64,000 nucleotides of DNA from a virus, in IMG/VR virus record IMGVR_UViG_3300028197_000003, positions 128,352 to 192,351 of that record. The stretch is one strand, 5' to 3'. Positions 1 through 64,000 of the stretch are shown piece after piece. Positions within the stretch are counted from its first letter, which is position 1. The number at the start of each line of letters is the position of its first letter. A program made the translations under genes and the position numbers. The notes under the pieces were generated by a model. It was not told the DNA's origin. It made no database searches and saw nothing but the letters and a program-made list of their open reading frames with translations.

Positions 1-2
1 AA

Positions 3-1049
3 TCAGTCTGGAACGAGTTCTGTGATTGGGTCACAAGCACTAACAACCGTCTGTATGTCGGTTGGTTCGGAGTCCTCATGATTCCAACCCTGCTTGCTGC
101 TACAATTTGCTTCATCATTGCATTCGTTGCTGCTCCCCCCGTGGACATCGACGGCATCCGCGAACCAGTTGCTGGTTCACTGATGTATGGAAACAACATC
201 ATCTCTGGTGCTGTTGTCCCATCTAGTAATGCAATCGGTTTACACTTTTACCCCATCTGGGAAGCTGCCTCACTTGATGAGTGGCTTTACAATGGTGGTC
301 CTTTCCAACTGGTAGTTTTCCACTTCCTGATCGGCATCTATGCCTATATGGGACGTGAGTGGGAACTTTCCTACCGCTTGGGCATGCGCCCTTGGATCTG
401 TGTCGCATACTCTGCTCCTGTTGCGGCTGCGTCCGCAGTATTCTTGGTGTACCCCTTTGGTCAAGGTTCGTTCTCCGATGCTATGCCTTTGGGTATTTCG
501 GGAACCTTCAACTACATGCTTGTATTCCAAGCCGAACATAACATTCTCATGCACCCCTTCCACATGTTGGGCGTTGCTGGAGTTTTCGGTGGTTCACTAT
601 TCAGTGCTATGCACGGCTCGCTTGTTACGTCCTCACTGGTTCGTGAGACGACTGAAACTGAGTCACAGAACTATGGTTACAAGTTTGGTCAAGAAGAAGA
701 AACGTACAACATCGTCGCTGCTCACGGGTACTTCGGTCGTTTGATCTTCCAATACGCTTCATTCAACAACTCACGTTCATTGCACTTCTTCCTTGCTGCA
801 TGGCCTGTTGTTGGCATCTGGTTCACTGCCCTTGGCGTGTCCACGATGGCGTTCAACCTGAACGGTTTCAACTTCAACCAGTCAATCCTTGATGGTCAGG
901 GTCGCGTCCTGAACACCTGGGCGGACGTGTTGAACCGTGCAGGTCTTGGTATGGAAGTTATGCATGAGCGTAACGCACACAACTTCCCACTGGATCTGGC
1001 TGCTGTTGAGTCAACACCTGTTGCACTTATCGCACCTTCCATCGGTTGA
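3..1049 (+). CDS. psbA: Photosystem II D1 protein (5'-truncated by window edge)
   Basis: Frame open from nt 3 ([28 protein letters not shown]); [41 protein letters not shown]. Confidence 0.99.
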
Positions 1050-1070
1050 TAACACTTTCCTGTTATACTG

Positions 1071-1097
1071 TAGGGGTCTTAGGACCCCTATTTTTTT
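1071..1097 (+). terminator. Intrinsic terminator after psbA
   Basis: TAGGGGTC-TTAG-GACCCCTA hairpin followed by T7. Confidence 0.85.
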
Positions 1098-1101
1098 GGA
1101 C

Positions 1102-1383
1102 ATGAATACTCGTCGCAATACTCTGCAACATCTTCGAGAACAGTGCAGAGACAAGATAAGAGAGGAAAATTCAAAGATTCAAAAGCATTTGAATCAACGT
1201 CTTCCTCCTCATATGGCTGCTGTATCTCCGAACGCAGTCGATATGAATACCTTACAAGAAATCAATCTCTGTCTGGATAGACTTGTCATTGCAGAGGAAC
1301 GTCTTAGAGTCATTGATCAATTTGACAATCAACTCACAAAAGATCACGACGATCACCTAAACTACGACACTTACAGCAAATAA
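1102..1383 (+). CDS. Hypothetical protein between psbA and psbD
   Basis: ATG at 1102 in ORF-track frame 937..1383; helical-looking 93 aa; ends 1 nt before psbD. Confidence 0.65.
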
Positions 1384-1384
1384 C

Positions 1385-2440
1385 ATGGTCGCCTCAACGC
1401 TTCAGCAACAACAACGGGGATGGTTTGATATCCTAGATGACTGGTTGAAACGAGACAGATTTGTCTTCGTCGGCTGGTCTGGATTACTTCTCCTTCCCAC
1501 TGCCTACCTGGCAATTGGTGGTTGGCTTACAGGAACCACCTTCGCTACCTCCTGGTACACTCACGGCATCGCCTCGTCGTACCTTGAAGGTTGTAATTTT
1601 CTTACCGCTGCAGTCAGTACACCTGCTGATGCAATGGGTCACAGTTTGCTTCTCCTATGGGGTCCTGAAGCACAAGGTGATTTTGTCCGCTGGATACAAC
1701 TCGGTGGTCTTTGGGCATTCGTTGCCTTACATGGTGCATTCGCTCTGATTGGATTCATGCTCCGTCAGTTTGAAATTAGTCGTCTCGTAGGAATTAGACC
1801 GTACAATGCTATTGCGTTCTCTGGTCCTATTGCTGTTTTTGTCAGCGTATTCCTTATCTATCCACTGGGTCAGTCTTCATGGTTCTTTGCACCTAGTTTC
1901 GGGGTAGCAGCAATTTTCCGCTTCCTGCTGTTCCTCCAGGGCTTCCATAACTGGACGCTGAACCCCTTCCATATGATGGGTGTTGCAGGTATCCTTGGTG
2001 GTGCTTTGCTCTGTGCAATTCATGGTGCTACAGTAGAGAACACATTGTTTGAAGATGGTGAACAATCAAACACCTTCAAAGCATTTGAACCTACTCAAGA
2101 GGAGGAGACTTACTCAATGGTCACTGCAAACCGTTTCTGGTCGCAGATCTTCGGTGTTGCGTTTTCTAACAAGCGGTGGCTTCATTTCTTTATGCTTTTT
2201 GTTCCTGTCATGGGTCTCTGGACATCTAGCATTGGGATTATTGGTCTGGCTTTCAATCTTCGTGCTTATGATTTCGTAAGTCAAGAGATCAGAGCAGCAG
2301 AAGATCCTGAGTTCGAGACGTTCTACACCAAGAACATCCTATTGAATGAAGGACTACGTGCATGGTTAGCACCTGCCGATCAGCCACATGAAAACTTCAT
2401 CTTCCCTGAGGAAGTTCTACCTAGAGGTAACGCATTGTGA
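1385..2440 (+). CDS. psbD: Photosystem II D2 protein
   Basis: [51 protein letters not shown]. Confidence 0.99.
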
Positions 2441-2838
2441 TTCAATCTCTAGGATTCTTACTACTTCGTATAGCGTTAGGCACTATGCTTATCCATCATG
2501 GATATGAGAAACTAGAGAACATTGAAAATTTTGCGGATGCATTTGTACGACCATTGCATCTTCCATTCCCAATCGTCTCCTCATACTTCGCAGCATTCGC
2601 TGAGGTTGTGGGGAGTTGGATGGTTATCTGTGGACTCGGCACTCGTCTGGGTGCCTTGGCAATCTTAGGTACAATATCATTCGCAATTTATCATGCTCTA
2701 GCTACATCTGGATTCAACATCTACTTGTTAGAACTCTTAGTTCTTTACTGGGGAGGTACAGCATGTATCGTCCTCAGTGGTCCTGGTAATTTCTCGATAG
2801 ACCATCTCATAAAACGAAGACTTCATGAATACCTTTGA
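2437..2838 (+). CDS. DoxX-family membrane protein
   Basis: [37 protein letters not shown]; GTGA overlap with psbD stop. Confidence 0.8.
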
Positions 2839-3040
2839 ACTTATCCTTTATTTTGTTTGCTTTGCAGTGCTTTCGGGCACTGCTTTTGCTATGATGTGGA
2901 GTAATATTCAATCTATTTCTATAGAGATGAATAAACCCCCTAAACCACGTCATCCTGAAGCACCACAAGCAGGAGAAGAAGTAATGTATGTTGATCTAAC
3001 TAGAGAAAAACTAGAGGACCTTTACAAAAAGGACGAATGA
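2825..3040 (+). CDS. Small membrane protein, DUF2973-like
   Basis: N-terminal TM helix followed by RHPE motif. Confidence 0.55.
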   Translation: MNTFELILYFVCFAVLSGTAFAMMWSNIQSISIEMNKPPKPRHPEAPQAGEEVMYVDLTREKLEDLYKKDE

Positions 3041-3243
3041 CTACATTAGTAATACATTTGGTAGCGTTTTGGAATGTTGCTGTCATGAACTGCATCCAAC
3101 CCGTCAATTGGGAAGCATGTGCTCCAGTTCATGAATGGTTAGTGCCTGATCTAATTGAAGGGTACAAACTATACACAGGTGATACACATCCCTATCAAAC
3201 TGAGAAAGATTATCTAAATAATAATATATCGTCGCCGCTATAG
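3037..3243 (+). CDS. Hypothetical protein
   Basis: ORF coupled to upstream gene by ATGA overlap. Confidence 0.6.
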   Translation: MTTLVIHLVAFWNVAVMNCIQPVNWEACAPVHEWLVPDLIEGYKLYTGDTHPYQTEKDYLNNNISSPL

Positions 3244-3276
3244 TCTCTGGCAAAATCTAGATGACTGTGCTATATT

Positions 3277-3303
3277 AGGGAGGTCTAACGACCCCCCTTT
3301 TTT
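3277..3303 (+). terminator. Putative intrinsic terminator
   Basis: AGGGAGGTC-TAAC-GACCCCCCT (one mismatch) followed by T run. Confidence 0.6.
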
Positions 3304-3975
3304 ATGTTCAAATTTCTTCTGGCAGGGTTCCTGTTAGGCGGTTCTCTCCCTGCAATTGCGGAACCTCTCAAAGATAATGAGTATTACTCTATGCATTCTA
3401 TGGGGTGTATGCTACTCGGTGAATGCACTGAAGGTGTAGAGAAAGTGTACTCTTTGTTGGATGTATCATCTGAATACCCCAACCCAGAAAAGTTTACTGG
3501 AGTGACAGGTGAGTTCAACAATATGATTCACTCCTTGAATCAGATTGGAGTGAATGTATTCCTTGCGGATGAGAAGTATTTTCCAGTAGGACATCGTGGT
3601 GTCTATCATACTGTGAGTAATAACTTCTTTTTGAACAAAGCATTTATGTCACGCCCTGGTGTATTGATGAGTGTGATGAGACATGAAGGATGGCATGCAG
3701 CACAAGATTGTATGGCAGGAACGATTGATAATAGTTTGATTGCTATTATTATGCCTGAAGATGATGTGCCAATGTTGTGGCAAGAGATGGTGAAGCGGGC
3801 ATATATGTTGCAACCATCTGCAATTCCATGGGAGAAGGAAGCAATGTGGGCAGGTAAGACTGAAAACATGACTATGAATGCTCTTGCAGCATGTGCTGGT
3901 GGTAATATGTGGGAAGTATATGAACCGACTCCACTCACACGTCAATACTTAGAGGAGAATGGTTTTATTGAATGA
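3304..3975 (+). CDS. HExxH (zincin-like) protein with signal-peptide-like N-terminus
   Basis: RHEGWHAAQ motif, downstream EKEA; hydrophobic N-terminus ending AIA-E. Confidence 0.65.
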   Translation: MFKFLLAGFLLGGSLPAIAEPLKDNEYYSMHSMGCMLLGECTEGVEKVYSLLDVSSEYPNPEKFTGVTGEFNNMIHSLNQIGVNVFLADEKYFPVGHRGVYHTVSNNFFLNKAFMSRPGVLMSVMRHEGWHAAQDCMAGTIDNSLIAIIMPEDDVPMLWQEMVKRAYMLQPSAIPWEKEAMWAGKTENMTMNALAACAGGNMWEVYEPTPLTRQYLEENGFIE

Positions 3976-4193
3976 TGGTTCAACAAATCAAATGGTTTTC
4001 CGCAACCATCATCCTCATCGCTATGGTTTTTCATGTGATGGGGTGGACTCCCTGGAATAGTATCCTCCAACTTGTAGGTGCTAGTGGTTGGACATACGTA
4101 GGATTCAAGTGGAAGGAACGTGCAATTATCATGAACTTCCTTCCACAGTTTTTCATCATCATCCCTGGTCTCATCTACCTGTTCTCTAAATAG
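3972..4193 (+). CDS. Small multi-TM membrane protein
   Basis: 73 aa, three hydrophobic segments. Confidence 0.7.
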   Translation: MMVQQIKWFSATIILIAMVFHVMGWTPWNSILQLVGASGWTYVGFKWKERAIIMNFLPQFFIIIPGLIYLFSK

Positions 4194-4211
4194 AGCAGGT
4201 ATTTTTATGTC

Positions 4212-5537
4212 ATGTCGCCTTCAGTAAATCAACCATGGGATAAACTGAAAACATGTTTGGTTGGTAGATCATATCCTCCTGAATTTTATAGTTACATCAA
4301 GGATCCTAGGGCACGTGCTGGGATGGAAAGGATTGCACAAGAAACTGAAGAGGATTTTGTAATACTGTCCAATAAACTTATTGAGTTAGGCGTTGATGTA
4401 ATTAGAACTAATATTTCTGACGACTGGAAGAAGGATCATAACTGGGGTTACCGTGCCGATTATCCCTCTGCCATGATCCCTCGTGACCATACTATGGTTC
4501 TGGGAAACAAGTTATACATGCCGAATCATGATTATTTGGAGGATGTAAATGTCGAACATATGCTCTATGCTATCCGGGACAATGCTGAGTACGCAAAAAA
4601 TCAACCAGAAGCAGAAGTCCTTAGTGAGTATCTTTTAGATCTTGTCAAACCTGGACGTGGTGCTAAAGGTCAGGCTGCTGCATCTAAAGAGGTTGTTGAG
4701 GAAGCACATAAGTTTTTGTCAGATGGAAAAGACTTTCCTATTCATTGGTTGATGCAGGTATTGCACGTTGATGATGTCACTAGATTGTGTGAGAGTGCTG
4801 CGACAAATACCATTGGCAATCCACGTCGAGTCAATAAAAAATACAATGAGTTTCAAGATGCAGAGAAGTGGTTCAAAGAACAGGGAGGAGAGGTTGTTTA
4901 TAATTCGTATGTGAATGGTGCTTCGACAATCAAGTGTGGAAAGGATCTTTACTTTGCCATCAATAATATTCTTACTTATATCAATGAGGACTATGCTCTT
5001 GAGAAATGGCAGAAGATGTTCCCTGATTATAGAATCCATCCACTACATTTCCCTGGACATTCTGACGGATCATTGGCACCAATCAAACCTGGGTGCTTGA
5101 TTAGTATTGGCGATGCAAAGCACACTGATATAACTTTCCCTGGTTGGGATGTTTGTCAGGTCGTGGGTCAAGGTTGGTCTCAAGTAGAAGAGTTCACCAA
5201 CATGAAACATTCATTACCAAATAATGGACGTTGGTATGTTGCTGGTGAAGAAAAAAATGATGCTCTAACTGATTTTGTTGAAACCTGGTTGAATGATTGG
5301 GTCATTTACGTTGAGGAGACTGTATTTGATGTCAACATGCTTGTGGTTGATGAGCAGAATGTCATCGTCAACAACTACAATAAAGATGTTTTTGATTTCT
5401 TTGAGAAGCATGGTGTGACTGGGCACGTGGTCAACTTTAGGCACCGTTACTTCTGGGACGGTGGACTACACTGTATTACTACTGACCTGGATCGCGAAGG
5501 AGAAAGACAGGACTTCTTCCCAGAGCGTTCTAAATAA
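4212..5537 (+). CDS. Amidinotransferase/pentein-fold protein, paralog 1
   Basis: WDKLKTCLVG, PRD, HSDG and GGLHCIT motifs typical of glycine/inosamine amidinotransferases. Confidence 0.8.
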   Translation: MSPSVNQPWDKLKTCLVGRSYPPEFYSYIKDPRARAGMERIAQETEEDFVILSNKLIELGVDVIRTNISDDWKKDHNWGYRADYPSAMIPRDHTMVLGNKLYMPNHDYLEDVNVEHMLYAIRDNAEYAKNQPEAEVLSEYLLDLVKPGRGAKGQAAASKEVVEEAHKFLSDGKDFPIHWLMQVLHVDDVTRLCESAATNTIGNPRRVNKKYNEFQDAEKWFKEQGGEVVYNSYVNGASTIKCGKDLYFAINNILTYINEDYALEKWQKMFPDYRIHPLHFPGHSDGSLAPIKPGCLISIGDAKHTDITFPGWDVCQVVGQGWSQVEEFTNMKHSLPNNGRWYVAGEEKNDALTDFVETWLNDWVIYVEETVFDVNMLVVDEQNVIVNNYNKDVFDFFEKHGVTGHVVNFRHRYFWDGGLHCITTDLDREGERQDFFPERSK

Positions 5538-5555
5538 TGCAGATCTAATATTGTT

Positions 5556-7019
5556 ATGCCATCAGCATTCCAACCGTGGGATAAACTAAAAACGTGCTTG
5601 GTAGGTCGGTCATATCCTCCAGAGTTTTATAGTTACATCAAAAATCCCAAAGCACGTGCTGGGATGGAGAAAATTGCTCAGGAAACTGAGGAAGACTATC
5701 AAAAACTATGCGACAAACTAACAGAGTTAGGTGTTGAGGTAATTAGAACTAATATTTCTGACGACTGGGAGAAGGATCATGACTGGGGGTACCGGGCTAA
5801 GTATCCCTCGGCAATGGTTCCAAGAGATCACCTTGCGGTGATTGGTGACAAGTTATACATGCCGAATAGTGACTACTTGAAGAACGTTGATCTTCGCGAG
5901 ATGATCAATGGTCTTCATAATCCAAACTGTAAGCATGAGTGGTTGCAACCGGGTGCTGAGTTGGTTGCAGAGTTCATCCTCGACATGATGAAACCTGCTA
6001 GGGGTGTGAAGAATATGGATCCCATTGAGGAACTGCGTGATTTTTATCACAACCATGGTTCACAACGTCGGGATGGAAATACTTATAGCATAAGCGGACT
6101 GTTGTCTGGGTTAGACCTGGCGGACATGGAGAGACTGTGTTTGAGTGCTGTTACTAATACAATTGGCGATCCTCACAGAGTCAACAAAGAATATAATGAG
6201 TATCAAGATGCAGAGAAGTGGTTCAAAGAAAAAGGAGGGGAGGTTGTTTATAATCAGTACGTCAACGGTGCTTCAGTAATTCGTTGTGGTAGAGATCTAT
6301 ATTTCTCTATGAACAACATCATGAACCTTGCCAATCAAGATATGTTCATGGAGAAGTGGGAGCGTCTGTTCCCTGAGTTTAGAAACCATCCTCTGTATGT
6401 TCCTGGACATGGCGACGGTTCTTTGACTCCAGTCAAACCAGGACTGTTGGTTTCTATTGCTAAAACTGAATTCTTTAGCGAAACTTTTCCTGATTGGGAG
6501 GTTGCACATATTCCGGGTGCTGGATGGAAACAAGTGGATGGTTTTCTGAAGATGAAGAAGAAAAATAAGGGACGCTGGTGGGTTCCTGGAGAAGAAGACA
6601 ACGATGACCTAACGGAGTTCATCGACACTTGGTTGAACGACTGGGTAATCTACGTTGAAGAGACTGTCTTTGATGTCAATATGCTTGTGGTTGACGAGAA
6701 GAATGTTATCTGTAATGGATATAACAAGACGGTCTTTGATGCCTTTGATAAGCATGGAATTACAGGTCATGTCGTGAACTTTAGGCACCGTTACTTCTGG
6801 GATGGTGGACTGCACTGCATCACCCTCGACCTGGATCGTGAGGGAGAGATGCAAGACTTCTTCCCAGAGCGTGGTGATGAAAGTTATGTCATCCAGGACC
6901 CAAGGAACGACAAGAAATCACCACTGTATAACAAGTGGGATGCTTACGATAAGCAACGTCCTAACTTCAAAAAAGATCAGGAGATTAGGCAAAACCAAAA
7001 TCAAGAATCAGTTTCCTAG
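5556..7019 (+). CDS. Amidinotransferase/pentein-fold protein, paralog 2
   Basis: Same motifs (PRD, HGDG, GGLHCIT); N- and C-terminal blocks near-identical to paralog 1. Confidence 0.8.
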   Translation: MPSAFQPWDKLKTCLVGRSYPPEFYSYIKNPKARAGMEKIAQETEEDYQKLCDKLTELGVEVIRTNISDDWEKDHDWGYRAKYPSAMVPRDHLAVIGDKLYMPNSDYLKNVDLREMINGLHNPNCKHEWLQPGAELVAEFILDMMKPARGVKNMDPIEELRDFYHNHGSQRRDGNTYSISGLLSGLDLADMERLCLSAVTNTIGDPHRVNKEYNEYQDAEKWFKEKGGEVVYNQYVNGASVIRCGRDLYFSMNNIMNLANQDMFMEKWERLFPEFRNHPLYVPGHGDGSLTPVKPGLLVSIAKTEFFSETFPDWEVAHIPGAGWKQVDGFLKMKKKNKGRWWVPGEEDNDDLTEFIDTWLNDWVIYVEETVFDVNMLVVDEKNVICNGYNKTVFDAFDKHGITGHVVNFRHRYFWDGGLHCITLDLDREGEMQDFFPERGDESYVIQDPRNDKKSPLYNKWDAYDKQRPNFKKDQEIRQNQNQESVS

Positions 7020-7022
7020 AAA

Positions 7023-7046
7023 CCGGAAAAAAAACTCGGGCAAAAA
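7023..7046 (+). repeat. A-tract junction motif, copy 1
   Basis: CCGGAAAAAAAACTCGGGCAAAAA; recurs at 13936 and 22558. Confidence 0.75.
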
Positions 7047-7125
7047 TCTGCCGCCCAGGTTTTTTTATGATACAATGATTAGTGAGAGATAATACTCAGA
7101 TACATAACGTGTCTGCAAATTGCAA

Positions 7126-7449
7126 ATGAAGCCTTTATTTGTGCTAATCGCTTCACTGTTCCTTGCTTTACCTGCATGGGCAGTGGATGTAACGATGGGT
7201 GCTAATGGAAACCTAGTGTTTGATCCACCAGAGGTTACTATTTCTGCTGGAGAAACGATTCACTTTGAAAACTCTGCGTTACCTCCACATAATATTATTG
7301 TGGAATCTCGCCCTGATTTGTCAAGAGAGTCTTTGATGTTTGCTCCTGGTGAAGGACAAGATATCAAATTCGCTGATGCTGGTGACTATACCTATTGGTG
7401 TGGACCCCATAAATCTGCTGGTATGGTTGGTACTATTCACGTTCAATGA
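7126..7449 (+). CDS. petE: Plastocyanin
   Basis: Signal peptide; Cu ligands in PPHN and [10 protein letters not shown]. Confidence 0.96.
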
Positions 7450-7745
7450 ATCTTATGTTTACTGTCACTCTCAAAACTCCTGAAGGGGTTACTCATACAG
7501 TTGAATGTGCTGATGATCAATACATTTTAGATGCTGCTGATGAGGCAGGCATTGATCTTCCTTATTCATGTCGTGCTGGTGCTTGCTCTAGTTGTTCTGG
7601 TAAAATTGAATCAGGTACTGTAGATCAAAGTGATCAGTCATTCTTAGATGATGATCAACTAGAAGCAGGTTTCTTGATGACTTGTGTCTCCTACCCCACG
7701 TCTGACGTTACTATTCTTACTGAGCAAGAGGAGTACCTTTACTAA
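7446..7745 (+). CDS. petF: Plant-type [2Fe-2S] ferredoxin
   Basis: [13 protein letters not shown] and TCV motifs. Confidence 0.97.
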
Positions 7746-7776
7746 ATACCTCTGTATAACAGTCGTAAACATAGAG

Positions 7777-8076
7777 ATGTCGGTTTCTAAGAACTGTACT
7801 TCGCTTTCCTCCTCTGATGTTCGGAGTGAGTTGACAGTAGATCCTAATGGAAATATTGTCTTGGATGGCAGTGGTGAGGCGATTGATCGCTCTGATAAAT
7901 CACCATCATGGCGGTTCCGTGAGCGTGTATGGAAACGCATTGATCGCGAACAGCATGATGTTGGAATGGATTTCTATCGTAAGCAAGAACTTGCTAAGAA
8001 AGAAGTCAAAGCAGATCTTGAGTTTATGAATCGCGAGAAGGCCAAGAATGGTTCTTATCCAGAGCGTCCTGAGTAA
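7777..8076 (+). CDS. Hypothetical protein
   Basis: ATG at 7777 in frame of ORF 7684..8076; ACTAAATA late-promoter-like site at 7741. Confidence 0.55.
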   Translation: MSVSKNCTSLSSSDVRSELTVDPNGNIVLDGSGEAIDRSDKSPSWRFRERVWKRIDREQHDVGMDFYRKQELAKKEVKADLEFMNREKAKNGSYPERPE

Positions 8077-8079
8077 AGA

Positions 8080-8108
8080 TTGACAAGACAGCACAGATAT
8101 CTTATAAT
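8080..8108 (+). promoter_or_regulatory. Sigma70-type promoter
   Basis: TTGACA-N17-TATAAT, exact consensus. Confidence 0.85.
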
Positions 8109-8129
8109 ATCTTAGTTAGTCGGTCTTTC

Positions 8130-8312
8130 ATGAAAAAGTATCAAGTAAAATCACGTTGGTACTATTGGTTCTGGGGAATTGCCACGGTCTCAGTTGTGTC
8201 AGGTCAAATTTATGTTGGTACAGGCTACCGGTCCATGGCGCATGCTATTGGGTCGGTAGTTTCTGGTGTAGATGTTACTTTGATTATCCCTGATAATGAT
8301 TCTTTATTCTGA
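8130..8312 (+). CDS. Small membrane protein
   Basis: Single TM segment; follows consensus promoter. Confidence 0.6.
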   Translation: MKKYQVKSRWYYWFWGIATVSVVSGQIYVGTGYRSMAHAIGSVVSGVDVTLIIPDNDSLF

Positions 8313-8871
8313 GAAGTGGGAACTTCCGGAAGGTACTATAAAAACTCTCAAGGAAAGATACGATGATTCTTTTTTCCTAAAGGGAGGAGAAGATTCGATT
8401 GAGAACAGAAAAAATTGGGGACAACATTACACTGGGTTTCATAAAAATCCAAACAATAAAGCACCAACTGTTGAAGGTAACTTTATTGATAAGGATCTCC
8501 TACAACTTTATGTCCCTAAACTAAAGAAAATCCTTGGTGACATTGGATTGCCCATGGGCAAAACCATTTACAGTTACAGTAGTATTTGGGGACAACTATA
8601 TAAACGTGACCTTGAAGCGGTCATTGATGTTCACAATCACTACGAAGATCCACGTCAATTGATTTCGTGGGTTCACTTTGTTGATGTCCCTGACACTAAA
8701 CTGTTTTACTTTCAGGTTGGAGATAAAAAAATCTATCCTAAATGTCAAAAAACAGGTGACATTATCCTATATCCATCTTATGCTATGCATGGTGTGGACA
8801 TGATGACTGAGGGGAAAGACCGCTTTGTTGTCGTTGGTAACATAGTAAAACTCAACCAAAATCGCTGGTAA
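8296..8871 (+). CDS. Putative 2OG-Fe(II) oxygenase (HxH...H type)
   Basis: VHNH...WVHFV...YPSYAMHGV...DRFVVVGN. Confidence 0.65.
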   Translation: MILYSEKWELPEGTIKTLKERYDDSFFLKGGEDSIENRKNWGQHYTGFHKNPNNKAPTVEGNFIDKDLLQLYVPKLKKILGDIGLPMGKTIYSYSSIWGQLYKRDLEAVIDVHNHYEDPRQLISWVHFVDVPDTKLFYFQVGDKKIYPKCQKTGDIILYPSYAMHGVDMMTEGKDRFVVVGNIVKLNQNRW

Positions 8872-9108
8872 ATGAAAGCAGTAATTTACTCGAAGAACGA
8901 TTGTCAATGGTGTGATAGGGTTCGTCAACTGCTTGTGTCAGTTGATATTGAATACCTTGAGTATAAACTTGACAAAGATTTCACAAAAGATCAATTCTAC
9001 AATGAGTTTGAGGAAGGTGCTACCTTCCCACAAGTCTCTATCAACAACAAAGCAATTGGTGGATGCAAAGAGACACTCCATCATCTTCAAACTCTGGAGA
9101 TGATTTGA
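8872..9108 (+). CDS. nrdC: Glutaredoxin
   Basis: CQWC active site, TFPQV, IGGC. Confidence 0.92.
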   Translation: MKAVIYSKNDCQWCDRVRQLLVSVDIEYLEYKLDKDFTKDQFYNEFEEGATFPQVSINNKAIGGCKETLHHLQTLEMI

Positions 9109-9222
9109 TAAACAAGGGCACCCTTCTGATGTATAATAGAAGGAAACCCCGCTACAAACTAATACCTCTTCTCAAAATATTTGGCAAGAGATTTTCGCTA
9201 CATATAGAAAGGGAGAATTAGC

Positions 9223-9453
9223 ATGGCACTTGATCCAACTACTGTCTTTTTCGTAATGTTTGCAGTGATCATGCTACAAACAATTGCAATTGGTTTAGTG
9301 ATTGGGTACCTAGTCCGTACTTACATCCACGATGTAACTCCCCAGTATTCTCACCCTGAGATGTTCGATGAGCATGGTAATCCTGTTGCCGACACTCTAA
9401 TCTCTTTCCGATTTGAAGGTGAGACCCCCTACCTCGATGAATTTGAAGACTAA
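9223..9453 (+). CDS. Conserved cyanophage membrane protein
   Basis: TM helix then HPEMFDEHGN and acidic tail. Confidence 0.7.
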   Translation: MALDPTTVFFVMFAVIMLQTIAIGLVIGYLVRTYIHDVTPQYSHPEMFDEHGNPVADTLISFRFEGETPYLDEFED

Positions 9454-9455
9454 TT

Positions 9456-9911
9456 ATGGCAACGTCAAAACTTCCTAACAATCCTTTGGTCTCCGAACTG
9501 TTCAGAGCAGTACACGGTGCTAAGACTGTGGATAAAAAGGTTGAAATTTTAGAACAACACAAACGGGATGATGTAAAGGCAATCCTTATCTGGAACTTTG
9601 ATAAAGGTATCAAGTCTGCTATCCCTGAGGGAGATGTTCCCTATAAGAGGAACGAGTCTCCTGCTGGTACTGATGGTCACACTCGTCTGGTGCATGAGTG
9701 GAGGTCATTGTATAACTTTATTCGTGGGGGCAACGACAAACTATCTCAGATGCGCCGGGAAACCTTGCTGATTCAACTCCTAGAGTCACTTCATGCTGAC
9801 GAAGCAGAGATTGTTACTCTGACTAAAGACAGTGAACTGCAGAGTAAGTATCGTATTACTCGTAATGTTGTGGAGAAAGCATATCCTGAGATCAATTGGC
9901 GTGATAAGTGA
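9456..9911 (+). CDS. Conserved T4-like hypothetical protein
   Basis: Typical cyanomyophage ORF in the glutaredoxin-thyX block. Confidence 0.7.
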   Translation: MATSKLPNNPLVSELFRAVHGAKTVDKKVEILEQHKRDDVKAILIWNFDKGIKSAIPEGDVPYKRNESPAGTDGHTRLVHEWRSLYNFIRGGNDKLSQMRRETLLIQLLESLHADEAEIVTLTKDSELQSKYRITRNVVEKAYPEINWRDK

Positions 9912-11020
9912 AGTTTCTCATTGATCTAACAGATCATTGTAACTCCAAGTGTCCTCTATGTGCTAGGCATAAGACATCATATAATGATGAGGTTGCGGTG
10001 CTTGCACCTGACCCATCAATGAACCTGTCAAAGATTTCACTTGATCAATGGAAGACATGGTTCCCACAAAAGACCCTTGAGAAGACAGAGTTGATCTACT
10101 TCCAAGGGTCTTTTGGTGAGCCAACATTGTGTGATGATCTGCTTGAGATATATGCCTATACTCTAAAGTCAAATCCCAATATTGTTTTCCAAATGAGTAC
10201 CAATGGAGGCACTCGTGACGATGCATTTTGGGGAAGACTTGGTGCTCTCATGGGAGCATCACATAAAGATAGTTTCCTCATCTTTTCTATTGACGGTCTA
10301 GAGGATACGCTGCAGCATTACCGCGTAGGTGTGGACTATAAGAAGGTGATGAGGAGTGCTAAAGCATTCATTGCGGCAGGTGGTCCTGCTGTCTGGAGGA
10401 TGCTAGTCTTCAAACATAACCAACATCAGATAAAAAGATGTAAGACGTTGAGTAAACTGTGGAAGTTCAAAGACTTTCAACATACTCGTGTCAATGATAT
10501 GTATGACGCTAGTGGTCGTGGTGATGGTAAATTTACGTACTCATACAGAGATAAGGTGCATACCTTACAAGTAGCAGACGATCCTGACCATGTGTACCAC
10601 CCAGACCCCGTAGCAGAGGACTCAGAGGTGGTGTGCCGCTATAAGCATAGCAAAGGTACTCCTGGTCAACTGAGGATCGATAGCAGGGGTGTGGTGCATG
10701 CCTGCTGCTTCCATCAGTCACGCCTTAGGTTCTTCTACCCTGGATATTATATTGACAATGATCCTGATGCACCTGCTGTCTTCCGTGACATCAAAAACCC
10801 AAACAAGGGAGTGGGTGCAGAATACATGCAAAAAGTTTTCTGGGACAGCGTTATCCCTTTGATTGAAGAGCAGGGAGGTATCAAATCTATCTCATTGGAA
10901 CACAAATCGTTACAAGAGGTGCTACAGACTCCCTTTTTCCAGCATACTCTGGTAGACTCTTGGAGTAGTAAACCACACATCTGTGCGGACTATTGTGGGA
11001 AGAAAAGACGTGTCGATTGA
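9908..11020 (+). CDS. Radical SAM protein with SPASM/twitch-like C-terminal Cys
   Basis: CNSKCPLC, GEPTL, STNGG, C-terminal C...CC...CADYC. Confidence 0.9.
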   Translation: MKFLIDLTDHCNSKCPLCARHKTSYNDEVAVLAPDPSMNLSKISLDQWKTWFPQKTLEKTELIYFQGSFGEPTLCDDLLEIYAYTLKSNPNIVFQMSTNGGTRDDAFWGRLGALMGASHKDSFLIFSIDGLEDTLQHYRVGVDYKKVMRSAKAFIAAGGPAVWRMLVFKHNQHQIKRCKTLSKLWKFKDFQHTRVNDMYDASGRGDGKFTYSYRDKVHTLQVADDPDHVYHPDPVAEDSEVVCRYKHSKGTPGQLRIDSRGVVHACCFHQSRLRFFYPGYYIDNDPDAPAVFRDIKNPNKGVGAEYMQKVFWDSVIPLIEEQGGIKSISLEHKSLQEVLQTPFFQHTLVDSWSSKPHICADYCGKKRRVD

Positions 11021-11044
11021 TACTGACGTTCTTCTCTATATAAT
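11017..11044 (+). promoter_or_regulatory. Sigma70-like promoter ahead of the riboswitch-like leader
   Basis: TTGATA-N16-TATAAT. Confidence 0.6.
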
Positions 11045-11058
11045 ATAACATCATGCGA

Positions 11059-11102
11059 ATCGTTCATCCCCGTTGAGGGGACGCAAGTAAGTCGCGGAAC
11101 GG
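11059..11102 (+). ncRNA. Glutamine riboswitch-like aptamer 1 (glnA-like)
   Basis: P1 CGTTC/GAACG, P2 TCCCC/GGGGA, junction CGCAAGTAAG resembling the glnA-motif core as recalled. Confidence 0.65.
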
Positions 11103-11105
11103 AGC

Positions 11106-11294
11106 CGTTCATCCCAATGCTTGAAATACTTCTGTATTCATCACTCACCTGTCAACAAGCTGATACAATCATGCTGAAGATGAAAGCAAACGAGAATCTC
11201 TCAAATGCTTTCAAGGTAGAGTTGATAGAGACCGTAAAGGAATCTACACCAGAATGTCGCTGGTATTGGGACGCACACGACTGAAGGAACGGGG
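11106..11294 (+). ncRNA. Glutamine-II (Downstream-peptide)-like aptamer 2 with ORF-sized P2 loop
   Basis: CGTTCA-TCCCAA ... TTGGGA-CGCACACGACTGAAGGAACGGG; lies upstream of a YRG peptide gene. Confidence 0.65.
11117..11284 (+). CDS. 55-aa ORF nested within aptamer 2
   Basis: ATG...TGA open frame MLEILLYSSLTCQQADTIMLKMKANENLSNAFKVELIETVKESTPECRWYWDAHD; below ORF-track cutoff. Confidence 0.65.
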   Translation: MLEILLYSSLTCQQADTIMLKMKANENLSNAFKVELIETVKESTPECRWYWDAHD

Positions 11295-11325
11295 ACTAAA
11301 AAACCCATCCTTTAGGAGACCTACA

Positions 11326-11490
11326 GTGAACACACTGACATTGATCCGGAATCAGATTGAAAAGGCAGCACGTCTTCATGACGCACAAATTGCTCACACT
11401 TCCTATCGTGGTGTGAAGTATGAATGCCTTGAAACTAATGAGGAAACTCATGGTACCTTCTGCTATCGGGGTCGCACTTACACAAAGTGA
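11326..11490 (+). CDS. DUF4278-like 'downstream peptide'
   Basis: AGGAG SD then GTG start; two YRG motifs (SYRGVKY, CYRGRTY). Confidence 0.75.
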   Translation: MNTLTLIRNQIEKAARLHDAQIAHTSYRGVKYECLETNEETHGTFCYRGRTYTK

Positions 11491-11531
11491 AAAGTAAGAT
11501 ACATTTGCTAGTCAAATGATCTTGTATAACT

Positions 11532-11570
11532 AAGGGAAGGTTTGACACCTTCCCTTTTTTGTTTTATAAT
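11532..11570 (+). promoter_or_regulatory. Overlapping terminator and sigma70 promoter
   Basis: AAGGGAAGGT-TTGAC-ACCTTCCCTT+T run; TTGACA(11542)-N17-TATAAT(11565). Confidence 0.8.
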
Positions 11571-11576
11571 ACAACC

Positions 11577-11729
11577 ATGGAACGAGACAAACTCAAGATT
11601 ATTGTTTCCGATTTGGAAATGCTTCTCAGTGCTCTCAAAGCAGAGGTCTACTCTGATGTGGCGTCTTACCGTTTCGACGAGTGTGACCCTGTTGAGCAAA
11701 ACTACGACGAAATTTACGAAGGTCCATGA
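11577..11729 (+). CDS. Small conserved cyanophage protein
   Basis: MERDKLKIIVSDLEMLLSALKAEVYSD...; ATGA overlap with thyX. Confidence 0.7.
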   Translation: MERDKLKIIVSDLEMLLSALKAEVYSDVASYRFDECDPVEQNYDEIYEGP

Positions 11730-12373
11730 CAGTAGAACTTATCAGTGTTACTCCTGATTCTGAGCAGATGATGGCGTACATTGCTCGTGTGAGCAATCCT
11801 GCTAATCAAGAGAATGAAAAGTATTCTGGTCTACTAAAGTATTGTATCAAGCACAACCATTGGAGTGTGTTTGAGCAATCAACAATGACTTTGGAGATCT
11901 TTACAACTAGAGCAATCGCAGCTCAAATTTTGAGGCACCGCTCATTCACATTCCAAGAGTTTTCACAAAGATATGCTGACACTAAACTGCTGAAGGATAA
12001 CATTCCTCTTCCTGCAATGCGTCGTCAGGATACTAAGAATAGGCAAAATAGTATTGATGATTTGGATCCATATACTATTCAGAAATTGGAGTTACAGATG
12101 CAAACTCTATTCTCCTCTGCACAATCACTTTACAATCAGATGCTAGAGGAGGGTGTCGCAAAGGAATGTGCAAGAATGGTGCTTCCACTGTGTACTCCCA
12201 CCAAAATCTACATGACAGGCTCATGCAGATCATGGATCCATTACATCAATCTGAGGTCTGAAAACGGCACTCAGAAGGAGCACATGGACATCGCTCATGC
12301 ATGTAAGAAGATTTTTATTGAACAGTATCCTTCTGTGAGTGAGGCATTGGAATGGGTAAAATCTGCGGAATAA
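11726..12373 (+). CDS. thyX: Flavin-dependent thymidylate synthase
   Basis: HWSVFE, RHRSFTFQEFSQRY signature, AR.VLP. Confidence 0.97.
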   Translation: MTVELISVTPDSEQMMAYIARVSNPANQENEKYSGLLKYCIKHNHWSVFEQSTMTLEIFTTRAIAAQILRHRSFTFQEFSQRYADTKLLKDNIPLPAMRRQDTKNRQNSIDDLDPYTIQKLELQMQTLFSSAQSLYNQMLEEGVAKECARMVLPLCTPTKIYMTGSCRSWIHYINLRSENGTQKEHMDIAHACKKIFIEQYPSVSEALEWVKSAE

Positions 12374-13344
12374 ATCTGTCGCATAATGGATCTCTTGCCA
12401 TCCTTGAGGATGGTGAGGTCCAATTCTACATTGAAGAAGAAAGATTGAGTCGTGTCAAGCGGGATAGGTCTGCTTTGACTGCTGCGACTCAATTTTTAGA
12501 TGATTCTATTGGTGTGGTCACTATATGTGACTGCTATACCACATACAATTTGAAAAAATACCTGTTTAGAACCAAGCAGGCAAACAAAATCATTGATCTA
12601 GTCAAGGAAAAAGGACTTCCTCTAAAAGATTATCGTGACAGGCATCATGAATGTCATGCAGCGAATGCATATTACAACTCTGAGTTCAAAGATGCTGCTG
12701 TCATCGTCATGGATGGTAAAGGTTCTTTGCACCATCATAAAGATCTGAAGTTCTGTGAGACTGAAAGTATTTTTGACGTAAACGACGGAAAGTTTGAGTC
12801 AGTCTTCAAACATTACTCTACGTTCTGGAGCGAAGATGAGTCTAACAAGTTAGGTTCTTCTTTCTGGGACGGTAAAAACTTTTACAGTAATAGGACCAGC
12901 GTTGGTCAGGCGTATCGTAGAGTGTCACGATACTGTGGGTTTGATGAAACTGATGCTGGTAAGACCATGGGTCTATCCACGTACGGTGCAGCACCCATAG
13001 ATCTATTTGAGATTGACAATGGGCATAGCGTGTGCTCTACTGAACTCAGTCCAGAAGGTAATACCACCAGGTATACTGGACATGAGTGGCACCCTGAAGA
13101 CTTAGCATATCGACTACAAAAGTCTGCTGAGGAACATGCTATGTTCATGCTTGAGAAAGCATACGAGTTGACCGGTAAGGAGAACGTGGTTCTTACAGGA
13201 GGATTTTTCCTCAACTGTATTGCAAACCACCAGCTCCTAAAAACTGGTATAAATTTGTATGTAGATCCCCTTGCTTATGATGGCGGTCTTGCCATCGGTT
13301 CTGCTCTATTAGAACATTATGAGAACACTGTACCTCGGTCCTGA
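12352..13344 (+). CDS. Carbamoyltransferase N-terminal (Kae1-like) domain protein 1
   Basis: GINLSHNGS, EEERLSRVK, HHECH, MDGKG, GKTMGL, DGGLAIG (NodU/CmcH/TobZ family). Confidence 0.88.
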   Translation: MGKICGINLSHNGSLAILEDGEVQFYIEEERLSRVKRDRSALTAATQFLDDSIGVVTICDCYTTYNLKKYLFRTKQANKIIDLVKEKGLPLKDYRDRHHECHAANAYYNSEFKDAAVIVMDGKGSLHHHKDLKFCETESIFDVNDGKFESVFKHYSTFWSEDESNKLGSSFWDGKNFYSNRTSVGQAYRRVSRYCGFDETDAGKTMGLSTYGAAPIDLFEIDNGHSVCSTELSPEGNTTRYTGHEWHPEDLAYRLQKSAEEHAMFMLEKAYELTGKENVVLTGGFFLNCIANHQLLKTGINLYVDPLAYDGGLAIGSALLEHYENTVPRS

Positions 13345-13915
13345 ATACGATCTTTCTTTTGTTGATGGTGAGGATGTAACTTACAAAGATGTAGCAGACA
13401 TCATCGCAGATAAAAAAGTAGTTGCAATGTTCCAAGGGAGATCAGAGGCAGGTCCTCGTGCTCTTGGAAATAGATCTTTGTTGTATGATCCTCGTGATCA
13501 TGAGGCACAGAAGACCGTCAACCTAATCAAAAAGCGTGAGCACTGGAGACCATTTGCTGCCAGTGTCATGCTTGAATATGCAAACGATTGGTTTGACATG
13601 CGTGGACTTGATGAGTCACCGTTCATGATGTATGCCATGGATGCACGTCCAGTTAGTTGGCATTTGATTCCAGGTGTCCTGCATATTGATAAGACTTGTC
13701 GTATTCAAACTGTTACTGAGAAACAGAACGAGCACTACTACAAACTAATCCATGCATTTTGGGACAAGACAGGCATCCCAATGCTGTTCAACACCTCATT
13801 CAACCTGGCAGGTGAACCATTAGTAGAGTCTCCGCAGGATGCATTCAAAACATTCTATGAGTCTGACATACCATACCTATACTTTCCAGAGGTCGGAAAG
13901 ATAGTGCGAAAATGA
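13319..13915 (+). CDS. Carbamoyltransferase C-terminal (YrdC-like) domain protein
   Basis: YLGPEY, FQGRSEAGPRALGNRS, KREHWRPFA, NTSFN. Confidence 0.92.
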   Translation: MRTLYLGPEYDLSFVDGEDVTYKDVADIIADKKVVAMFQGRSEAGPRALGNRSLLYDPRDHEAQKTVNLIKKREHWRPFAASVMLEYANDWFDMRGLDESPFMMYAMDARPVSWHLIPGVLHIDKTCRIQTVTEKQNEHYYKLIHAFWDKTGIPMLFNTSFNLAGEPLVESPQDAFKTFYESDIPYLYFPEVGKIVRK

Positions 13916-14727
13916 CTTTTCATTTACGAAAAAGTGGGAAAAAAACTCGGGCAAAAAATTTGCTCCTAGGGTTGAACCTGTCTAATAACGGATCTGCTTG
14001 TCTACTTGAGGATGGTAAACCTGTTTGGTATCTGGAGGCAGAGCGTGTTTCCTATGTAAAGTATGACTATGATATCAGGTCTCTACTTGATATGTTACCT
14101 GAGGGAATAGATCATATTGCTTTAGCAGATTCCTTTTGGAAACGTGGTAACAAGCAGGTTGATAACATCAAGATGTTGTCTGCTGTCAAGAGAAAGTTTC
14201 CTGGTGCTACACTGTATGACTACAGAAAAAAGCACCATATGACACACGCTGCATGTGGTTTCTACAACTCAGGATTTGAAACTGCCACTTGTATTGTGGT
14301 TGACTCTAATGGATCAAAAACACCTGAAGGTTTAGAGATAGAATCTATTTTCTTTGCTCCCACCTGGGGGGTAATTCATAAGACCATGTTCTCTCCTGAT
14401 AATATTGGATTTGGTAGGAGATTTGAAGAGGCATGTATAGAATATGGATGGCACTACATGGATGCAGGTAAGGTTATGGGAAAAAGTGTTTATAATTCTG
14501 AACCTGCCAAGTCTTTGCAGGCAGAGTGGGAGGAGAGGGTGTTAGAACTGATCCGTATGGCACCTACAACAAATATTGTCCTTGCAGGAGGATGTTTCTT
14601 GAATTGTGTAGCAAACTACAAGGCACTGGGAAGATTTCCTGATCATAGTTTCTATGCAGAACCACTAGCAAATGATGGAGGCACTGCCATGGGTGCTGCT
14701 TATTTGGCATATCATGGCATCAATTGA
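13912..14727 (+). CDS. Carbamoyltransferase N-terminal domain protein 2 (alternative TTG start at 13960)
   Basis: GLNLSNNGS, EAERVS, HHMTH, GKVMG, NDGGTAMG. Confidence 0.85.
   Translation: MTFHLRKSGKKTRAKNLLLGLNLSNNGSACLLEDGKPVWYLEAERVSYVKYDYDIRSLLDMLPEGIDHIALADSFWKRGNKQVDNIKMLSAVKRKFPGATLYDYRKKHHMTHAACGFYNSGFETATCIVVDSNGSKTPEGLEIESIFFAPTWGVIHKTMFSPDNIGFGRRFEEACIEYGWHYMDAGKVMGKSVYNSEPAKSLQAEWEERVLELIRMAPTTNIVLAGGCFLNCVANYKALGRFPDHSFYAEPLANDGGTAMGAAYLAYHGIN
13936..13958 (+). repeat. A-tract junction motif, copy 2
   Basis: GGGAAAAAAACTCGGGCAAAAAA. Confidence 0.75.
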
Positions 14728-15505
14728 CATCTTAGATATCAGCGCATCTATTGGTTGCAACCTTCAATGTAAGGGATGCAATCATTTCAGTAACTATTTT
14801 GCTCCTGGTAGTAAGGTAGACACTGACAGTTTGCTTGATGACATAGCAACTCTATTGCCTAGAGTAAATATAGGTAGAGTGTCCGTCATTGGTGGCGAAC
14901 CACTACTAAATCCCCGTTGTGAGGAGATTGTAAATGCATGTACAACACACACTGATTCTCCTGTCTATCTCTATAGCAATGGTCTATTGCTCCTACAGAA
15001 TGAAGCATGGATCAAAAAGAGTTTAGAGAATCCACAAATATTTCTTAGGATTAGCATTCATCTACCAGAAGTAGAACAGATTATCAAAGAGTTCAACCAC
15101 CCTAAGGTTCTTGTTACTGAGCATCATACTGGTAAAGATAGGTGGTTCAACTCTATCAAAAAGAGAGATGGTAAGGTCTATCCTTACGAGCATAAGAATC
15201 CCGCAAAGAGTTTCAAGGTTTGTTCTTGTCCTAATGCACAGTTGTATGGGGGGAAACTGTGGAAGTGTCCCAACACAGCATTTCTGAGGGAACTATTATA
15301 TGTGACTGATCAACAGAATGATCCTGAGTGGCAGGAGTATCTTGTCGATGGTGTTCCTGTTGATTGTAGTGATGATGCATTGACAAAATTCTGTACTAAT
15401 AGTAGACTCTCAGAAAGTGTATGTAACATGTGTACTGCCAAACCGATAAAGTTCAGTGCTGCACTGCAAGAACGGAGTAAACGAAAGGTTATTCCTTCAA
15501 AATAA
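14714..15505 (+). CDS. Radical SAM protein (paralog of 17445)
   Basis: CNLQCKGC, GGEPLL, SNG, CSCPNAQLY..KLWKCP, CNMC. Confidence 0.9.
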   Translation: MASIDILDISASIGCNLQCKGCNHFSNYFAPGSKVDTDSLLDDIATLLPRVNIGRVSVIGGEPLLNPRCEEIVNACTTHTDSPVYLYSNGLLLLQNEAWIKKSLENPQIFLRISIHLPEVEQIIKEFNHPKVLVTEHHTGKDRWFNSIKKRDGKVYPYEHKNPAKSFKVCSCPNAQLYGGKLWKCPNTAFLRELLYVTDQQNDPEWQEYLVDGVPVDCSDDALTKFCTNSRLSESVCNMCTAKPIKFSAALQERSKRKVIPSK

Positions 15506-15525
15506 ATAACCAAAACTACCCTCAC

Positions 15526-15777
15526 ATGCCAACATATCCCGTAAAACATCTGACTACCGGAGAAACAAAGGAATTGTCAATGAAAGTTGCTGACTATGAT
15601 CAGTGGCGTAAAGAAAATCCCGATTGGGATAAAGATTGGTCTGCTGGTGTCTGTATGACCGTTAGTGGTACAGGCGATGTTTACAGTAGGACTGATGGCG
15701 GATGGAATGAAGTTCTATCAAAGGTTGCACAAGTTCCTGGTTCAAAAGTCAAACCCCAGAAAACCATACACTCATGA
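15526..15777 (+). CDS. Conserved cyanophage protein upstream of phoH
   Basis: MPTYP..., GWNEVLSKV; AATAAATA site at 15501. Confidence 0.7.
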   Translation: MPTYPVKHLTTGETKELSMKVADYDQWRKENPDWDKDWSAGVCMTVSGTGDVYSRTDGGWNEVLSKVAQVPGSKVKPQKTIHS

Positions 15778-16529
15778 CAGCACGTCGTAAGAAACTTTCT
15801 TCATCTGTTGGTGCTGGCATGACTGCCAAGCAAATGCGTCGTAAGAAACCAATCAATTCTGAGTCGATGGTAGAAATTCTACCAATTACAGATAATCAGG
15901 AGACGGTATTCCAAAAGTACAGAGAAGATCAAAACCTATTTCTATATGGGTGTGCTGGTACTGGTAAAACATTCATCACTCTTTACCTGGCATTGAGAGA
16001 TGTGCTTGATCCTTTGACGCATTATAACAAGGTAGTTCTTGTTCGGTCACTGGTGTCAACCCGTGAGATTGGTTTTCTTCCTGGCGACCACGAGGATAAA
16101 TCTGCTCTTTACCAAATTCCTTATAAGAATATGGTGAAGTACATGTTTGAGATGCCTACGGACAGTGACTTTGAAATGCTTTGGGGTAATCTGAAAGCAC
16201 AGGAATCAGTGACGTTTTGGTCTACTAGCTTTATCCGTGGCACCACGCTGGATGATGCTATTATTATTGTAGATGAGTCTCAAAACCTAAATTTCCACGA
16301 ACTTGACAGCATCATCACCCGTGTGGGTGAAGGTTCTAAGATCATGTTCTGTGGTGATGTAGCACAGACTGATCTTGTCAAGACCAATGAAAAAAATGGA
16401 ATCTTAGATTTCATGAAGATTATCCAACGTATGTCAGAGTTTGATTCAATCGAATTTGGCATTGACGATATTGTTCGCTCTGGACTTGTCAAGTCTTATA
16501 TAACTAGCAAAATTGAACTTGGTATGTGA
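15774..16529 (+). CDS. phoH: PhoH-family ATPase
   Basis: GCAGTGKT, GFLPGD, RGTTL, DESQN, TRVG, GDVAQTD, VRSGLVK. Confidence 0.97.
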   Translation: MTARRKKLSSSVGAGMTAKQMRRKKPINSESMVEILPITDNQETVFQKYREDQNLFLYGCAGTGKTFITLYLALRDVLDPLTHYNKVVLVRSLVSTREIGFLPGDHEDKSALYQIPYKNMVKYMFEMPTDSDFEMLWGNLKAQESVTFWSTSFIRGTTLDDAIIIVDESQNLNFHELDSIITRVGEGSKIMFCGDVAQTDLVKTNEKNGILDFMKIIQRMSEFDSIEFGIDDIVRSGLVKSYITSKIELGM

Positions 16530-17194
16530 TGTTTGACCATGTAGAATGTGATCTTCCGCGACTTCAGCGGAAGAATATTGAAGGAGTCCGTTTTTACACA
16601 GTCAATGACCGACCGATGGTGTCCATCACCTCGGTCACTTCTCATTGGAGTGCAAAGAAATTTGTCGAGTGGAGGAAACGTGTTGGTAATGAGGAAGCAA
16701 ACCGCATTACTAAACGTGCTACTAGTAGAGGTACGGAATGTCACGAGTTGATCGAGACATTTATGCTCAACAAAGAGGTGGAGTATAAGAATCCTGGACC
16801 GAAAATGCTATTTCTCCAGGCAAAGAAAACATTACAAAATATAAATAACATATACGCATTAGAAAAAAGTCTCTACAGCGAGGAACTTGGAGTCGCAGGT
16901 ACAGTAGATTGCATCGCTGAGTACAATGGAGAACTTGCAATCATTGACTTCAAAACATCAGCAAAACCTAAACCTAGGGATTGGATTGAAGGTTACTTTG
17001 TACAAGCAGCAGGATATGCTTGTATGTTCTTTGAACGTACTGGTATCCCCGTAAAAAAACTTGTCATTATCATGACATGTGAGAACGGAGAGGTGCAAGT
17101 GTACGAAGAGTATGATAAAATGAAATATATGAAACTTCTTGTTCAATACATCGAGAAATTCGTTGAAGAAAAAATCACAGCACTCCAAGTCTGA
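16526..17194 (+). CDS. PD-(D/E)XK exonuclease (Cas4/RecB-like)
   Basis: SITSV, RGTECH, AGTVDC...IIDFKTS, QAAGY. Confidence 0.88.
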   Translation: MMFDHVECDLPRLQRKNIEGVRFYTVNDRPMVSITSVTSHWSAKKFVEWRKRVGNEEANRITKRATSRGTECHELIETFMLNKEVEYKNPGPKMLFLQAKKTLQNINNIYALEKSLYSEELGVAGTVDCIAEYNGELAIIDFKTSAKPKPRDWIEGYFVQAAGYACMFFERTGIPVKKLVIIMTCENGEVQVYEEYDKMKYMKLLVQYIEKFVEEKITALQV

Positions 17195-17195
17195 A

Positions 17196-17444
17196 ATGAA
17201 ATCCATTTTGAAAAGTAAATTCTTGTGTCAAGACAAGTTTACTAATGACATTGAGAACATAGTAAAAAACAATGCTGAAATGAATTACATTGAGGCAATT
17301 TGTTTTTACTGCGAGTCAAACAACATTGAGATTGAATCTGTTTCTAATCTCATCACAAAACCTTTGAAAGAAAAACTCAAGGGCAATGCTATGACCCTAA
17401 ATTACTTGAAGAGGACATCTAGGGCAAAGTTCTTTAGTATCTAA
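17196..17444 (+). CDS. gp33: Late-promoter transcription coactivator
   Basis: YIEAICFYCESNNIEIESV..LITKPLKEKLK..A..LNYLK. Confidence 0.88.
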   Translation: MKSILKSKFLCQDKFTNDIENIVKNNAEMNYIEAICFYCESNNIEIESVSNLITKPLKEKLKGNAMTLNYLKRTSRAKFFSI

Positions 17445-18521
17445 ATGGATAAAAGAGAGTTCAAACTATCTCAGATCAAAAGTAATCTACCTGTAGATAA
17501 ACTTCACAGAATATCTGAGAGTGTGGACTTTGTTAGATCACAGAAAGGATTCTGGACAACTAACTTCAAACAGGTTACGCCTGAAGAGATTGCATCTCTT
17601 GAGTCAGAGCGACCTACCACAAGATTACTGAGTATCCATGTTATCAATGGGTGCAATCTTGCTTGTCGGGCATGTAATCACAACAGCAGTCTTCTTGGTA
17701 TGAAGAGTGGTGTAGATATTGATGCTTTGATAAAAGATATCAAAGAATTTCTACCAAAAGTATATGTTTGGAGTCATATAAGCATTATTGGGGGAGAACC
17801 TTTACTTGAACCCCGCACCAAAGAGGTCGTAAAGGTCACTAGAGAGGTCGCAGAAGCAACGGGGCAGACCTGTAACATAAAACTGTTTAGTAATGGTTCA
17901 CGCCTCATACAAGAGCAGGAGTGGATTGCTGATGAAATGTTGAAAGGTGTCAACTTCAGACTAACATTTCATAAACCCTGGTTTACTGAGTTAGGATCCG
18001 CCAACTGGGAAAACGCTGCAAAGTTTATTAGATATCTCCAGTCCCGCGATGTGGACACTGATAACTTTCTTGAATTTAGTGAGGCATTCCGTCTGCTTGA
18101 TGGTAAACCTAGGCAGTGGTTTGATCTTGTGCGTTATGAGATCAAGGAAGACCAGATCAAATACTATCCTTTTGAGGAAGGGAATCCTGAAGAAAGCTTT
18201 ACACACTGCACGTGTCCCAATAGTCAGTTGTATAATGGACACCTGTGGAAGTGTCCCATGATCTCCTACCTCAGAGAATCGTTGGATGCCACAGATCAAC
18301 TCAATGATCCTGAATGGCAGAAGTACCTGGCGTACAAACCAACTGACATCTCTGCTTCCCCAGATGACATCCGAGCATCATTTGATGAGGTAAAAAAACC
18401 TCATGAGATTTGTTCTATGTGTCCCCGCAACCCTGTGTGGTTTACTGCAACTGCACAATTGGATGCGAAATTGAAAAAAAACGTCGCAATGCATGATGAA
18501 GCAACCTATGACACCGTTTGA
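17445..18521 (+). CDS. Radical SAM protein (paralog of 14714)
   Basis: CNLACRAC, GGEPLL, SNG, CTCPNSQLY..HLWKCP, CSMC. Confidence 0.9.
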   Translation: MDKREFKLSQIKSNLPVDKLHRISESVDFVRSQKGFWTTNFKQVTPEEIASLESERPTTRLLSIHVINGCNLACRACNHNSSLLGMKSGVDIDALIKDIKEFLPKVYVWSHISIIGGEPLLEPRTKEVVKVTREVAEATGQTCNIKLFSNGSRLIQEQEWIADEMLKGVNFRLTFHKPWFTELGSANWENAAKFIRYLQSRDVDTDNFLEFSEAFRLLDGKPRQWFDLVRYEIKEDQIKYYPFEEGNPEESFTHCTCPNSQLYNGHLWKCPMISYLRESLDATDQLNDPEWQKYLAYKPTDISASPDDIRASFDEVKKPHEICSMCPRNPVWFTATAQLDAKLKKNVAMHDEATYDTV

Positions 18522-19107
18522 TACTTACAAAGAGTATCTTGCGTACAAGAATCATTTCTCTAAGGAGAAGTATGATTACTTTGTGTATGGTGGTAAGTCT
18601 AGAGCAAGTCTTGACTCATTCTACAAGAGGAAAGATAGGTACTTTTTTGAGAAGACATCAAGGAAGTACAAGGATGAGGATATCAGGAACTTCTTTCTTG
18701 CTAATTTTGTAAGCACCGATAATCCACAGGGTCTGTGGATTGGAAACATTATTCGTGGGGGTGAGAGCATTTACGTTGCATGGCAGCGTCGTCAGCAGAG
18801 TTTGTTCTACAACTTCAAGAGCACAAACAAAACCATGTTGGAGCAGTATGGGTTGCAAACATTTTTGGAACCTAAAGATGGACATCCTCCACTACTCAAG
18901 GAATACTTGGGAGGTAACCTTAGTATTGAGGAGGTAGTAATCTATGAGAAATTGTTTGGGTACTGCAAAGACTACGACAAGAAAATAGATGACCCTGTGT
19001 GGCATCAGATTGGTATGAAGGTCAAGAAGTATTTGCCATTTCTAAATATTGATAAAGAAAAGTATCGTAAACAAGTAATTACTGAAGTAAACGATCAACT
19101 CCAATGA
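18508..19107 (+). CDS. gp59: Loader of gp41 helicase
   Basis: YLAYKNHF...YDYF.Y, KRKDRYFFEK, FFLANFV. Confidence 0.9.
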   Translation: MTPFDTYKEYLAYKNHFSKEKYDYFVYGGKSRASLDSFYKRKDRYFFEKTSRKYKDEDIRNFFLANFVSTDNPQGLWIGNIIRGGESIYVAWQRRQQSLFYNFKSTNKTMLEQYGLQTFLEPKDGHPPLLKEYLGGNLSIEEVVIYEKLFGYCKDYDKKIDDPVWHQIGMKVKKYLPFLNIDKEKYRKQVITEVNDQLQ

Positions 19108-19433
19108 GCAACTTTTTTGAAAGCGATAATGTCCGCCGTGAAATGGAGGACATCTATGAGATACAGAAGGATCTGTATAATGTCATTATGCAGTTCCCTG
19201 CTATGTCTGATGATGCTAAGTGGGAGCACATTGAAACTTTGAAGGAACTGCTGGAGAAACAGCAGATTATGTGGACTAGAGTCTCCTACTCAGAGGACCC
19301 TGAAGCAGTTGATATGAAGAAAAAGATTCAAGAGTCTGCCAAACAAATTGGGTTTGGTGTTTCGGATATGAATACTATCTTCGGCAACATGAAGAACACA
19401 CTGAATCTAATGCAAACACAACTCAAAAGATAA
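19104..19433 (+). CDS. DUF1825-like cyanobacterial/cyanophage protein
   Basis: FFESDNVR.EM..I...Q, LLEKQ.IMWTR. Confidence 0.75.
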   Translation: MSNFFESDNVRREMEDIYEIQKDLYNVIMQFPAMSDDAKWEHIETLKELLEKQQIMWTRVSYSEDPEAVDMKKKIQESAKQIGFGVSDMNTIFGNMKNTLNLMQTQLKR

Positions 19434-20446
19434 TGGGAAAACTTCTAAGTGTGGGGTGTTCCCTTACTTATGGGTTAGAATTATCTCAAATGTATGCATT
19501 TAGAAAGTCTGATGTAGAGTCTATGACTGTCCCTATTCATAGAGATTCATCGGTCGGTATACCTAAAAGTTATATTATTGAGGGAGAGAGTGATGTGTGT
19601 GATAAAGTTTTTTTAGATTCATTTCATGATCTAGAGTGTAATGAATATCGAAGATCTCATAGATGGGGAGCACTTCTTGCTGAGAAGATGGGACTTGAAG
19701 AGGTTTGTGTATCAAGACCTGGCAACTCTAATCATTCAATGTCAACTGACATGGGAAGATATTTTTCAAATCGTAAAAAAAGAGAAGAAGTAGAATATGC
19801 GGTAGTTCAACTTACATTCGCTGATAGAGGTTTTGTGCCCTCTAGGGGTAAACATTTATATGACCTCCGTTATCCTTTTGATTTGATGAATTCAATGTAT
19901 TCATCCAGTGGAGAACTATCAGATTATTATTTTGAGGGGGGTGGATATCTAAATGCCGCTTACACTTACAAGAAACTAAGAACAACTGCTACCATGGGAG
20001 ATCTGTCGGAAAATCAGTATACACTAAATGATGAAATAAAAAGAGAGGGAAAAATGATAAAGGATTTTTATAGGAATATATCTAAATGTAGAGATGAATA
20101 TTATGATGTGGGAACGTGGCAAGCACTATGGGCAATGTCTGGAATTTTCCAGTCCCATAATATTCCATATAAAATTTTTATGGTCCGTGATAATTTTGAG
20201 GACACTAATTATGGACGTAGTCTCCCTCCAGATCTTATTGTAGATGATAGATTGGGATTTGATTCACTTTTGAAAACCCCAGATAATTATAAGTATTTGT
20301 CAAACTTTCCTGGTTTCTGCCCTCCAGGAGAATATTTTGAGGTTAGGAATAAAGAGGGTGTCCCTACGGCATCATATGGTATGCATCTAAGTCCAGAGGG
20401 TCATCAATATTGGGCAGATATTATTTTTGATCACATCAATAAATAG
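19433..20446 (+). CDS. SGNH/GDSL-hydrolase-like protein
   Basis: GCSLTYG (block I), PGNSN, HLSPEGH..WA (block V). Confidence 0.6.
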   Translation: MGKLLSVGCSLTYGLELSQMYAFRKSDVESMTVPIHRDSSVGIPKSYIIEGESDVCDKVFLDSFHDLECNEYRRSHRWGALLAEKMGLEEVCVSRPGNSNHSMSTDMGRYFSNRKKREEVEYAVVQLTFADRGFVPSRGKHLYDLRYPFDLMNSMYSSSGELSDYYFEGGGYLNAAYTYKKLRTTATMGDLSENQYTLNDEIKREGKMIKDFYRNISKCRDEYYDVGTWQALWAMSGIFQSHNIPYKIFMVRDNFEDTNYGRSLPPDLIVDDRLGFDSLLKTPDNYKYLSNFPGFCPPGEYFEVRNKEGVPTASYGMHLSPEGHQYWADIIFDHINK

Positions 20447-20462
20447 TTTTTTATTGATTGAT

Positions 20463-20735
20463 ATGATCTCTGTTTTATTCGTCGGGAAAGTAAAGGAATT
20501 TACTGAAGAGTACGAAGCATACAATGAGACCCTAATGGATAGTGCACGAAAGATTCCAGGGTTTATTGACATGCAGAGTGAAATGGTTGATGGCATTGAA
20601 ATTACCATCAGTCAGTGGAAAACTGAGGATGATGTGCGAGAGTGGGCACGTGACCCAACGCATATGAAAGCAAAGAAAAGAGTGCAGAAATGGTACTATT
20701 GGTATCGAGCAAAGCATTTTAGTTCAAATCAATGA
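20463..20735 (+). CDS. ABM (antibiotic biosynthesis monooxygenase)-like protein
   Basis: PGFI...ITISQW.TE.DV.EW..DPTH..AK. Confidence 0.75.
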   Translation: MISVLFVGKVKEFTEEYEAYNETLMDSARKIPGFIDMQSEMVDGIEITISQWKTEDDVREWARDPTHMKAKKRVQKWYYWYRAKHFSSNQ

Positions 20736-20962
20736 TTGGCGAAGATGCAAACGAGTACCCTTTGTTTGAAGGGGATTGGTATGCAAGTATGAATTTGGGT
20801 ATAAATGAGTGTAGAATGTTATATGACCATATAAACTATTCAATCAAAATGTGGCCAGGTTCACCTGCCAGACCTCCGGAGGAGCAAGAGTACCTTCACC
20901 TCCTGAAGACCCGTCTGGCAGGCATTATCATGCAATACAACTTTGACATGTTGGACATGTAG
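20732..20962 (+). CDS. Conserved cyanophage hypothetical protein
   Basis: WPGSPARPPEEQE motif; precedes gp32. Confidence 0.7.
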   Translation: MIGEDANEYPLFEGDWYASMNLGINECRMLYDHINYSIKMWPGSPARPPEEQEYLHLLKTRLAGIIMQYNFDMLDM

Positions 20963-20973
20963 TATTGGATTCC

Positions 20974-21002
20974 TTGACAGGGGATAAATAAACCGCTATA
21001 TT
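20974..21002 (+). promoter_or_regulatory. Sigma70-like promoter of gp32
   Basis: TTGACA-N17-TATATT. Confidence 0.7.
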
Positions 21003-21047
21003 ATGTAAGCGGTGACAATCTTACTAATCCACCGAATCTAATCCAAT

Positions 21048-21986
21048 ATGTCTTTTGCAGACCTCAAAAAGCAATCTCGACTTGGTTCTCTGACTTCTAA
21101 GTTGACCAAAGAGATTGAGAAGATGAATACCAGCGGATCTGGTAACACAGACGAACGTCTGTGGAAACTCGAAGTCGATAAGGCAGGCAATGGTTATGCC
21201 GTCATCCGATTCTTGCCCGCTCCCGATGGAGAAGAACTCCCTTGGGCGAAGGTGTGGTCTCACGCCTTCCAAGGACCCGGAGGTTGGTATATCGAAAATA
21301 GCCTGACCACCCTAGGACAGAAAGATCCTGTCTCTGAGTACAACCGTCTCCTTTGGAACAGTGGTACTGATAGTGACAAGGATTTGGCACGTAAGCAGAA
21401 GCGAAAGCTCTCTTACATTGCGAACATCTATGTCGTCAAAGATCCAACTAACCCCCATAACGAAGGACAAGTTTTCCTTTATAAGTTCGGTAAGAAGATC
21501 TTTGACAAAGTTTCTGCTGCCATGCAGCCTGAGTTTGAAGACGAAGAAGCAATCGATCCATTCGATTTTTGGCAAGGTGCGAACTTCAAACTGAAAGCTA
21601 AGAACGTTGCGGGTTACCGCAATTATGACAGCAGCGAATTTGCTGCCGCATCTCCAGTGTTGGACGACGACGATGCCCTTGAGGCATTGTGGAAGAAACA
21701 ACATTCTCTAGAAGAATTTACTCGCCCTGACCAGTTCAAGGCATATGGGGATCTAGAGAAGCGTTTGAATTCCGTGTTGAACAACGCACGCAAAGCGGTT
21801 GACCCAGAAACCTTCGATGAGGAGGAAGCAGCGGTCACAAAATCACGGCAGCAAATGGATGAGGAAGACCGTATCGTCAAAAAAAGTCCTGCCCTTGTTG
21901 AGTCTGTTGTCGCGACCGGATCAACAAATGCTGATGACTCAGATGACGATGCCCTGTCCTACTTTCAGAGACTTGCCGAGAGCTGA
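21048..21986 (+). CDS. gp32: Single-stranded DNA-binding protein
   Basis: DERLWK, GNGYAVIRFLP, WYIENSLTT, YKFGKKIFDK, acidic C-terminus. Confidence 0.97.
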   Translation: MSFADLKKQSRLGSLTSKLTKEIEKMNTSGSGNTDERLWKLEVDKAGNGYAVIRFLPAPDGEELPWAKVWSHAFQGPGGWYIENSLTTLGQKDPVSEYNRLLWNSGTDSDKDLARKQKRKLSYIANIYVVKDPTNPHNEGQVFLYKFGKKIFDKVSAAMQPEFEDEEAIDPFDFWQGANFKLKAKNVAGYRNYDSSEFAAASPVLDDDDALEALWKKQHSLEEFTRPDQFKAYGDLEKRLNSVLNNARKAVDPETFDEEEAAVTKSRQQMDEEDRIVKKSPALVESVVATGSTNADDSDDDALSYFQRLAES

Positions 21987-21989
21987 GGG

Positions 21990-22556
21990 ATGAAGTTTTA
22001 CAGCTTCAACGAGCTGATTGGAGTCTGGGATGGGGAACTCCCCATCCTGGACTTTTCTTTTAGGAAAATTTATGAATGGAAAGAAGAATTCCCTGAGTCA
22101 GAAGGTAATTCAAACATAGAAGGATGGCAACGCACCGGTATGCAGACCGATGGAAGATTTACTCAATTGATGAATCTGATTGCTAGCAAATCACGAGAGT
22201 ACATTGCTCATCATGATGTAAAACCACCTCGTCATGTGGAGGTTGTCCATGCCTTTGCAAACATCAATGGACCTGGTGCATCAAACTGTATGCACCATCA
22301 TACTTACGGTCAACTCAGTGGGGTGTATTGGTTGAAAGCACCACGTAATAGTGGTAACCTTGTCATCATGAGTCCATTTCATAATCAATACTTGAATACC
22401 TCATGTGTATCTAAGATTGACCGTAATGCAATGGTCATTGAACCTAAAGCAAACACGGGGGTATTTTTCAATAGTAATTTAGTTCATTACGTAGATCAGA
22501 ACCGATCGAAACATGATCGAGTGTCAGTGGCATTTCACGTTCTTATTCACCCATAA
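21990..22556 (+). CDS. 2OG-Fe(II) oxygenase, TIGR02466-like
   Basis: HHHT...LSGVYW...FNS.LVHYV...RVSVAF. Confidence 0.8.
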   Translation: MKFYSFNELIGVWDGELPILDFSFRKIYEWKEEFPESEGNSNIEGWQRTGMQTDGRFTQLMNLIASKSREYIAHHDVKPPRHVEVVHAFANINGPGASNCMHHHTYGQLSGVYWLKAPRNSGNLVIMSPFHNQYLNTSCVSKIDRNAMVIEPKANTGVFFNSNLVHYVDQNRSKHDRVSVAFHVLIHP

Positions 22557-22557
22557 C

Positions 22558-22581
22558 GGGAAAAAAACCTCGGGGCAAAAA
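22558..22581 (+). repeat. A-tract junction motif, copy 3
   Basis: GGGAAAAAAACCTCGGGGCAAAAA. Confidence 0.7.
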
Positions 22582-22598
22582 TTGCTTCTATAGATTTT

Positions 22599-23147
22599 AT
22601 GTACAAAAATATTATCATTATAGAACAAAATATTGATGTAACTCCGTTTTTGGAAGAATTGAACCCAGATCATTGGGATTGGGTCTCACAACAAACTAGA
22701 AATAACTTAGGAGGAGATAAAAATCCATATGGGTTCTTACCTTTAGTTTGGGCAAAGGTCCAAAAAGGTGAAGATCCTCATGATGCGATGGGACAAGAAA
22801 AAACCGCACTCTACGACTTATATCCTAAAGTGCAAGAATTTTGGAAAAGGCACAATATCACTAAAACAGGCAGAGCAGCATTTTTCCGATTACAACCAGG
22901 AAAACGTGTTTTAGAGCATATTGATCGTGGGGAGTATTATAAGAAAAAAGACCGATATCACCTATCTCTACAGGGTACTTATTTGTACCGTGTTGGTGAT
23001 GAATCTATGATTGTGCAACCAGGTACGTTTTTCTGGTTTCACAATAAATTACCCCACGAAGCATTGAACGTGGGGAATGTTGATAGGTATTCATTGGTTT
23101 GGGATGTTCCTCATAGTCCCAACAACCCACATTTAGCGAAGTGCTAA
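22599..23147 (+). CDS. Aspartyl/asparaginyl beta-hydroxylase-like oxygenase
   Basis: EHIDRG, RYHLSL, HEALN, RYSLVWD. Confidence 0.8.
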   Translation: MYKNIIIIEQNIDVTPFLEELNPDHWDWVSQQTRNNLGGDKNPYGFLPLVWAKVQKGEDPHDAMGQEKTALYDLYPKVQEFWKRHNITKTGRAAFFRLQPGKRVLEHIDRGEYYKKKDRYHLSLQGTYLYRVGDESMIVQPGTFFWFHNKLPHEALNVGNVDRYSLVWDVPHSPNNPHLAKC

Positions 23148-23789
23148 AAGTCGAAGATTATCTCCTTTCTTCATTTTACGGTTGATATATTGACTAGAAT
23201 CTTCATAGGTGAGGATATCTCTCATATCTTCCATGATAGTATCAATATACATGGATTTGAGAGCGAAGATATTCCGTTTTGCATCATTCTTCTGAGTTTC
23301 ATACTCTAAGTAACTTACCGAGGTTGTTCCTGTGTCGGTATAGTTTATTCCTTTATATGAATATGTAAATGTAGAATTACCATCAACTACAAGACCACTT
23401 TGCTGCAGCAGTTTATCTTCAGGATCACGTCGCTCAACAGTTTCATAATGATGAACTTCTGCAAGTTGCTCAGGACTGTAGTTATTATCAATATAGCGTT
23501 GGAAATCCATTCCATTCATAGGCCATTCATCACGAATGTTCAAAATGTTGTTGGATAGTAAAATAATCCAATCTAACTCCGGATTTCCATATAAGATGTT
23601 CGCAACATTATCTGGGCGATCATCTCCACGAATTGAAAATCTATCAAAAGTAGCAGCTACTTGAAAAAAGTCATCTCTAATTTTACCTCTTTTGAAGATA
23701 TTGGTGCTTTCAACGTAATCAGAACTAGAAGACCGATTATCAGAAAAAGAAAGTAAAGATACTTTAGGAAAATTATCGAAGTAAGCCAT
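23133..23789 (-). CDS. gp53: Baseplate wedge subunit
   Basis: YFDNFP, DRPDNVA..LYG.PELDWIILLSN, VHHYET. Confidence 0.9.
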   Translation of the reverse strand: MAYFDNFPKVSLLSFSDNRSSSSDYVESTNIFKRGKIRDDFFQVAATFDRFSIRGDDRPDNVANILYGNPELDWIILLSNNILNIRDEWPMNGMDFQRYIDNNYSPEQLAEVHHYETVERRDPEDKLLQQSGLVVDGNSTFTYSYKGINYTDTGTTSVSYLEYETQKNDAKRNIFALKSMYIDTIMEDMRDILTYEDSSQYINRKMKKGDNLRLLALR

Positions 23790-25270
23790 TAGAATCCGAT
23801 GTCGTACTTGTTGATTTTGTTTTCGCCGCTAAGAGGACCTGTGTTGTCCACTAAGTCTTCAATTGATGCTTCAGACGATTCATTATAATCGTCACTGAAT
23901 AGTGGAGTAAGTTCAGTAAAACTAAGCATCATAACCGTTCTAACTGGTTGAGATACTGCTTTTTCATCTTGATATGATTGATATACTCCTTGATCTGTGT
24001 AGTTGAATCCAACATTAGTCAGAGCACAGATTTTGTGGATTGGGAGAGATCTGATGCGGTTTTCTCCGTTGAAATATGAAATGCGAAATATATCTGGAGA
24101 ACCGATAAAGATTCCGTTAGAGACTCTCGAAGGTAGCATACCTTTCTTGAAAAATCTAGATATTTGATTTACATTTATGGCATCTTCTTTGCTATTTGGA
24201 GCAAAGTCATACTTGAAAACAAAATTCCTCAATTTAGGACCTGAGAACAACAACTCCATATTTGGATTCAAGACTTGACCATTTTTTCTGGCAATAAATT
24301 GTGCAGGATCAACGTTGATTCCTACCTTTGACAGAAGTATTTTGGCAAGTTGACCAGAAATTGCTTGGTTGGCACCACTGTTGGCGTCGCCTACTTGACC
24401 AGCAAGACCTTTCCCCGCACCCAGAATATCTTGTAGAGTTCCCCCCAAAAAACCAAACATATTATCATTACCCCCAAGAGTTTCAGAAAGTCTTTGTTGT
24501 GCTGCAATAAAACTACCTGCCTCAACCATATTGGCACTTCCCTGTCCCCAGTTCACTCCTTGACTAGACTGAAGGTCATTTGGAATTGGTAGAAAAACAG
24601 AACCCAGATATTCAGTGGCATTTCTACCTCTTGTTAGACCTTGAGTAAAAATTGTGCCTAAGTCCTGTGCTTGCTTGGCATTTGGAGCTCCATATTTGAA
24701 TTTCTCAAGTTTCATAAAATCTTGAGAACCTTTCTTAGCATAAAGTGCATCAGATGGATATCGTATGACCTTAGGTAATGTATTATTCTTTTCTTCCGGA
24801 AGTGATTCTGCAGGTGCTGCTGGATCTACAAAAGGAACAACTTCGAGTTCAGTCGCAAGCAGTCCACCGACATTACCTTCTAATAAAGCACTAGCGAGAA
24901 CAGGTGGAACTATTGTAGATGCACTATACTCATCCTGTCCTGCATTATCGATCAAACGTTCTAAAGCCTTCCCGTCAAAAAGCTTAGATGCACCTGATAA
25001 GTTAGCAGCCGTTTCGAGTAGATCTAATTGATTATTCGCCAGTGCATCCTTGAATATTAGGTCCGATGCACGAACGATTCCACGTAAGAATTCAGGAGTT
25101 TGAAACTTTTCTTTTACGGTAGGTGAACTCAAATCTTGCTGTTTACCAGATTCACTGTAACCTAATACTCTTGCCAATGTTTTATTTGCCCGAGTGCTAA
25201 CAAATAAGTTACCATTGTCCCCAACTTTTTGGTTGCGAATACATTTACCGCCAATACATTCGTTGCTCAT
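23789..25270 (-). CDS. gp48: Baseplate tail-tube cap
   Basis: LPIPN, NPNMELLFSGP.LRNF.F, CALTNV..NYT, FTELTPL. Confidence 0.85.
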   Translation of the reverse strand: MSNECIGGKCIRNQKVGDNGNLFVSTRANKTLARVLGYSESGKQQDLSSPTVKEKFQTPEFLRGIVRASDLIFKDALANNQLDLLETAANLSGASKLFDGKALERLIDNAGQDEYSASTIVPPVLASALLEGNVGGLLATELEVVPFVDPAAPAESLPEEKNNTLPKVIRYPSDALYAKKGSQDFMKLEKFKYGAPNAKQAQDLGTIFTQGLTRGRNATEYLGSVFLPIPNDLQSSQGVNWGQGSANMVEAGSFIAAQQRLSETLGGNDNMFGFLGGTLQDILGAGKGLAGQVGDANSGANQAISGQLAKILLSKVGINVDPAQFIARKNGQVLNPNMELLFSGPKLRNFVFKYDFAPNSKEDAINVNQISRFFKKGMLPSRVSNGIFIGSPDIFRISYFNGENRIRSLPIHKICALTNVGFNYTDQGVYQSYQDEKAVSQPVRTVMMLSFTELTPLFSDDYNESSEASIEDLVDNTGPLSGENKINKYDIGF

Positions 25271-25692
25271 TTTTTGAGGGTGCCTTTACGATAAACAGTC
25301 TTAGGATCGATATCAATTTCAATGGAACCAAAGTCCCTAACAAATTGCTCAGAATCAAGGTTTACTGCCTTTTCCCACTCTTCTGTTGCAATTGTGAGAA
25401 AAGGACTGCCGACATAAGATTTTAGGTATTTATGAAACCCTCGCAATTTTGCTAAATCATTGCCAGAATCAATGTATCTCATTATTCCTAATCTATTCTC
25501 TGGTCTGTGATAATGTAGATTTACTCCCCAGAATATGGTTTGTCTTTCTATTGCAATTATGTAGCACAGGGGATTACGATCATAGAATGGCATTTGCTCT
25601 GCTGTTTTCGCTGTATACTGAAACAGTGTAATTTTGCCTGGAATTGGTTTCCCTTCTAAAGTAGATTTTGGAAACTCATCTCTATATTCCAA
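25267..25692 (-). CDS. gp2: DNA end protector-like protein
   Basis: FYDRNPL...GVNLHY motif; follows gp4. Confidence 0.7.
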   Translation of the reverse strand: MEYRDEFPKSTLEGKPIPGKITLFQYTAKTAEQMPFYDRNPLCYIIAIERQTIFWGVNLHYHRPENRLGIMRYIDSGNDLAKLRGFHKYLKSYVGSPFLTIATEEWEKAVNLDSEQFVRDFGSIEIDIDPKTVYRKGTLKK

Positions 25693-26113
25693 GTTCTTTC
25701 TCCGTCATGACTTGAAATTCCCATTTGCGGTCAGCACAGAAGTCTGTTGCTGCTTTCCATTTTGCCTGGTTTTTGGCATATTCAAGGGTTTCATAGAGAT
25801 GTTTTTTTGTCTTCCGTTTTGTTGTTGGAGGAAGGCACTGCTTAGCAGGTTTGATCTCGATAATTTTTTCAAGAATGTTACCGTTCACATTCCGGTATCT
25901 GATGTAAAAGTCAGGAAAGTATCTACGAACACGTTTGGTTGTAGGATCATAGTAAGGGATATGGAATTCTTCAGATGCCCAATTTATAATATTTTGATTT
26001 TTGTCGCAATAGACCATAAATTTACGTTCCCATAAAGAACGATAGATTATGTTTCTAGAATCCCCTTTGTATTTCTTCGGATTCGACGGTCTATACCGAC
26101 CTTGATAGGACAT
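25682..26113 (-). CDS. gp4: Head completion nuclease
   Basis: KKYKGD, YRSLWE, WASEE, RYFPDF, EIKP, NQAKWKAA. Confidence 0.93.
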   Translation of the reverse strand: MSYQGRYRPSNPKKYKGDSRNIIYRSLWERKFMVYCDKNQNIINWASEEFHIPYYDPTTKRVRRYFPDFYIRYRNVNGNILEKIIEIKPAKQCLPPTTKRKTKKHLYETLEYAKNQAKWKAATDFCADRKWEFQVMTEKELGI

Positions 26114-26136
26114 ACATAGTATAACGGACCACTCTA

Positions 26137-26144
26137 TATTTAGA
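26137..26144 (-). promoter_or_regulatory. T4-like late promoter variant
   Basis: TCTAAATA on minus strand ahead of gp4. Confidence 0.55.
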
Positions 26145-26147
26145 GGA

Positions 26148-26963
26148 ATGGCAAAAAAAGCATTAGTAATATCAGATAATGAAAGGAGAATCCTAAAAAC
26201 TGAAGACCTCTACTTAGGCAGATCTAGAGCAGGAGGAATTGTTCCTGCGTTCAATAACATATATGATGTAACTATAGATTTTGGATCACCTGATGGTGAG
26301 TTATTGAAGCATATCAAAGATTCAGCTTTATACGAGACTAGTTTACCTCCTGGAAAGTATCTTTCATTATTTTGCTCAGAGGCACTTCTTCCTGGGAGTC
26401 AAATTCAAACTTCTAAAGTTGATGGACTCCGTCAAGGATTGTCACAATCATATGCCCTGTATCGTAGATATCCTGATATCAACTTGACTTGGTATTCTCA
26501 AAGAGATTACTTTACTAATGATGTGTTCAATGCGTGGATGGAGTTTATTAGTCCTCCAGATTTTGGTACAGATAAAAAGTCGGATTTAGATACTAAATTG
26601 AAACAATATAATCCTAGTAGAAGGATGAGGTATCCTGATAGTTACAAATGTGATCTTACAATCACCTCATTCAATCGGGAAAGGAAAAACCCCAGTTACA
26701 TTACATATCATATTAGAAAAGCATTCCCCACTAATATAATTGCTGCACCTTTGGCATATGGGAAAGCGGAACTAATCAAAACTACAATATCCTTTGTATA
26801 CGAAACTTATTATATTGATCGCCAGGGCAGTGATTCTGGTACCACTAAAAAAACAGATGGTGTTGAACCAGTAGCACCTCCAGAAAATGGTAACGCTGCC
26901 GCTCAGGGTGACCCACCAAGCTCAGGATCACAGATTCCGGGCAGCGTCATCAACATCGCCTGA
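26148..26963 (+). CDS. Tail-tube initiator (gp54/gp19-like)
   Basis: CSEALLPG, YPDINLTWY, WMEFI, AFPTNI; position between gp4 and gp26. Confidence 0.65.
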   Translation: MAKKALVISDNERRILKTEDLYLGRSRAGGIVPAFNNIYDVTIDFGSPDGELLKHIKDSALYETSLPPGKYLSLFCSEALLPGSQIQTSKVDGLRQGLSQSYALYRRYPDINLTWYSQRDYFTNDVFNAWMEFISPPDFGTDKKSDLDTKLKQYNPSRRMRYPDSYKCDLTITSFNRERKNPSYITYHIRKAFPTNIIAAPLAYGKAELIKTTISFVYETYYIDRQGSDSGTTKKTDGVEPVAPPENGNAAAQGDPPSSGSQIPGSVINIA

Positions 26964-26968
26964 CCCCC

Positions 26969-26976
26969 TCTAAATA
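26969..26976 (+). promoter_or_regulatory. T4-like late promoter variant
   Basis: TCTAAATA about 20 nt before gp26; similar sites at 37086, 42806, 48197 and 50233 (TATAAATA). Confidence 0.6.
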
Positions 26977-26996
26977 TAATTACTGATTGACTTATT

Positions 26997-27722
26997 ATGC
27001 CACTTCCTAAGGTTGTAACACCTGTTTTTGAGGTAAACCTGCTATCTACTGGGAAACCCGTTAGATATCGCCCATTCCTGGTCAAAGAAGAAAAAGCACT
27101 TCTAATTGCTCTTGAGAGTGGCAGCGATAAGAACATTATTTCTACAGTAAAAGATGTTCTAAAAGCATGTGTTGTCTCACGAGTCAAAATTGATACTCTT
27201 CCCTCATTTGATCTTGAATATCTATTTTTGAATATTCGAGGTAAATCTGTTGGTGAGACTGTAGAACTGTTAGTTACTTGTGCTGATGATGAGGAAGTAA
27301 AAGTTCCTTTGACTATTGAAATGTCAGAGATCGGACTTGATGTTCCTGATGACCACACTGATACGATTCAACTTGATGGGGGCATCTCTATCAAAATGAA
27401 GTATCCATCTATGGATGAGTTTTTGAAAAACAACTTTAGTGTTGTTGAAGAAACTAATAAAGATCTCATAGAGGAGGCATTCAAAGCAGTCGCAAAGTGC
27501 GTTGACACCATCTATACGGAAGAGGAAGCATGGTCTTCTAGTGACTGTACTCAAACAGAACTTGTCAAATTTATTGAGCAACTAAGTTCATCTCAGTTCC
27601 AACAAATTGAGAAGTTTTTCAACACCATGCCTAAATTGAAATATGAAGGTAAGGTAACTAATCCAAATACTGAAGTAGAAACTGATGTAATTGTTGAGGG
27701 TATGGCAAATTTTTTCGGGTAA
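26997..27722 (+). CDS. gp26: Baseplate hub subunit
   Basis: YRPFLVKEEK.LL, FDLEYLFLNIRGKSVGE, MKYPS, FFNTMPKL. Confidence 0.93.
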   Translation: MPLPKVVTPVFEVNLLSTGKPVRYRPFLVKEEKALLIALESGSDKNIISTVKDVLKACVVSRVKIDTLPSFDLEYLFLNIRGKSVGETVELLVTCADDEEVKVPLTIEMSEIGLDVPDDHTDTIQLDGGISIKMKYPSMDEFLKNNFSVVEETNKDLIEEAFKAVAKCVDTIYTEEEAWSSSDCTQTELVKFIEQLSSSQFQQIEKFFNTMPKLKYEGKVTNPNTEVETDVIVEGMANFFG

Positions 27723-27910
27723 TGCTGTATCACACGACTATTGATGTGTGCATGGAGATAAATTTTTCCCTCATGCAGCATCATAATTGGTCATTGAGTG
27801 ATATAGAGAGTCTAATACCGTGGGAAAAAGAAGTATACATAAAGTATCTCACAAATTATCTTGAGAAACAAAAACTAGAGGCAGCACAGGAAGCAAATGC
27901 CGGATTCTAA
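27722..27910 (+). CDS. gp51: Baseplate hub assembly catalyst
   Basis: NFSLMQHHNWSLSDIESLIPWEKEVY. Confidence 0.88.
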   Translation: MLYHTTIDVCMEINFSLMQHHNWSLSDIESLIPWEKEVYIKYLTNYLEKQKLEAAQEANAGF

Positions 27911-29522
27911 CGTACAGTCTGTTACTCCCATGATTGCCCCATTGAGGGACAAGGTGGAGCAACAAGCTGCAGCCTTAGAAGAAAATTCTGATAAAACAAA
28001 TGTAAACATTCGGCGTTTGGGACGTATTGTCCTTGACATGGAAAGAATGGATGCTAGCATGAAGGTCATGCGTGCAGATATTCGGAAAGATATTGTAGCG
28101 AGACGGCGATATTACAATGAAGAGCGGAAACTCCTAAAGAAAGATATCAAGCAGACAGAGCAGCTTGGTACTATGTTCTTGGGGTTTAGAAGTGTTCTTG
28201 CTGCAGTATCTGGTGCAAGTGCCTTGCGAGAATTCTCTCAAGGTGATATAGTGGGAGGATTGCAGGATAGTTCAATTGCGATTACCGCGATGCTTCCTGA
28301 AATTACAACCGCAGTATTGGGAGCAGTAGGTTTGGCATTAGGATTGAAAGGAGGCAGGCGCGGACCCCAAGGGGGACCTAAATCTGCTGTTCCTCGTGGA
28401 AAGATGGCAGGTCCTACACCAACTGCTCCTCGTGGAAAGATGGCAGGTCGTCTGGGTCTTCTGTCTTTGATACCACTAGCGTTGCTTGGTGGATCGATGT
28501 TGATGGGACGTGGAGATGGTGCAGATGAAAAAAGATCTGAAATAACTCAACAGCAAGTTTTTGCCAGTAAAACGATTACTTCTCAAGATGTAGATTTTTT
28601 TAGTGCCACAGTTTCTAAATTTAGTCGGATAGTTTCTTCACTTTTAGGTAAAGAAATACAAGATCCTACTATCAATATAAAGAAAGATGATGATGGAAAT
28701 ATCATAAATCCAACCACACAGGATTCTAATAATACCAAAACTAAAACACCACAAACTGGTCTACTTACTCGTGTAAACAGGACTGCTGATAGTGATGCTA
28801 AGAAAGAGGCACTTATTCAGTTAGTAAAGCAAGCTGAGGGAACTGCTGATGCTGATGGTTCAGGATATAACAAATTTGTTGGAGGAGATACCAGCGTCAA
28901 TATTACTGAGATGACTGGTACGGAAGTTATGATAGAGCAAAAGCGTCGTCTCGCTTCAGGCGAAGCTTACAGTTTTACTGATTCTACGGGAAGACGGCAG
29001 AGAAGTGCCGCTGTAGGGGCAGGTCAATTCCTGAAACCTGAACAGATAATGCTCTCCATGAAATTGGATCCTGATAAGACCAAAATGACTGCTGAAGTTC
29101 AAGATCAGATGATTTTGCATTTAGCACGAAAAACCCGTAAGGTAAATGAACAGGATGGGATTGATGGTCCTGAGATGGAACGTCTAGGTATGGAGTGGGC
29201 AGGGTTGACTTCATATCATGGGCAGAGAAATATTAGTGGTGCTCAGTCAATTCAAAATTATAACAATATTTTGAATGATATTATGAAAGAAAGGGGTGAA
29301 GAAAAGAAAGAGGAAAAGAACCTTGACCCTTTGGGGGATCAATCATTTTTACCGAATATAGATCCTCCTGCTTCTAATGAACCACGAGTTGCCGCTCTGG
29401 CACCTGAACCACCATCTCCTGCATCAATTACAGTGGATCCTAATTCTAGGGGTACCACTGGGAGTGAGATTGCATCTTCAGCATTGTTGATTCAATATAA
29501 CGTACCAGTATTGTTAGGATGA
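27897..29522 (+). CDS. Tail/hub (gp29-like) protein with lysozyme-like domain
   Basis: Coiled coil, TM-like segments, AEG..GYN..SAAVGAGQF..EWAGL. Confidence 0.6.
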   Translation: MPDSNVQSVTPMIAPLRDKVEQQAAALEENSDKTNVNIRRLGRIVLDMERMDASMKVMRADIRKDIVARRRYYNEERKLLKKDIKQTEQLGTMFLGFRSVLAAVSGASALREFSQGDIVGGLQDSSIAITAMLPEITTAVLGAVGLALGLKGGRRGPQGGPKSAVPRGKMAGPTPTAPRGKMAGRLGLLSLIPLALLGGSMLMGRGDGADEKRSEITQQQVFASKTITSQDVDFFSATVSKFSRIVSSLLGKEIQDPTINIKKDDDGNIINPTTQDSNNTKTKTPQTGLLTRVNRTADSDAKKEALIQLVKQAEGTADADGSGYNKFVGGDTSVNITEMTGTEVMIEQKRRLASGEAYSFTDSTGRRQRSAAVGAGQFLKPEQIMLSMKLDPDKTKMTAEVQDQMILHLARKTRKVNEQDGIDGPEMERLGMEWAGLTSYHGQRNISGAQSIQNYNNILNDIMKERGEEKKEEKNLDPLGDQSFLPNIDPPASNEPRVAALAPEPPSPASITVDPNSRGTTGSEIASSALLIQYNVPVLLG

Positions 29523-31321
29523 AGAATATAAAACCATTATCTAATATCCTCAAGCAGAGAAATACGGAAGCTTTTAGACTTTATGAAAGAAGTCTAAAAC
29601 TGAAAAAAGAACTTGTCAAAAAGCGTGGCGAAGCGTTTGATAGGTTGAAGAGTGAACTTGCTATTTCTAAAGAAAAGGAAGGAGGAGGAGGACTCAATGG
29701 TTTATTAGGTTTAGGTGGTGCTGCCGCTACAGGCGGTCTTATAAGAAGTCTTAGAAATAGGTTTCTAAAACCAAAAGGTCCTAATGGTGGAGGACCTAAA
29801 GGTGGAGGACCTAAAGGTGGAGGACCTAGAGGTGGAGGACCTAGAGGTGGAGGAGTTACACCTGCTAATAAAATTGTTCCGAGTAAAGGTCTTAGGGGAG
29901 GTGCAGGTAAACCATCTGTGAGTGGTGGACTGAAGGGTGGTTTGCGAATGGGCAAATTCAATGCCGCTGCAACAGTTGCACTGACAGGTGTCGATTATGG
30001 GTTACGACTCAATGATGGTCAGACACAAGTTCAGGCAACTTCTGGTGCACTTAGCACAACAGCAGGTGGTTTGGTAGGTATGGCTGCTGGTGCCAAAGGT
30101 GGTGCTGTATTGGGTGCTGGTATTGGTGCCTTCTTTGGTGGAGTAGGTGCGGTTCCTGGTGCTGCTATTGGTGGTGTTTTGGGTGGTTTGCTAGGAAGTT
30201 TTGGTGGTGCAACTTTAGGTGCTGGCATTTCCGATAAAGTAACTGGCGTAGGTGCAGATGAGCGACGAAAGGAAGAAGAGAAAAAACAAAGACTTAGTCA
30301 AGTAAAGAGTAATTTTGGTGGTGCTATTGAGGAATTTGATAGTGCTTTAGATCGTTTTGCATTACTTGCAAGGAAAAAAATATATTTTATTGATGATGAA
30401 TATATTATTGATCTGAATGATGATAATGATATCCGTGATAGTGCTAGCAGTAAAAATCAGGGACCCACGCCAGATCTAAACGGTGGTGGCAACGTATTTG
30501 AAGCAGAGATTGAAGGAAAGACTGAAAAACACTCTGGAGGAAACCGAGAGTTTAGGTATTCTCGTAGTTATACTCCTACTGGTATAGATTATGATAAAAT
30601 TCCAAGCACACCTAGCAATAAGGTTGTGCCAACTGAGCAGTTACCTATTCTAGTCAGACCCCACATAGAGGAGTTTGACATTGAAAATACTAAGGAACAA
30701 AGAATTGATACTCCTTATGGAACACTAATTCGTAAACCTGCAACAGTATTTGCTCCAGCAGGATTTATGTTTGTAAATAAGGATCGTCAAGAAGATAGAA
30801 GATTTAGGGCAGAACAGAGCATCAGATCTGCAGCCTCTACAACGACAGCTTTGGCTACTGCGGGGTTGACTGCTGCTGCAGCAGGTAAGAAGCGTAAAGG
30901 TTCTTCTAAACCTGTAGTTAGACCTGCTAAAGTTCAACCTAAAGTTCCACCTAAAGTTCAACCTACTAATAATGTAGTCCCATCAAATCTAGGACCTAAG
31001 CCTGTCAAGAAGCCATCATCACCGGACATGCTTAGACCAAAAGTTGAAACCTCAGTTCAACCTGCAATTCCAAATTCTAAAGATCTTTCATTTGCATCTT
31101 TGGCACCTCTTTATACTTCTGGTCAAGGATCCAATTTTTCTTCAATGGTTCTTCCTTTGCTTGGTGCTGGAATGTTCTTAGGTGGAGCGGGTAAAGCTAA
31201 AGAGAAGAGCATGCCATTTTTACCTCCTAGCTCTCCTTCTAAGAACATTAGTATGCCAAAAACTATCTTACCCTACTCTAAATACCTTGAGTATGAATCT
31301 TATATGAAGGTCTGGAAATGA
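29519..31321 (+). CDS. Tape-measure-like tail protein
   Basis: Glycine-zipper segment, low-complexity repeats, location in baseplate block. Confidence 0.55.
   Translation: MKNIKPLSNILKQRNTEAFRLYERSLKLKKELVKKRGEAFDRLKSELAISKEKEGGGGLNGLLGLGGAAATGGLIRSLRNRFLKPKGPNGGGPKGGGPKGGGPRGGGPRGGGVTPANKIVPSKGLRGGAGKPSVSGGLKGGLRMGKFNAAATVALTGVDYGLRLNDGQTQVQATSGALSTTAGGLVGMAAGAKGGAVLGAGIGAFFGGVGAVPGAAIGGVLGGLLGSFGGATLGAGISDKVTGVGADERRKEEEKKQRLSQVKSNFGGAIEEFDSALDRFALLARKKIYFIDDEYIIDLNDDNDIRDSASSKNQGPTPDLNGGGNVFEAEIEGKTEKHSGGNREFRYSRSYTPTGIDYDKIPSTPSNKVVPTEQLPILVRPHIEEFDIENTKEQRIDTPYGTLIRKPATVFAPAGFMFVNKDRQEDRRFRAEQSIRSAASTTTALATAGLTAAAAGKKRKGSSKPVVRPAKVQPKVPPKVQPTNNVVPSNLGPKPVKKPSSPDMLRPKVETSVQPAIPNSKDLSFASLAPLYTSGQGSNFSSMVLPLLGAGMFLGGAGKAKEKSMPFLPPSSPSKNISMPKTILPYSKYLEYESYMKVWK
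29786..29854 (+). repeat. 15-bp coding tandem repeat (GGGPK/R)
   Basis: GGTGGAGGACCTA(A/G)A x4 plus a partial copy. Confidence 0.9.
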
Positions 31322-32571
31322 AGAAGTGGTTGAATGCCTATGAAGCTAAGTCACTAAACATATTTCCAGAAGGTAAAGAACCATTTTCCTTGATTGGTCA
31401 GTTTCAAGGTCTTAGATATGAAGAAGGAGTTGGTAAAACCTTGAGGGTCACTATTATGATTGCGGACACTTTTGGGTTGTCCCAAGCATTGCCGATCAGA
31501 CCTGGAAATAAAATTGAGTTGCTGTTTACTCATCCTAGTGCTAAAGAACCATTTGAGTTCTCTGCTAAAAAGAAGAATGAGTTGTTGATTGTAAATATTG
31601 CTGGTGAGAGTGGAAACTCAAAACGACACACTTATGTTTTGGAGTGCGTCACAAAGACAACCATGTCTAACCTGACAACTAGAACAATCAAAAGATATAA
31701 AGGTAAGATTACAGATAGTGTTGATAAAGTTCTAAAAGAAGTGTTAGAGGTTGATCCTAGTAGAATCAACATTCCACATCCCGCCATGAATGAATACTCA
31801 TTTACTGGTAATTACAACCCACCATTGAAACAGATTAGTAGACTGGCATCTAAATGTGTTGGTGAAATGAAAGGCAAGTCTTCTGCTGAAAGTGGAAGTG
31901 CAGGATATGTTCTATGTGAAGGAGAACGAAAAGGATATAGTTTCTTTTCTGTTGACAAGGCATTGCAGGAAGAAGCTGCATTCGGATATGAGCAATTAGC
32001 GTATTTTGATTCTACAAAGGTCAATAACTTTGCTGCTGTAGATACGCCAAGATTTGTTGAAAGTCATGATATCGTAAAAAAACTGATGGTTGGGCAATAC
32101 AAATCAGCTAACTGGTATTATAATATTATTGATCGCACCCCACACTTCGTAGAATATAGTTACAAGGATAGTAAACTGGATTCTGCAAATGAAGATCAGT
32201 ATATCCCTAACAAAATTGATGAAAAGTATTCAAGAATTTTTCTAAATGTTCTTGATGTTGGTGCGATGGCAGAGAAAAAAGTAGAACTGAAAAACACTGC
32301 AGAAACTATTGCTTGGCGACAGGCACATGCGACTGGTAGATTTCAATCTCTTTTTTCTCAGTCTTTAGAATTGACTATTCCTATGAACTTGAGTTTAGAA
32401 GTTGGAATGATTTTGAAAATGTCATTTCCCCTACTAAATACAGAGTCTGGCATGAATCCATCTTCTGGTAATTACATGATTGCTAAAATTGCCCATCAAT
32501 TTGGTGATCCCCAAGGTGATGTTACTGGAATATCATTAGTTAGAGATTCTTTCGCATTTTACTCTAAATGA
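31318..32571 (+). CDS. Baseplate hub/tail protein (gp27/gpD-like)
   Basis: Size and position before gp5; beta-rich, C-terminal GNYMIAKIAHQF. Confidence 0.55.
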   Translation: MKKWLNAYEAKSLNIFPEGKEPFSLIGQFQGLRYEEGVGKTLRVTIMIADTFGLSQALPIRPGNKIELLFTHPSAKEPFEFSAKKKNELLIVNIAGESGNSKRHTYVLECVTKTTMSNLTTRTIKRYKGKITDSVDKVLKEVLEVDPSRINIPHPAMNEYSFTGNYNPPLKQISRLASKCVGEMKGKSSAESGSAGYVLCEGERKGYSFFSVDKALQEEAAFGYEQLAYFDSTKVNNFAAVDTPRFVESHDIVKKLMVGQYKSANWYYNIIDRTPHFVEYSYKDSKLDSANEDQYIPNKIDEKYSRIFLNVLDVGAMAEKKVELKNTAETIAWRQAHATGRFQSLFSQSLELTIPMNLSLEVGMILKMSFPLLNTESGMNPSSGNYMIAKIAHQFGDPQGDVTGISLVRDSFAFYSK

Positions 32572-32602
32572 CTAACATTTTTATTGGCAAGGAGAAAACC
32601 TA

Positions 32603-32833
32603 ATGTCACAACCACGACAGAAAGATCCATCTGATCCACTTTATGATGCAAATGATAAGTGGAATGAGTATAAAGTAGATCTACATTGTAATGAAAAACA
32701 CTCACCTGATGAGTGGGATCCTACTACAGAAGGTAGGATTGCTAATCCAGAGAATCGTCACCAAGATAAGGTGTTAGATAAGTTCTGTGATGATCACCCT
32801 GGTTCACCTATGTGTAAAGTATTCGACGACTAA
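32603..32833 (+). CDS. Small protein with CP12-like C-terminal motif
   Basis: LDKFCDDHPGSPMCKVFDD fits the CxxxPxxxxCxx(Y/F)DD pattern. Confidence 0.65.
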   Translation: MSQPRQKDPSDPLYDANDKWNEYKVDLHCNEKHSPDEWDPTTEGRIANPENRHQDKVLDKFCDDHPGSPMCKVFDD

Positions 32834-32839
32834 CGAGTA

Positions 32840-35011
32840 ATGATTGACGACAGGAGTATTGAGTCTAAATTTGCAGGACGCGATGGGTTTCACTGGTTCA
32901 TTGGACAAGTGCCTATTGATTCTTCATGGAGAGAATTTCCTGGCGACAAACAATCCCGCAAGTATGGTTATCGTGTCAAGGTAAGAGTTCTAGGCAAACA
33001 TCCTTCTACAGATGATGTAAAGGATGAGGAGTTGCCATGGGCACACATCCTCGTTCCTGCTAATCAGGGAGCAGGTGTAAACTATGCTGGTGTCAGTAAC
33101 TTTATCCAGGGTGGAGAAACTGTTATTGGTTTCTATGCTGATGGGGAGGATGCTCAGCAACCAATTATTCTAGGTGCTTTATATCAGCACTCTTTGATCA
33201 AAAATGCAACAAAGTGGGATGATGTTCTAGAAAAAGGAACATCTGGATTTTCTGCTATCACAGTTGATTCTGTGTTAGAAACTGGTGGATCTGAGACATC
33301 ACTGGGTGCCACTGTACGTCCCACACGTAAGGCGAAACCTGCACCAGTTGGTAGTATTCCTAATAATGATCAAGAAATTGATGATAAAGACGGTAAACCA
33401 GTTCAAACTGCCACCCGCCATATTTTAGACAAACCTGTTGAGATTAGGAAGGCAGTCAAATGTGACGTTCCTAAGTCTGCTATGGGTGATGTTGCAAAGA
33501 CTATGCAGTCTTTCATTGAGGTTATCAAAGGGTTAGAAGAAAATAAAAAAGGATTTGTTGATCCTATTTTGAATAGAGTGGTCAACATCGATAAGATTAT
33601 TGGTGAGGCATCTGACAGAATTTCTGGCAATATGAGTAATGTGATCCGACAAGCACGTAAGGATCTATTTGAAGATATTGATGAGAAAGTTGGGGATGTT
33701 CTTACATTTTTGTCTCCTGATAATCTAATCAAAAAGTTAGAACTGAAGAAACAAAAGGATATTGCTTATTGTTTGATGGAGAACGTAATCAACGGTCTCC
33801 GTGACATGATCGGTAAATTCCTGAAAGGAATGCTTGGAAAGATCATCAACTTCCCACTCTGCGCGGCGGAACAGTTTCTAGGTGGTTTGATCTCCAAAAT
33901 TACTGACACGATTCAGGGTCTTCTCGGACCAGTTTTAGGTGCTATCGGATCGTTGGCAGGCATGGCTCTGGGTAACTTTAGTTCTATCATGAACAAAGCA
34001 ACTGGTGCTTTGCAGGCAGGTTTGAAGTTGATGGAATGTGAAGGTTCTTCATGTGATCCTCAACCTTTTGATTGGGCAGCAAACGTTGGACCTGATCCAA
34101 AGAAGGTTTTGGACTTGAAGCGTATGTTGGATGTGGGTGGTTTGATTGATGGTATTGATAAAGGTGTAGAAGGTTTCCTTGAAGACACTTTCCCATTCAT
34201 GGCTCAGGCAAAAGAAGCAGCAGGTACTATTGATACTCTCAAGGGAACATTGGAAAAAGTTGGGTCTGCTGGAAAAATTCTGGGTGGTGTAACTGCTGAC
34301 CTAGCAGGTGGTTGTAATACCAGTGCATTTGAATGTGGACCGCCAAGTATCGAACTCTTTGGTGGTGGTGGAATTGGTGCTGTTGCTAAAGCAGTGGTCA
34401 ATTCTGTTGGTGAAGTTGTTGGTGCAAAGATGGAAGATTTGGGATTAGGTTTTGATGATGTGCCGTTTGTTTCTATCGTAGACCGTTGTAATAATGGTAA
34501 GGGTGCCACTGGCACTGCCGTTATGAAAGACGGAAAAATTACTAATATTATTATTACCAATCCTGGATCTGGTTATCTTGGTGGGGGAAGTGTTACTGTG
34601 GATACACTCACGCCTACCGGAATTGATTCCGATGGCAATGTGATCCAGGAAGTAATACAGACTGAAACGCAAAGACCTGGTGGAATTTCTGAGAGTGGTG
34701 AACAAGTAATCGGACAAGTTGATGGTATCCAAGTTATCATAACTGGTAATGGTTATGAGGAAGGAGACACTATTGTTACTGAAAATGGTGGGATATTGAC
34801 TCCTATCATAGAAAATGGTAGAATTCTAGGTGCAACTGGTATTGTAGACATTGGTTTGGAGAAAATTCCCGCACTAAGAATCAAGTCTAAGACAGGTTTT
34901 GGTGCTTACATTCGACCCGTAACGACATTCACCAATGTCAAAAAATATGACAAACCTGTTCTTCCATCTGCTCAAGTGATCACAGTTATTGACTGCCCTA
35001 AAGGATACTAA
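32840..35011 (+). CDS. gp5: Baseplate hub/tail spike protein
   Basis: WFIGQV, RVKVRVLGKH, LPWA, GFYADG..AQQPIILG OB-fold motifs. Confidence 0.88.
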   Translation: MIDDRSIESKFAGRDGFHWFIGQVPIDSSWREFPGDKQSRKYGYRVKVRVLGKHPSTDDVKDEELPWAHILVPANQGAGVNYAGVSNFIQGGETVIGFYADGEDAQQPIILGALYQHSLIKNATKWDDVLEKGTSGFSAITVDSVLETGGSETSLGATVRPTRKAKPAPVGSIPNNDQEIDDKDGKPVQTATRHILDKPVEIRKAVKCDVPKSAMGDVAKTMQSFIEVIKGLEENKKGFVDPILNRVVNIDKIIGEASDRISGNMSNVIRQARKDLFEDIDEKVGDVLTFLSPDNLIKKLELKKQKDIAYCLMENVINGLRDMIGKFLKGMLGKIINFPLCAAEQFLGGLISKITDTIQGLLGPVLGAIGSLAGMALGNFSSIMNKATGALQAGLKLMECEGSSCDPQPFDWAANVGPDPKKVLDLKRMLDVGGLIDGIDKGVEGFLEDTFPFMAQAKEAAGTIDTLKGTLEKVGSAGKILGGVTADLAGGCNTSAFECGPPSIELFGGGGIGAVAKAVVNSVGEVVGAKMEDLGLGFDDVPFVSIVDRCNNGKGATGTAVMKDGKITNIIITNPGSGYLGGGSVTVDTLTPTGIDSDGNVIQEVIQTETQRPGGISESGEQVIGQVDGIQVIITGNGYEEGDTIVTENGGILTPIIENGRILGATGIVDIGLEKIPALRIKSKTGFGAYIRPVTTFTNVKKYDKPVLPSAQVITVIDCPKGY

Positions 35012-35541
35012 TGTCAAAATCTCCACCATATATTGTCAATCATCCTGAAGATGGTTCTTTCCGTATCGGTAAAGAGGAAGATGGAAAGGCAGTAAGAAAG
35101 GCACAAATTTGTGCTGCTGCTGGATCTGCTGCATCTTTGAGAATTTTTGAGGACGGTGGATGGGAACTCCGCGCCACTGAAAATGAACAGGGTTCTAATA
35201 TCCTTCAGACTGGTGCTGGTCCCATCAATATAAAGTCTGATGGTGATATAAACATTGATTGTAAGGGAACTTTCTCGGTGATGGCGAAGGACATCATCAT
35301 GAAAGCGACTGACGCAAAGATTGGTGACATATTCTTGCATGCTGAGCATGACATTCATCTCCAGGGCAAGAACTTTGCTAAATTGATTGGGCACAACACC
35401 ACTGTCACTGCCAATGATAAATTGATTACAAACTCAAAAGGTTTCAATATTATTATTGGAGACATGGTTCGCATCCATGAACCACAATCCAAACTCATTC
35501 CCGGTCCTCTTGGGGATTATATCAACTCACTGGTAGAATAA
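35011..35541 (+). CDS. Spike-associated beta-helical protein
   Basis: Repetitive beta-strand pattern directly after gp5. Confidence 0.6.
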   Translation: MSKSPPYIVNHPEDGSFRIGKEEDGKAVRKAQICAAAGSAASLRIFEDGGWELRATENEQGSNILQTGAGPINIKSDGDINIDCKGTFSVMAKDIIMKATDAKIGDIFLHAEHDIHLQGKNFAKLIGHNTTVTANDKLITNSKGFNIIIGDMVRIHEPQSKLIPGPLGDYINSLVE

Positions 35542-36344
35542 TGGCAGGCATTAGAGATATTGAGACGGGTAAAGTCTACATTGGTAGAGAAGATCCCAAA
35601 AAACTTGACACTGCTGCTGATACCTTAGATGGTGATGCACCATTCAATGGTACTCTTGTTGTCACAGGACCAGCAATTGCTGGAAAGCATTCAGGTTATG
35701 CAAAAGCAACTGTAAACATTGGCACAGACCTTGATGAATTCAAGTCTGGTGTTACAGGACGGGCACTCCAAGTTGATGGTGACGTTGAAGTCATTGGTGA
35801 AGTAGCAGAAAACGCTGTTTACATTGATGGTGATGTGTACATCACTGGCAAAGTTGACTGCCTGAACAAAGGCAGACTGGCATCCAGGTTCTCTACAGCA
35901 GATGCTCTGGGTAAGTCATTTGACATCCAGCACCCCACAAAAGAAGGTCATCGACTGCGCTATGCATGTATCGAGGGTCCTGAGGTTGCTGTGTATCACC
36001 GTGGCAGACTCACTGGTGAGACTGAGATCCTGCTGCCGGACTACTGGGTCAACTTGGTTCATGAGAACAGCATAACTGTCTCCATCACGCCTATTGGAGC
36101 ACAACAGGACATCATTGTCAAGGACTTCGACAACACTAAAATTGTATTGGAGTCTAGTACAGACATTGATTGTTTCTACCATGTTTATGGTGAGAGGAAG
36201 GATATCAACCCCCTCATCATTGACTATGCAGGCAAGACTTGGGAAGATTATCCTGATCCAAACGTCTTTATGGCACCAGATGATGAAGAACGTAATATTT
36301 TAGATGAACGTTACCGTGGACCTCAAAACACAGTTACAAAGTGA
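35541..36344 (+). CDS. Virion protein with chaperone-like C-terminal domain
   Basis: KSFDIQHP, LRYACIEGPE..VYHRG, LPDYW. Confidence 0.65.
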   Translation: MAGIRDIETGKVYIGREDPKKLDTAADTLDGDAPFNGTLVVTGPAIAGKHSGYAKATVNIGTDLDEFKSGVTGRALQVDGDVEVIGEVAENAVYIDGDVYITGKVDCLNKGRLASRFSTADALGKSFDIQHPTKEGHRLRYACIEGPEVAVYHRGRLTGETEILLPDYWVNLVHENSITVSITPIGAQQDIIVKDFDNTKIVLESSTDIDCFYHVYGERKDINPLIIDYAGKTWEDYPDPNVFMAPDDEERNILDERYRGPQNTVTK

Positions 36345-36613
36345 ATTTTTTCAGTATTTTTCTTGTTATGACTATGTGGGTTCAAGTCCCACAGTGGTTA
36401 GATGATTGGTCGCATTGCGCTGTGGATCTGCCTGACAGCAGTTGTCACTGGTATATCGTTAGTCCCGATAGCACTTTCGGTCAAGGATTTGACTGGGCAA
36501 CTGCTCCCTGGTTTGATGTAAATGGTTTGTTAGATATTGCACATTTGCATGATGATGTGGTAAAATCTAAGAAACAGTACACTTTAGATAAACTACAAGA
36601 TGACAACAATTGA
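36341..36613 (+). CDS. Hypothetical protein, Trp/Cys-rich
   Basis: Signal-like N-terminus, WVQVPQW..DWSHCAVD. Confidence 0.6.
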   Translation: MNFFSIFLVMTMWVQVPQWLDDWSHCAVDLPDSSCHWYIVSPDSTFGQGFDWATAPWFDVNGLLDIAHLHDDVVKSKKQYTLDKLQDDNN

Positions 36614-36839
36614 ATTTCGAGGGAAAGTAACTGTCGATGGAATCATTGATCTTCCTGAAGAATGGTATGGCAAAGTTGATGTGAACTCTATTCATGTGCA
36701 ACTGACTGCCAACACTTGCTTCCAAGAACTTTTTGTTGAGTCAATCCCCTATGGCAGAACTGTAAAGGTTCGTAATCAAGGAGGAGGAAAAATTGATGCA
36801 TATTTTACTGTTACAGCAGTGTTGACAACAGAAGATTGA
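36600..36839 (+). CDS. Stand-alone copy of the LPxxW chaperone-like subdomain
   Basis: IDLPEEW...SIHVQLT resembles ILLPDYW...SITVSIT of the 35541 ORF. Confidence 0.6.
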   Translation: MTTIEFRGKVTVDGIIDLPEEWYGKVDVNSIHVQLTANTCFQELFVESIPYGRTVKVRNQGGGKIDAYFTVTAVLTTED

Positions 36840-36850
36840 AGAAGTATACT
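36822..36850 (+). promoter_or_regulatory. Sigma70-like promoter
   Basis: TTGACA-N17-TATACT. Confidence 0.7.
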
Positions 36851-36875
36851 AGTAAAGTTCTACCATCATAAGTCT

Positions 36876-37064
36876 ATGTTTGACTCCGAGCATGTAACAA
36901 AAATTGAGGTCAACGTTCCTGCTCGAAAATTTGTAATTCATGGAGCTGATGGTTCACGTCGTTCTCTGGAATGTCCTGAAACCGATCAATTCATGAATGT
37001 ATGGGAAATCGTTCAGTTAGCAACTGAAATTGACGAAGAAATCAAGATGGTTAGCTGCATCTGA
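36876..37064 (+). CDS. Small conserved cyanophage protein
   Basis: Follows promoter; QFMNV motif. Confidence 0.65.
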   Translation: MFDSEHVTKIEVNVPARKFVIHGADGSRRSLECPETDQFMNVWEIVQLATEIDEEIKMVSCI

Positions 37065-37125
37065 CTTAGTAGTCCGGGCACCGCTCCTAAATAATCTGAA
37101 GGAATGGTGTCTGGATTCATAGGTA

Positions 37126-40100
37126 ATGCCTCTTAGTAGACTTGAAAACTTCCTGAAGAACATTCAGGGCAATGTAATCTATGTAAATCCAGAAGAACTG
37201 GATGCCACAGATGACATTAGTAACACTGGTAACTCAAGAACTCGACCGTTCAAGACTATCCAACGGGCTCTTATAGAGTCTGCTAGATTTTCGTATCAAC
37301 TTGGAAAAGATAACGATAAGTTTGATAAGACTTCAATCGTAGTTTCTCCTGGAGTTCATTATGTTGATAACCGTCCTGGATATCAGATAAACACTTCAGG
37401 CACTGTAACCGACGTGACTGGTGCTTCAAAAAGCATTTCAGAGTTTGGTGTTGGTGCTAACTTCAACATTCAGGATGCCAACAATGTACTGTATCACTTC
37501 AACAGTGCGAATGGTGGCGTCATCATGCCACGTGGTACATCCATTTGTGGTTCAGACCTTCGTAAGACTAAGATTAGGCCAAAATATGTACCAGATCCAC
37601 TAAACGCTAGTATTCCTTCCACCGCATTATTCCGAGTAACTGGTGGTTGTTACTTCCGTGAGTTCACCTTGTTTGATGGTGATCCTGCAGATAAGATCTA
37701 TAAAGATTATACTACAAACGTCTACGCTCCCAACTATTCTCACCATAAACTTACCTGCTTTGAGTATGCAGATGGTGTGAATAAGATGGATGGTAAAGGT
37801 CTGACCGACCTTGACATGTATTATGCCAAGTTGACTTTGGCATATGGTAATGCATCTGGTCGTGCCCTTCCTTCTTATCCTACTAACGACGACTTTGAGC
37901 AAGTTGTTGATGAATCTCGGATTGTTGGTGCTATCTCCAACGTTGGTGCTATCCAGATCCAGGACATCTACTCTGGTGTCAACTCCACTGACCCCACTGC
38001 TACCACTATTGTAACTGTCCGTACTAGTGAGACACATGGTCTTACTGTAAATACACCTATCAACATCAAGGGTGTTGCTGGTGCTTCAAATGTCAATGGC
38101 ACAGAATATGATGGTGTGCACGTAGTCTCTCAAATCCTGAGCGACACACTGTTTACTTATTCTGTAACTACTGCACCTGCATCTACTGCTACTCCAAACC
38201 TTAGTGGTCTTTTCCCCACTGTCACGGTTGAGAGTGACACTGTTACAAGTGCATCGCCTTACATCTTCAACTGTTCTCTCCGTTCTGTATTTGGCATCAA
38301 CGGTCTACATGCTGATGGTAGCAAGGCAACTGGATTCAAATCCATGGTGCTGGCCCAGTTCACGGGTGTGTCCCTGAACAAAGATGACAATGCATTTGTA
38401 AAATATAATTTATCTAGTGGTGTATATGAAGATCAGACAGCTCTAGGAACGAGCACGATTCTGCACACCGATGGCATGGCACGCCATAGACCTGACTGGC
38501 AGAACTTCCACATCAAAGCATCCAACAACGCACAACTCCAGTTGGTGTCTGTGTTTGCTGTGGGTTGTGGACATCACTTTATTTGTGAGTCTGGTTCTGA
38601 CTCTTCCGTCACCAATTCTAACTCAAACTTTGGTGCCTGTGCACTATTATGTGACGGTTTCAAGGATGACGCATTCCAAAAGGATGATCAAGGTTTCATC
38701 ACTGCTATTCTCCCCGCACAAAAGAACTTTGGTGGTGATACCACATTCAACTGGTTGAAACTGGATGTAGATGACACCGCTGCTGCTTCAGACACTAAAC
38801 TATATCTCCGTGACTTCAAGCAACGTGACGATGTGCCTAGCGTTACAGCATCAAAATACTTTGTTGGTAACAAAGTTGGTGACGTACTTCAACTGAATAT
38901 CAACGGTCAGGTCAGTACCGCTGAGATCATGATGACGGTGCCTGCTGCCACGTCTGAATCCAGTGGTAAGAAGGATTTCCTTGTTGGTCGTGCCTCTGGA
39001 ATCAGTAGTATTTCTAGTGACATTCTTACACTGCAATGCGTCAATCAGACTCATAATCTGTTTACTGGTGAGTCTATCCGTTTCTATGCTGATAATGGTG
39101 CACTTCCTGATGGTATTGATTACAATCGTAAGTATTTTGTAATTGCCAACCCTGTTGCAACAGAGAAAGATAAGATAAAGATTGCAACTAGTAAGGATAA
39201 TGCTTTTGCTAATGTTGCTATTAGTGGCATCAATAATGTTGGCGGTCAACTGAGAGTTGTTTCTTCAGTTGTTGATAAAGAACCAGGTGACCCTGGTCAC
39301 CCCATCCAGTATGATGCCACTGGTTGGTATGTCAATGTCAAGACTGGAAACACACTTCACAATAAAATCCTGGTCAACCAGGCATCTATTACCCCTGAAA
39401 CTCCTGCAACATTCATCACTCGTAAGATTGATAATCGCCAGGACATCGAGACAATCTATCGCTTACGATATGTATTGCCTGATGGATCTGCTATTGCAGC
39501 ACCACCACAGAATGGTTACACCATTCAGGATAGTGGATCAGTTATTGATGATACTAACTTCCAGAATGAGAATAACGTTCTTGGTAGTGATTTAGATCTC
39601 CGTAATGAGACTTATATTACCAATGCTTCATGGAATGGTAATATTGGTTTTATCACCTGCCGTAATACTCATCACTTACATCATGGTCAGTTGATTCAAA
39701 TCAACCGTTTGCGTTCTGAGAATAACGTCCATGGTGAATCAAACTCAGGTTATAACGGTCTGCACTATGTTTCGCAGATCATTGATAAGAAGTCTTTCCG
39801 CATCGGTATCAACACGGATCCTGGAGGTATTACTACCATCTCCACGGGGATTCCTTATACATCTCATGATAACACTGTTGTTGGTTCTGGTCGGACGTTC
39901 TCTCCTTACTTCATAAGAAAAGAGTATGGTAATGCTTACCAGATCTTCAATCATGAGGTTCGTCAGGAGCATAAAAGCGGAGTGCAAGATGGTGTATATG
40001 ACCTGACCATACTGGGTTATCATGCTACCCCTGATCTGGCACCTTTCAATATTGGTAAGAATAGGTTCCCTCAGAACATCAACTATCTGAAACCGTTTGT

Positions 40101-42807
40101 TGATGTTGATGCTGTTACAGATGATCCTTTAGATGCTACATCTTATGCTGTCCGAACTGACATTGGACATGTTGAGAGTAGCAATCCTGAGCACAGTATC
40201 ACTAAGGAGTCCACATATAAGATAATCGATGACATGGGCATCGGTGTAAAAATTACTGATGCAACGGTCTCAGGTACCACAGTAACTCTCAATACTGAAG
40301 TTGACCATGACTTGAATGGTATTCTCCAGATTGGTTCTTTGAGTGGTGGTGTTGGTTTTGGTATCAACAGTGGTACCGGAGAATATTACTTTGGTGCACA
40401 CTTCACTGGTGGTAGTGGTCAAGGTGCCAGTGCTGATGTTGTTGTCAACGCTGCTGGTAATATTTCTGAAGTTACCTTGGTTGATCGTGGATCAGGATAT
40501 GTTGTTGGCGACACTCTGACTCTTGCTGGTGTTCCTAAGTTTGATCCAGGTGGTGACAATTCTACTGTACAGGTGAGTGAAATTGACAATGTTGTGGGTG
40601 ACATTGTTCAAGTTGTGGGTGTGGGTAGCACCGGATTCAACGGTCTGCATCGTATCACTCAAATTACTGATCCTAAGAACCTTCTTTATAGTTCTGGTGG
40701 AGTTTCCGTAGGATCTACAGGTGGTTTTATCTACCATGTAGGTGTTACTACTACGATCACTAACATTGTTCATAATAAGACGACGAAGATCGCAACCGTG
40801 ACAATGAACACGGACATCGGTCTGAGACGTGGTGATCAAATTGTTATCAATGGTGCCAATACAGAATATAATGGTACATGGTCTATTCAAGATCGTATTG
40901 GTTATGGATCATCTCTAAGTGTCGTGATTGATTCTGAAACTGATCCTACTTTCTCTGGTGCTGGTGCATATGCACATGGAAGTGGTATCAACTTCCGTGC
41001 TAATGGTCAAACTATTCCCATCTATGATGGTGCATTTAGTGAGATTAGTGCAGGATTGAGTACAACCTCAACTAGTATCACACTAAAGAATCCTCATGGA
41101 TTCAACCGTGGTGACTTCTTGCAGATTGAAGATGAGATTGTTCGCATCATCAACCCACAGAAAAATCAAATTGCACGTGGTGTGTTGGGCACCAATGCTT
41201 CATCACACCTTCAGTACGTTGCCGCACAGCGTATCAAGGTTCTACCTGTTGAGCAACGTCGTCACTCTACTATCCGTGCCTCGGGTCACACATTTGAATA
41301 TGTTGGTTATGGACCTGGCAACTACAGCACGGGCATGCCTCAGACACAAACCCGTGTTCTAGACGACAACCAGCAACTACTGGCACAGTCTGTAAACACT
41401 CGTGGCGGTACTGTTGTATACTCCGGTATGAATGACCGGGGTGAGTTCTTCATTGGTCGTAAGAAGATTGATGCTCTGACTGGTGAAGAGATCAGCACCA
41501 TCACTAAGTTTGACTCAACGCCAGTTCTCAAAGTTCCTATAACAGCAGACTTTGATGACCTGACTGTCAAGAATAACCTGTACAGTTTGGGTAACACTGA
41601 ACTGATTGACTTACAACTCAAGGGTAACCGTTCTGGTGCTGTTGGTGCAAGTGTATTGGTGGGAGTCAATGGTAGTTCCTCCAATGCAGTTCCTACCAGT
41701 TCAATTGACCAGATTCTTCTCAATCTGTCATACGATAAGGGTGGTTACATTGGATATGTGAGAACTGGTGACACTTCTCCGTGGAAGAAGTGGGGTCCGA
41801 TCACAGTTGACGCTACTGACCATTATGCCTTTGACAAACTTGCTCTGGGCAATAACACTGGAACTACTGCTCACCGTGTCTTTGACGCAACTGGTGATGC
41901 TTATATCAGTGGTGGTCTAAGTGTAGGTGCTGCGTCTACGATTGCTAGTCTAGCGGTCAGTGATCTAACTGCCACAAGGGTGGTGTTTGCAGGTACTGAC
42001 GGTGAACTGACGGACAATGGAGTTCTCTACTTCTCTGGTTCTACACTGTTTTCACACACTCAGGTAGCATCCAACACTATCACTGCTGGTGAGTTCATTG
42101 GACCTGGCACAATCCCTCTGGGTGGCATCATCATGTGGTCTGGTAGCACTGTTCCTACTGGATGGTCACTTTGTAATGGAAGTAACAGCACACCTAACCT
42201 CACCGACCGCTTTATTGTGGGTTCTGGTGGAGCTCTCAACACTGGTGCTACGGGTGGTACTAATTCCCTCACTCTGACTCTGGGTCAACTGCCGGATCAC
42301 TTCCATAGTCAACCATCGCACGCTCACGGTGCTGGCAGTTTGACAGGTACTGGTACCGCAAGCAACGAATCAGTTGACCACACTCATGGTTTCAGTGCAA
42401 GCACTAATAACGATACTCATAATCACACTGTAAGTGGAAGCACTAATAATCCAGGTAACCATACTCATGGTTTCTCGGTATACAGTGATACTGATGATAA
42501 CAGCAGTATCCCCAACGCACCGGATATAGCTTATGATGCAAATCCGGCAGGAACAGCCCAAACTGATGGTAATGGGGGACACACTCACACTGTAAGTGGA
42601 AGCACTAATAACGATACTCATAGTCATGGTGTAAGTGGTACCACAGAAACTTCTGGTAATACATCACACTCCCACACTCTAACTGTTGGTATTTCTGGAT
42701 CAACAGAGTCTGGTGGAAATCAGAATACTGGATCAATTGGTAGTGGTGATGCCATTGATAACCGTCCTCTATATTATGCACTCGCATATATCATGCGGAC
42801 TACCTGA
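37126..42807 (+). CDS. Giant virion structural/fibre protein with tail-collar domain and HxH needle
   Basis: MPLSRLENFLKN start typical of cyanophage giant structural proteins; IPLGGIIMWSG...CNG...PNLTDRFIVG collar; 8 HxH motifs; RPLYYALAYIMR end. Confidence 0.85.
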   Translation: MPLSRLENFLKNIQGNVIYVNPEELDATDDISNTGNSRTRPFKTIQRALIESARFSYQLGKDNDKFDKTSIVVSPGVHYVDNRPGYQINTSGTVTDVTGASKSISEFGVGANFNIQDANNVLYHFNSANGGVIMPRGTSICGSDLRKTKIRPKYVPDPLNASIPSTALFRVTGGCYFREFTLFDGDPADKIYKDYTTNVYAPNYSHHKLTCFEYADGVNKMDGKGLTDLDMYYAKLTLAYGNASGRALPSYPTNDDFEQVVDESRIVGAISNVGAIQIQDIYSGVNSTDPTATTIVTVRTSETHGLTVNTPINIKGVAGASNVNGTEYDGVHVVSQILSDTLFTYSVTTAPASTATPNLSGLFPTVTVESDTVTSASPYIFNCSLRSVFGINGLHADGSKATGFKSMVLAQFTGVSLNKDDNAFVKYNLSSGVYEDQTALGTSTILHTDGMARHRPDWQNFHIKASNNAQLQLVSVFAVGCGHHFICESGSDSSVTNSNSNFGACALLCDGFKDDAFQKDDQGFITAILPAQKNFGGDTTFNWLKLDVDDTAAASDTKLYLRDFKQRDDVPSVTASKYFVGNKVGDVLQLNINGQVSTAEIMMTVPAATSESSGKKDFLVGRASGISSISSDILTLQCVNQTHNLFTGESIRFYADNGALPDGIDYNRKYFVIANPVATEKDKIKIATSKDNAFANVAISGINNVGGQLRVVSSVVDKEPGDPGHPIQYDATGWYVNVKTGNTLHNKILVNQASITPETPATFITRKIDNRQDIETIYRLRYVLPDGSAIAAPPQNGYTIQDSGSVIDDTNFQNENNVLGSDLDLRNETYITNASWNGNIGFITCRNTHHLHHGQLIQINRLRSENNVHGESNSGYNGLHYVSQIIDKKSFRIGINTDPGGITTISTGIPYTSHDNTVVGSGRTFSPYFIRKEYGNAYQIFNHEVRQEHKSGVQDGVYDLTILGYHATPDLAPFNIGKNRFPQNINYLKPFVDVDAVTDDPLDATSYAVRTDIGHVESSNPEHSITKESTYKIIDDMGIGVKITDATVSGTTVTLNTEVDHDLNGILQIGSLSGGVGFGINSGTGEYYFGAHFTGGSGQGASADVVVNAAGNISEVTLVDRGSGYVVGDTLTLAGVPKFDPGGDNSTVQVSEIDNVVGDIVQVVGVGSTGFNGLHRITQITDPKNLLYSSGGVSVGSTGGFIYHVGVTTTITNIVHNKTTKIATVTMNTDIGLRRGDQIVINGANTEYNGTWSIQDRIGYGSSLSVVIDSETDPTFSGAGAYAHGSGINFRANGQTIPIYDGAFSEISAGLSTTSTSITLKNPHGFNRGDFLQIEDEIVRIINPQKNQIARGVLGTNASSHLQYVAAQRIKVLPVEQRRHSTIRASGHTFEYVGYGPGNYSTGMPQTQTRVLDDNQQLLAQSVNTRGGTVVYSGMNDRGEFFIGRKKIDALTGEEISTITKFDSTPVLKVPITADFDDLTVKNNLYSLGNTELIDLQLKGNRSGAVGASVLVGVNGSSSNAVPTSSIDQILLNLSYDKGGYIGYVRTGDTSPWKKWGPITVDATDHYAFDKLALGNNTGTTAHRVFDATGDAYISGGLSVGAASTIASLAVSDLTATRVVFAGTDGELTDNGVLYFSGSTLFSHTQVASNTITAGEFIGPGTIPLGGIIMWSGSTVPTGWSLCNGSNSTPNLTDRFIVGSGGALNTGATGGTNSLTLTLGQLPDHFHSQPSHAHGAGSLTGTGTASNESVDHTHGFSASTNNDTHNHTVSGSTNNPGNHTHGFSVYSDTDDNSSIPNAPDIAYDANPAGTAQTDGNGGHTHTVSGSTNNDTHSHGVSGTTETSGNTSHSHTLTVGISGSTESGGNQNTGSIGSGDAIDNRPLYYALAYIMRTT

Positions 42808-42839
42808 TAAATACAAACATAAAAGGGGTATCTTGGTAA

Positions 42840-45179
42840 ATGGCATCGGTAAATAAAAAGTTTGCTGTCGAAAAGGGTCTGGAAGTTGGCGACCAGGCTC
42901 TTGTCGTTGATGCCGATAATAATCGTACTGGTATTGGTAAAACCAATCCGGAATACGGTTTAGATGTTGCAACTACAGCACGTTTTGATGGTATTGTTAC
43001 CGCTGCTCAGGTAGGCATTGGTAGCACACAACCTGGCAGGGATGGTGACTTCAATGCGGACATCGCAGTCCGTAAGAAGTTATATGATATGAATGACAGT
43101 GCTGGATCAGACTTCAAAGTTCTGGTCTCTGTCGGCACTGGTGTCTCTTGGTCAAGTAATGCTGATATTACTGCCCTTGCAGATGGTCGTCCGGATCAAT
43201 TACAATATAAGAAAGATGATGGCACCTTTGGTGGTGCTTCTCAATTTGTATATGATGATGGTAATGACCGCGTGGGTATTGGTAGTACCCAACCGGATTA
43301 TACCTTAGATGTTGATGGCACTGTCCGGATTGATGGTGTCTTCCGCGATTCTAATGCTCAAGTTGGTATTGCTAAATCTATTCTTGCTGCCAATAGTGCT
43401 GGTAAACTTCAGTGGGTCGGTGCTGGTGCATCAACACTGAATATCATTTATGTTGCAGAAGACGGTAATGATACAAATTCTGGCAGGACACTGAGTGGTG
43501 CTAAGAGATCAATCAAGGCAGCAACTGAGATTGCTGGTGCCGGTGATGTAATCCGTGTTGCTGGTGGTGTTTACAGTGAAAACAACCCCATCACTGTGCC
43601 ACGTAATGTGTCGATTGATGGTGATGACCTGAGAAATACTCAAGTTATTCCATCAAATGTTGGACAAGATCTATTCAAGGTTCATAATGGTGCCTTGATT
43701 CAGAATATGTCATTTGTTGGTGCTGCTAACACTGGCGCAATGATTACGTTCCCACCTGAGGGTGTGGTCAATCGTCACAGTTTTGTAAGTGCTAATGCAA
43801 ATTCATTCAAGATTGGACCCAACTGGCACACTGGTGTGTCCACCACACCCACGTTTATCAACTACGATCCTATCAGTGGTGTTACAACTGCCACAATTGT
43901 AGGTCATGGTCTGACACTATCTAACACCATTGGTATTGTCACTGGTGGTTTTGCAGTGACTTGTGACGGTGATGATAATGCCACTCTACATTCATATCCA
44001 CGGGCAAGTGATCCTCTTGCTGGTATTTTTACTGGCATCACATCATTCACATCTAACACCATCACCTTCCTGTCAGGCAATGCTGGTAGTGGAGCGAGAA
44101 TCACGGGCATTATCACCCAGTCTCCATATGTGAGGAACTGTACAAACTTTGTTCCTGACAGCATTGGTATGAGGATCAATGGTAACCACGCTGGTGGTAC
44201 CAAGTCTATGGTAGTTGACTCTTATACCCAGTACAACCAGGGTGGTATTGGTGTCACAATCTCTAATGATGGTTATGCACAGTTGGTGTCCATCTTTACT
44301 GTGTGTGATGAGTACGCCATCTCCTGCGTGTCAGGTGGTCAGTGTGACCTGAACAACTCTAATGCCTCGTTCGGTACCTTTGGTATTGTGGCATCCGGTG
44401 TTGGTACTGTCACAGACACTGGTGCATTAGCAGTTGATGCGGTTGAAGAAGACAATACTGTTGTTATGAATGGACTTACTCAACGTCCTTACTCTGGTCA
44501 GGTTTTCTATATTGGAGAACTATTCAATGAAGTTATCAAGGTCAATGTAACTAACGCTGGCACTGGATACACTAGTGCCAATCCCCCAAAAGTCACAATT
44601 GGTGCTCCTTCTGGTCCCAATGGCGCTAATGCTGAAGCAACAGCAGAAGTAAATGGTTTTGGACAACTAACTTCCATCAATTTATTTGCAACTGGCACAC
44701 AATATCGTACCGCTCCAAGTGTTACGATTGCTGGTGGTAGTGGTACCACAGCGGAGGCAACTGCTGAAGTTGGACCTACTTACTTCACTATAAATACTGC
44801 TACGCCGGTTACTGCAGGCGTTTCGACCGTTACTATTGATCAAAAACTACCGGCAAATGTCGGTCTTGGTTCAGCGATCCCCCTCCAGCGACAATCTCTG
44901 ATTCTTGCATCTTCATATACATTTGAATTTGTTGGTGCTGGTCTTACGATTGCTAACGCATTGCCTCGTAAAGGTGGCGTTACTATTCCTGAAAATGAAA
45001 CTGTATCTGAGGGTGGTGGTCGAGTTGTTTATACCTCCACGGATGAGAGAGGTAATTTGAAAGTCGGTGATGGTTTTACTATCAACCAGCAAACAGGCAC
45101 CATTACAGGTGATGCTTTCAATAAGAGTATCCAAGCAACCCTTACACCACTAATTATTGCACTCGGAGGTAATGTCTAA
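42840..45179 (+). CDS. Virion structural/fibre protein with beta-helix
   Basis: IYVAEDGND...AKRSIKAA, GVYSENNPI, QSPYVRNCT. Confidence 0.8.
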   Translation: MASVNKKFAVEKGLEVGDQALVVDADNNRTGIGKTNPEYGLDVATTARFDGIVTAAQVGIGSTQPGRDGDFNADIAVRKKLYDMNDSAGSDFKVLVSVGTGVSWSSNADITALADGRPDQLQYKKDDGTFGGASQFVYDDGNDRVGIGSTQPDYTLDVDGTVRIDGVFRDSNAQVGIAKSILAANSAGKLQWVGAGASTLNIIYVAEDGNDTNSGRTLSGAKRSIKAATEIAGAGDVIRVAGGVYSENNPITVPRNVSIDGDDLRNTQVIPSNVGQDLFKVHNGALIQNMSFVGAANTGAMITFPPEGVVNRHSFVSANANSFKIGPNWHTGVSTTPTFINYDPISGVTTATIVGHGLTLSNTIGIVTGGFAVTCDGDDNATLHSYPRASDPLAGIFTGITSFTSNTITFLSGNAGSGARITGIITQSPYVRNCTNFVPDSIGMRINGNHAGGTKSMVVDSYTQYNQGGIGVTISNDGYAQLVSIFTVCDEYAISCVSGGQCDLNNSNASFGTFGIVASGVGTVTDTGALAVDAVEEDNTVVMNGLTQRPYSGQVFYIGELFNEVIKVNVTNAGTGYTSANPPKVTIGAPSGPNGANAEATAEVNGFGQLTSINLFATGTQYRTAPSVTIAGGSGTTAEATAEVGPTYFTINTATPVTAGVSTVTIDQKLPANVGLGSAIPLQRQSLILASSYTFEFVGAGLTIANALPRKGGVTIPENETVSEGGGRVVYTSTDERGNLKVGDGFTINQQTGTITGDAFNKSIQATLTPLIIALGGNV

Positions 45180-45517
45180 TGGCTGCGATTCCACTCAATA
45201 AATTTAGAACCATCACGCACAGTCTAACTGACACTGCTGTTGGTATCTACACATGCCCTCCAGGTGTAGCATCTTTGCTCATCTATGGCAATGTATCAAA
45301 TGTTGGTCAAGGATCCTCTGTGACCACATTTACTGTTACCCACAAGCGTGGTCTTATTGATACTGAAGTCGTGCGTGATGCACGCATTCCCCATCAGGAT
45401 GCTATGTCATTCCTTGATGGTCGTCTCGCACTTGAGACTGGTGATATTCTTACCATCAAAGGTAATGAAAATTCTACTATGAAGTGTATTATTTCCATTC
45501 TCGAAAACGCTAAGTAA
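45179..45517 (+). CDS. Small virion protein
   Basis: Typical beta-sandwich ORF between fibre genes (YTCP, LALETGD). Confidence 0.65.
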   Translation: MAAIPLNKFRTITHSLTDTAVGIYTCPPGVASLLIYGNVSNVGQGSSVTTFTVTHKRGLIDTEVVRDARIPHQDAMSFLDGRLALETGDILTIKGNENSTMKCIISILENAK

Positions 45518-45519
45518 CA

Positions 45520-47385
45520 ATGAGACTGCTGTCCGGGCGTGTAGGTGTAACATCTTACTCAGGTCTATCTACTGATAGAAAACAAACTGATGGATTTCCT
45601 AGCTTTCTAGCAATGGAAGAGGTAGAACCGAATCTCGGTCTGCCTGGAAATAACAACCATATTTTATATGGCACCGTTGAGGGTGGTAGATATTGGGCAG
45701 CACCATCTGGGGCTCCATCAGGAAGTGTTGAGGGTATAGATGTTCAAAAGGATGCCATAACACCAGTTGGTTTCGGTGGTTCTACCACTATTATCAACTT
45801 CACTGGTAATGGTGTAAATGTATCTGCCACCAAACAGGATAATGGTGGTGTTGAGGTTGGTGTTGCCACTGTATCAATCAATAAGGCAACAACTGATATT
45901 CAAGATGCCAACTTATTCACCCGTGTAACTGGTGTTACAACCTTCCGTGTTGGTACAGGTCTCTCGTTTGAGTCAGTTCCAGGACAATCAGGTATTGTTA
46001 GTGTTTTCTCTTCTGGGGCATCTATTCTACTTCAGGGTGCTGATGGTAGCACTGCTGTAGATAAAGTCAGTGTGGTCCGCCTGGGAGTAGGTCTAACAGC
46101 ATCTCAAGTCTCTGTTGGTATTGCAACTGTTGATATCAGTGGTATCTTTGATAACATAAGTGCTACAGGTATTATTACTACTGCTCAATTTTTCAGTGGT
46201 AACGTAGTTGGAGCAGCACTTACCGCAAATGTGTTTGATGGTGGTGTCTTCAGTGGCAACTTAGTTGGTGATGTTGCTGGTAACCTGGTTGGTATCACCA
46301 CTGGTACTCATGATGGTGATGTAACTGGTAATATTGTCGGTAACTTGAACTCTGTTGGTGTTTCTACCATCAACTTCCTAAAGAATATCAATATAGTATC
46401 TACTGGTATTGTTACTTCCACAGGTTTCATAGGACCCCTGACTGGTGATGTCACTGGCAATGTCAGTGGTGCTCTTACTGGTAATGTAACTGGTAATGTA
46501 ACTGGTAATTTGACCGGTGATGTTACTAGCACGGGAAGTAATGCATTTGGTCAGGTACTCGTAAGTGGCGTTACAACTGCTACTGGTGGTTTTGTTGGTC
46601 CTATTACTGGTGATGTAACTGGTAATGTAATAGGTACTCTGAACGGCAACATCAATGCTGTCACCGGAATCAATACTATCACCAATCAGTTGAGAATTCT
46701 GGTTGATGATGGATTGCCTGCACGTATTGATTATTATTGTGAAGTTTCTAACGTTCATTACACTCGGGTGCAATCTGCTGCCCATAGTGAGTATAGTGGT
46801 AACGTAACACTCACACTTGGTACTAAGAGTGGTGATTTTATTATTGGTGATACTGCTGGTGCTATCACGCAGAACATTCACACTACGGGTATTATTACAG
46901 CAGCACAGTTCCATGGCAATGGGGCAAACTTGACTAATATTGTTGCCGGTAACAGCACGCTAACTGCTACCAACACCACCAACTCCAGTCATTATCTGAT
47001 CTTTGCTGAAGCAGCGACTGGTACTGAAGAGTTCCGAACTGACGTTGACCTCAACTATAACCCTGCAACCAACACACTGACTGCGGTCAAGTTTGCTGGT
47101 AACGCGACTGGTTTGACTGATACTCCAGCAATTGCAGTGTCAGGCATTACGTTGAGTGGCAACATGCTCGCTGATGCTGATGCTACTCGTGATCTAGGCG
47201 GTGTTGGCACTCGCTGGGCAAATGTTTATACTGCTGATATGCACTTCAGCAATGTAGGCACAGGTGGTAATGATGTTGATGGAACTGAAGGTAATTGGAC
47301 ACTTCAAGAGGGTGAGAATGACATCTATATGATCAATAATAAAACTGGACAAAAATTCAAAATTGCATTGACTCCAGTATATTGA
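45520..47385 (+). CDS. Tail fibre protein
   Basis: G(N/D)VT repeats; C-terminal RWANVYTADMHFSN...GNWTLQEGE domain. Confidence 0.85.
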   Translation: MRLLSGRVGVTSYSGLSTDRKQTDGFPSFLAMEEVEPNLGLPGNNNHILYGTVEGGRYWAAPSGAPSGSVEGIDVQKDAITPVGFGGSTTIINFTGNGVNVSATKQDNGGVEVGVATVSINKATTDIQDANLFTRVTGVTTFRVGTGLSFESVPGQSGIVSVFSSGASILLQGADGSTAVDKVSVVRLGVGLTASQVSVGIATVDISGIFDNISATGIITTAQFFSGNVVGAALTANVFDGGVFSGNLVGDVAGNLVGITTGTHDGDVTGNIVGNLNSVGVSTINFLKNINIVSTGIVTSTGFIGPLTGDVTGNVSGALTGNVTGNVTGNLTGDVTSTGSNAFGQVLVSGVTTATGGFVGPITGDVTGNVIGTLNGNINAVTGINTITNQLRILVDDGLPARIDYYCEVSNVHYTRVQSAAHSEYSGNVTLTLGTKSGDFIIGDTAGAITQNIHTTGIITAAQFHGNGANLTNIVAGNSTLTATNTTNSSHYLIFAEAATGTEEFRTDVDLNYNPATNTLTAVKFAGNATGLTDTPAIAVSGITLSGNMLADADATRDLGGVGTRWANVYTADMHFSNVGTGGNDVDGTEGNWTLQEGENDIYMINNKTGQKFKIALTPVY

Positions 47386-47386
47386 T

Positions 47387-48205
47387 ATGGTTGAGTTTTA
47401 TGATGATCTAATTGATAACGAAGTATCGGACGAGATTTATAATTATTGTCAAACTATTTCCTGGTATCATAAGTGGTATGGTCTTGATGTGGAGACCAAT
47501 CATTGTACCAGGAAATTGAATGAATATATTCCAGCACAGGATGGCAATGCTGTCCACCGTCACATATTATCTCAAGAGGCAGCACTCCATGGACTGATGC
47601 AACTCTTGCAGTTCTCATCATATAGACACCCTCTGGGATGGAACACTCAGTCATTGGAAGAACGTAATCCATTGATATGGTCATTGTGGTGTACAATCAA
47701 TGACAAATTGTTTCAAGGTAAAGGAGATCTAGAGGGTATTGGAGATAAGGTTGATGGGTTGAGAGTTGGTAACCACTTCTTCAAAGATCAAATTGATTTC
47801 TATGAGAAGTATGGTGTCCCAAGAGATAAAGATCGTTGGACCACATACTTTAGTGCTAGGGCATCTGAACCCATTGGTTTAGCAAAAGTAAAGAAACAGT
47901 ATAAAGAGATTCATAAAGACACTTGCTTGGGGTGGTATGGAGATTATTATACAGTTTTATATGTGGTAAATAGGAATTGGAACCCCACATGGGGTGGTGA
48001 AATTGTATTTTATGGAGACGATTATACTGGTGATTGTCACCGTAAAGGCAAATATGATATAGGATGGCCAACTAATATTATAGGCAATAGACAGGGACGT
48101 GTGATAGTTTATCGTCATCATGACATTCACAAAGCAAATCCTCCCAGTTCCAATGCCGATGAGATGACTCAACGTATCGCGTTCAGGGTCAGAGTAACTA
48201 AATAA
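47387..48205 (+). CDS. 2OG-Fe(II) oxygenase (prolyl-hydroxylase-like)
   Basis: IHKD, WNPTWGGE, HHDIH, QRIAFRV. Confidence 0.8.
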   Translation: MVEFYDDLIDNEVSDEIYNYCQTISWYHKWYGLDVETNHCTRKLNEYIPAQDGNAVHRHILSQEAALHGLMQLLQFSSYRHPLGWNTQSLEERNPLIWSLWCTINDKLFQGKGDLEGIGDKVDGLRVGNHFFKDQIDFYEKYGVPRDKDRWTTYFSARASEPIGLAKVKKQYKEIHKDTCLGWYGDYYTVLYVVNRNWNPTWGGEIVFYGDDYTGDCHRKGKYDIGWPTNIIGNRQGRVIVYRHHDIHKANPPSSNADEMTQRIAFRVRVTK

Positions 48206-48237
48206 TACCAGCACCTAACCTGTACTAATAATACGCC

Positions 48238-50223
48238 ATGTCAAGAGCCAGGGAACTAGCTAAGGTTGGTGGACTGAATCAGCAAGTCGTTGCTGGTCTG
48301 TCTTCCCACGTTGGCGTCTCCACTTTCGCAGCAGACGTGTTTATGTACAGTAACTTAGCGGTTACTGGCACAACCACATTCAATGGAGGCACCCTGACTC
48401 TCGGGGATGCTGCATCTGATAATGTTGTATTTGGAGCAGATGTGAATTCTCACATCATTCCTAATACGGATGATACTTATGATCTCGGTTCTGCGACGCA
48501 ACAGTGGCGCAACCTTTATGTTGATGGAACATCTAATTTAGATGAAGTAACAATTTCTGGAACAGTTACTCTTAGTAGCGGTCTTGCAAATACTGAATTA
48601 CAAAATAGCACAGTTGCTTTCGGTGGTGTAAGTCTAGCACTTGGTGGCACTGATGCTACACCAGCATTCAACCTGAGTGACGCGACTAACTATCCAACCT
48701 CAAGTTTGTCTGGTACTATTACTAACACACAGTTAGCAGGTAGTATTGCAAATAGCAAACTCGCTAACGATAGCGTTTCTTTCGGTGGTGTAAGTTTAGA
48801 CCTTGGTGGCACAGATTCTACTCCAGCATTTGATCTGTCTGACGCTACTGCCTATCCTACTAGTAGTCTAGTTGGAACTATCACTAACACACAGTTAGCA
48901 GGTAGTATTGCAAATAGCAAACTGTCAAATGACAGCGTTGCTTTCGGTGGTGTAAGTTTAGACCTTGGTGGCACAGATGCTACCCCAGCATTCGACCTTT
49001 CGGATGCCACTAGTCTTCCAATCAGCACTGGTGTTTCTGGTCTTGCTTCTAACGTAGCAACGTTCCTTGGCACACCTTCTAGCAGCAATCTACGTTCTGC
49101 TGTAACTGACGAGACTGGCACTGGTGCTCTTGTATTTGGCACTTCACCAACTGTTGCCACACCTGACATCACTGGTCGTGCGACCATGGATGATGCAACT
49201 CTTAGTGGTGGTCTTGTAGTTGGCGCTGGTCTTACTGTCACTGGCACCCTGAATGCAACATCTGCCGCACTCGTTACCCCTGACATCAGTGGTCGTGCGG
49301 TCATGGATGACCTCACCCTGAGTGGTGGATGTGTCGTTGGCGCTGGTCTTACCATCACGGGTGACCTCACCGTAAATGGTACCACAACTACCATCAACAG
49401 CACGGTCGTTTCCGTAGACGACAAAACATTTGAACTGGGATCCGTTGCTTCTCCTTCAGACACCACAGCAGATGCTGGTGGCATTGTTCTGAAAGGGGCA
49501 TCTGATCACACTCTCTTGTGGTATAATGATAATGATCATTGGGAATCCAGTGAGCATTTCAACCTTGTGTCTGGTAAATCATTCCAGATCGCTGATACAG
49601 CAGTTCTTTCTGCTACTTCACTTGGTTCTGGTGTTGTCAGTTCTTCCCTGACATCAGTTGGAACATTGAGTGCTGTAACTGTTTCTGGTGACATCACTGC
49701 TAATGGTAACATTGCAGGTGATAATTCCACAAACATCACCGGAATTGCTGGTGTTACTGCATCAACCCTAACGGGAACGTTGCAAACTGCCGCTCAGTCT
49801 AACATTACATCAGTGGGAACACTGAGTGCTGTAACTGTCTCGGGTGACATCACTGCTAATGGTGACATTACAGGTGATGATTCCACAAACATCACTAGAA
49901 TCGACAGTCTTGTAGCAGCAACCCTAACGGGTACTCTACAGACAGCAGCACAAGCAAACATCACATCAGTTGGAACACTAAGTGCTCTGACTGTTTCTGG
50001 TGACATTTTGCCTAATGCTAATGGTACTCTTGACATTGGTGCAACGGGCACACGTTTTGCCAATGTATTCACCAGTGACCTTGACCTCAGCAACGAGGCA
50101 AAGGGCGTCAATTCCGTTGATGGAAGTTGGGGTTCTTACCTAATTGAGGAGGGAGAAGAGAGTCTCTTCATCACCAACCGTCGTAGTGGTAAAACATACC
50201 GCTTCATGATGGAAGAAGTCTGA
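48238..50223 (+). CDS. Tail fibre protein with internal repeats
   Basis: MSRARELA start, repeated modules, C-terminal RFANVFTSDLDLSN...GSW..EEGE domain. Confidence 0.85.
   Translation: MSRARELAKVGGLNQQVVAGLSSHVGVSTFAADVFMYSNLAVTGTTTFNGGTLTLGDAASDNVVFGADVNSHIIPNTDDTYDLGSATQQWRNLYVDGTSNLDEVTISGTVTLSSGLANTELQNSTVAFGGVSLALGGTDATPAFNLSDATNYPTSSLSGTITNTQLAGSIANSKLANDSVSFGGVSLDLGGTDSTPAFDLSDATAYPTSSLVGTITNTQLAGSIANSKLSNDSVAFGGVSLDLGGTDATPAFDLSDATSLPISTGVSGLASNVATFLGTPSSSNLRSAVTDETGTGALVFGTSPTVATPDITGRATMDDATLSGGLVVGAGLTVTGTLNATSAALVTPDISGRAVMDDLTLSGGCVVGAGLTITGDLTVNGTTTTINSTVVSVDDKTFELGSVASPSDTTADAGGIVLKGASDHTLLWYNDNDHWESSEHFNLVSGKSFQIADTAVLSATSLGSGVVSSSLTSVGTLSAVTVSGDITANGNIAGDNSTNITGIAGVTASTLTGTLQTAAQSNITSVGTLSAVTVSGDITANGDITGDDSTNITRIDSLVAATLTGTLQTAAQANITSVGTLSALTVSGDILPNANGTLDIGATGTRFANVFTSDLDLSNEAKGVNSVDGSWGSYLIEEGEESLFITNRRSGKTYRFMMEEV
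48607..49020 (+). repeat. 162-bp (54-aa) tandem repeat, about 2.6 copies
   Basis: TTCGGTGGTGTAAGT at 48619, 48781 and 48943; 41-bp identical block at 48721 and 48883. Confidence 0.9.
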
Positions 50224-50264
50224 TCACTATTCTATAAATAAACTACGAAGGAGACACAAAGTCA

Positions 50265-51077
50265 ATGGCTCTATACGGTACTGGTTCAAACGTAAACCAA
50301 ACCACAGACGTTAGTGCCGGTAATTATGGTTCGGCTAGTGCCATTCCAGTTATTACTGTCGATTCAGATAAGCGTATCAGTGCAATCAACACTGCTTCTA
50401 TTACTCTGGACGCATCGGTCAACGCAAATGCATCTGTTGGTGATGTAGGTACATACGCTTTTCTGCAGCAATCTGGCACAGAAAATGCGGCAACAAACCC
50501 TGGGTCAACTGTAGCGGGGTCAACACTCCGTTACTCTGATGCCACAGGGCGTAAAAGTAACAGTGCTCCGTCAGGTAACTGGCGCTGCATGGGATATGAT
50601 TCAGGTGCAGCACTGGTAAACTCTGGTTCTGGTACTGGTTCAGGTTCAGGATCTGGTAACATTTCCGCTAATGCTGATGGTAACTTAGCACTGTCTGGTG
50701 GTAATGTTCAGGGTAACGCTGCCTTGTCAGGTGGTAACCTTGATGGTAACCTGACTGGTAACTTGAGTGGCGGCAACATTGACGGTAACACCAACGTCAA
50801 CGTTTCGGGTAACATTCAAGGCGGTAAAGGCGGTTCGTTCAACGTGAACTCTGGTGTTCCTACTGATAACTTGGCTGTTGGTGGTTCAGTTGACGTTGGT
50901 GGAGACAACACTACCATTGCTGGTAACGTTCCTACTGACAACTTGAGTGTTGCTGGTAACATTCCTACTGACAACTTGACAATCAATGGTACAGCATCTG
51001 TAAACGTTACTGTCAACTCAGTAACCGTGAATACCACGGTTGCTTATTCTGCAACCCTTTGGTTGCGTTATTCCTAA
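50265..51077 (+). CDS. Tail fibre tip-like protein
   Basis: AGNYGSASAIPVITVD; VGTYAFL...LRY...GNWRCMG...ATLWLRYS; TATAAATA late promoter at 50233. Confidence 0.7.
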   Translation: MALYGTGSNVNQTTDVSAGNYGSASAIPVITVDSDKRISAINTASITLDASVNANASVGDVGTYAFLQQSGTENAATNPGSTVAGSTLRYSDATGRKSNSAPSGNWRCMGYDSGAALVNSGSGTGSGSGSGNISANADGNLALSGGNVQGNAALSGGNLDGNLTGNLSGGNIDGNTNVNVSGNIQGGKGGSFNVNSGVPTDNLAVGGSVDVGGDNTTIAGNVPTDNLSVAGNIPTDNLTINGTASVNVTVNSVTVNTTVAYSATLWLRYS

Positions 51078-51099
51078 TCAACCAAAGAATTAGAAAAAA

Positions 51100-51498
51100 A
51101 TGTCATTCACAGTAAACGCTGTCAAGAACCCTAAGTGGGCAAATGAAGAGCATAATATGATCGACATGGAAGTCGATTTTATTGAATTCGATGAGGCGTG
51201 GTTGCCATATACCACGTCTCCTACCGATGTGGTAGAACACTCCCGCACTCTTTATTCGCGTGCATTGGCTGGTGAGTTTGGCACCATTGCCGATGCAGAA
51301 TCCACCGAGAAGTGGACTCCTTACTATGAGGATTCCATCGAAGTCTCTACTGAAGGTCTAGTTCAACTGTTGTTGGAAAAAGGTCTTCTGAGTGATGATG
51401 AAGTAGATAGTATTCTACTTGAGAAGACCGAGCATGTCGGTTACTATCGCCGCACTGATGATGGCATCAACCGCCAATGGGGCGGTGGCATGGCGTGA
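51100..51498 (+). CDS. Tail fibre assembly chaperone-like protein
   Basis: NPKWAN...IDMEV.F...LPYT.SPTD...GEFGTIA. Confidence 0.65.
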   Translation: MSFTVNAVKNPKWANEEHNMIDMEVDFIEFDEAWLPYTTSPTDVVEHSRTLYSRALAGEFGTIADAESTEKWTPYYEDSIEVSTEGLVQLLLEKGLLSDDEVDSILLEKTEHVGYYRRTDDGINRQWGGGMA

Positions 51499-52486
51499 GG
51501 TTGGTGTCATAGCACAACCATCCGACAAATGGCATCATACCATGATGAGGTATCTTGGATTACACCAAGATGCCTTTTTTATGTTTGGGATTTCTCCTGG
51601 TGTGTGTAGGGAAGCAATAGGGCGTCCTGATTTGTTATATACAAAATCTGATGTATTTGATAGTAGACTGTTATATTCATGGTCTAGATTCCACCATGAA
51701 AAGATAACAAAGAGTAAGTTTTCTAATGTCCATAGTTATTATGGGACTTGCCCATTTGTATGGGAGTTAGGTAGAGTCCACATGCAGAGATATGTGGAAC
51801 CTAAAGGATCATTATTCTTCTTACCACGTGATGATCAGGTAACTATTCGTGTAGATGAATATAAGACTGTGCAGGATGCTATTGATTCAGCACCCACACC
51901 AATTACATTCTTAGTGCCATTTCGTGATTGTGATAAGTGGAAGCACTGGACAAAACTAAAATTACCTGATGACCATGAGATAGTGTCGCTGACTGATCGT
52001 GAGTCACGGCAAATCAAGTTAGCAACATTATTTCAGAAGCATGACCATGTGTATATCCCGTGGCCTGGAACTGATTTATTTTATGCTGCTTACTTAGGTA
52101 AGTCAATCCATTTATATGATGACATCCTAAAATATAGAACCAAGACTAGGGATGAGATGGATCGTCCACCTGAGAGAGTATTGATGCATCTCAAGTGGGG
52201 ATATGATTATCTTACAGACAAACAAAAAGAATTCTTCCATTGGTGTGAGGACTGGAATAATATTGACTTCCATGATCGTGTGTGGTTTACTAATAATATG
52301 CTAGGACTTGATGCACTCAAGTCACCCAAAGTATTATATGATGACCTACTAAAAAATAGTATGCTTCATCCCCTGCAAAAATACAGGCATCATGAATCAT
52401 ACCATAGGGGTTATGAGTGGTGTTCTAACCAGCGAGTTGACGCAGAACCCACTATACGGGGTGCCAGAATGGCGGATCTTCTTTAG
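51419..52486 (+). CDS. Putative glycosyltransferase-like protein (start uncertain; possibly 51458 or 51542)
   Basis: Long ORF; LF.KH..V..PW.GT.L.YA.YLGK.I segment resembles GT-B C-terminal lobes. Confidence 0.45.
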   Translation: MRRPSMSVTIAALMMASTANGAVAWREVGVIAQPSDKWHHTMMRYLGLHQDAFFMFGISPGVCREAIGRPDLLYTKSDVFDSRLLYSWSRFHHEKITKSKFSNVHSYYGTCPFVWELGRVHMQRYVEPKGSLFFLPRDDQVTIRVDEYKTVQDAIDSAPTPITFLVPFRDCDKWKHWTKLKLPDDHEIVSLTDRESRQIKLATLFQKHDHVYIPWPGTDLFYAAYLGKSIHLYDDILKYRTKTRDEMDRPPERVLMHLKWGYDYLTDKQKEFFHWCEDWNNIDFHDRVWFTNNMLGLDALKSPKVLYDDLLKNSMLHPLQKYRHHESYHRGYEWCSNQRVDAEPTIRGARMADLL

Positions 52487-53327
52487 GATGCTCTAAGAGA
52501 GAAAAGAACTCACTATCATTCCATCCACGATCATCAATATATGTTGATGCACGTGGTTTGCCAAAGTATAATGAATGATACTTGACACCCCATTCTTCTA
52601 ATTGTTTCTCAGTTCTACCACGACACAGATAGTCTGCATTACGTTGTTGCGCTTGTGGATCATTAGGGTATCTCTTTACACTTGAGATGTACCCACGTGC
52701 TGTCTGTAAATGTATCGTACAACCATCATCATATAACTCATTGACTTTTTCAATGCGATCCATGCGTGGCACAGCATTCCATGGATCACTATCATGTGGT
52801 TGAGTTAGTGTACCATCAATGTCAAAGCAATATACATCACATCGTGAAGTAACATCTTTTGTAGGTGCATGACGTGGTAGTAGTGGTAACTCAACACCAC
52901 ATTCTTCCATCATATTATAGATGGACATCAGTGCAAATACTTCAAATTCATGATAGAAATTGGATTCAACCACCAGTGTAGGAAGATATTCGTGTTTCTC
53001 TGGCGCAATAATAAGCACATTTGCATGCTCACGCCACTTTTCAACAGCATATACCGCAGGTGATTCTATCCTGCAAGTAATAAGAATGATAAGATCTGCT
53101 GCTCCAATAGCATAATCTACCCATGGTGCCTTCCAGTCACCATCACCACCCAGTGCAGTCTGATTGACACTATCAGGAGCAAAACAAAACTTACCCATGT
53201 GACGGTAAATGTCACTTGCCATATGTTGTGCGATGGCAAGGTTACCACCTGTCCCCATCAATGCCACACGAGTGGCATCTCTAAGCATGTCAGATGCTTG
53301 TTTCAGTTCTGTAGGGTTAGTAACCAT
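52452..53327 (-). CDS. SIS (GmhA-like) isomerase fused to HAD phosphatase
   Basis: GTGGNLAIAQHMASD (SIS); FDIDGT, QTARG, GKP..YIDD (HAD motifs I-IV). Confidence 0.8.
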   Translation of the reverse strand: MVTNPTELKQASDMLRDATRVALMGTGGNLAIAQHMASDIYRHMGKFCFAPDSVNQTALGGDGDWKAPWVDYAIGAADLIILITCRIESPAVYAVEKWREHANVLIIAPEKHEYLPTLVVESNFYHEFEVFALMSIYNMMEECGVELPLLPRHAPTKDVTSRCDVYCFDIDGTLTQPHDSDPWNAVPRMDRIEKVNELYDDGCTIHLQTARGYISSVKRYPNDPQAQQRNADYLCRGRTEKQLEEWGVKYHSLYFGKPRASTYIDDRGWNDSEFFSLLEHPKEDPPFWHPV

Positions 53328-54016
53328 TCCACCTCTTGAATGTGCCATGCACGATCAACTGCTCTAATTTTACCACATTTTAGATCATATGGTATCACAT
53401 CATATTTACCAATAAATCCAATGGTATCAAGTCCACGCCAATACTTGACAAATGTCATATCACAGTTAGGGAAATCAACGATAACGTTTCGTCTATAGAA
53501 GTATAACCCCAGTTGCACAGTGATATTGTCACACACCACATCAGGTTTGCGTTGCATGTGAACAACTTTACCATTATTCTCTATCATCTTGACAACATCT
53601 TCGTCTTGTAACTCACCATCCTCAAGACTTCGTGAACTTTGCACCATATCACAGTCATTATCAATGCCATATACAATCATTTCGTCTATCCATTTAGGAT
53701 CAGTGAGTGGTTCATCACCCTGTAGATTGAAGATATATTCGTGTGGTTGAGTTACTGCTATTTCTGCAACACGATGAGTGCATGTATAGTGTTTAGATGT
53801 AAGCATTGCATCATATCCATGCTCATATGCTAGATCAACGATTACTGGGTCTTCAGTAGCGATGACAACGTCATCAACATATTCTGACCTAGATGCTATT
53901 TCCGCCACTCTCAGGACCATTTGGGTGCCGTTGATGAGTGCTAATGGTTTACCAGGGAATCTACCTGATGACATTCTTGCTGGAATGACACACAGCACAC
54001 GCTTGCCGTTATACAT
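53303..54016 (-). CDS. kdsB: CMP-KDO synthetase-like cytidylyltransferase
   Basis: IPARMSSGRFPGKPL, VIATED, CTHRVAE, NLQGDEPL; substrate not proven. Confidence 0.8.
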   Translation of the reverse strand: MYNGKRVLCVIPARMSSGRFPGKPLALINGTQMVLRVAEIASRSEYVDDVVIATEDPVIVDLAYEHGYDAMLTSKHYTCTHRVAEIAVTQPHEYIFNLQGDEPLTDPKWIDEMIVYGIDNDCDMVQSSRSLEDGELQDEDVVKMIENNGKVVHMQRKPDVVCDNITVQLGLYFYRRNVIVDFPNCDMTFVKYWRGLDTIGFIGKYDVIPYDLKCGKIRAVDRAWHIQEVEWLLTLQN

Positions 54017-54060
54017 GTTATCTGATATACTAAGTACATCGTAGCATCGATTCTTTATCT

Positions 54061-54624
54061 ATGTCCATTCTTGGTGATAGTCACACCAAAACAATATGGC
54101 ATATGGCATTCACTATCCCTGACATAGAAGAAGGGATCAGATGGTATTGCGATGTGTTAGGATGTAGATTCTGCCAGCGTTTTGCGATCAACGTTGAAGA
54201 TGGGTCGCACAATCCTGGATTTATATTCTCTTTTGCAGGGCATCACGTGAGTGTACTTCAAGGACCAACATCTGTTGATCAACCAGATAGCAGACTCCCT
54301 AGACACAATGGTCCTGTATTCTTGGATCGTGATGAATACTTTGAAGCGGTTGAACATTGTAAGAACCACCCTGAAATCAATGTAATAGATAGCAAATACA
54401 ATTTTCTCATCCCAAAGAGAATTGATTCTGCTGTTGCACACTTGCATGGTCAGAATGTTAGGTGTCATCGAACTACTATCAAAGATCCGTGGAATAATTG
54501 GATTGAATTCAAGTATTATTCTTACGAGGATGAAATCCATGCTCAGAATCTTTCATGGTCTGATAAACCCAAGCATCCAGCAGTGTGGAGAGCAAATGAT
54601 CGAAAGCATCGGTGGTCAAAATGA
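54061..54624 (+). CDS. VOC/glyoxalase-family protein
   Basis: HMAFTIPDIEEGIRWYCDVLG, HNG, DPWNNWIEF. Confidence 0.8.
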   Translation: MSILGDSHTKTIWHMAFTIPDIEEGIRWYCDVLGCRFCQRFAINVEDGSHNPGFIFSFAGHHVSVLQGPTSVDQPDSRLPRHNGPVFLDRDEYFEAVEHCKNHPEINVIDSKYNFLIPKRIDSAVAHLHGQNVRCHRTTIKDPWNNWIEFKYYSYEDEIHAQNLSWSDKPKHPAVWRANDRKHRWSK

Positions 54625-54992
54625 AGAACTTGTCAATGCCAAAATGGAACAATCATGATCACCCTCAATATGAGGAAAATGAGTGGTCTGTTGGTGATGT
54701 GGTGCAGTTTGGCGAACACTATGGAATCGTATCTTTCTTCTATCGTGGCGGCATGACTGTGTGTGTCACTCGTGGTAGTGGCACAACCTGCCTACCGAGG
54801 AGTGATGTAAATATGGTAGTGATTGAGGGAACTCCTGTTGTTCCTCATGATGGGTCTAAACTGCATCCATCATTGCGTGGCATGGAAGTAAATTATAGTT
54901 TCTGTCCTGTTCCTCATACCAATATCAGCAAACAAATTGCCAAACGTGTGCCAGTCTCTGAAGCGGTACAAGATGGGAAGAAAGGGAGTTGA
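54612..54992 (+). CDS. Hypothetical protein
   Basis: ORF overlapping the VOC gene end. Confidence 0.55.
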   Translation: MVKMKNLSMPKWNNHDHPQYEENEWSVGDVVQFGEHYGIVSFFYRGGMTVCVTRGSGTTCLPRSDVNMVVIEGTPVVPHDGSKLHPSLRGMEVNYSFCPVPHTNISKQIAKRVPVSEAVQDGKKGS

Positions 54993-55026
54993 TTGAACAT
55001 ATACTATCTTCAGTTGAAAGCAACCA

Positions 55027-57159
55027 ATGTCAACCAACGAGATTCAGGGCATGCTTGCCCGTCTACTTGCAACTGAGAATCTGACTGTAGAGCATCGTCA
55101 GGTGGCGACTGCATCATTTGGACTTGACGATAGAGTTCTAACCCTCCCCATGTGGGACAATGTGACAGCATCAGTCTATGCCATGCTGGTGGCACATGAA
55201 GTGGGTCATGCACTCTATACACCATTGCGTAGATGGAGTAGAGAGGAACGGTATAGAGATCTTTCACCCTCTTACGTGAACATTGTCGAAGATACTCGTA
55301 TTGAGAAAATGATGAAGAGGAGATATCCTGGTGTCTCACGTGATTTCTATCATGGTTACCATGATATGCATGACAAAGACTTCTTTGAAGTGAAAGATAA
55401 AGATCTCACTTACTATTCATTCATTGATCGTATCAACATATATTTCAAGATTGGATCATTCATGGATGTTGAATTCAATGATGATGAGGCAGATGTTGTT
55501 ACTCATATCACTAATTGTGAGACCCATCAAGAAATGCTAGATCTAGCATTGATTGTGTGGCAGATGGATAAAGAGAACGATTTAGAATCAATAGAACCAG
55601 TTGATGGTAGTCAACAGAGTGGTGGCACTGATGGTGGTGATAAAGAATGGTTTACTGAGAGCACTCCTGAGGATGATCAACGTAATGATCAGACTAAAGA
55701 GGAGTCAGACTTAGACACACCATCATATGATATGAATGATAATTCTGATGATGAGGGTGGTGATGTTGATAGTGAGGAACCACTAGAATCAAAAACACAG
55801 AAATCATATGATAAAAAACTCAAAGATCTATCAAATGACAATGCATCTAGACCAACATATATGACACTGCCCAAGGTATATTTGGATAAAGTGGTCATTC
55901 CTGTTGGTAATGTTAGACAACACTTTGAGAATCACTTTGAAAGATGCATAAATTTCACAGATAATGACAATTATGAAGATCGTACATGCAAGACTGCTAT
56001 ATTTGAATCTAAGGAAGAATATAAACAGTTCAAAACCAGTGCACGAGCAGGTGTCAACTCTCTTGTGAAAGAGTTTGAAATGAGAAAGAGTGCTAGTGCA
56101 TATGCAAGAACATCAACTGCTCGCACTGGTGTGCTGGATACTAGCAAACTCCACACCTACAAGTATAGTGAGGATATATTCCGTAAGGTATCAGTAACAA
56201 CTGACGGTAAGAATCACTCTCTCATATTTGTATTGGATTGGTCAGGTTCAATGCAACACCAGATGCTAAGCACTATAAAACAGTTGTTCCAATTGTTGTG
56301 GTTCTGTAAGAAGGTAAGTATTCCCTTTGAAGTATATGCTTTTACCAATGAAGCATGGAGAACTAATGATAATCCAGAACAACATGAAAACTGTGCGTGG
56401 AGAGAGAAAGATCTTTATATTGGTAAAGAGTTCAGGATGGTGAACTTGATTAGTAGTAACATGAAATCACATGATTTTGAGAAACAACTGGAATATGTGT
56501 GGTTGACTGCATCATCATTCATAAACTGGATACAGACTCCATTTGGATATGGACTATCTGGTACTCCTATCAATGAAGCAATTGTATGTGTGGGTGAGAT
56601 TGCTAAACAGTATCAGCGTCAGACTAAAACTGAAAATTGCAATGTTGTGTTCTTGACTGATGGTGAGGGTAATATGTCAGGGATGAATATAACTAGAATG
56701 GGATATGATGATGTTGAACGTCGTGCTGCCACCCCAGTTAGGTGGAATACTATCATTCGCCATAAATCCCATACTTTCAATGTGGCAGGGATGGGTAGTC
56801 TACTCACCAACACACTTCTGAGAGCAATAAAAGTGGACAATCCACAATGTAATATCATGGCATTCAGATTATTCTCTCCGAATGACTTAGTTTCTCTCCA
56901 TAGGAACTATGGATCTGAAGCATATGAATCATATGATGATATGCGTAAAGAGTTGAAGAAACACGGTAGTGTAGCATTCAGCACAACAGGATTTGATCGA
57001 TGGTTTGGCATTCCTTGCAACAGTGTGTTCAACAGTGAGGATCTGGAGGTTGATGATGGTGCTAAGAAGAGTGATGTAAGCAAAGCATTTCGTAAAATGC
57101 ACAGTGGCAAGCGATCAAACAAGTACATCACCAAAGCGTTCATCGAACAGATCGCATGA
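55027..57159 (+). CDS. HExxH peptidase-like plus VWA (CobT-like) protein
   Basis: AHEVGH, NIVEDTRIE, acidic linker, MIDAS DWSGS, FLTDGE. Confidence 0.88.
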   Translation: MSTNEIQGMLARLLATENLTVEHRQVATASFGLDDRVLTLPMWDNVTASVYAMLVAHEVGHALYTPLRRWSREERYRDLSPSYVNIVEDTRIEKMMKRRYPGVSRDFYHGYHDMHDKDFFEVKDKDLTYYSFIDRINIYFKIGSFMDVEFNDDEADVVTHITNCETHQEMLDLALIVWQMDKENDLESIEPVDGSQQSGGTDGGDKEWFTESTPEDDQRNDQTKEESDLDTPSYDMNDNSDDEGGDVDSEEPLESKTQKSYDKKLKDLSNDNASRPTYMTLPKVYLDKVVIPVGNVRQHFENHFERCINFTDNDNYEDRTCKTAIFESKEEYKQFKTSARAGVNSLVKEFEMRKSASAYARTSTARTGVLDTSKLHTYKYSEDIFRKVSVTTDGKNHSLIFVLDWSGSMQHQMLSTIKQLFQLLWFCKKVSIPFEVYAFTNEAWRTNDNPEQHENCAWREKDLYIGKEFRMVNLISSNMKSHDFEKQLEYVWLTASSFINWIQTPFGYGLSGTPINEAIVCVGEIAKQYQRQTKTENCNVVFLTDGEGNMSGMNITRMGYDDVERRAATPVRWNTIIRHKSHTFNVAGMGSLLTNTLLRAIKVDNPQCNIMAFRLFSPNDLVSLHRNYGSEAYESYDDMRKELKKHGSVAFSTTGFDRWFGIPCNSVFNSEDLEVDDGAKKSDVSKAFRKMHSGKRSNKYITKAFIEQIA

Positions 57160-57236
57160 CAGTTGTGTAACTGCCCCGTACTGGGGTAGTTTTGTCAATT
57201 TCTACTTTACACTTAGTTCAATTCCACATCAAACAA

Positions 57237-58331
57237 ATGCCTCGCTCTATTGATTCCAAGTTCCACATCAACACACTGACTGACAACTTTGGTACTGAAC
57301 TTGACGCTGATATGGTCAAGGCATATTGCAACAGTGCAAATGTGTCCTATCAGACCATGACTAAGTATCTGAATCAGTATAAGGTCCGTCGTGGCAATTG
57401 GAATGTCAGTGATGATAGCACCACCCTTGGGGAGCAGAGTCCTGTCACTGTTGAGCGTGTTCTACCCACTACTGAAGTGGAAACACTCGTTCCTGCCAAA
57501 GATGATACATTTGTTGCCTTTGGTGGATTCCGTGATCTAAAGAAAGTAATTCAATCACATCAATTCTATCCTGTATTCATTACAGGTATGTCCGGCAATG
57601 GTAAGACATTTGGTGTTGAGCAAGCATGTGCACAACTAGGACGTGAATTGATTCGCGTCAATATCACTGTGGAGACTGATGAAGATGACCTTATTGGTGG
57701 TTTTCGTTTGTTGAATGGTGAGACAGTTTGGCACAATGGTCCAGTGATTGATGCTATGTCACGTGGAGCAGTTCTCCTTTTAGATGAGATTGACCTAGCA
57801 TCAAATAAGATCTTATGTCTACAATCTATTCTTGAGGGTAGTGGTGTCTTCCTGAAGAAGATTGGTGTGCATGTAACACCAAACAATGGATTCAATGTCA
57901 TTGCCACTGCTAATACCAAAGGCAAGGGATCTGATGATGGTAGATTCATTGGCACTAATGTTCTCAATGAGGCATTTCTTGAGAGATTCCCTGTCACATT
58001 TGAGCAGTGCTATCCAACACCAGCAGTTGAGTCTAAGATTCTTGAAAATGTTGCAGAACAACTCAACATTCCTGCTATTGGTGAGCACACTGATTTCTAC
58101 AAGCATCTTGTAGATTGGGCAGACATTGTACGTAAAACATTCAATGATGGTGGCATTGATGAAATTATTTCAACTCGTCGCCTGGTGCATGTTGTGCGAG
58201 CATATAGTATCTTTGGTGATAAGATGAAAGCAATTGAATTGTGCTTGAATCGCTTCGATGATGATACTAAACTGTCGTTCATGCAATTGTATACTAAACT
58301 TGATGCGGATATCGTCATAGAGAGTGACTAA
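57237..58331 (+). CDS. cobS: MoxR/CobS-like AAA+ ATPase
   Basis: GMSGNGKT, LLLDEID, ATANTKG, NEAFLERF, STRRLV. Confidence 0.9.
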   Translation: MPRSIDSKFHINTLTDNFGTELDADMVKAYCNSANVSYQTMTKYLNQYKVRRGNWNVSDDSTTLGEQSPVTVERVLPTTEVETLVPAKDDTFVAFGGFRDLKKVIQSHQFYPVFITGMSGNGKTFGVEQACAQLGRELIRVNITVETDEDDLIGGFRLLNGETVWHNGPVIDAMSRGAVLLLDEIDLASNKILCLQSILEGSGVFLKKIGVHVTPNNGFNVIATANTKGKGSDDGRFIGTNVLNEAFLERFPVTFEQCYPTPAVESKILENVAEQLNIPAIGEHTDFYKHLVDWADIVRKTFNDGGIDEIISTRRLVHVVRAYSIFGDKMKAIELCLNRFDDDTKLSFMQLYTKLDADIVIESD

Positions 58332-58385
58332 ATATAGCGCAATCAGAGATTATAAGTTATAATCTCTATAATACTTTGCTGATAG

Positions 58386-58562
58386 ATGAACGTCTCCGAC
58401 CTTATCGATCTTGCCAATGAATGTAAAGCACATTCAGACTATGAAGCATATGCAAAGTATGTTGGAATTGATTACGATACCTACTACGAAAGTATGCTAG
58501 GAATCGAAGAGGATGTGCCAGATGAGGATCTGGCACATTTTTCATGGTGTGAGTTAGATTGA
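58386..58562 (+). CDS. Small acidic hypothetical protein
   Basis: 58-aa open frame read by eye (MNVSDLIDLANEC...). Confidence 0.5.
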   Translation: MNVSDLIDLANECKAHSDYEAYAKYVGIDYDTYYESMLGIEEDVPDEDLAHFSWCELD

Positions 58563-58572
58563 GCTCTATACT
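58514..58572 (+). promoter_or_regulatory. Palindromic early promoter, TATACT variant
   Basis: TGTGCCA-N10-TGGCACA; TATACT at 58567. Confidence 0.65.
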
Positions 58573-58718
58573 ATGGAAGTCGGGAGGCAACGATGGCCTA
58601 TGTCCGTCACAACCCGACACCCCATTCACATTACTTGCACAACTGAGAGTTATCTGATATACTTTCGATATGGGAGTAACGCCGCCCTAAAGATCGTTTC
58701 CATTCTATATTCATCATC

Positions 58719-58949
58719 ATGCAAATTACCGGTTCATCTGCAATTGCTGCTATCAACTTCGGTTCTGATAACGCAGTCTCCGTGCAATTCACCAGTAAGG
58801 ATACAGCATACGACTTCGTTGCCTTGGATGCCACCGCACTCAAGCAGGAAGTCGAGACCACTGTAACCAAAGGTGAAAGCATTGGCAAACTCATCGCCGC
58901 TCGTCGCCGTGATGGTTCACTCAAGGATGTAGTTGTTCAGGCATCCTGA
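58719..58949 (+). CDS. Small early protein (KTSC-like SSAI start)
   Basis: SSAIAAINF...GESIGKLI. Confidence 0.6.
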   Translation: MQITGSSAIAAINFGSDNAVSVQFTSKDTAYDFVALDATALKQEVETTVTKGESIGKLIAARRRDGSLKDVVVQAS

Positions 58950-59045
58950 ATGTAACTATCTGTTACCTCGTCCACAATAGTTTCTCACACAAACTAGAAT
59001 GATCATGCCGGTCTTATCCACCGGCACTTTTTTTACCATATCGCT

Positions 59046-59381
59046 ATGTCACTTGATTACGCCAAAGTTTGGGAAGTGATGAACGATCTCGATGAAGTCA
59101 TTGAACAATGTAAGATCATCCAACAAATGTCTCAGGACTTGGGTGATATGATTTCACATGAATGTGATGATGATGTGATTCTGAACAGTGTAATGACACT
59201 TACAGGAGTTTCAGAGTTCATGCACCGTAAATTGCAGAACAGTTCCAACCTTGCTTGGAACAATACAGTGGTGCCTTTGAAGCGATCAACATATGGTGCA
59301 TTTTCAAATGCAAGCACGACTAACGTATCGTCAAGAACATTTGAAAATAGCATAAAAACAGGGATGATTGATCTCTCGTGA
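59046..59381 (+). CDS. Hypothetical helical protein
   Basis: ORF with phage-like start context. Confidence 0.6.
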   Translation: MSLDYAKVWEVMNDLDEVIEQCKIIQQMSQDLGDMISHECDDDVILNSVMTLTGVSEFMHRKLQNSSNLAWNNTVVPLKRSTYGAFSNASTTNVSSRTFENSIKTGMIDLS

Positions 59382-59920
59382 ACTCAACAATGATCGACAC
59401 CACAATTCCCGCTCAATTCATTGAAAGTTATCACACTCACGATGATGCCAAACAGAATCGTGATGTTGATCCTTATATTGACTCTCCCTTTCTTATCTAC
59501 AAACAGATGAGTAGCAAGAGGAAGGGTAAATTCTTCGAGTTACTTGTATCTGAATATTGTCAACATCTTGGTTTTGATGTTGCTCGTGCTAAGACTACTG
59601 ATTACGATCGATTGATCAATGGTCAACGATGTGAAATCAAAGGATCTATGTTATGGGGTCAAGGTGATCAGTTCAGATGGCAACAGATTCGTCCACATCA
59701 AGAATATGATCTAATGATCTTCCTTGCAATGTATCCTGATCGTGTTGATATGTTCTCTTCTACTAAAGAAGAAGTAAGAGACTATGTTGCACACCCTGAT
59801 GGTGATGGATTCTGGAAGTGTAACCAGCATGGGGGAAAGTCTGTGAACTCAGGTACATTCTTCCTTGATGGTTTTCCTGAAGACTTCAACTTTATGCGTT
59901 CATTGTATTGGAACCTCTGA
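59378..59920 (+). CDS. PD-(D/E)XK restriction-endonuclease-like protein
   Basis: KGKFFE...DYD...EIKGS...QQIRP. Confidence 0.6.
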   Translation: MNSTMIDTTIPAQFIESYHTHDDAKQNRDVDPYIDSPFLIYKQMSSKRKGKFFELLVSEYCQHLGFDVARAKTTDYDRLINGQRCEIKGSMLWGQGDQFRWQQIRPHQEYDLMIFLAMYPDRVDMFSSTKEEVRDYVAHPDGDGFWKCNQHGGKSVNSGTFFLDGFPEDFNFMRSLYWNL

Positions 59921-59923
59921 ATA

Positions 59924-60109
59924 ATGAAGAGAGTTCGTATTTCTAATGAGTTCTTCGAGATCGTGATGAGTGAGGAAGAGTATGAATCAGTAAAAGTAAT
60001 GTGTAAACGTTACGACATTAGTGAATCTTATTACTTCCTTGAGTTTGACATTTCGACAGAAGTGTGTAGTATGGAGGAACTCAAACAACTAGAGGATTCA
60101 GACCAATGA
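59924..60109 (+). CDS. Hypothetical protein
   Basis: ORF track; CKRYDIS..YYFLEF. Confidence 0.55.
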   Translation: MKRVRISNEFFEIVMSEEEYESVKVMCKRYDISESYYFLEFDISTEVCSMEELKQLEDSDQ

Positions 60110-60243
60110 GACAATTCATCGTTTCTGCTCTCGTTGAGGGTTATCGCATTGAAGAAAGTTTCACTGCGGTTAGTATTCATCACGCTATCAAGTTGATGGA
60201 GGCAAAGTACAGTACCGCAAGAAACATTTATTGTGTTGACTGA
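60106..60243 (+). CDS. Small hypothetical protein
   Basis: 45-aa frame, ATGA-coupled to upstream ORF. Confidence 0.5.
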   Translation: MRQFIVSALVEGYRIEESFTAVSIHHAIKLMEAKYSTARNIYCVD

Positions 60244-60244
60244 C

Positions 60245-60302
60245 TGTGCCACTCTATGAACCGTCTACTCTTGGGGGAGTGGGCGGTTTTTTAGTGTATT
60301 AT
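60245..60302 (+). promoter_or_regulatory. Degenerate palindromic early promoter with embedded terminator hairpin
   Basis: TGTGCCA with TGTATTAT 50 nt later; AACCGTCTACTC/GAGTGGGCGGTT hairpin plus T run inside. Confidence 0.6.
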
Positions 60303-60325
60303 TCTAATAGTTCAAACAAAGGTTC

Positions 60326-60694
60326 ATGACTGCTGCATTTGCTGACTTCGTTGCAACTCAAGATGCACGGAATGATATTCAGTTGAAAGTTCGTGAGCAC
60401 ACTCTTACATTGTGTGATCGTCTTGAAGAGAATTTCAAGAACAGTCATCCTAACTCTGATCCATATAAATTCTACATTGCAGAAGGTGGACGTAAGTATC
60501 ACAAAATTGTGATGGAGACTGAATCTCAGTCTCGCAGTGTTCATGCCTTCGTTGATAAGAAGACTGGTGAAGTGTATAAACCTGCATCATTCAAGTCACC
60601 TGCAAAGCATGTTCGTTATAACTTGCTCGTGATTATTAGCAGGGAAGAATGTTACACTCGTGCTGATTGGTCTGGTGGTTATCTTTATATCTGA
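60326..60694 (+). CDS. Conserved T4-like early protein
   Basis: GRKYHKIV, SVHAFVD..TGEVYKPASFKSPAK..RY, DWSGGYLY. Confidence 0.75.
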   Translation: MTAAFADFVATQDARNDIQLKVREHTLTLCDRLEENFKNSHPNSDPYKFYIAEGGRKYHKIVMETESQSRSVHAFVDKKTGEVYKPASFKSPAKHVRYNLLVIISREECYTRADWSGGYLYI

Positions 60695-60915
60695 TGATAG
60701 TACGACAACAACCAATTCCACATCCTATCAGGAGGGATAACATTATGATCAGTATTTGTGATGGTATGTCACTCGAAGCAGTCATGATTCGTCTCAAGAT
60801 TGTTGATGATCAATTGGACAAATTGAACAAAGATCGTGAACTATTGGAGTCGAAGAAAGATGCACTGATAAGAATGGAACAAATTGATTGGATAGAAGTG
60901 GAGAAAATGTGTTAG
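60694..60915 (+). CDS. Small coiled-coil protein
   Basis: ATGA overlap with upstream ORF. Confidence 0.5.
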   Translation: MIVRQQPIPHPIRRDNIMISICDGMSLEAVMIRLKIVDDQLDKLNKDRELLESKKDALIRMEQIDWIEVEKMC

Positions 60916-60963
60916 AACTAATTGGTATTATTATTGTATTATCCCTTCTCATTGTCAAAACAA

Positions 60964-61158
60964 ATGTCTCACAAATTGACTGAACTCGATCTATTGAACG
61001 TGATCACCACGTTGAAAGATAAGGAACAAACTCTTGCTAATGATCGACACACATTGACTGAATTGGTTAGTAATAATGAAATGATGCAATTGCTCAAAGA
61101 AATCACTATTTTAGATAGTGAATTAGATATTATCGAAGAAGCACTAGAAAAGTTGTAA
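60964..61158 (+). CDS. Small coiled-coil protein
   Basis: Leu-rich heptads. Confidence 0.55.
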   Translation: MSHKLTELDLLNVITTLKDKEQTLANDRHTLTELVSNNEMMQLLKEITILDSELDIIEEALEKL

Positions 61159-61161
61159 CCA

Positions 61162-61219
61162 TGTGCCAATAGTATTAGTGTCACACTAAATGAGCACAGT
61201 GAACTGATTGATGTATTGT
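61162..61219 (+). promoter_or_regulatory. Palindromic early promoter
   Basis: TGTGCCA-N10-TGTCACA-N26-TGTATTGT. Confidence 0.8.
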
Positions 61220-61246
61220 TCTAATAGTTCAAATCAATCTTACATC

Positions 61247-61414
61247 ATGCTCAAAACACAATTGCTCAAAGTCGTCGGTGAAACTTCAAAGGGCATTGAT
61301 GCTAACCTAACACGAGTTGAAAAGTTTGAAGTATTCTGTCAAGTGTGTGATGGATTACTCCAAGATGGTAGGATTAGTTCTGCTAAACATTATTCATGGA
61401 CGAACGTATTCTAA
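61247..61414 (+). CDS. Small early protein
   Basis: Follows promoter; ends SWTNVF. Confidence 0.6.
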   Translation: MLKTQLLKVVGETSKGIDANLTRVEKFEVFCQVCDGLLQDGRISSAKHYSWTNVF

Positions 61415-61445
61415 CTCTAACTAACATCCAATTCAGGTCTAAATC

Positions 61446-61715
61446 ATGAATTACACTCTCAAACAACTCCAGAACAGAGTATCAAAAATGATTGCAGAAT
61501 ATGGTGATAATGCACATTGTGCAGCATGGATTTATAGTAAGGAAGATATACATTTATTGGATGAAAATGGTGATATTGATTATGATACCCAATTAGAGGA
61601 TTACAAACTAATTGGTGATATCATGGAGGATCTTGGTGATTCAGATTACATTTATTCTAAGATACAAGATCACCTTGATGAGATAACATCAGAGCATATC
61701 AAGGAGACTAAGTGA
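61446..61715 (+). CDS. Small acidic early protein
   Basis: MNYTLKQLQ..V...I..YG...CAAWIY. Confidence 0.65.
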   Translation: MNYTLKQLQNRVSKMIAEYGDNAHCAAWIYSKEDIHLLDENGDIDYDTQLEDYKLIGDIMEDLGDSDYIYSKIQDHLDEITSEHIKETK

Positions 61716-61723
61716 TAAGAATG

Positions 61724-61781
61724 TGTGCCACATGTATTAGTGGCACAGTAAATGAGCACAGCACTCTAGATCGTGTATTGT
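61724..61781 (+). promoter_or_regulatory. Palindromic early promoter
   Basis: TGTGCCA-N10-TGGCACA-N26-TGTATTGT. Confidence 0.8.
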
Positions 61782-61803
61782 TCAATCAGTTCAAACAAAC
61801 AAG

Positions 61804-61983
61804 ATGACTAAACTTCAAGCATTGAAAGAGTTCCGTTACAACTGGAAATGTGACACTAAGGGCACAAAAATGGCGACTGATTCTATTGCCAAGCGTCTGT
61901 CATGGTCATATTATACTGATGCACTTTGCAAGGAAGGTTACATCACCATGAAAAAATATGAATCATGGTCTAACCCTTTTTGA
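61804..61983 (+). CDS. Small early protein
   Basis: 59-aa frame after promoter; ends SWSNPF. Confidence 0.6.
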   Translation: MTKLQALKEFRYNWKCDTKGTKMATDSIAKRLSWSYYTDALCKEGYITMKKYESWSNPF

Positions 61984-62021
61984 TCTAAAGTAACACCAAC
62001 TGTTCTCCACTATCTAACATC

Positions 62022-62285
62022 ATGAAAGATTTCATTTGTGCTTACTTTGGTAAGGGTTCTAATGGTAAGTTATGGACCATAACTGCGAGAGGTTTCGCTA
62101 ATAGTCAAGAAGCACAAAAGCATGGTCTTTATATGATGCCAACTCCAGGAGTTCAGGGTTTCGCTGTTATCGCTGAGAATGACATTGTGAAAGGTTGGCA
62201 ACTACGACTAGAACGTAGTTTGTTATCACCAATCAACAGAGTCATTCAAGACGATGTAAACAACTACAAAATTGTATCTTACTAA
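62022..62285 (+). CDS. Small early protein
   Basis: ORF track. Confidence 0.6.
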   Translation: MKDFICAYFGKGSNGKLWTITARGFANSQEAQKHGLYMMPTPGVQGFAVIAENDIVKGWQLRLERSLLSPINRVIQDDVNNYKIVSY

Positions 62286-62286
62286 A

Positions 62287-62457
62287 ATGTCATTCATTTC
62301 TTGGTCAGTGTATCCTAAGGGACAACAATTCGATGCAGAGTATTTCACAAGTGAAGATCATGCAGTTGATGTTGCCTATTCTTGGTCTAGTGAGGAACAT
62401 GGAAAAACTATGATTGTAGCACGTAATGATATGATGTGGATGGAAGTCACTGCATAA
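62287..62457 (+). CDS. Small early protein
   Basis: ATG 1 nt after upstream stop. Confidence 0.55.
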   Translation: MSFISWSVYPKGQQFDAEYFTSEDHAVDVAYSWSSEEHGKTMIVARNDMMWMEVTA

Positions 62458-62468
62458 AATGTTATTAG

Positions 62469-62526
62469 TGTGCCACAAGTATTAGTGGCACAATAAATGA
62501 GCACAGCACTTGAAATGATGTATTGT
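62469..62526 (+). promoter_or_regulatory. Palindromic early promoter
   Basis: TGTGCCA-N10-TGGCACA-N26-TGTATTGT. Confidence 0.8.
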
Positions 62527-62554
62527 TAGAACAAGTCAAACAAAGGTTCATCCA

Positions 62555-62704
62555 ATGTATCAACTCCAGATCTTAGTAAAGAAGCAAGGTGAATGGGAGA
62601 ACACTGTATATCACCCTATGTCTAAGATGCGAGCATTGAATGTTATGGCAACAGTGAATAGATTCTACAGTAAGATTCACTGTTATAGAATTATAGAATG
62701 CTGA
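62555..62704 (+). CDS. Small early protein
   Basis: 49-aa frame after promoter (MYQLQILVKKQGEWENT...). Confidence 0.5.
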   Translation: MYQLQILVKKQGEWENTVYHPMSKMRALNVMATVNRFYSKIHCYRIIEC

Positions 62705-62739
62705 TCTAATTTATCCACCTTATCTAACATTTTTTCATC

Positions 62740-62967
62740 ATGCAACTCACTTCTAAAAAGGCATCAATGGTGATAGATATCTATCCCCATATACATCATC
62801 CAGGTAGTAAGTACGTATGGAAACTAACATTCAAAGGTGACACACAAACTAGTAAAGTTATCAATCACCGTGAGATGTTAGAATGTATTAGAGCAAGATT
62901 AGATCTAGGATATGCGGTGACTGATTATCATTCAACACCAGTAAATCACACCATTTGTGCATGTTGA
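62740..62967 (+). CDS. Small early protein
   Basis: MQLTSK..M.IDIYP. Confidence 0.6.
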   Translation: MQLTSKKASMVIDIYPHIHHPGSKYVWKLTFKGDTQTSKVINHREMLECIRARLDLGYAVTDYHSTPVNHTICAC

Positions 62968-63098
62968 TCATGAGACTATTCTTCCTAGTATTGTTCACTA
63001 TCTTAGGTGCCAATCTATTGGTATCAGTGTTAGATAGTAAGATGGTTGAAACTATCAACCAACGTAATGAATCCATCCAACAAATGATGAACAAATGA
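62961..63098 (+). CDS. Small membrane/secreted early protein
   Basis: Hydrophobic N-terminus; ATGA-coupled to next ORF. Confidence 0.45.
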   Translation: MLIMRLFFLVLFTILGANLLVSVLDSKMVETINQRNESIQQMMNK

Positions 63099-63301
63099 AT
63101 GATAACATAATCGATCGCGATGTTGTTCAAGATGCTTACATTAGAGATCTAATGTATAGTATGGATAAGAAAGAACGTGATGAGATAATATATGATTCGA
63201 TTGATAATGACTTAGATCAGTTATCAATTACTGAACTAATTGATGAACTTGAAAAATATAAACCATCGTTGCTGAATACACCTAGCACAGATAAAGAATA
63301 A
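63095..63301 (+). CDS. Small acidic early protein
   Basis: ORF track. Confidence 0.55.
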   Translation: MNDNIIDRDVVQDAYIRDLMYSMDKKERDEIIYDSIDNDLDQLSITELIDELEKYKPSLLNTPSTDKE

Positions 63302-63312
63302 AAACGATATAC

Positions 63313-63370
63313 TGTGCCACTATGATTGGTGTCACATGATATCGGATAGAGGTGCAAAATGATGTATTGT
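63313..63370 (+). promoter_or_regulatory. Palindromic early promoter
   Basis: TGTGCCA-N10-TGTCACA-N26-TGTATTGT. Confidence 0.8.
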
Positions 63371-63392
63371 AAGGAAGTCAAAGGAAAGCATC

Positions 63393-63602
63393 ATGATCAG
63401 ACGTAACGCAACCGCAGCAGATTTTCAGAACTGGGAGACACTTGCCGCTGAAATGTCTGATGCTGAACTCCTCTATGCTGCCAGGGATTGCCGTAAGGTT
63501 GAATCACTTTGGAGGCATCATGATCCCATGGTAGAAGGATTTTATAGTGACCAAGCATCCACCTTTGGAACTGCCCTAAACCGTCGTAGAATGTCAAACT
63601 GA
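63393..63602 (+). CDS. Small early protein
   Basis: Follows promoter. Confidence 0.6.
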   Translation: MIRRNATAADFQNWETLAAEMSDAELLYAARDCRKVESLWRHHDPMVEGFYSDQASTFGTALNRRRMSN

Positions 63603-63650
63603 CCGACTAGGATACAATCAGTTCAAACAAACAAACAAAGGAAACCAATC

Positions 63651-63977
63651 ATGCGTAAGATCGAAATCCAGATGAATCAAGCGATCAGGTCTAAGAAAGA
63701 TTGGAAGAATGATAACACTAGCGTTCACTTTGATCCCGAAACTGGTGTCGCTATTGTACGTCTCTTCGGCAACAAAATTGCTGTAGTTACTAACAACAAC
63801 GACCTCACAATCTTTGATGGTGGGAGGCGATCAGTCACAACAAAATTTAGATTGAACGCTATCATCAACGAGTTCTGCAATGCATTCACTGATGGAGTAT
63901 TTCAAAGCAATTCTAAATGGTATATAAGAGATAACAATAATGTCACCCCATTTGTATCAGGTTATGTCTTCAACTAA
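63651..63977 (+). CDS. Conserved cyanophage early protein
   Basis: MRKIE.QMNQAI, L.GNKIA, TTK.RLNA, VFQ....WY. Confidence 0.7.
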   Translation: MRKIEIQMNQAIRSKKDWKNDNTSVHFDPETGVAIVRLFGNKIAVVTNNNDLTIFDGGRRSVTTKFRLNAIINEFCNAFTDGVFQSNSKWYIRDNNNVTPFVSGYVFN

Positions 63978-64000
63978 GTAACAACAACTCATTCCATCAC

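Follow-up and report, generated by a model that had tools for sequence, protein, structure and literature searches.

The window analysed here, a 64-kb stretch of DNA taken from a complete 192-kb virus record, contains at positions 11059-11325 the leader of a DUF4278-like (IF17-like) gene, and within this leader lie two putative glutamine-aptamer cores, the second of which is split in two halves by a 55-codon open reading frame (ORF). The unit opens with a promoter, followed by the gene-bearing leader, the IF17-like peptide gene and a terminator (Table 1), and is mobile between contexts as a single block; its upstream neighbour is a radical SAM gene in the window, and nrdB or other small genes elsewhere. 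A sigma70-like promoter had been described ahead of the aptamer units in the original prediction, and the sequence there is a close match to the consensus; a similar promoter lies at an equal distance from the element in relatives, and the transcript should start a few bases 5' of the first aptamer strand. The protein encoded by the downstream gene matches phrog_545 (E 2e-31) and scores 19.9 bits (E 1e-3) with Pfam PF14105 (DUF4278), not reaching the gathering cut-off of 25.3; the gene at the corresponding position in ACG-2014b scores 28.6 bits, above this cut-off. The downstream gene is best named DUF4278-like.

Table 1. Predicted features of the two-gene unit, with window coordinates; helix names follow the nested fold described in the text.
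Feature	Coordinates	Strand	Basis and remarks
Sigma-70-type early promoter	11017-11044	+	11/12 consensus positions, 16-nt spacer
Outer P1, 5' strand	11061-11065	+	Pairs with 11287-11291; invariant in all parsed loci; P1 in the RF01739 alignment of ORF-less homologues
First hairpin (glutamine-I P2 / glutamine-II P1), 5 pairs, 5-nt loop	11067-11081	+	Many compensatory stem variants in relatives
Outer junction: CGC linker strand and E-loop 5' part (11085-11089)	11082-11089	+	RF01739 consensus
P3, 5' strand (shared bridge helix)	11090-11094	+	Pairs with 11278-11282; covariation; P3 in the RF01739 alignment
Inner helix, same sequence as P1, loop 11102-11105	11097-11110	+	11097-11101 pairs with 11106-11110; in MFE and centroid folds
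Closing hairpin, 5' strand, holds the ATG (11117-11119)	11112-11121	+	Pairs with 11262-11271
Nested phrog_504 gene (55 codons; small helical protein with two cysteines)	11117-11284	+	ORF, profile match, codon-position entropy
Closing hairpin, 3' strand, within the last codons of the gene	11262-11271	+	Pairs with 11112-11121
Inner junction: second CGC linker strand and 3-nt spacer	11272-11277	+	Kept even where the gene stops earlier (L125, L133, L152)
P3, 3' strand	11278-11282	+	Two bases shared with the anti-SD helix, one with the stop codon
Anti-SD helix, 5' strand (= glutamine-II P2), contains the nested stop codon (11282-11284)	11281-11288	+	Covariation
E-loop 3' part (11283-11286), outer P1 3' strand (11287-11291) and G of the long-range pair (11292)	11283-11292	+	RF01739 consensus; invariant
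Anti-SD helix, 3' strand; overlaps the start of the Shine-Dalgarno by two bases	11308-11315	+	Covariation, predicted fold
Shine-Dalgarno of the downstream gene	11314-11318	+	Sequence; position unchanged in relatives
DUF4278-like (IF17-like) peptide gene, GTG start, 54 aa	11326-11490	+	
Intrinsic terminator closing the two-gene unit	11532-11556	+	10-pair stem, then T run

Unit 1 consists of a 5' strand (11061-11065), a hairpin (11067-11081), a junction and a 3' strand (11097-11101), and its motif recurs as the 5' half of unit 2 (11106-11116), which starts five bases after unit 1; these two units with repeated P1 and P2 motifs are found where the original prediction had placed them. Two core motifs were counted in the 64 kb and each occurs twice, both times in the leader: a 10-nt motif of the 5' half, for which 0.09 occurrences are expected, and a 25-nt gapped motif of the 3' half, which occurs in none of 100 shuffles. 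Because these counts are far above those expected, a chance origin of the repeated core motifs is excluded.

An Rfam scan of the whole window at the gathering score found nothing, and unit 1 alone lies below both relevant cut-offs, with 29.2 bits for RF01739 (cut-off 35) and 27.8 bits for RF01704 (cut-off 33). Homologues that are free of the ORF score 41.1, 40.3 and 38.4 bits with RF01739, exceeding the cut-off only if the alignment spans both units: the 5' strand, the first hairpin and the 5' junction are taken from unit 1, followed by P3 with an insert of 41-46 nt, and then by the E-loop piece and the 3' strand of unit 2. Unit 1 is without a 3' E-loop piece and unit 2 is without a 5' piece, and the RF01739 threshold is passed by the composite only. 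In this scoring the natural ORF-less homologues, together with their alignment, act as a stand-in for a loop-deleted window leader; with 11118-11265 removed the window leader is identical at 75 of 90 positions (83%) to the natural ORF-less element of phage ACG-2014f, the one scoring 41.1 bits.

Bases matching those that contact glutamine in solved structures (PMC6698751) occur, as far as sequence tells, in both cores, and the core and ligand-contact positions are kept across hundreds of diverged loci in which adjacent synonymous sites vary. By homology the element appears to be a riboswitch of the glutamine-I/II kind, its ligand binding being predicted, and it appears to join the architecture of type I with a long-range pair in its type-II form. 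The presence of glutamine-riboswitch-type cores upstream of a DUF4278-like peptide, as first proposed for this leader, is supported. That the leader senses no ligand here, and is a degenerate relic or a protein-binding leader resembling glutamine aptamers, would fit with the window having no Rfam match at the gathering score, but we regard this as extremely improbable given the conservation of the core and ligand-contact positions in hundreds of diverged loci, the ORF-less homologues scoring above the curated threshold, and the covariation of four helices.

The block is present in 415 GenBank cyanophage records as identified by blastn, with at least 80% of its length covered in 256 of them, and several hundred IMG/VR contigs share the element; scanning IMG/VR at the protein level yielded 145 loci (80 retained), and a scan with the 3'-half pattern gave at least 120. 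All relatives are T4-like cyanophages (Kyanoviridae) infecting Synechococcus and Prochlorococcus. The 99 distinct elements obtained by pattern include 59 in which core 1 is compact and core 2 holds a gene, 23 with genes in both, eight single-core elements with a gene, and six whose two cores are both compact; a core-2 gene is present in about 90%. ORF-less versions are represented by ACG-2014f and three IMG/VR loci, and since such elements are a small minority among those counted, the gene-bearing form is the rule. Pattern scans for host counterparts in 185,579 species-representative prokaryote genomes gave only phage-like contigs (MAGs/assemblies) and chance-level hits, and this sequence version, which is what the scans covered, looks phage-only.

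The ORF within the second core runs as originally described, and its last six codons (11267-11284) encode the 3' strand of the hairpin and the unit-2 junction, with the final P1 strand following at 11287-11291. Entropy by codon position is 0.79/0.36/1.08 bits among 68 distinct 53-codon versions, and ORF length changes only in threes, from 51 to 66 codons, with 173 loci in frame with the 3' strand. The window protein matches the phrog_504 profile over its full length (E 5.9e-27, residues 1-55 on profile positions 1-53), 58 diverse members align as a single family in which the N-terminus is hydrophobic, Cys12 is invariant and Cys47 nearly so, and an AlphaFold (AF2) model has four short helices with a pLDDT of 85.7. 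We judge the ORF to be coding because of this codon periodicity, the in-frame lengths, the coherent family and the confident predicted fold, and on such sequence-derived grounds it is a real gene; its proposed conservation is likewise borne out by the phrog_504 match, the periodicity and its occurrence in some 90% of the 99 distinct elements. Searches with the nested protein gave no Pfam match, no PDB fold match with an E value below 1, and only unnamed Atlas clusters; a signal-peptide or disulfide role, suggested by the hydrophobic N-terminus and the two cysteines, would be a guess.

Core-1 nested genes, which encode 65-68 aa, belong to this family as paralogues (hhalign 91%, E 1e-6) and align cysteine to cysteine, and such a paralogue occupies the first hairpin in ~24% of related elements. 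The C-terminal residues of most family members are dictated by the aptamer sequence; at some loci the gene ends just before the aptamer 3' motif, and the RNA motif is still conserved. A reading as a homing or otherwise mobile ORF was considered and rejected, the protein being too small, without nuclease features, and always in frame with the stem.

The long-range helix between TCCCAA and TTGGGA (11112-11117 with 11266-11271), which had been proposed to close the gene-bearing loop, is present, and because it extends to 10 pairs in the window the whole of the ATG is paired. Across 162 distinct loci the first four closing pairs are formed in 98-100%, and pairing takes in the A of the ATG in 85% and the entire ATG in about 30%. 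At closing pair 4, 125 loci have C-G, 19 U-A and 13 U.G, with no mismatch, and its covariation is not significant in a tree-aware test. The start codon adjoins the conserved stem, 4-5 nt past the junction, in nearly all of these loci, and the nested gene always ends in or right at the closing 3' strand; in core-1 genes the ATG is usually paired with the triplet preceding the stop codon. Because the start and last codons sit in aptamer helices, translation and aptamer folding must exclude each other, and on this point the original prediction is supported.

The match between gene and hairpin was further assessed by shuffling, using 39 diverse loci (<80% mutual protein identity) for codon order and 40, these together with the window, for synonymous codons. 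The natural hairpin closes more often than its codon-order shuffles in 38 of the 39 loci (median predicted probability 0.93 vs 0.38), and when synonymous codons are permuted the natural gene favours closure in 37 of the 40 (median 0.93 vs 0.61). That natural codon choice favours hairpin closure is offered as an indication and not as a formal test, the loci being related. The window itself has no excess of closure in the synonymous shuffle (0.96 vs 0.95) because its 10-pair stem closes anyway.

These relationships bear on whether the nested gene is a passenger. Hairpin loops may simply tolerate inserts, such that a small-gene family settled there, the riboswitch controls DUF4278 only, nested translation is without regulatory meaning, and the conserved flanks perhaps serve as recombination sites for cassette exchange. 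The loops do vary, with non-coding inserts of 22-47 nt occurring in unit 1, different gene subfamilies occupy one slot of otherwise similar loci (L232 vs L233), one locus (L187) looks recombinant, and a glutamine-II aptamer supplied in two pieces still assembles with its ligand in vitro (PMC6698751). A passenger would not, however, be expected to keep its start codon against the stem and its end at the 3' strand, to pair its ATG with the triplet before its stop in core 1, to maintain this arrangement in two paralogous slots over deep divergence, or to have synonymous sites that favour closure, and ORF-less elements are few. We therefore consider it unlikely that the gene is a passenger.

The leader was originally taken to be a tandem in which each unit closes its own P1. 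The two cores stand, but the separate closure is not supported: both own-unit P1 helices would carry a mismatch in 25 of 148 distinct loci, and in these the cross pairings are intact. The conserved fold appears instead to be nested, with an outer P1, a P3 that bridges both junctions, and an inner helix. Cross-unit folds made from interchangeable P1 strands had been raised as a possibility in the original prediction, and covariation in the inner helix and in P3 indicates that this cross pairing is the conserved fold itself. In the outer P1 the 5' strand of unit 1 has the 3' strand of unit 2 as its partner, and neither strand ever varies; four apparent variants of the 5' strand proved to be parsing artefacts, and a scan of IMG/VR for a variant of the 3' strand (C at the first P1 position) gave no hits. 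Being invariant, the outer P1 provides neither contradiction nor proof from covariation.

The junction-proximal pair of the inner helix is G-C in 123 and C-G in 25 of the 148 distinct loci, with no single mutants. Locus counts overstate the number of independent events, as the loci are interrelated, but a tree inferred from other columns requires 13 or more changes of state at this pair, and in eight of eight independent pairs on supported branches the two positions co-change (p 0.008). The equivalent pair in glutamine-II is among the few that are neither highly conserved nor ligand-contacting (PMC6698751), and for this reason the swap should be tolerated. At the second pair of P3 most loci have G-C or G.U, all 14 loci with a 5' A have A-U, and all three loci of the S-TIM4 lineage have U-A. 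Changes on the 3' side of P3 are synonymous or conservative in the nested gene and the 5' side is non-coding, such that the constraint on P3 acts on the RNA. Phage P-RSM6 is an exception, with repeat-like junctions present and complementary P3 strands absent.

The junction and E-loop pieces (11082-89 and 11283-86) fit the RF01739 consensus solely in the nested reading, and the outer junction includes counterparts of the ligand-contact G and long-range C of PMC6698751. Predicted nearest-neighbour energies for the window are -78.2 kcal/mol for the nested and -74.8 kcal/mol for the side-by-side fold, the latter being weaker by 3.4 kcal/mol; the ground state, at -85.8 kcal/mol, is one with the helix that covers the start of the Shine-Dalgarno (anti-SD helix; see below). 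The inner core, which is without an E-loop, may simply extend P3 structurally.

A side-by-side tandem, in which each unit forms its own P1 and binds glutamine independently while the nested pairings represent off-states or misfolds, has several points to commend it. Both units contain the full core motif; the ORF-less unit 2 of relatives, taken alone, scores 34.0 and 32.1 bits with RF01704 (cut-off 33); some elements, such as S-H68 and L147, have one unit and a nested gene; P-RSM6 has its repeat-like junctions and no P3; and glutamine doublets are listed as tandem in surveys (PMC9481103). The single-core elements must pair their own strands in glutamine-II style. Against this stand the 25 of 148 loci with both own P1s mismatched and perfect cross pairings, the covariation of P3 through three pair types, when in a side-by-side arrangement P3 would be a pseudoknot, the division of the E-loop pieces between the units with only the composite above the RF01739 threshold, and the weaker predicted energy. 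As the conserved state the side-by-side fold is rejected on covariation, and we consider independent binding by two such units to be very unlikely.

A further helix, between 11281-88 and 11308-15, joins the end of the nested gene to the ribosome-binding site downstream. In the nested stop codon the middle base forms with its partner a G-C pair in 68 loci, A-U in 37 and G.U in 34, with no A.C (tree-aware sign test, p 2e-4). The anti-SD helix is a competitor of P3, with which it has two bases in common, and since it also draws on the E-loop and the first P1 bases, it and the outer core are mutually exclusive. The role of the anti-SD helix as an off-state is uncertain, since its glutamine-II counterpart, P2, coexists with the bound state, and single-core loci (S-H68, L147) contain it but lack a P3 partner.

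We consider it probable that the nested fold is locked by glutamine, with release of the downstream ribosome-binding site and clamping of the nested start codon, and that ribosomes on the nested gene undo the sensor. The early phage transcript would open with a composite glutamine riboswitch, one core being folded inside the other. The outer core would be a canonical glutamine-I three-way junction made up of P1, the first hairpin, P3 and the two E-loop pieces, and the inner core a second, circularly permuted junction past P3, formed by the P1-like inner helix and the long-range hairpin that closes the gene. Without glutamine the anti-SD helix would form, sequestering the E-loop along with two P3 bases and the first bases of P1, and would cover the start of the Shine-Dalgarno, leaving the DUF4278 gene off. 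With glutamine the nested fold would be locked and the anti-SD helix blocked, allowing translation of the DUF4278 gene, and tertiary and ligand energy would pay for the switch from the anti-SD ground state, as riboswitches usually require. With the fold locked, the nested start codon and its 5' flank would lie inside the inner helix and the closing hairpin, hindering initiation. A ribosome on the nested gene would unzip the closing hairpin and, on reaching the stop codon, also P3 and the anti-SD helix, and ribosome traffic would thereby reset the sensor and briefly expose the downstream ribosome-binding site. The direction of the switch follows what has been reported for glutamine-I and glutamine-II, which are translational ON switches for DUF4278/IF17 genes, with the proposal that glutamine melts a duplex occluding the ribosome-binding site (PMC6212724).

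Because a ribosome terminating at 11282-84 opens the anti-SD helix, downstream expression could be coupled to nested translation and not opposed to it. Under such an arrangement early sensing of glutamine at core 1 would release the nested gene's 5' flank from the inner helix, terminating ribosomes would open the downstream ribosome-binding site, and both genes would be glutamine-ON. In most loci the anti-SD helix has the stop codon in its 5' strand, the inner helix, 6 nt upstream of the ATG, rivals the own P1 of unit 1 for one strand, and the nested gene is transcribed ~150 nt ahead of the closing strand, all of which would suit coupling. It needs unit 1 to act as a stand-alone aptamer, however, which the C-G variants of the inner helix weaken, and ORF-less elements keep the anti-SD helix, so this helix is not there solely for coupling. 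We regard coupling as the principal logic of the leader as quite unlikely.

The leader could act as a two-input toggle that works in both directions. Glutamine on two interlocked cores would turn the IF17-like gene on and the nested gene off, nested-gene ribosomes would dismantle the sensor, and the phage would combine host nitrogen status with translational activity in choosing between two small effectors early in infection; many of the 'tandem' glutamine riboswitches in databases may then be nested double sensors. We put this forward tentatively, as a possible reading and not the expected one.

Riboswitch aptamers are usually regarded as compact non-coding domains, and the element described here is a predicted sensor, conserved across hundreds of cyanophages, in which one or two of the hairpins house a protein gene. 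It would be a natural setting where both ligand binding and ribosome traffic work on one set of helices, and a nested, helix-sharing way to combine two aptamer cores. Most of these elements escape standard covariance-model scans, so that marine phages use riboswitches more than current counts show. Host nitrogen status controls cyanophage yield in the ocean, and the layout would tie a large, so far unannotated two-cysteine phage protein family, and the IF17-like peptides adjacent to it, to that status.

Coding sequences are associated with structured RNAs in several other settings. The leader of the Salmonella mgtA Mg2+ riboswitch likewise contains a short ORF, mgtL, whose translation changes the RNA fold; mgtL encodes a 17-codon sensor peptide and lies outside the aptamer helices, whereas the cyanophage genes form a conserved 51-68 aa family inside an aptamer hairpin, with the start and stop in the stem. 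Homing-endonuclease ORFs in group I introns and the tag ORF of tmRNA are examples of coding sequence in a peripheral loop of a functional RNA, but the nested gene here is neither a mobile-element gene nor a tag template, its host RNA is by homology a metabolite sensor, and the helices of that RNA use the start and stop regions of the gene.

Among glutamine riboswitches, those of phages are already known (PMC9964418, PMC9004378), and our literature search found no description of a gene inside an aptamer hairpin or of nested, helix-sharing cores, an early remark (Ames and Breaker 2011) being possible. A survey of tandem arrangements lists 157 glutamine doublets and 4 triplets, described as independent side-by-side units (PMC9481103). 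These share with the cyanophage leaders the presence of two glutamine cores per leader, probably giving a sharper response; they differ in that the cores here appear from covariation to be nested and to share helices, and nested genes are unreported there.

The closest relationships are with the two glutamine riboswitch classes themselves. With glutamine-I (glnA RNA, RF01739; the Synechocystis gifB/IF17 leader, PMC6212724) the element shares P1, the first hairpin, the junction, the E-loop sequences and P3, and it similarly lies upstream of a DUF4278-type gene, with the same translational ON logic expected. It departs from glutamine-I in that P3 opens into a second aptamer-like junction with one hairpin enclosing a whole gene, the long-range pair is C:G in glutamine-II style, and the window scores below the Rfam gathering score. 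With glutamine-II (the Downstream-peptide motif, RF01704, PMC6698751) it has in common the P1-PK-P2 order that core 2 would form together with the anti-SD helix, the reported ligand-contact bases and the downstream gene family, and the single-core phage elements resemble this class. Unlike glutamine-II, P1 here carries a 148-nt coding insert, and in the double elements the strand partners of the pseudoknot are swapped between cores and P2 competes with the type-I P3.

The genes that flank the riboswitch unit (the double glutamine-aptamer leader with its nested and DUF4278-like genes) in the window code for a radical SAM protein, ThyX and part of a carbamoyltransferase (see table). In relatives this same block is found in neighborhoods that differ from that in the window, and it therefore behaves as a movable cassette.

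Features around the riboswitch unit (window coordinates)
Feature	Position	Remarks
Flanks of the unit	9908-11020 and 11726-13344	Radical SAM protein (Pfam match at E 6.5e-9); ThyX (match at E 1.7e-47); carbamoyltransferase, N-terminal part
Terminator hairpin with overlapping sigma-70 promoter of perfect consensus	11532-11570	Promoter: 12/12 positions, 17-nt spacer
phrog_878 gene	11577-11729	50 aa, downstream of the 12/12 promoter; its stop overlaps the ThyX start (11726)

The element also lies on two contigs filed under cellular organisms (L207 and L208/L247, from genome_contigs), one of 194 kb binned as a Synechococcus MAG and the other of 188 kb in a Nonlabens xiamenensis assembly. Judged by size and content, both contigs are probably whole cyanophage genomes that have been misfiled.

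At six IMG/VR loci (L020, L023, L046, L053, L064 and L068) the first hairpin of the element holds a conserved non-coding insert of 47 nt, and at L039 it holds an unlike insert of ~38 nt; both are too short for a gene, and could be remnants or additional structure. An additional conserved module of ~45 nt with a GNRA-capped hairpin is present in L034, L045, L180, L204 and others, where it follows the last P1 strand and precedes the 3' strand of the anti-SD helix, replacing the short A-rich spacer present at that position in the window.

The IMG/VR locus L187 has one aptamer with a 321-nt insert, at a site that precedes the 3' half of this aptamer by ~330 nt. The insert starts similarly to the gene nested in the first core of other elements (core-1-type) and then runs into a different coding sequence. 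L187 looks as if a double element had undergone a deletion, or a recombination, between its two cores. In the element of cyanophage P-RSM6 (L227, 610-870) the same 9-nt stretch occurs in both junctions in place of complementary strands of the bridge helix P3, and the second hairpin still contains a gene. This form of the element, from a Prochlorococcus phage, may consist of two glutamine-II-like units that truly stand side by side.

Downstream of the DUF4278 gene, the -35 box of the perfect-consensus promoter is embedded in the loop and 3' arm of the terminator hairpin, an arrangement similar to the promoter-stem-loop cassettes of T4-type phages.

Follow-up and report, generated by a model that had tools for sequence, protein, structure and literature searches.

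Comparative analysis of a predicted three-subunit carbamoyltransferase of the TobZ/NodU class in uncultured T4-like cyanophages

Relationship to described carbamoyltransferases

The class III O-carbamoyltransferases, such as TobZ, NodU, CmcH, GdmN, NovN and VtdB (PDB 3VEN, 7VYJ, 9S2T, 7XB6), combine a Kae1-like N domain (PF02543) with a YrdC-like C domain (PF16861). The members examined are single polypeptides in which N is followed by C and which enclose an internal chamber. Enzymes of the TobZ/NodU type are regarded as obligately fused, with the intermediate moving via that chamber. In contrast, the window of this study (the whole stretch of DNA analyzed, 64,000 nt) encodes the same two domain families in three open reading frames, with two N subunits (N1 and N2) for one C subunit. 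The window is part of the 192-kb record of an uncultured marine T4-like cyanophage, a metagenome-derived viral contig in which N1, C and N2 are intact genes. Similar to the TobZ class, N1 and N2 possess a His-His-Asp-Asp metal site and C possesses the YrdC-like motifs. Moreover, N1 of the window keeps the general-base histidine, and the structure model of N2 superposes best on TobZ's Kae1-like domain. Different from the TobZ class, N2 is compact and has an asparagine at the base position. In the library searched, no description of a split NodU/TobZ enzyme was found, which is absence of evidence only.

The same families are found in the "Nol-like carbamoyltransferases" (phrog_1601 and phrog_20469) of T4-like cyanomyoviruses, including S-CAM8, S-CAM3, P-SSM2 and S-SSM7. 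S-SSM7 has a fused enzyme and an extra standalone N ("nol"). In S-RIM44 and Sf-FP1, the same thyX-phoH locus carries C and N, in this order, as a split pair; their N forms a separate lineage in the tree and, unlike N2, has His at the base position. As the complete genomes of S-RIM44 and Sf-FP1 yielded no carbamoyltransferase other than this pair, pairing in trans appears to be viable in cyanophages. The module of this study is an accessory element that is widespread among cyanophages. No cultured phage represents it in the INPHARED collection searched (August 2025): the N1-C-N2 triple was not found in cultured phages, and no N1- or N2-type protein exceeded 47% identity, the best one being from the single-cell-derived AG-345-D19. 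In genome papers, the labels given to such genes are loose; one example is pyrimidine biosynthesis (PMC9146016), which the domain content does not support.

In t6A synthesis, TsaC/Sua5 (YrdC) and TsaD/Kae1/Qri7 have homologous folds and are separate proteins, and the Kae1-type protein consumes the adenylate that the YrdC-type protein makes. The t6A system also has a second, paralogous Kae1-like protein, the inactive partner TsaB; unlike TsaB, N2 keeps the metal site. The TsaD profile (PF00814) matched N1 with 16.7 bits against a cut-off of 24.8 and did not match N2, and the Sua5_yciO_yrdC profile (PF01300) matched C with 19.1 bits against a cut-off of 25.1. These scores below the cut-offs place the three proteins in the carbamoyl branch rather than in the threonylcarbamoyl branch. 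HypF S-carbamoylates the C-terminal Cys of HypE, which is a non-hydroxyl acceptor on a protein (PMC6022934). Its YrdC-like domain precedes its Kae1-like domain, matching the C-then-N2 gene order; unlike HypF, however, no acylphosphatase or Zn-finger domain was found here with Pfam. A likeness of N2 to HypF_C_2 was rejected as non-discriminating, since it was weak (12.1 bits for N2 of the window against a cut-off of 27, with orthologs also weak and mostly below the cut-off) and N1 matched as well.

The MetaGPA 5hmC DNA/RNA carbamoyltransferase is a phage enzyme of the NodU/TobZ type, fused and 63 kDa in size, that uses carbamoyl phosphate and ATP (eLife 2021, PMC8670742). It co-occurs with ThyA-family (PF00303) dCMP hydroxymethylase homologs, and its discriminating residues W408, G421 and R423 are named without their states (PMC8670742). 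Similarly, the carbamoyltransferase genes of this study lie beside a thymidylate-synthase-type gene. The neighbor here, however, is not a PF00303 member but ThyX (PF02511), whose gene is standard in cyanophages, and nothing pointed to 5hmC DNA.

The three genes and their locus

The initial annotation described two Kae1-like genes, each with an HHxxH motif and both aspartates, that flank one YrdC-like gene with intact motifs. Open reading frames, Pfam and PHROGs bore out this arrangement (Table 1), and the residues were found in place as described below.

Table 1. Positions of the features discussed, counted from the first nucleotide of the window
Feature	Position	Strand	Description
Terminator-like hairpin and overlapping promoter	11532..11570	+	Upstream of thyX; hairpin 11532-11556
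thyX	11726..12373	+	Flavin-dependent thymidylate synthase; Pfam Thy1, E 1.7e-47
N1	12352-13344	+	Standalone Kae1-like transferase subunit (predicted), 330 aa; Pfam Carbam_trans_N
N1/C overlap	13319..13344	+	26 nt; C in +1 frame
C	13319-13915	+	Standalone YrdC-like subunit, 198 aa; Pfam Carbam_trans_C
C stop/N2 start overlap (ATGA)	13912..13915	+	4-nt overlap in 81/89 C/N2 junctions
N2	13912-14727	+	Compact Kae1-like subunit, 271 aa; Pfam Carbam_trans_N
A-tract element GGAAAAAAACTCGGG	13937..13951	+	In the 5' extension of N2; encodes GKKTR
Radical SAM gene	14672..15505	+	Pfam Radical_SAM and Fer4_12; downstream of N2

The scores of N1 and N2 against Carbam_trans_N (PF02543) were 95.6 and 46.7 bits, respectively, at a cut-off of 24, and all 20 N1 orthologs and all 25 N2 orthologs matched this profile at E <= 1. 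The identity between N1 and N2 was only 28%. C matched Carbam_trans_C (PF16861) with 202.6 bits, covering positions 1-164 of the 170 in the profile, and the C domains of VtdB, GdmN, NovN and TobZ at E values of 1e-37 to 1e-30. N1, C and N2 all matched phrog_1601, and C also matched the C-only family phrog_20469. The C motifs QGRSEAGPRALGNRS, RPF, HxDxTCRxQT and NTSFN were invariant across 25 orthologs. In addition, K71, M103 and S160 of C correspond to K443, M473 and S530 of TobZ by an approximate mapping that uses the coordinate offset only. C is predicted to be a carbamoyl-AMP synthase.

Alignment with TobZ placed the metal residues at H98/H99/H102, D121 and D310 of N1 and at H108/H109/H112, D131 and D255 of N2. 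They were invariant in the 20 N1 and 25 N2 orthologs, and the metal site was intact in 143 of 150 family matches. The general-base position is occupied by His11 (NLSHNGS) in N1 of the window and by Lys (35) or His (19) in other N1 orthologs. In N2, Asn25 is found at the position of TobZ His14. All 91 N2-type genes had Asn at this position, one at each of 91 loci, versus His in 131 of 150 other N domains. N2 also lacked two internal segments that are common to N1 and the other aligned N domains and was about 60-100 residues shorter than the latter. The structure model of N2 was confident (pLDDT 87), and its best fold matches were to TobZ with a TMq of about 0.72. N2-type proteins, of which IMG/VR contained 317 matches, were never fused to a C domain of their own; their three representatives at 50% identity ranged from 266 to 283 amino acid residues.

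The dN/dS values ranged from 0.05 to 0.08 for N1, from 0.09 to 0.19 for C and from 0.07 to 0.12 for N2. They were similar to those of the neighboring radical SAM gene, and no internal stops were found. The values imply strong purifying selection on all three genes, so N2 is not the decaying duplicate that had initially been considered.

N1-C-N2 sits between thyX and a block of radical-SAM and phoH genes. The gene thyX, whose end overlaps the start of N1 by 22 nt, is a conserved left neighbor and was found upstream wherever a locus included enough flanking sequence. Upstream of thyX, a sigma70-type promoter, TTGACA-17-TATAAT, was identified at 11542-11570 by consensus match only (12/12); this promoter is a candidate for driving a thyX-N1-C-N2 unit. 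No promoter or terminator of comparable strength was found within N1-C-N2. The flanking genes are an ordinary T4-like cyanophage set, including those for a reaction-centre protein, gp32, 2OG-Fe oxygenases, PhoH and a radical SAM protein, and no clue to the acceptor was found in this gene neighborhood. The radical SAM gene, though a frequent neighbor, was rejected as an obligate partner, as it was missing or replaced in many loci. Two large open reading frames at 4212-7019 had no Pfam match at E <= 0.001. The same genome also encodes a second, fused carbamoyltransferase of 459 amino acid residues, which is very distant and has a long branch in the tree. The C domain of that enzyme could in principle supply the intermediate too.

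Gene order, descent and the use of one C subunit by two N subunits

Among the 59 unique loci with thyX upstream, the order thyX-N1-C-N2 was found in 24. In another 25, denV, usually together with psbN, was located between N1 and C (gap of up to about 1 kb), and N1 was absent from nine loci with the order thyX-denV-psbN-C-N2. N1 was also absent from AG-345-D19. AG-345-D19 and the N1-less contigs are genome fragments, and N1 or another carbamoyltransferase may lie elsewhere in those genomes. The remaining locus had a fused N1-C followed by N2, and three further fused loci were found. At all 89 readable junctions, the gene directly upstream of N2 was C. C-N2 is an invariant pair, and N1 is a variable and optional part.

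The four fused N1-C relatives, whose lengths ranged from 526 to 539 amino acid residues, are encoded at the same locus, in each case with N2 next downstream. Standalone N1 proteins formed one clade (100/99 support) that was nested among the fused N1-C enzymes. The split is genuine and old; this nesting and the shared locus show that it is derived and that N1 descends from a fused N1-C enzyme. The C-domain tree, in which 10 of the 16 inner branches were open, is silent on the co-descent of C with N1 or N2. At the thyX-phoH locus, the ancestral state would have been a complete N1-C fusion with a C-less N2 behind it, and a frameshifting mutation in the linker would have separated the N1 and C domains. 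In other lineages, an insertion of denV and psbN between N1 and C or a loss of N1 would have followed, with the C-N2 core remaining. One cyanophage locus thereby offers a natural and abundant series, from a fused enzyme with an extra N to a split enzyme, one separated by other genes and one without N1. The series suggests that the two half-reactions need not be coupled on one polypeptide and can be divided between separate ones.

The initial annotation proposed that one activating subunit serves two alternative transferase subunits. The comparative data fit the use of one C by two transferases. The picture of two equivalent transferases did not hold, as the C-N2 pair is constant whereas N1 is optional; in addition, the base position of N2 is taken by Asn. 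We consider it probable, at roughly 0.6, that N1, C and N2 make up a three-subunit carbamoyltransferase of the TobZ/NodU class in which C feeds both N1 and N2 in trans for two different acceptors. The three proteins would be made as separate polypeptides from one operon-like unit, and their activity would depend on ATP and carbamoyl phosphate. C would make carbamoyl-AMP, and the deeply diverged N1 and N2 would take it from C in trans and each put the carbamoyl group on a different acceptor. The intermediate could be handed over by docking on C, as in the fused enzymes, or by diffusion; in t6A synthesis, TC-AMP passes from TsaC to TsaD by diffusion. The data show that the genes are intact, which domains they encode, that motifs and adjacency are conserved, that selection is purifying and in which direction the split went; that C serves both N subunits in trans, that there are two acceptors and that N2 is catalytically competent are what we infer. 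Three small proteins would make testable whether carbamoyl-AMP must be channelled and what role a Kae1-like transferase without the His plays.

The asparagine of N2 bears on this proposal. The TobZ H14N variant was crystallized with the carbamoyl-adenylate intermediate bound (PDB 3vex title), and GdmN H27N gave no detectable product (PMC9633730). As the same substitution stalls TobZ and inactivates GdmN, N2 is not a canonical transferase, and by analogy it may not transfer carbamoyl at all. It could instead be a pseudoenzyme that binds the metal and carbamoyl-AMP/ATP without transfer and acts as a scaffold, regulator or holder for N1 and C, as TsaB does for TsaD. The invariable Asn and the loss of two segments are consistent with such a role. 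However, scaffolds of the TsaB type have lost the metal site, and all five metal-site residues of N2 are invariant, with a dN/dS of about 0.1. Moreover, C and N2 remain under purifying selection in the nine loci without N1 (median dN/dS of 0.063 for C and 0.096 for N2) and also occur as a pair without N1 in AG-345-D19, which is unexplained for a mere helper of N1. A pseudoenzyme role for N2 is thus unlikely, and the reading of N2 as a second transferase fed by C is preferred.

For a catalytically competent N2, the Asn in place of His and the two missing segments would point to an acceptor that is base-independent or bulkier, and not to the usual small-molecule hydroxyl. N2-type proteins might then be a new TobZ/NodU branch, naturally "H14N" and so far represented only by uncultured viral sequences, that pairs in trans at all times with C, whether free or fused to N1, and carbamoylates a non-hydroxyl or macromolecular acceptor, such as the amine or thiol of a protein, a nucleotide or a nucleic acid. 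On this reading, a single carbamoyl-AMP synthase would feed two chemically different transferases while the cyanophage infects its host. We regard this extension as possible but doubtful. One adenylating subunit has been retained with a putative transferase that lacks the canonical base.

The partnership of N1 with C can be questioned as well. N1 can be separated from C by other genes and is dispensable in some lineages, and a second complete enzyme is present in the same genome. Only C and N2 might therefore pair, with N1 independent of C and either using carbamoyl-AMP from the fused 459-residue enzyme or having another adenylate-dependent function. However, the ancestral domain of N1 appears to have used this very C in cis, and N1 retains the same metal and adenylate residues. 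Furthermore, N1 is upstream and in the same transcription direction in 50 of the 59 loci, and the 459-residue enzyme is very distant. An N1 that is independent of C is therefore quite improbable.

Junctions between the genes

The initial annotation also noted that N1 and C overlap by 26 nt at the YLGP linker and raised the possibility that they are fused by a +1 frameshift. The overlap was confirmed. C begins with MRTLYLGP, and the N1 tail ENTVPRS is read from the same codons as RTLYLGP of the C frame. N1-C could still be one protein if ribosomes underwent a programmed +1 frameshift in the overlap, for example at TCC-TGA-A. The +1 offset was the same in all 14 distinct junctions of the adjacent type, and a +1 slip at TCC TGA A in the window would enter the C frame at EYDLSF; UCC-UGA is a shift site of the antizyme type. 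However, all adjacent-type loci keep an ATG in the C frame, which corresponds to a Met inside the fused relatives. Substitutions in the overlap among relatives were non-synonymous in the N1 frame but synonymous or conservative when read in the C frame, which argues that RTLYLGP is protected and the N1 tail is not. In addition, the position of the N1 stop shifted among loci, giving overlaps of 26, 53 or 56 nt, and a slip at that stop would replace the conserved YLGP linker. Finally, in the denV-containing loci other genes lie between N1 and C, and C occurs without N1. The junctions did not show the combination of no downstream start, a conserved shift site and constant contiguity that marks programmed +1 frameshifting. 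Expression of N1-C through a frameshift is thus very unlikely, and separate N1 and C polypeptides are the preferred reading.

An assembly error, which the initial annotation had considered, or a sequencing error as the source of the split is rejected as extremely improbable, and so is the reading of N1 or N2 as a decaying remnant: the record is metagenome-derived and the split resembles a single frame change, but the junction structure was the same in 10 related contigs with 78-99% protein identity, the architecture was found in >50 independent contigs from the IMG/VR, ENA and TARA assemblies, and the dN/dS values of 0.05-0.19 for the three genes, without internal stops, argue against decay.

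A minor feature near the C/N2 junction is the A-tract element. Three copies were found in the window versus 0.05 expected, and the other two are intergenic. The element is absent where N2 begins directly with MNILG, and it is kept at the nucleotide level at most C/N2 junctions, at one of which it is out of frame.

Domain content, junctions and constraint of the three genes

The source record (192,351 bp, IMG/VR, rated complete), of which the window covers bases 128352-192351, has the gene content of a T4-like cyanomyovirus, including a photosynthetic reaction-centre protein, gp32, PhoH, ThyX and 2OG-Fe oxygenases. The window DNA matched Synechococcus and Prochlorococcus phages for the most part. 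Pfam, PHROGs and the TobZ alignment all agreed with the initial annotation, in which two Kae1-like genes (N1 and N2), each with HHxxH and both aspartates, surround one YrdC-like gene (C), and its coordinates for the three genes were exactly those of the ORFs. All three belonged to the PHROGs family 'Nol-like carbamoyltransferase', and C additionally to the C-only family phrog_20469. The metal-site residues were H98/H99/H102, D121 and D310 in N1, and H108/H109/H112, D131 and D255 in N2. C matched the YrdC-like domains of VtdB, GdmN, NovN and TobZ with E values of 1e-37 to 1e-30. The 26-nt N1/C overlap was also found at the YLGP linker as described: C was in the +1 frame and started with MRTLYLGP. 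The stop codon of C and the start codon of N2 overlapped as ATGA.

Positions of features in the window
Feature	Position	Strand	Description
Large ORF	4212-5537		441 aa; adjacent to the following ORF; no Pfam match at E <= 0.001
Large ORF	5556-7019		487 aa; no Pfam match at E <= 0.001
A-tract element	7026-7040		Intergenic, immediately 3' of a stop codon
Radical-SAM gene	9908-11020
TTGACA-17-TATAAT predicted promoter	11532-11570		Overlapped by a terminator-like hairpin; small ORF and thyX just downstream
N1	12352-13344	Same as C, N2	330 aa; Carbam_trans_N, 95.6 bits (Pfam)
C	13319-13915	Same as N1, N2	198 aa; Carbam_trans_C, 202.6 bits, profile nearly full-length (Pfam)
N2	13912-14727	Same as N1, C	271 aa; Carbam_trans_N, 46.7 bits (Pfam)
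A-tract element	13937-13951		N2 codons 9-14
Radical-SAM gene	14672-15505		Paralogue of 17445-18521, ~36-38% identity (tblastn)
Radical-SAM gene	17445-18521		Flanked by core replication genes in every related locus
A-tract element	22560-22574		Intergenic, immediately 3' of a stop codon

A contig scan with N2 identified the same N1-C-N2 order in ten viral contigs (78-99% protein identity), all with the frame offset, C-frame ATG and 26-nt overlap of the window. In the C frame (T, L, Y or F), differences within the overlap were either synonymous or conservative, and in the N1 frame they altered the tail (ENTVPRS, ENTLSRS, ENSFPRS), which argues for selection on the C reading. Pairwise dN/dS was 0.05-0.08 for N1, 0.09-0.19 for C when one near-identical pair (dS 0.02) was left out, and 0.07-0.12 for N2, similar to that of the neighbouring radical-SAM gene (0.07-0.12). 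Thus, the two explanations that the initial annotation had raised against its own reading were ruled out, assembly error by the repeated junction structure and a decaying N2 by its dN/dS. The split module is real and evolutionarily informative. The sequence upstream of thyX matched the sigma70-type promoter consensus at 12 of 12 positions, and no strong promoter or terminator was detected inside N1-C-N2; this predicted promoter is consistent with co-transcription of thyX-N1-C-N2.

Locus architectures and origin of the split

A profile built from seven N2 orthologues identified 317 N2-type stretches in IMG/VR. Our census sampled 80 IMG/VR loci and further ENA, TARA and JGI contigs, and the module was widespread in these marine viral metagenomes. 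Among 59 unique loci with thyX visible upstream, the order was thyX-N1-C-N2 in 24, thyX-N1-denV-psbN-C-N2 in 23, thyX-N1-denV-C-N2 in two, thyX-denV-psbN-C-N2 without N1 in nine, and thyX-[fused N1-C]-N2 in one, with denV identified by Pfam Pyr_excise. Beyond these 59, L105, L106 and L108 carried thyX, a fused N1-C of 526-539 aa, N2, a radical-SAM gene, a small gene and phoH, and the single-cell-derived Marine virus AG-345-D19 carried thyX-C-N2-rSAM-phoH without N1. A radical-SAM neighbour was frequent but not obligatory. In the loci without N1, the thyX-denV spacing was 18 nt, and median dN/dS values of 0.063 for C and 0.096 for N2 showed that purifying selection was retained. Moreover, N2 was immediately downstream of C at all 89 readable junctions, 81 of them with the 4-nt ATGA overlap. 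Thus, C-N2 is the invariant core and N1 the variable element, which keeps the earlier scheme of one activating subunit for two transferases and reverses its emphasis.

The denV-like gene, usually with psbN, was exactly between N1 and C at L017:3783-4295, L021:5956-6689 and ~25 other related loci. The standalone N gene of S-SSM7 ('nol') is likewise followed by denV; this N-denV adjacency is recurrent.

A search with N1 identified ~100 clusters of N1-type proteins of 318-347 aa that stand alone and are 56-64% identical to it. The identities were 50-53% for its closest fused relatives (528 aa) and 44-45% for more distant fused forms. Maximum-likelihood analysis of N domains grouped the standalone N1 proteins into one clade (support 100/99) that was sister to the fused 526-528-aa group (99/98), and both together were sister to the fused 538-551-aa group. 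Every fused relative sampled was at the same locus with N2 next. The tree and the shared locus argue that the ancestor had a complete enzyme with fused domains and, in addition, a C-less N2, and that the split is derived. In two of four fused relatives, an internal Met of the linker (SMKTLYLGP in L020; MKLESLYLGP in L105) aligned with the start Met of split C, and the standalone N1 tails were homologous between clades (ENTVPRS, ENTLLRS, ENIIPRT). Both features support a split in a single event. The C-domain tree was unresolved and carried no information on its history.

N2 as a distinct subunit and proposed catalysis in trans

N1 and N2 were 28% identical. A long branch of the tree (0.72; 90/97) separated N2-type proteins, among them the sole N of AG-345-D19, from the other phage N domains included. 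Searching 1.84 billion representatives with a profile yielded no more than three N2-type clusters (266-283 aa, scores of 465 to 276 bits). None was fused, and the next matches, N1-type and other N domains, began at 222 bits. At the position of the general base, TobZ His14 (GdmN His27), N2 had Asn in 91 of 91 loci. All aligned cultured-phage N domains, fused and split alike, had His there, as did 131 of the 150 best family hits; 143 of the 150 kept all five metal-site residues. The best PDB sequence match of N2 was 3vex, a crystal structure of TobZ H14N that contains the carbamoyl-adenylate intermediate; with GdmN H27N, product was undetectable (PMC9633730). In addition, N2 lacked two segments, approximately N1 residues 148-170 and 214-250. 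Approximate offsets suggest that the second might coincide in part with the region of loop 4' in GdmN, a loop that contributes to closing the acceptor pocket of the partner. The N2 model was confident (pLDDT 87.3, pTM 0.86) and matched TobZ best (TMq about 0.72); GdmN, NovN and VtdB came next, and Kae1 and TsaD scored lower.

N1 had His at this position in 19 loci and Lys in 35. His is the residue of the window clade and of the basal fused forms, and the switch was seen when L017, L021, L024, L020 and L108 were compared with the window clade, L105 and L106. This switch suggests that either residue can serve or that the acceptors differ.

The best-supported reading of these sequences is that one YrdC-like carbamoyl-AMP synthase serves two different Kae1-like subunits. 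C would make carbamoyl-AMP, which would be used in trans by N1 and by N2 and handed over within a complex or through diffusion. TC-AMP diffuses between the homologous proteins TsaC and TsaD. That C could work in trans is indicated by the constant lack of a C domain in N2, by the persistence of C-N2 without N1 and by the complete genomes of S-RIM44 and Sf-FP1, in which a split C-then-N pair, at one place each, was the only carbamoyltransferase found. That N1 would still need C is indicated by its descent from a domain using C in cis and by its full set of metal-site residues. The main rival, that N2 is a pseudoenzyme, would account for the missing general-base His, but it is unlikely given the intact metal site, the strong constraint and the retention of C-N2 where N1 is absent, although the contigs without N1 are genome fragments.

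Far less probable is a +1 ribosomal frameshift joining N1 and C, which the initial annotation had allowed: a slip at TCC-TGA-A of the window is formally possible but would lose the conserved YLGP linker. All 14 distinct junctions with N1 directly before C had the +1 offset and a conserved C-frame Met, nearly all with a C-frame stop two codons 5' of it, and the N1 stop was not fixed (overlaps of 26, 53 or 56 nt). Where denV with or without psbN separates N1 from C (25 loci) or N1 is missing (nine loci), C must be translated alone. Independent initiation of C is the more economical reading.

Known systems and other features of the genome

Judged by domain and metal-site criteria, N1, C and N2 are members of the TobZ/NodU/CmcH family. 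Different from the fused domains and general-base His of that family, however, the module is spread over three ORFs and its N2 has Asn. A phage NodU-type enzyme carbamoylating 5hmC in DNA is known (PMC8670742); that enzyme is a fusion and co-occurs with ThyA-family genes. The module, by contrast, is split and has ThyX as its neighbour. Annotations of cultured cyanophages include split C-N pairs (S-RIM44, Sf-FP1) and, in S-SSM7, an additional standalone N ('nol'); no discussion of either was found in the literature searched. No N1-type or N2-type protein of >47% identity was found among cultured phages in the phage collection searched.

In S-RIM44 (NC_047734; L003:3525-3606), the RefSeq start of the N-domain gene HOQ83_gp034 appears to be placed too late in the gene. 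No stop codon interrupts the frame from 3525 onward, and translation from an ATG 5' of the annotated start would read MRILGINISHHSSS..., which brings back the base His and the N-terminal strand that is conserved.

Outside the module, the genome of the window's phage contains another carbamoyltransferase, a fused protein of 459 aa (L005:592-1971; G000:C1 about 8321-9700), which has Carbam_trans_N, Carbam_trans_C and His at the base position and is very divergent (long branch). The 280-aa ORF after it had no Pfam match. A stretch of 9 kb contains the three radical-SAM genes of the window.

The A-tract element, GG-A7/8-C(C)TCGGG-CAAAAA, occurred three times in the window, with 0.05 expected by chance. 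It was kept at the nucleotide level at most C/N2 junctions of relatives, formed an out-of-frame mini-ORF in the related locus L016, and was missing where N2 starts directly with MNILG (L020, L105, L106 and AG-345-D19). Where the element reads GGA AAA AAA, it has the formal pattern of a slippery heptamer (X XXY YYZ).
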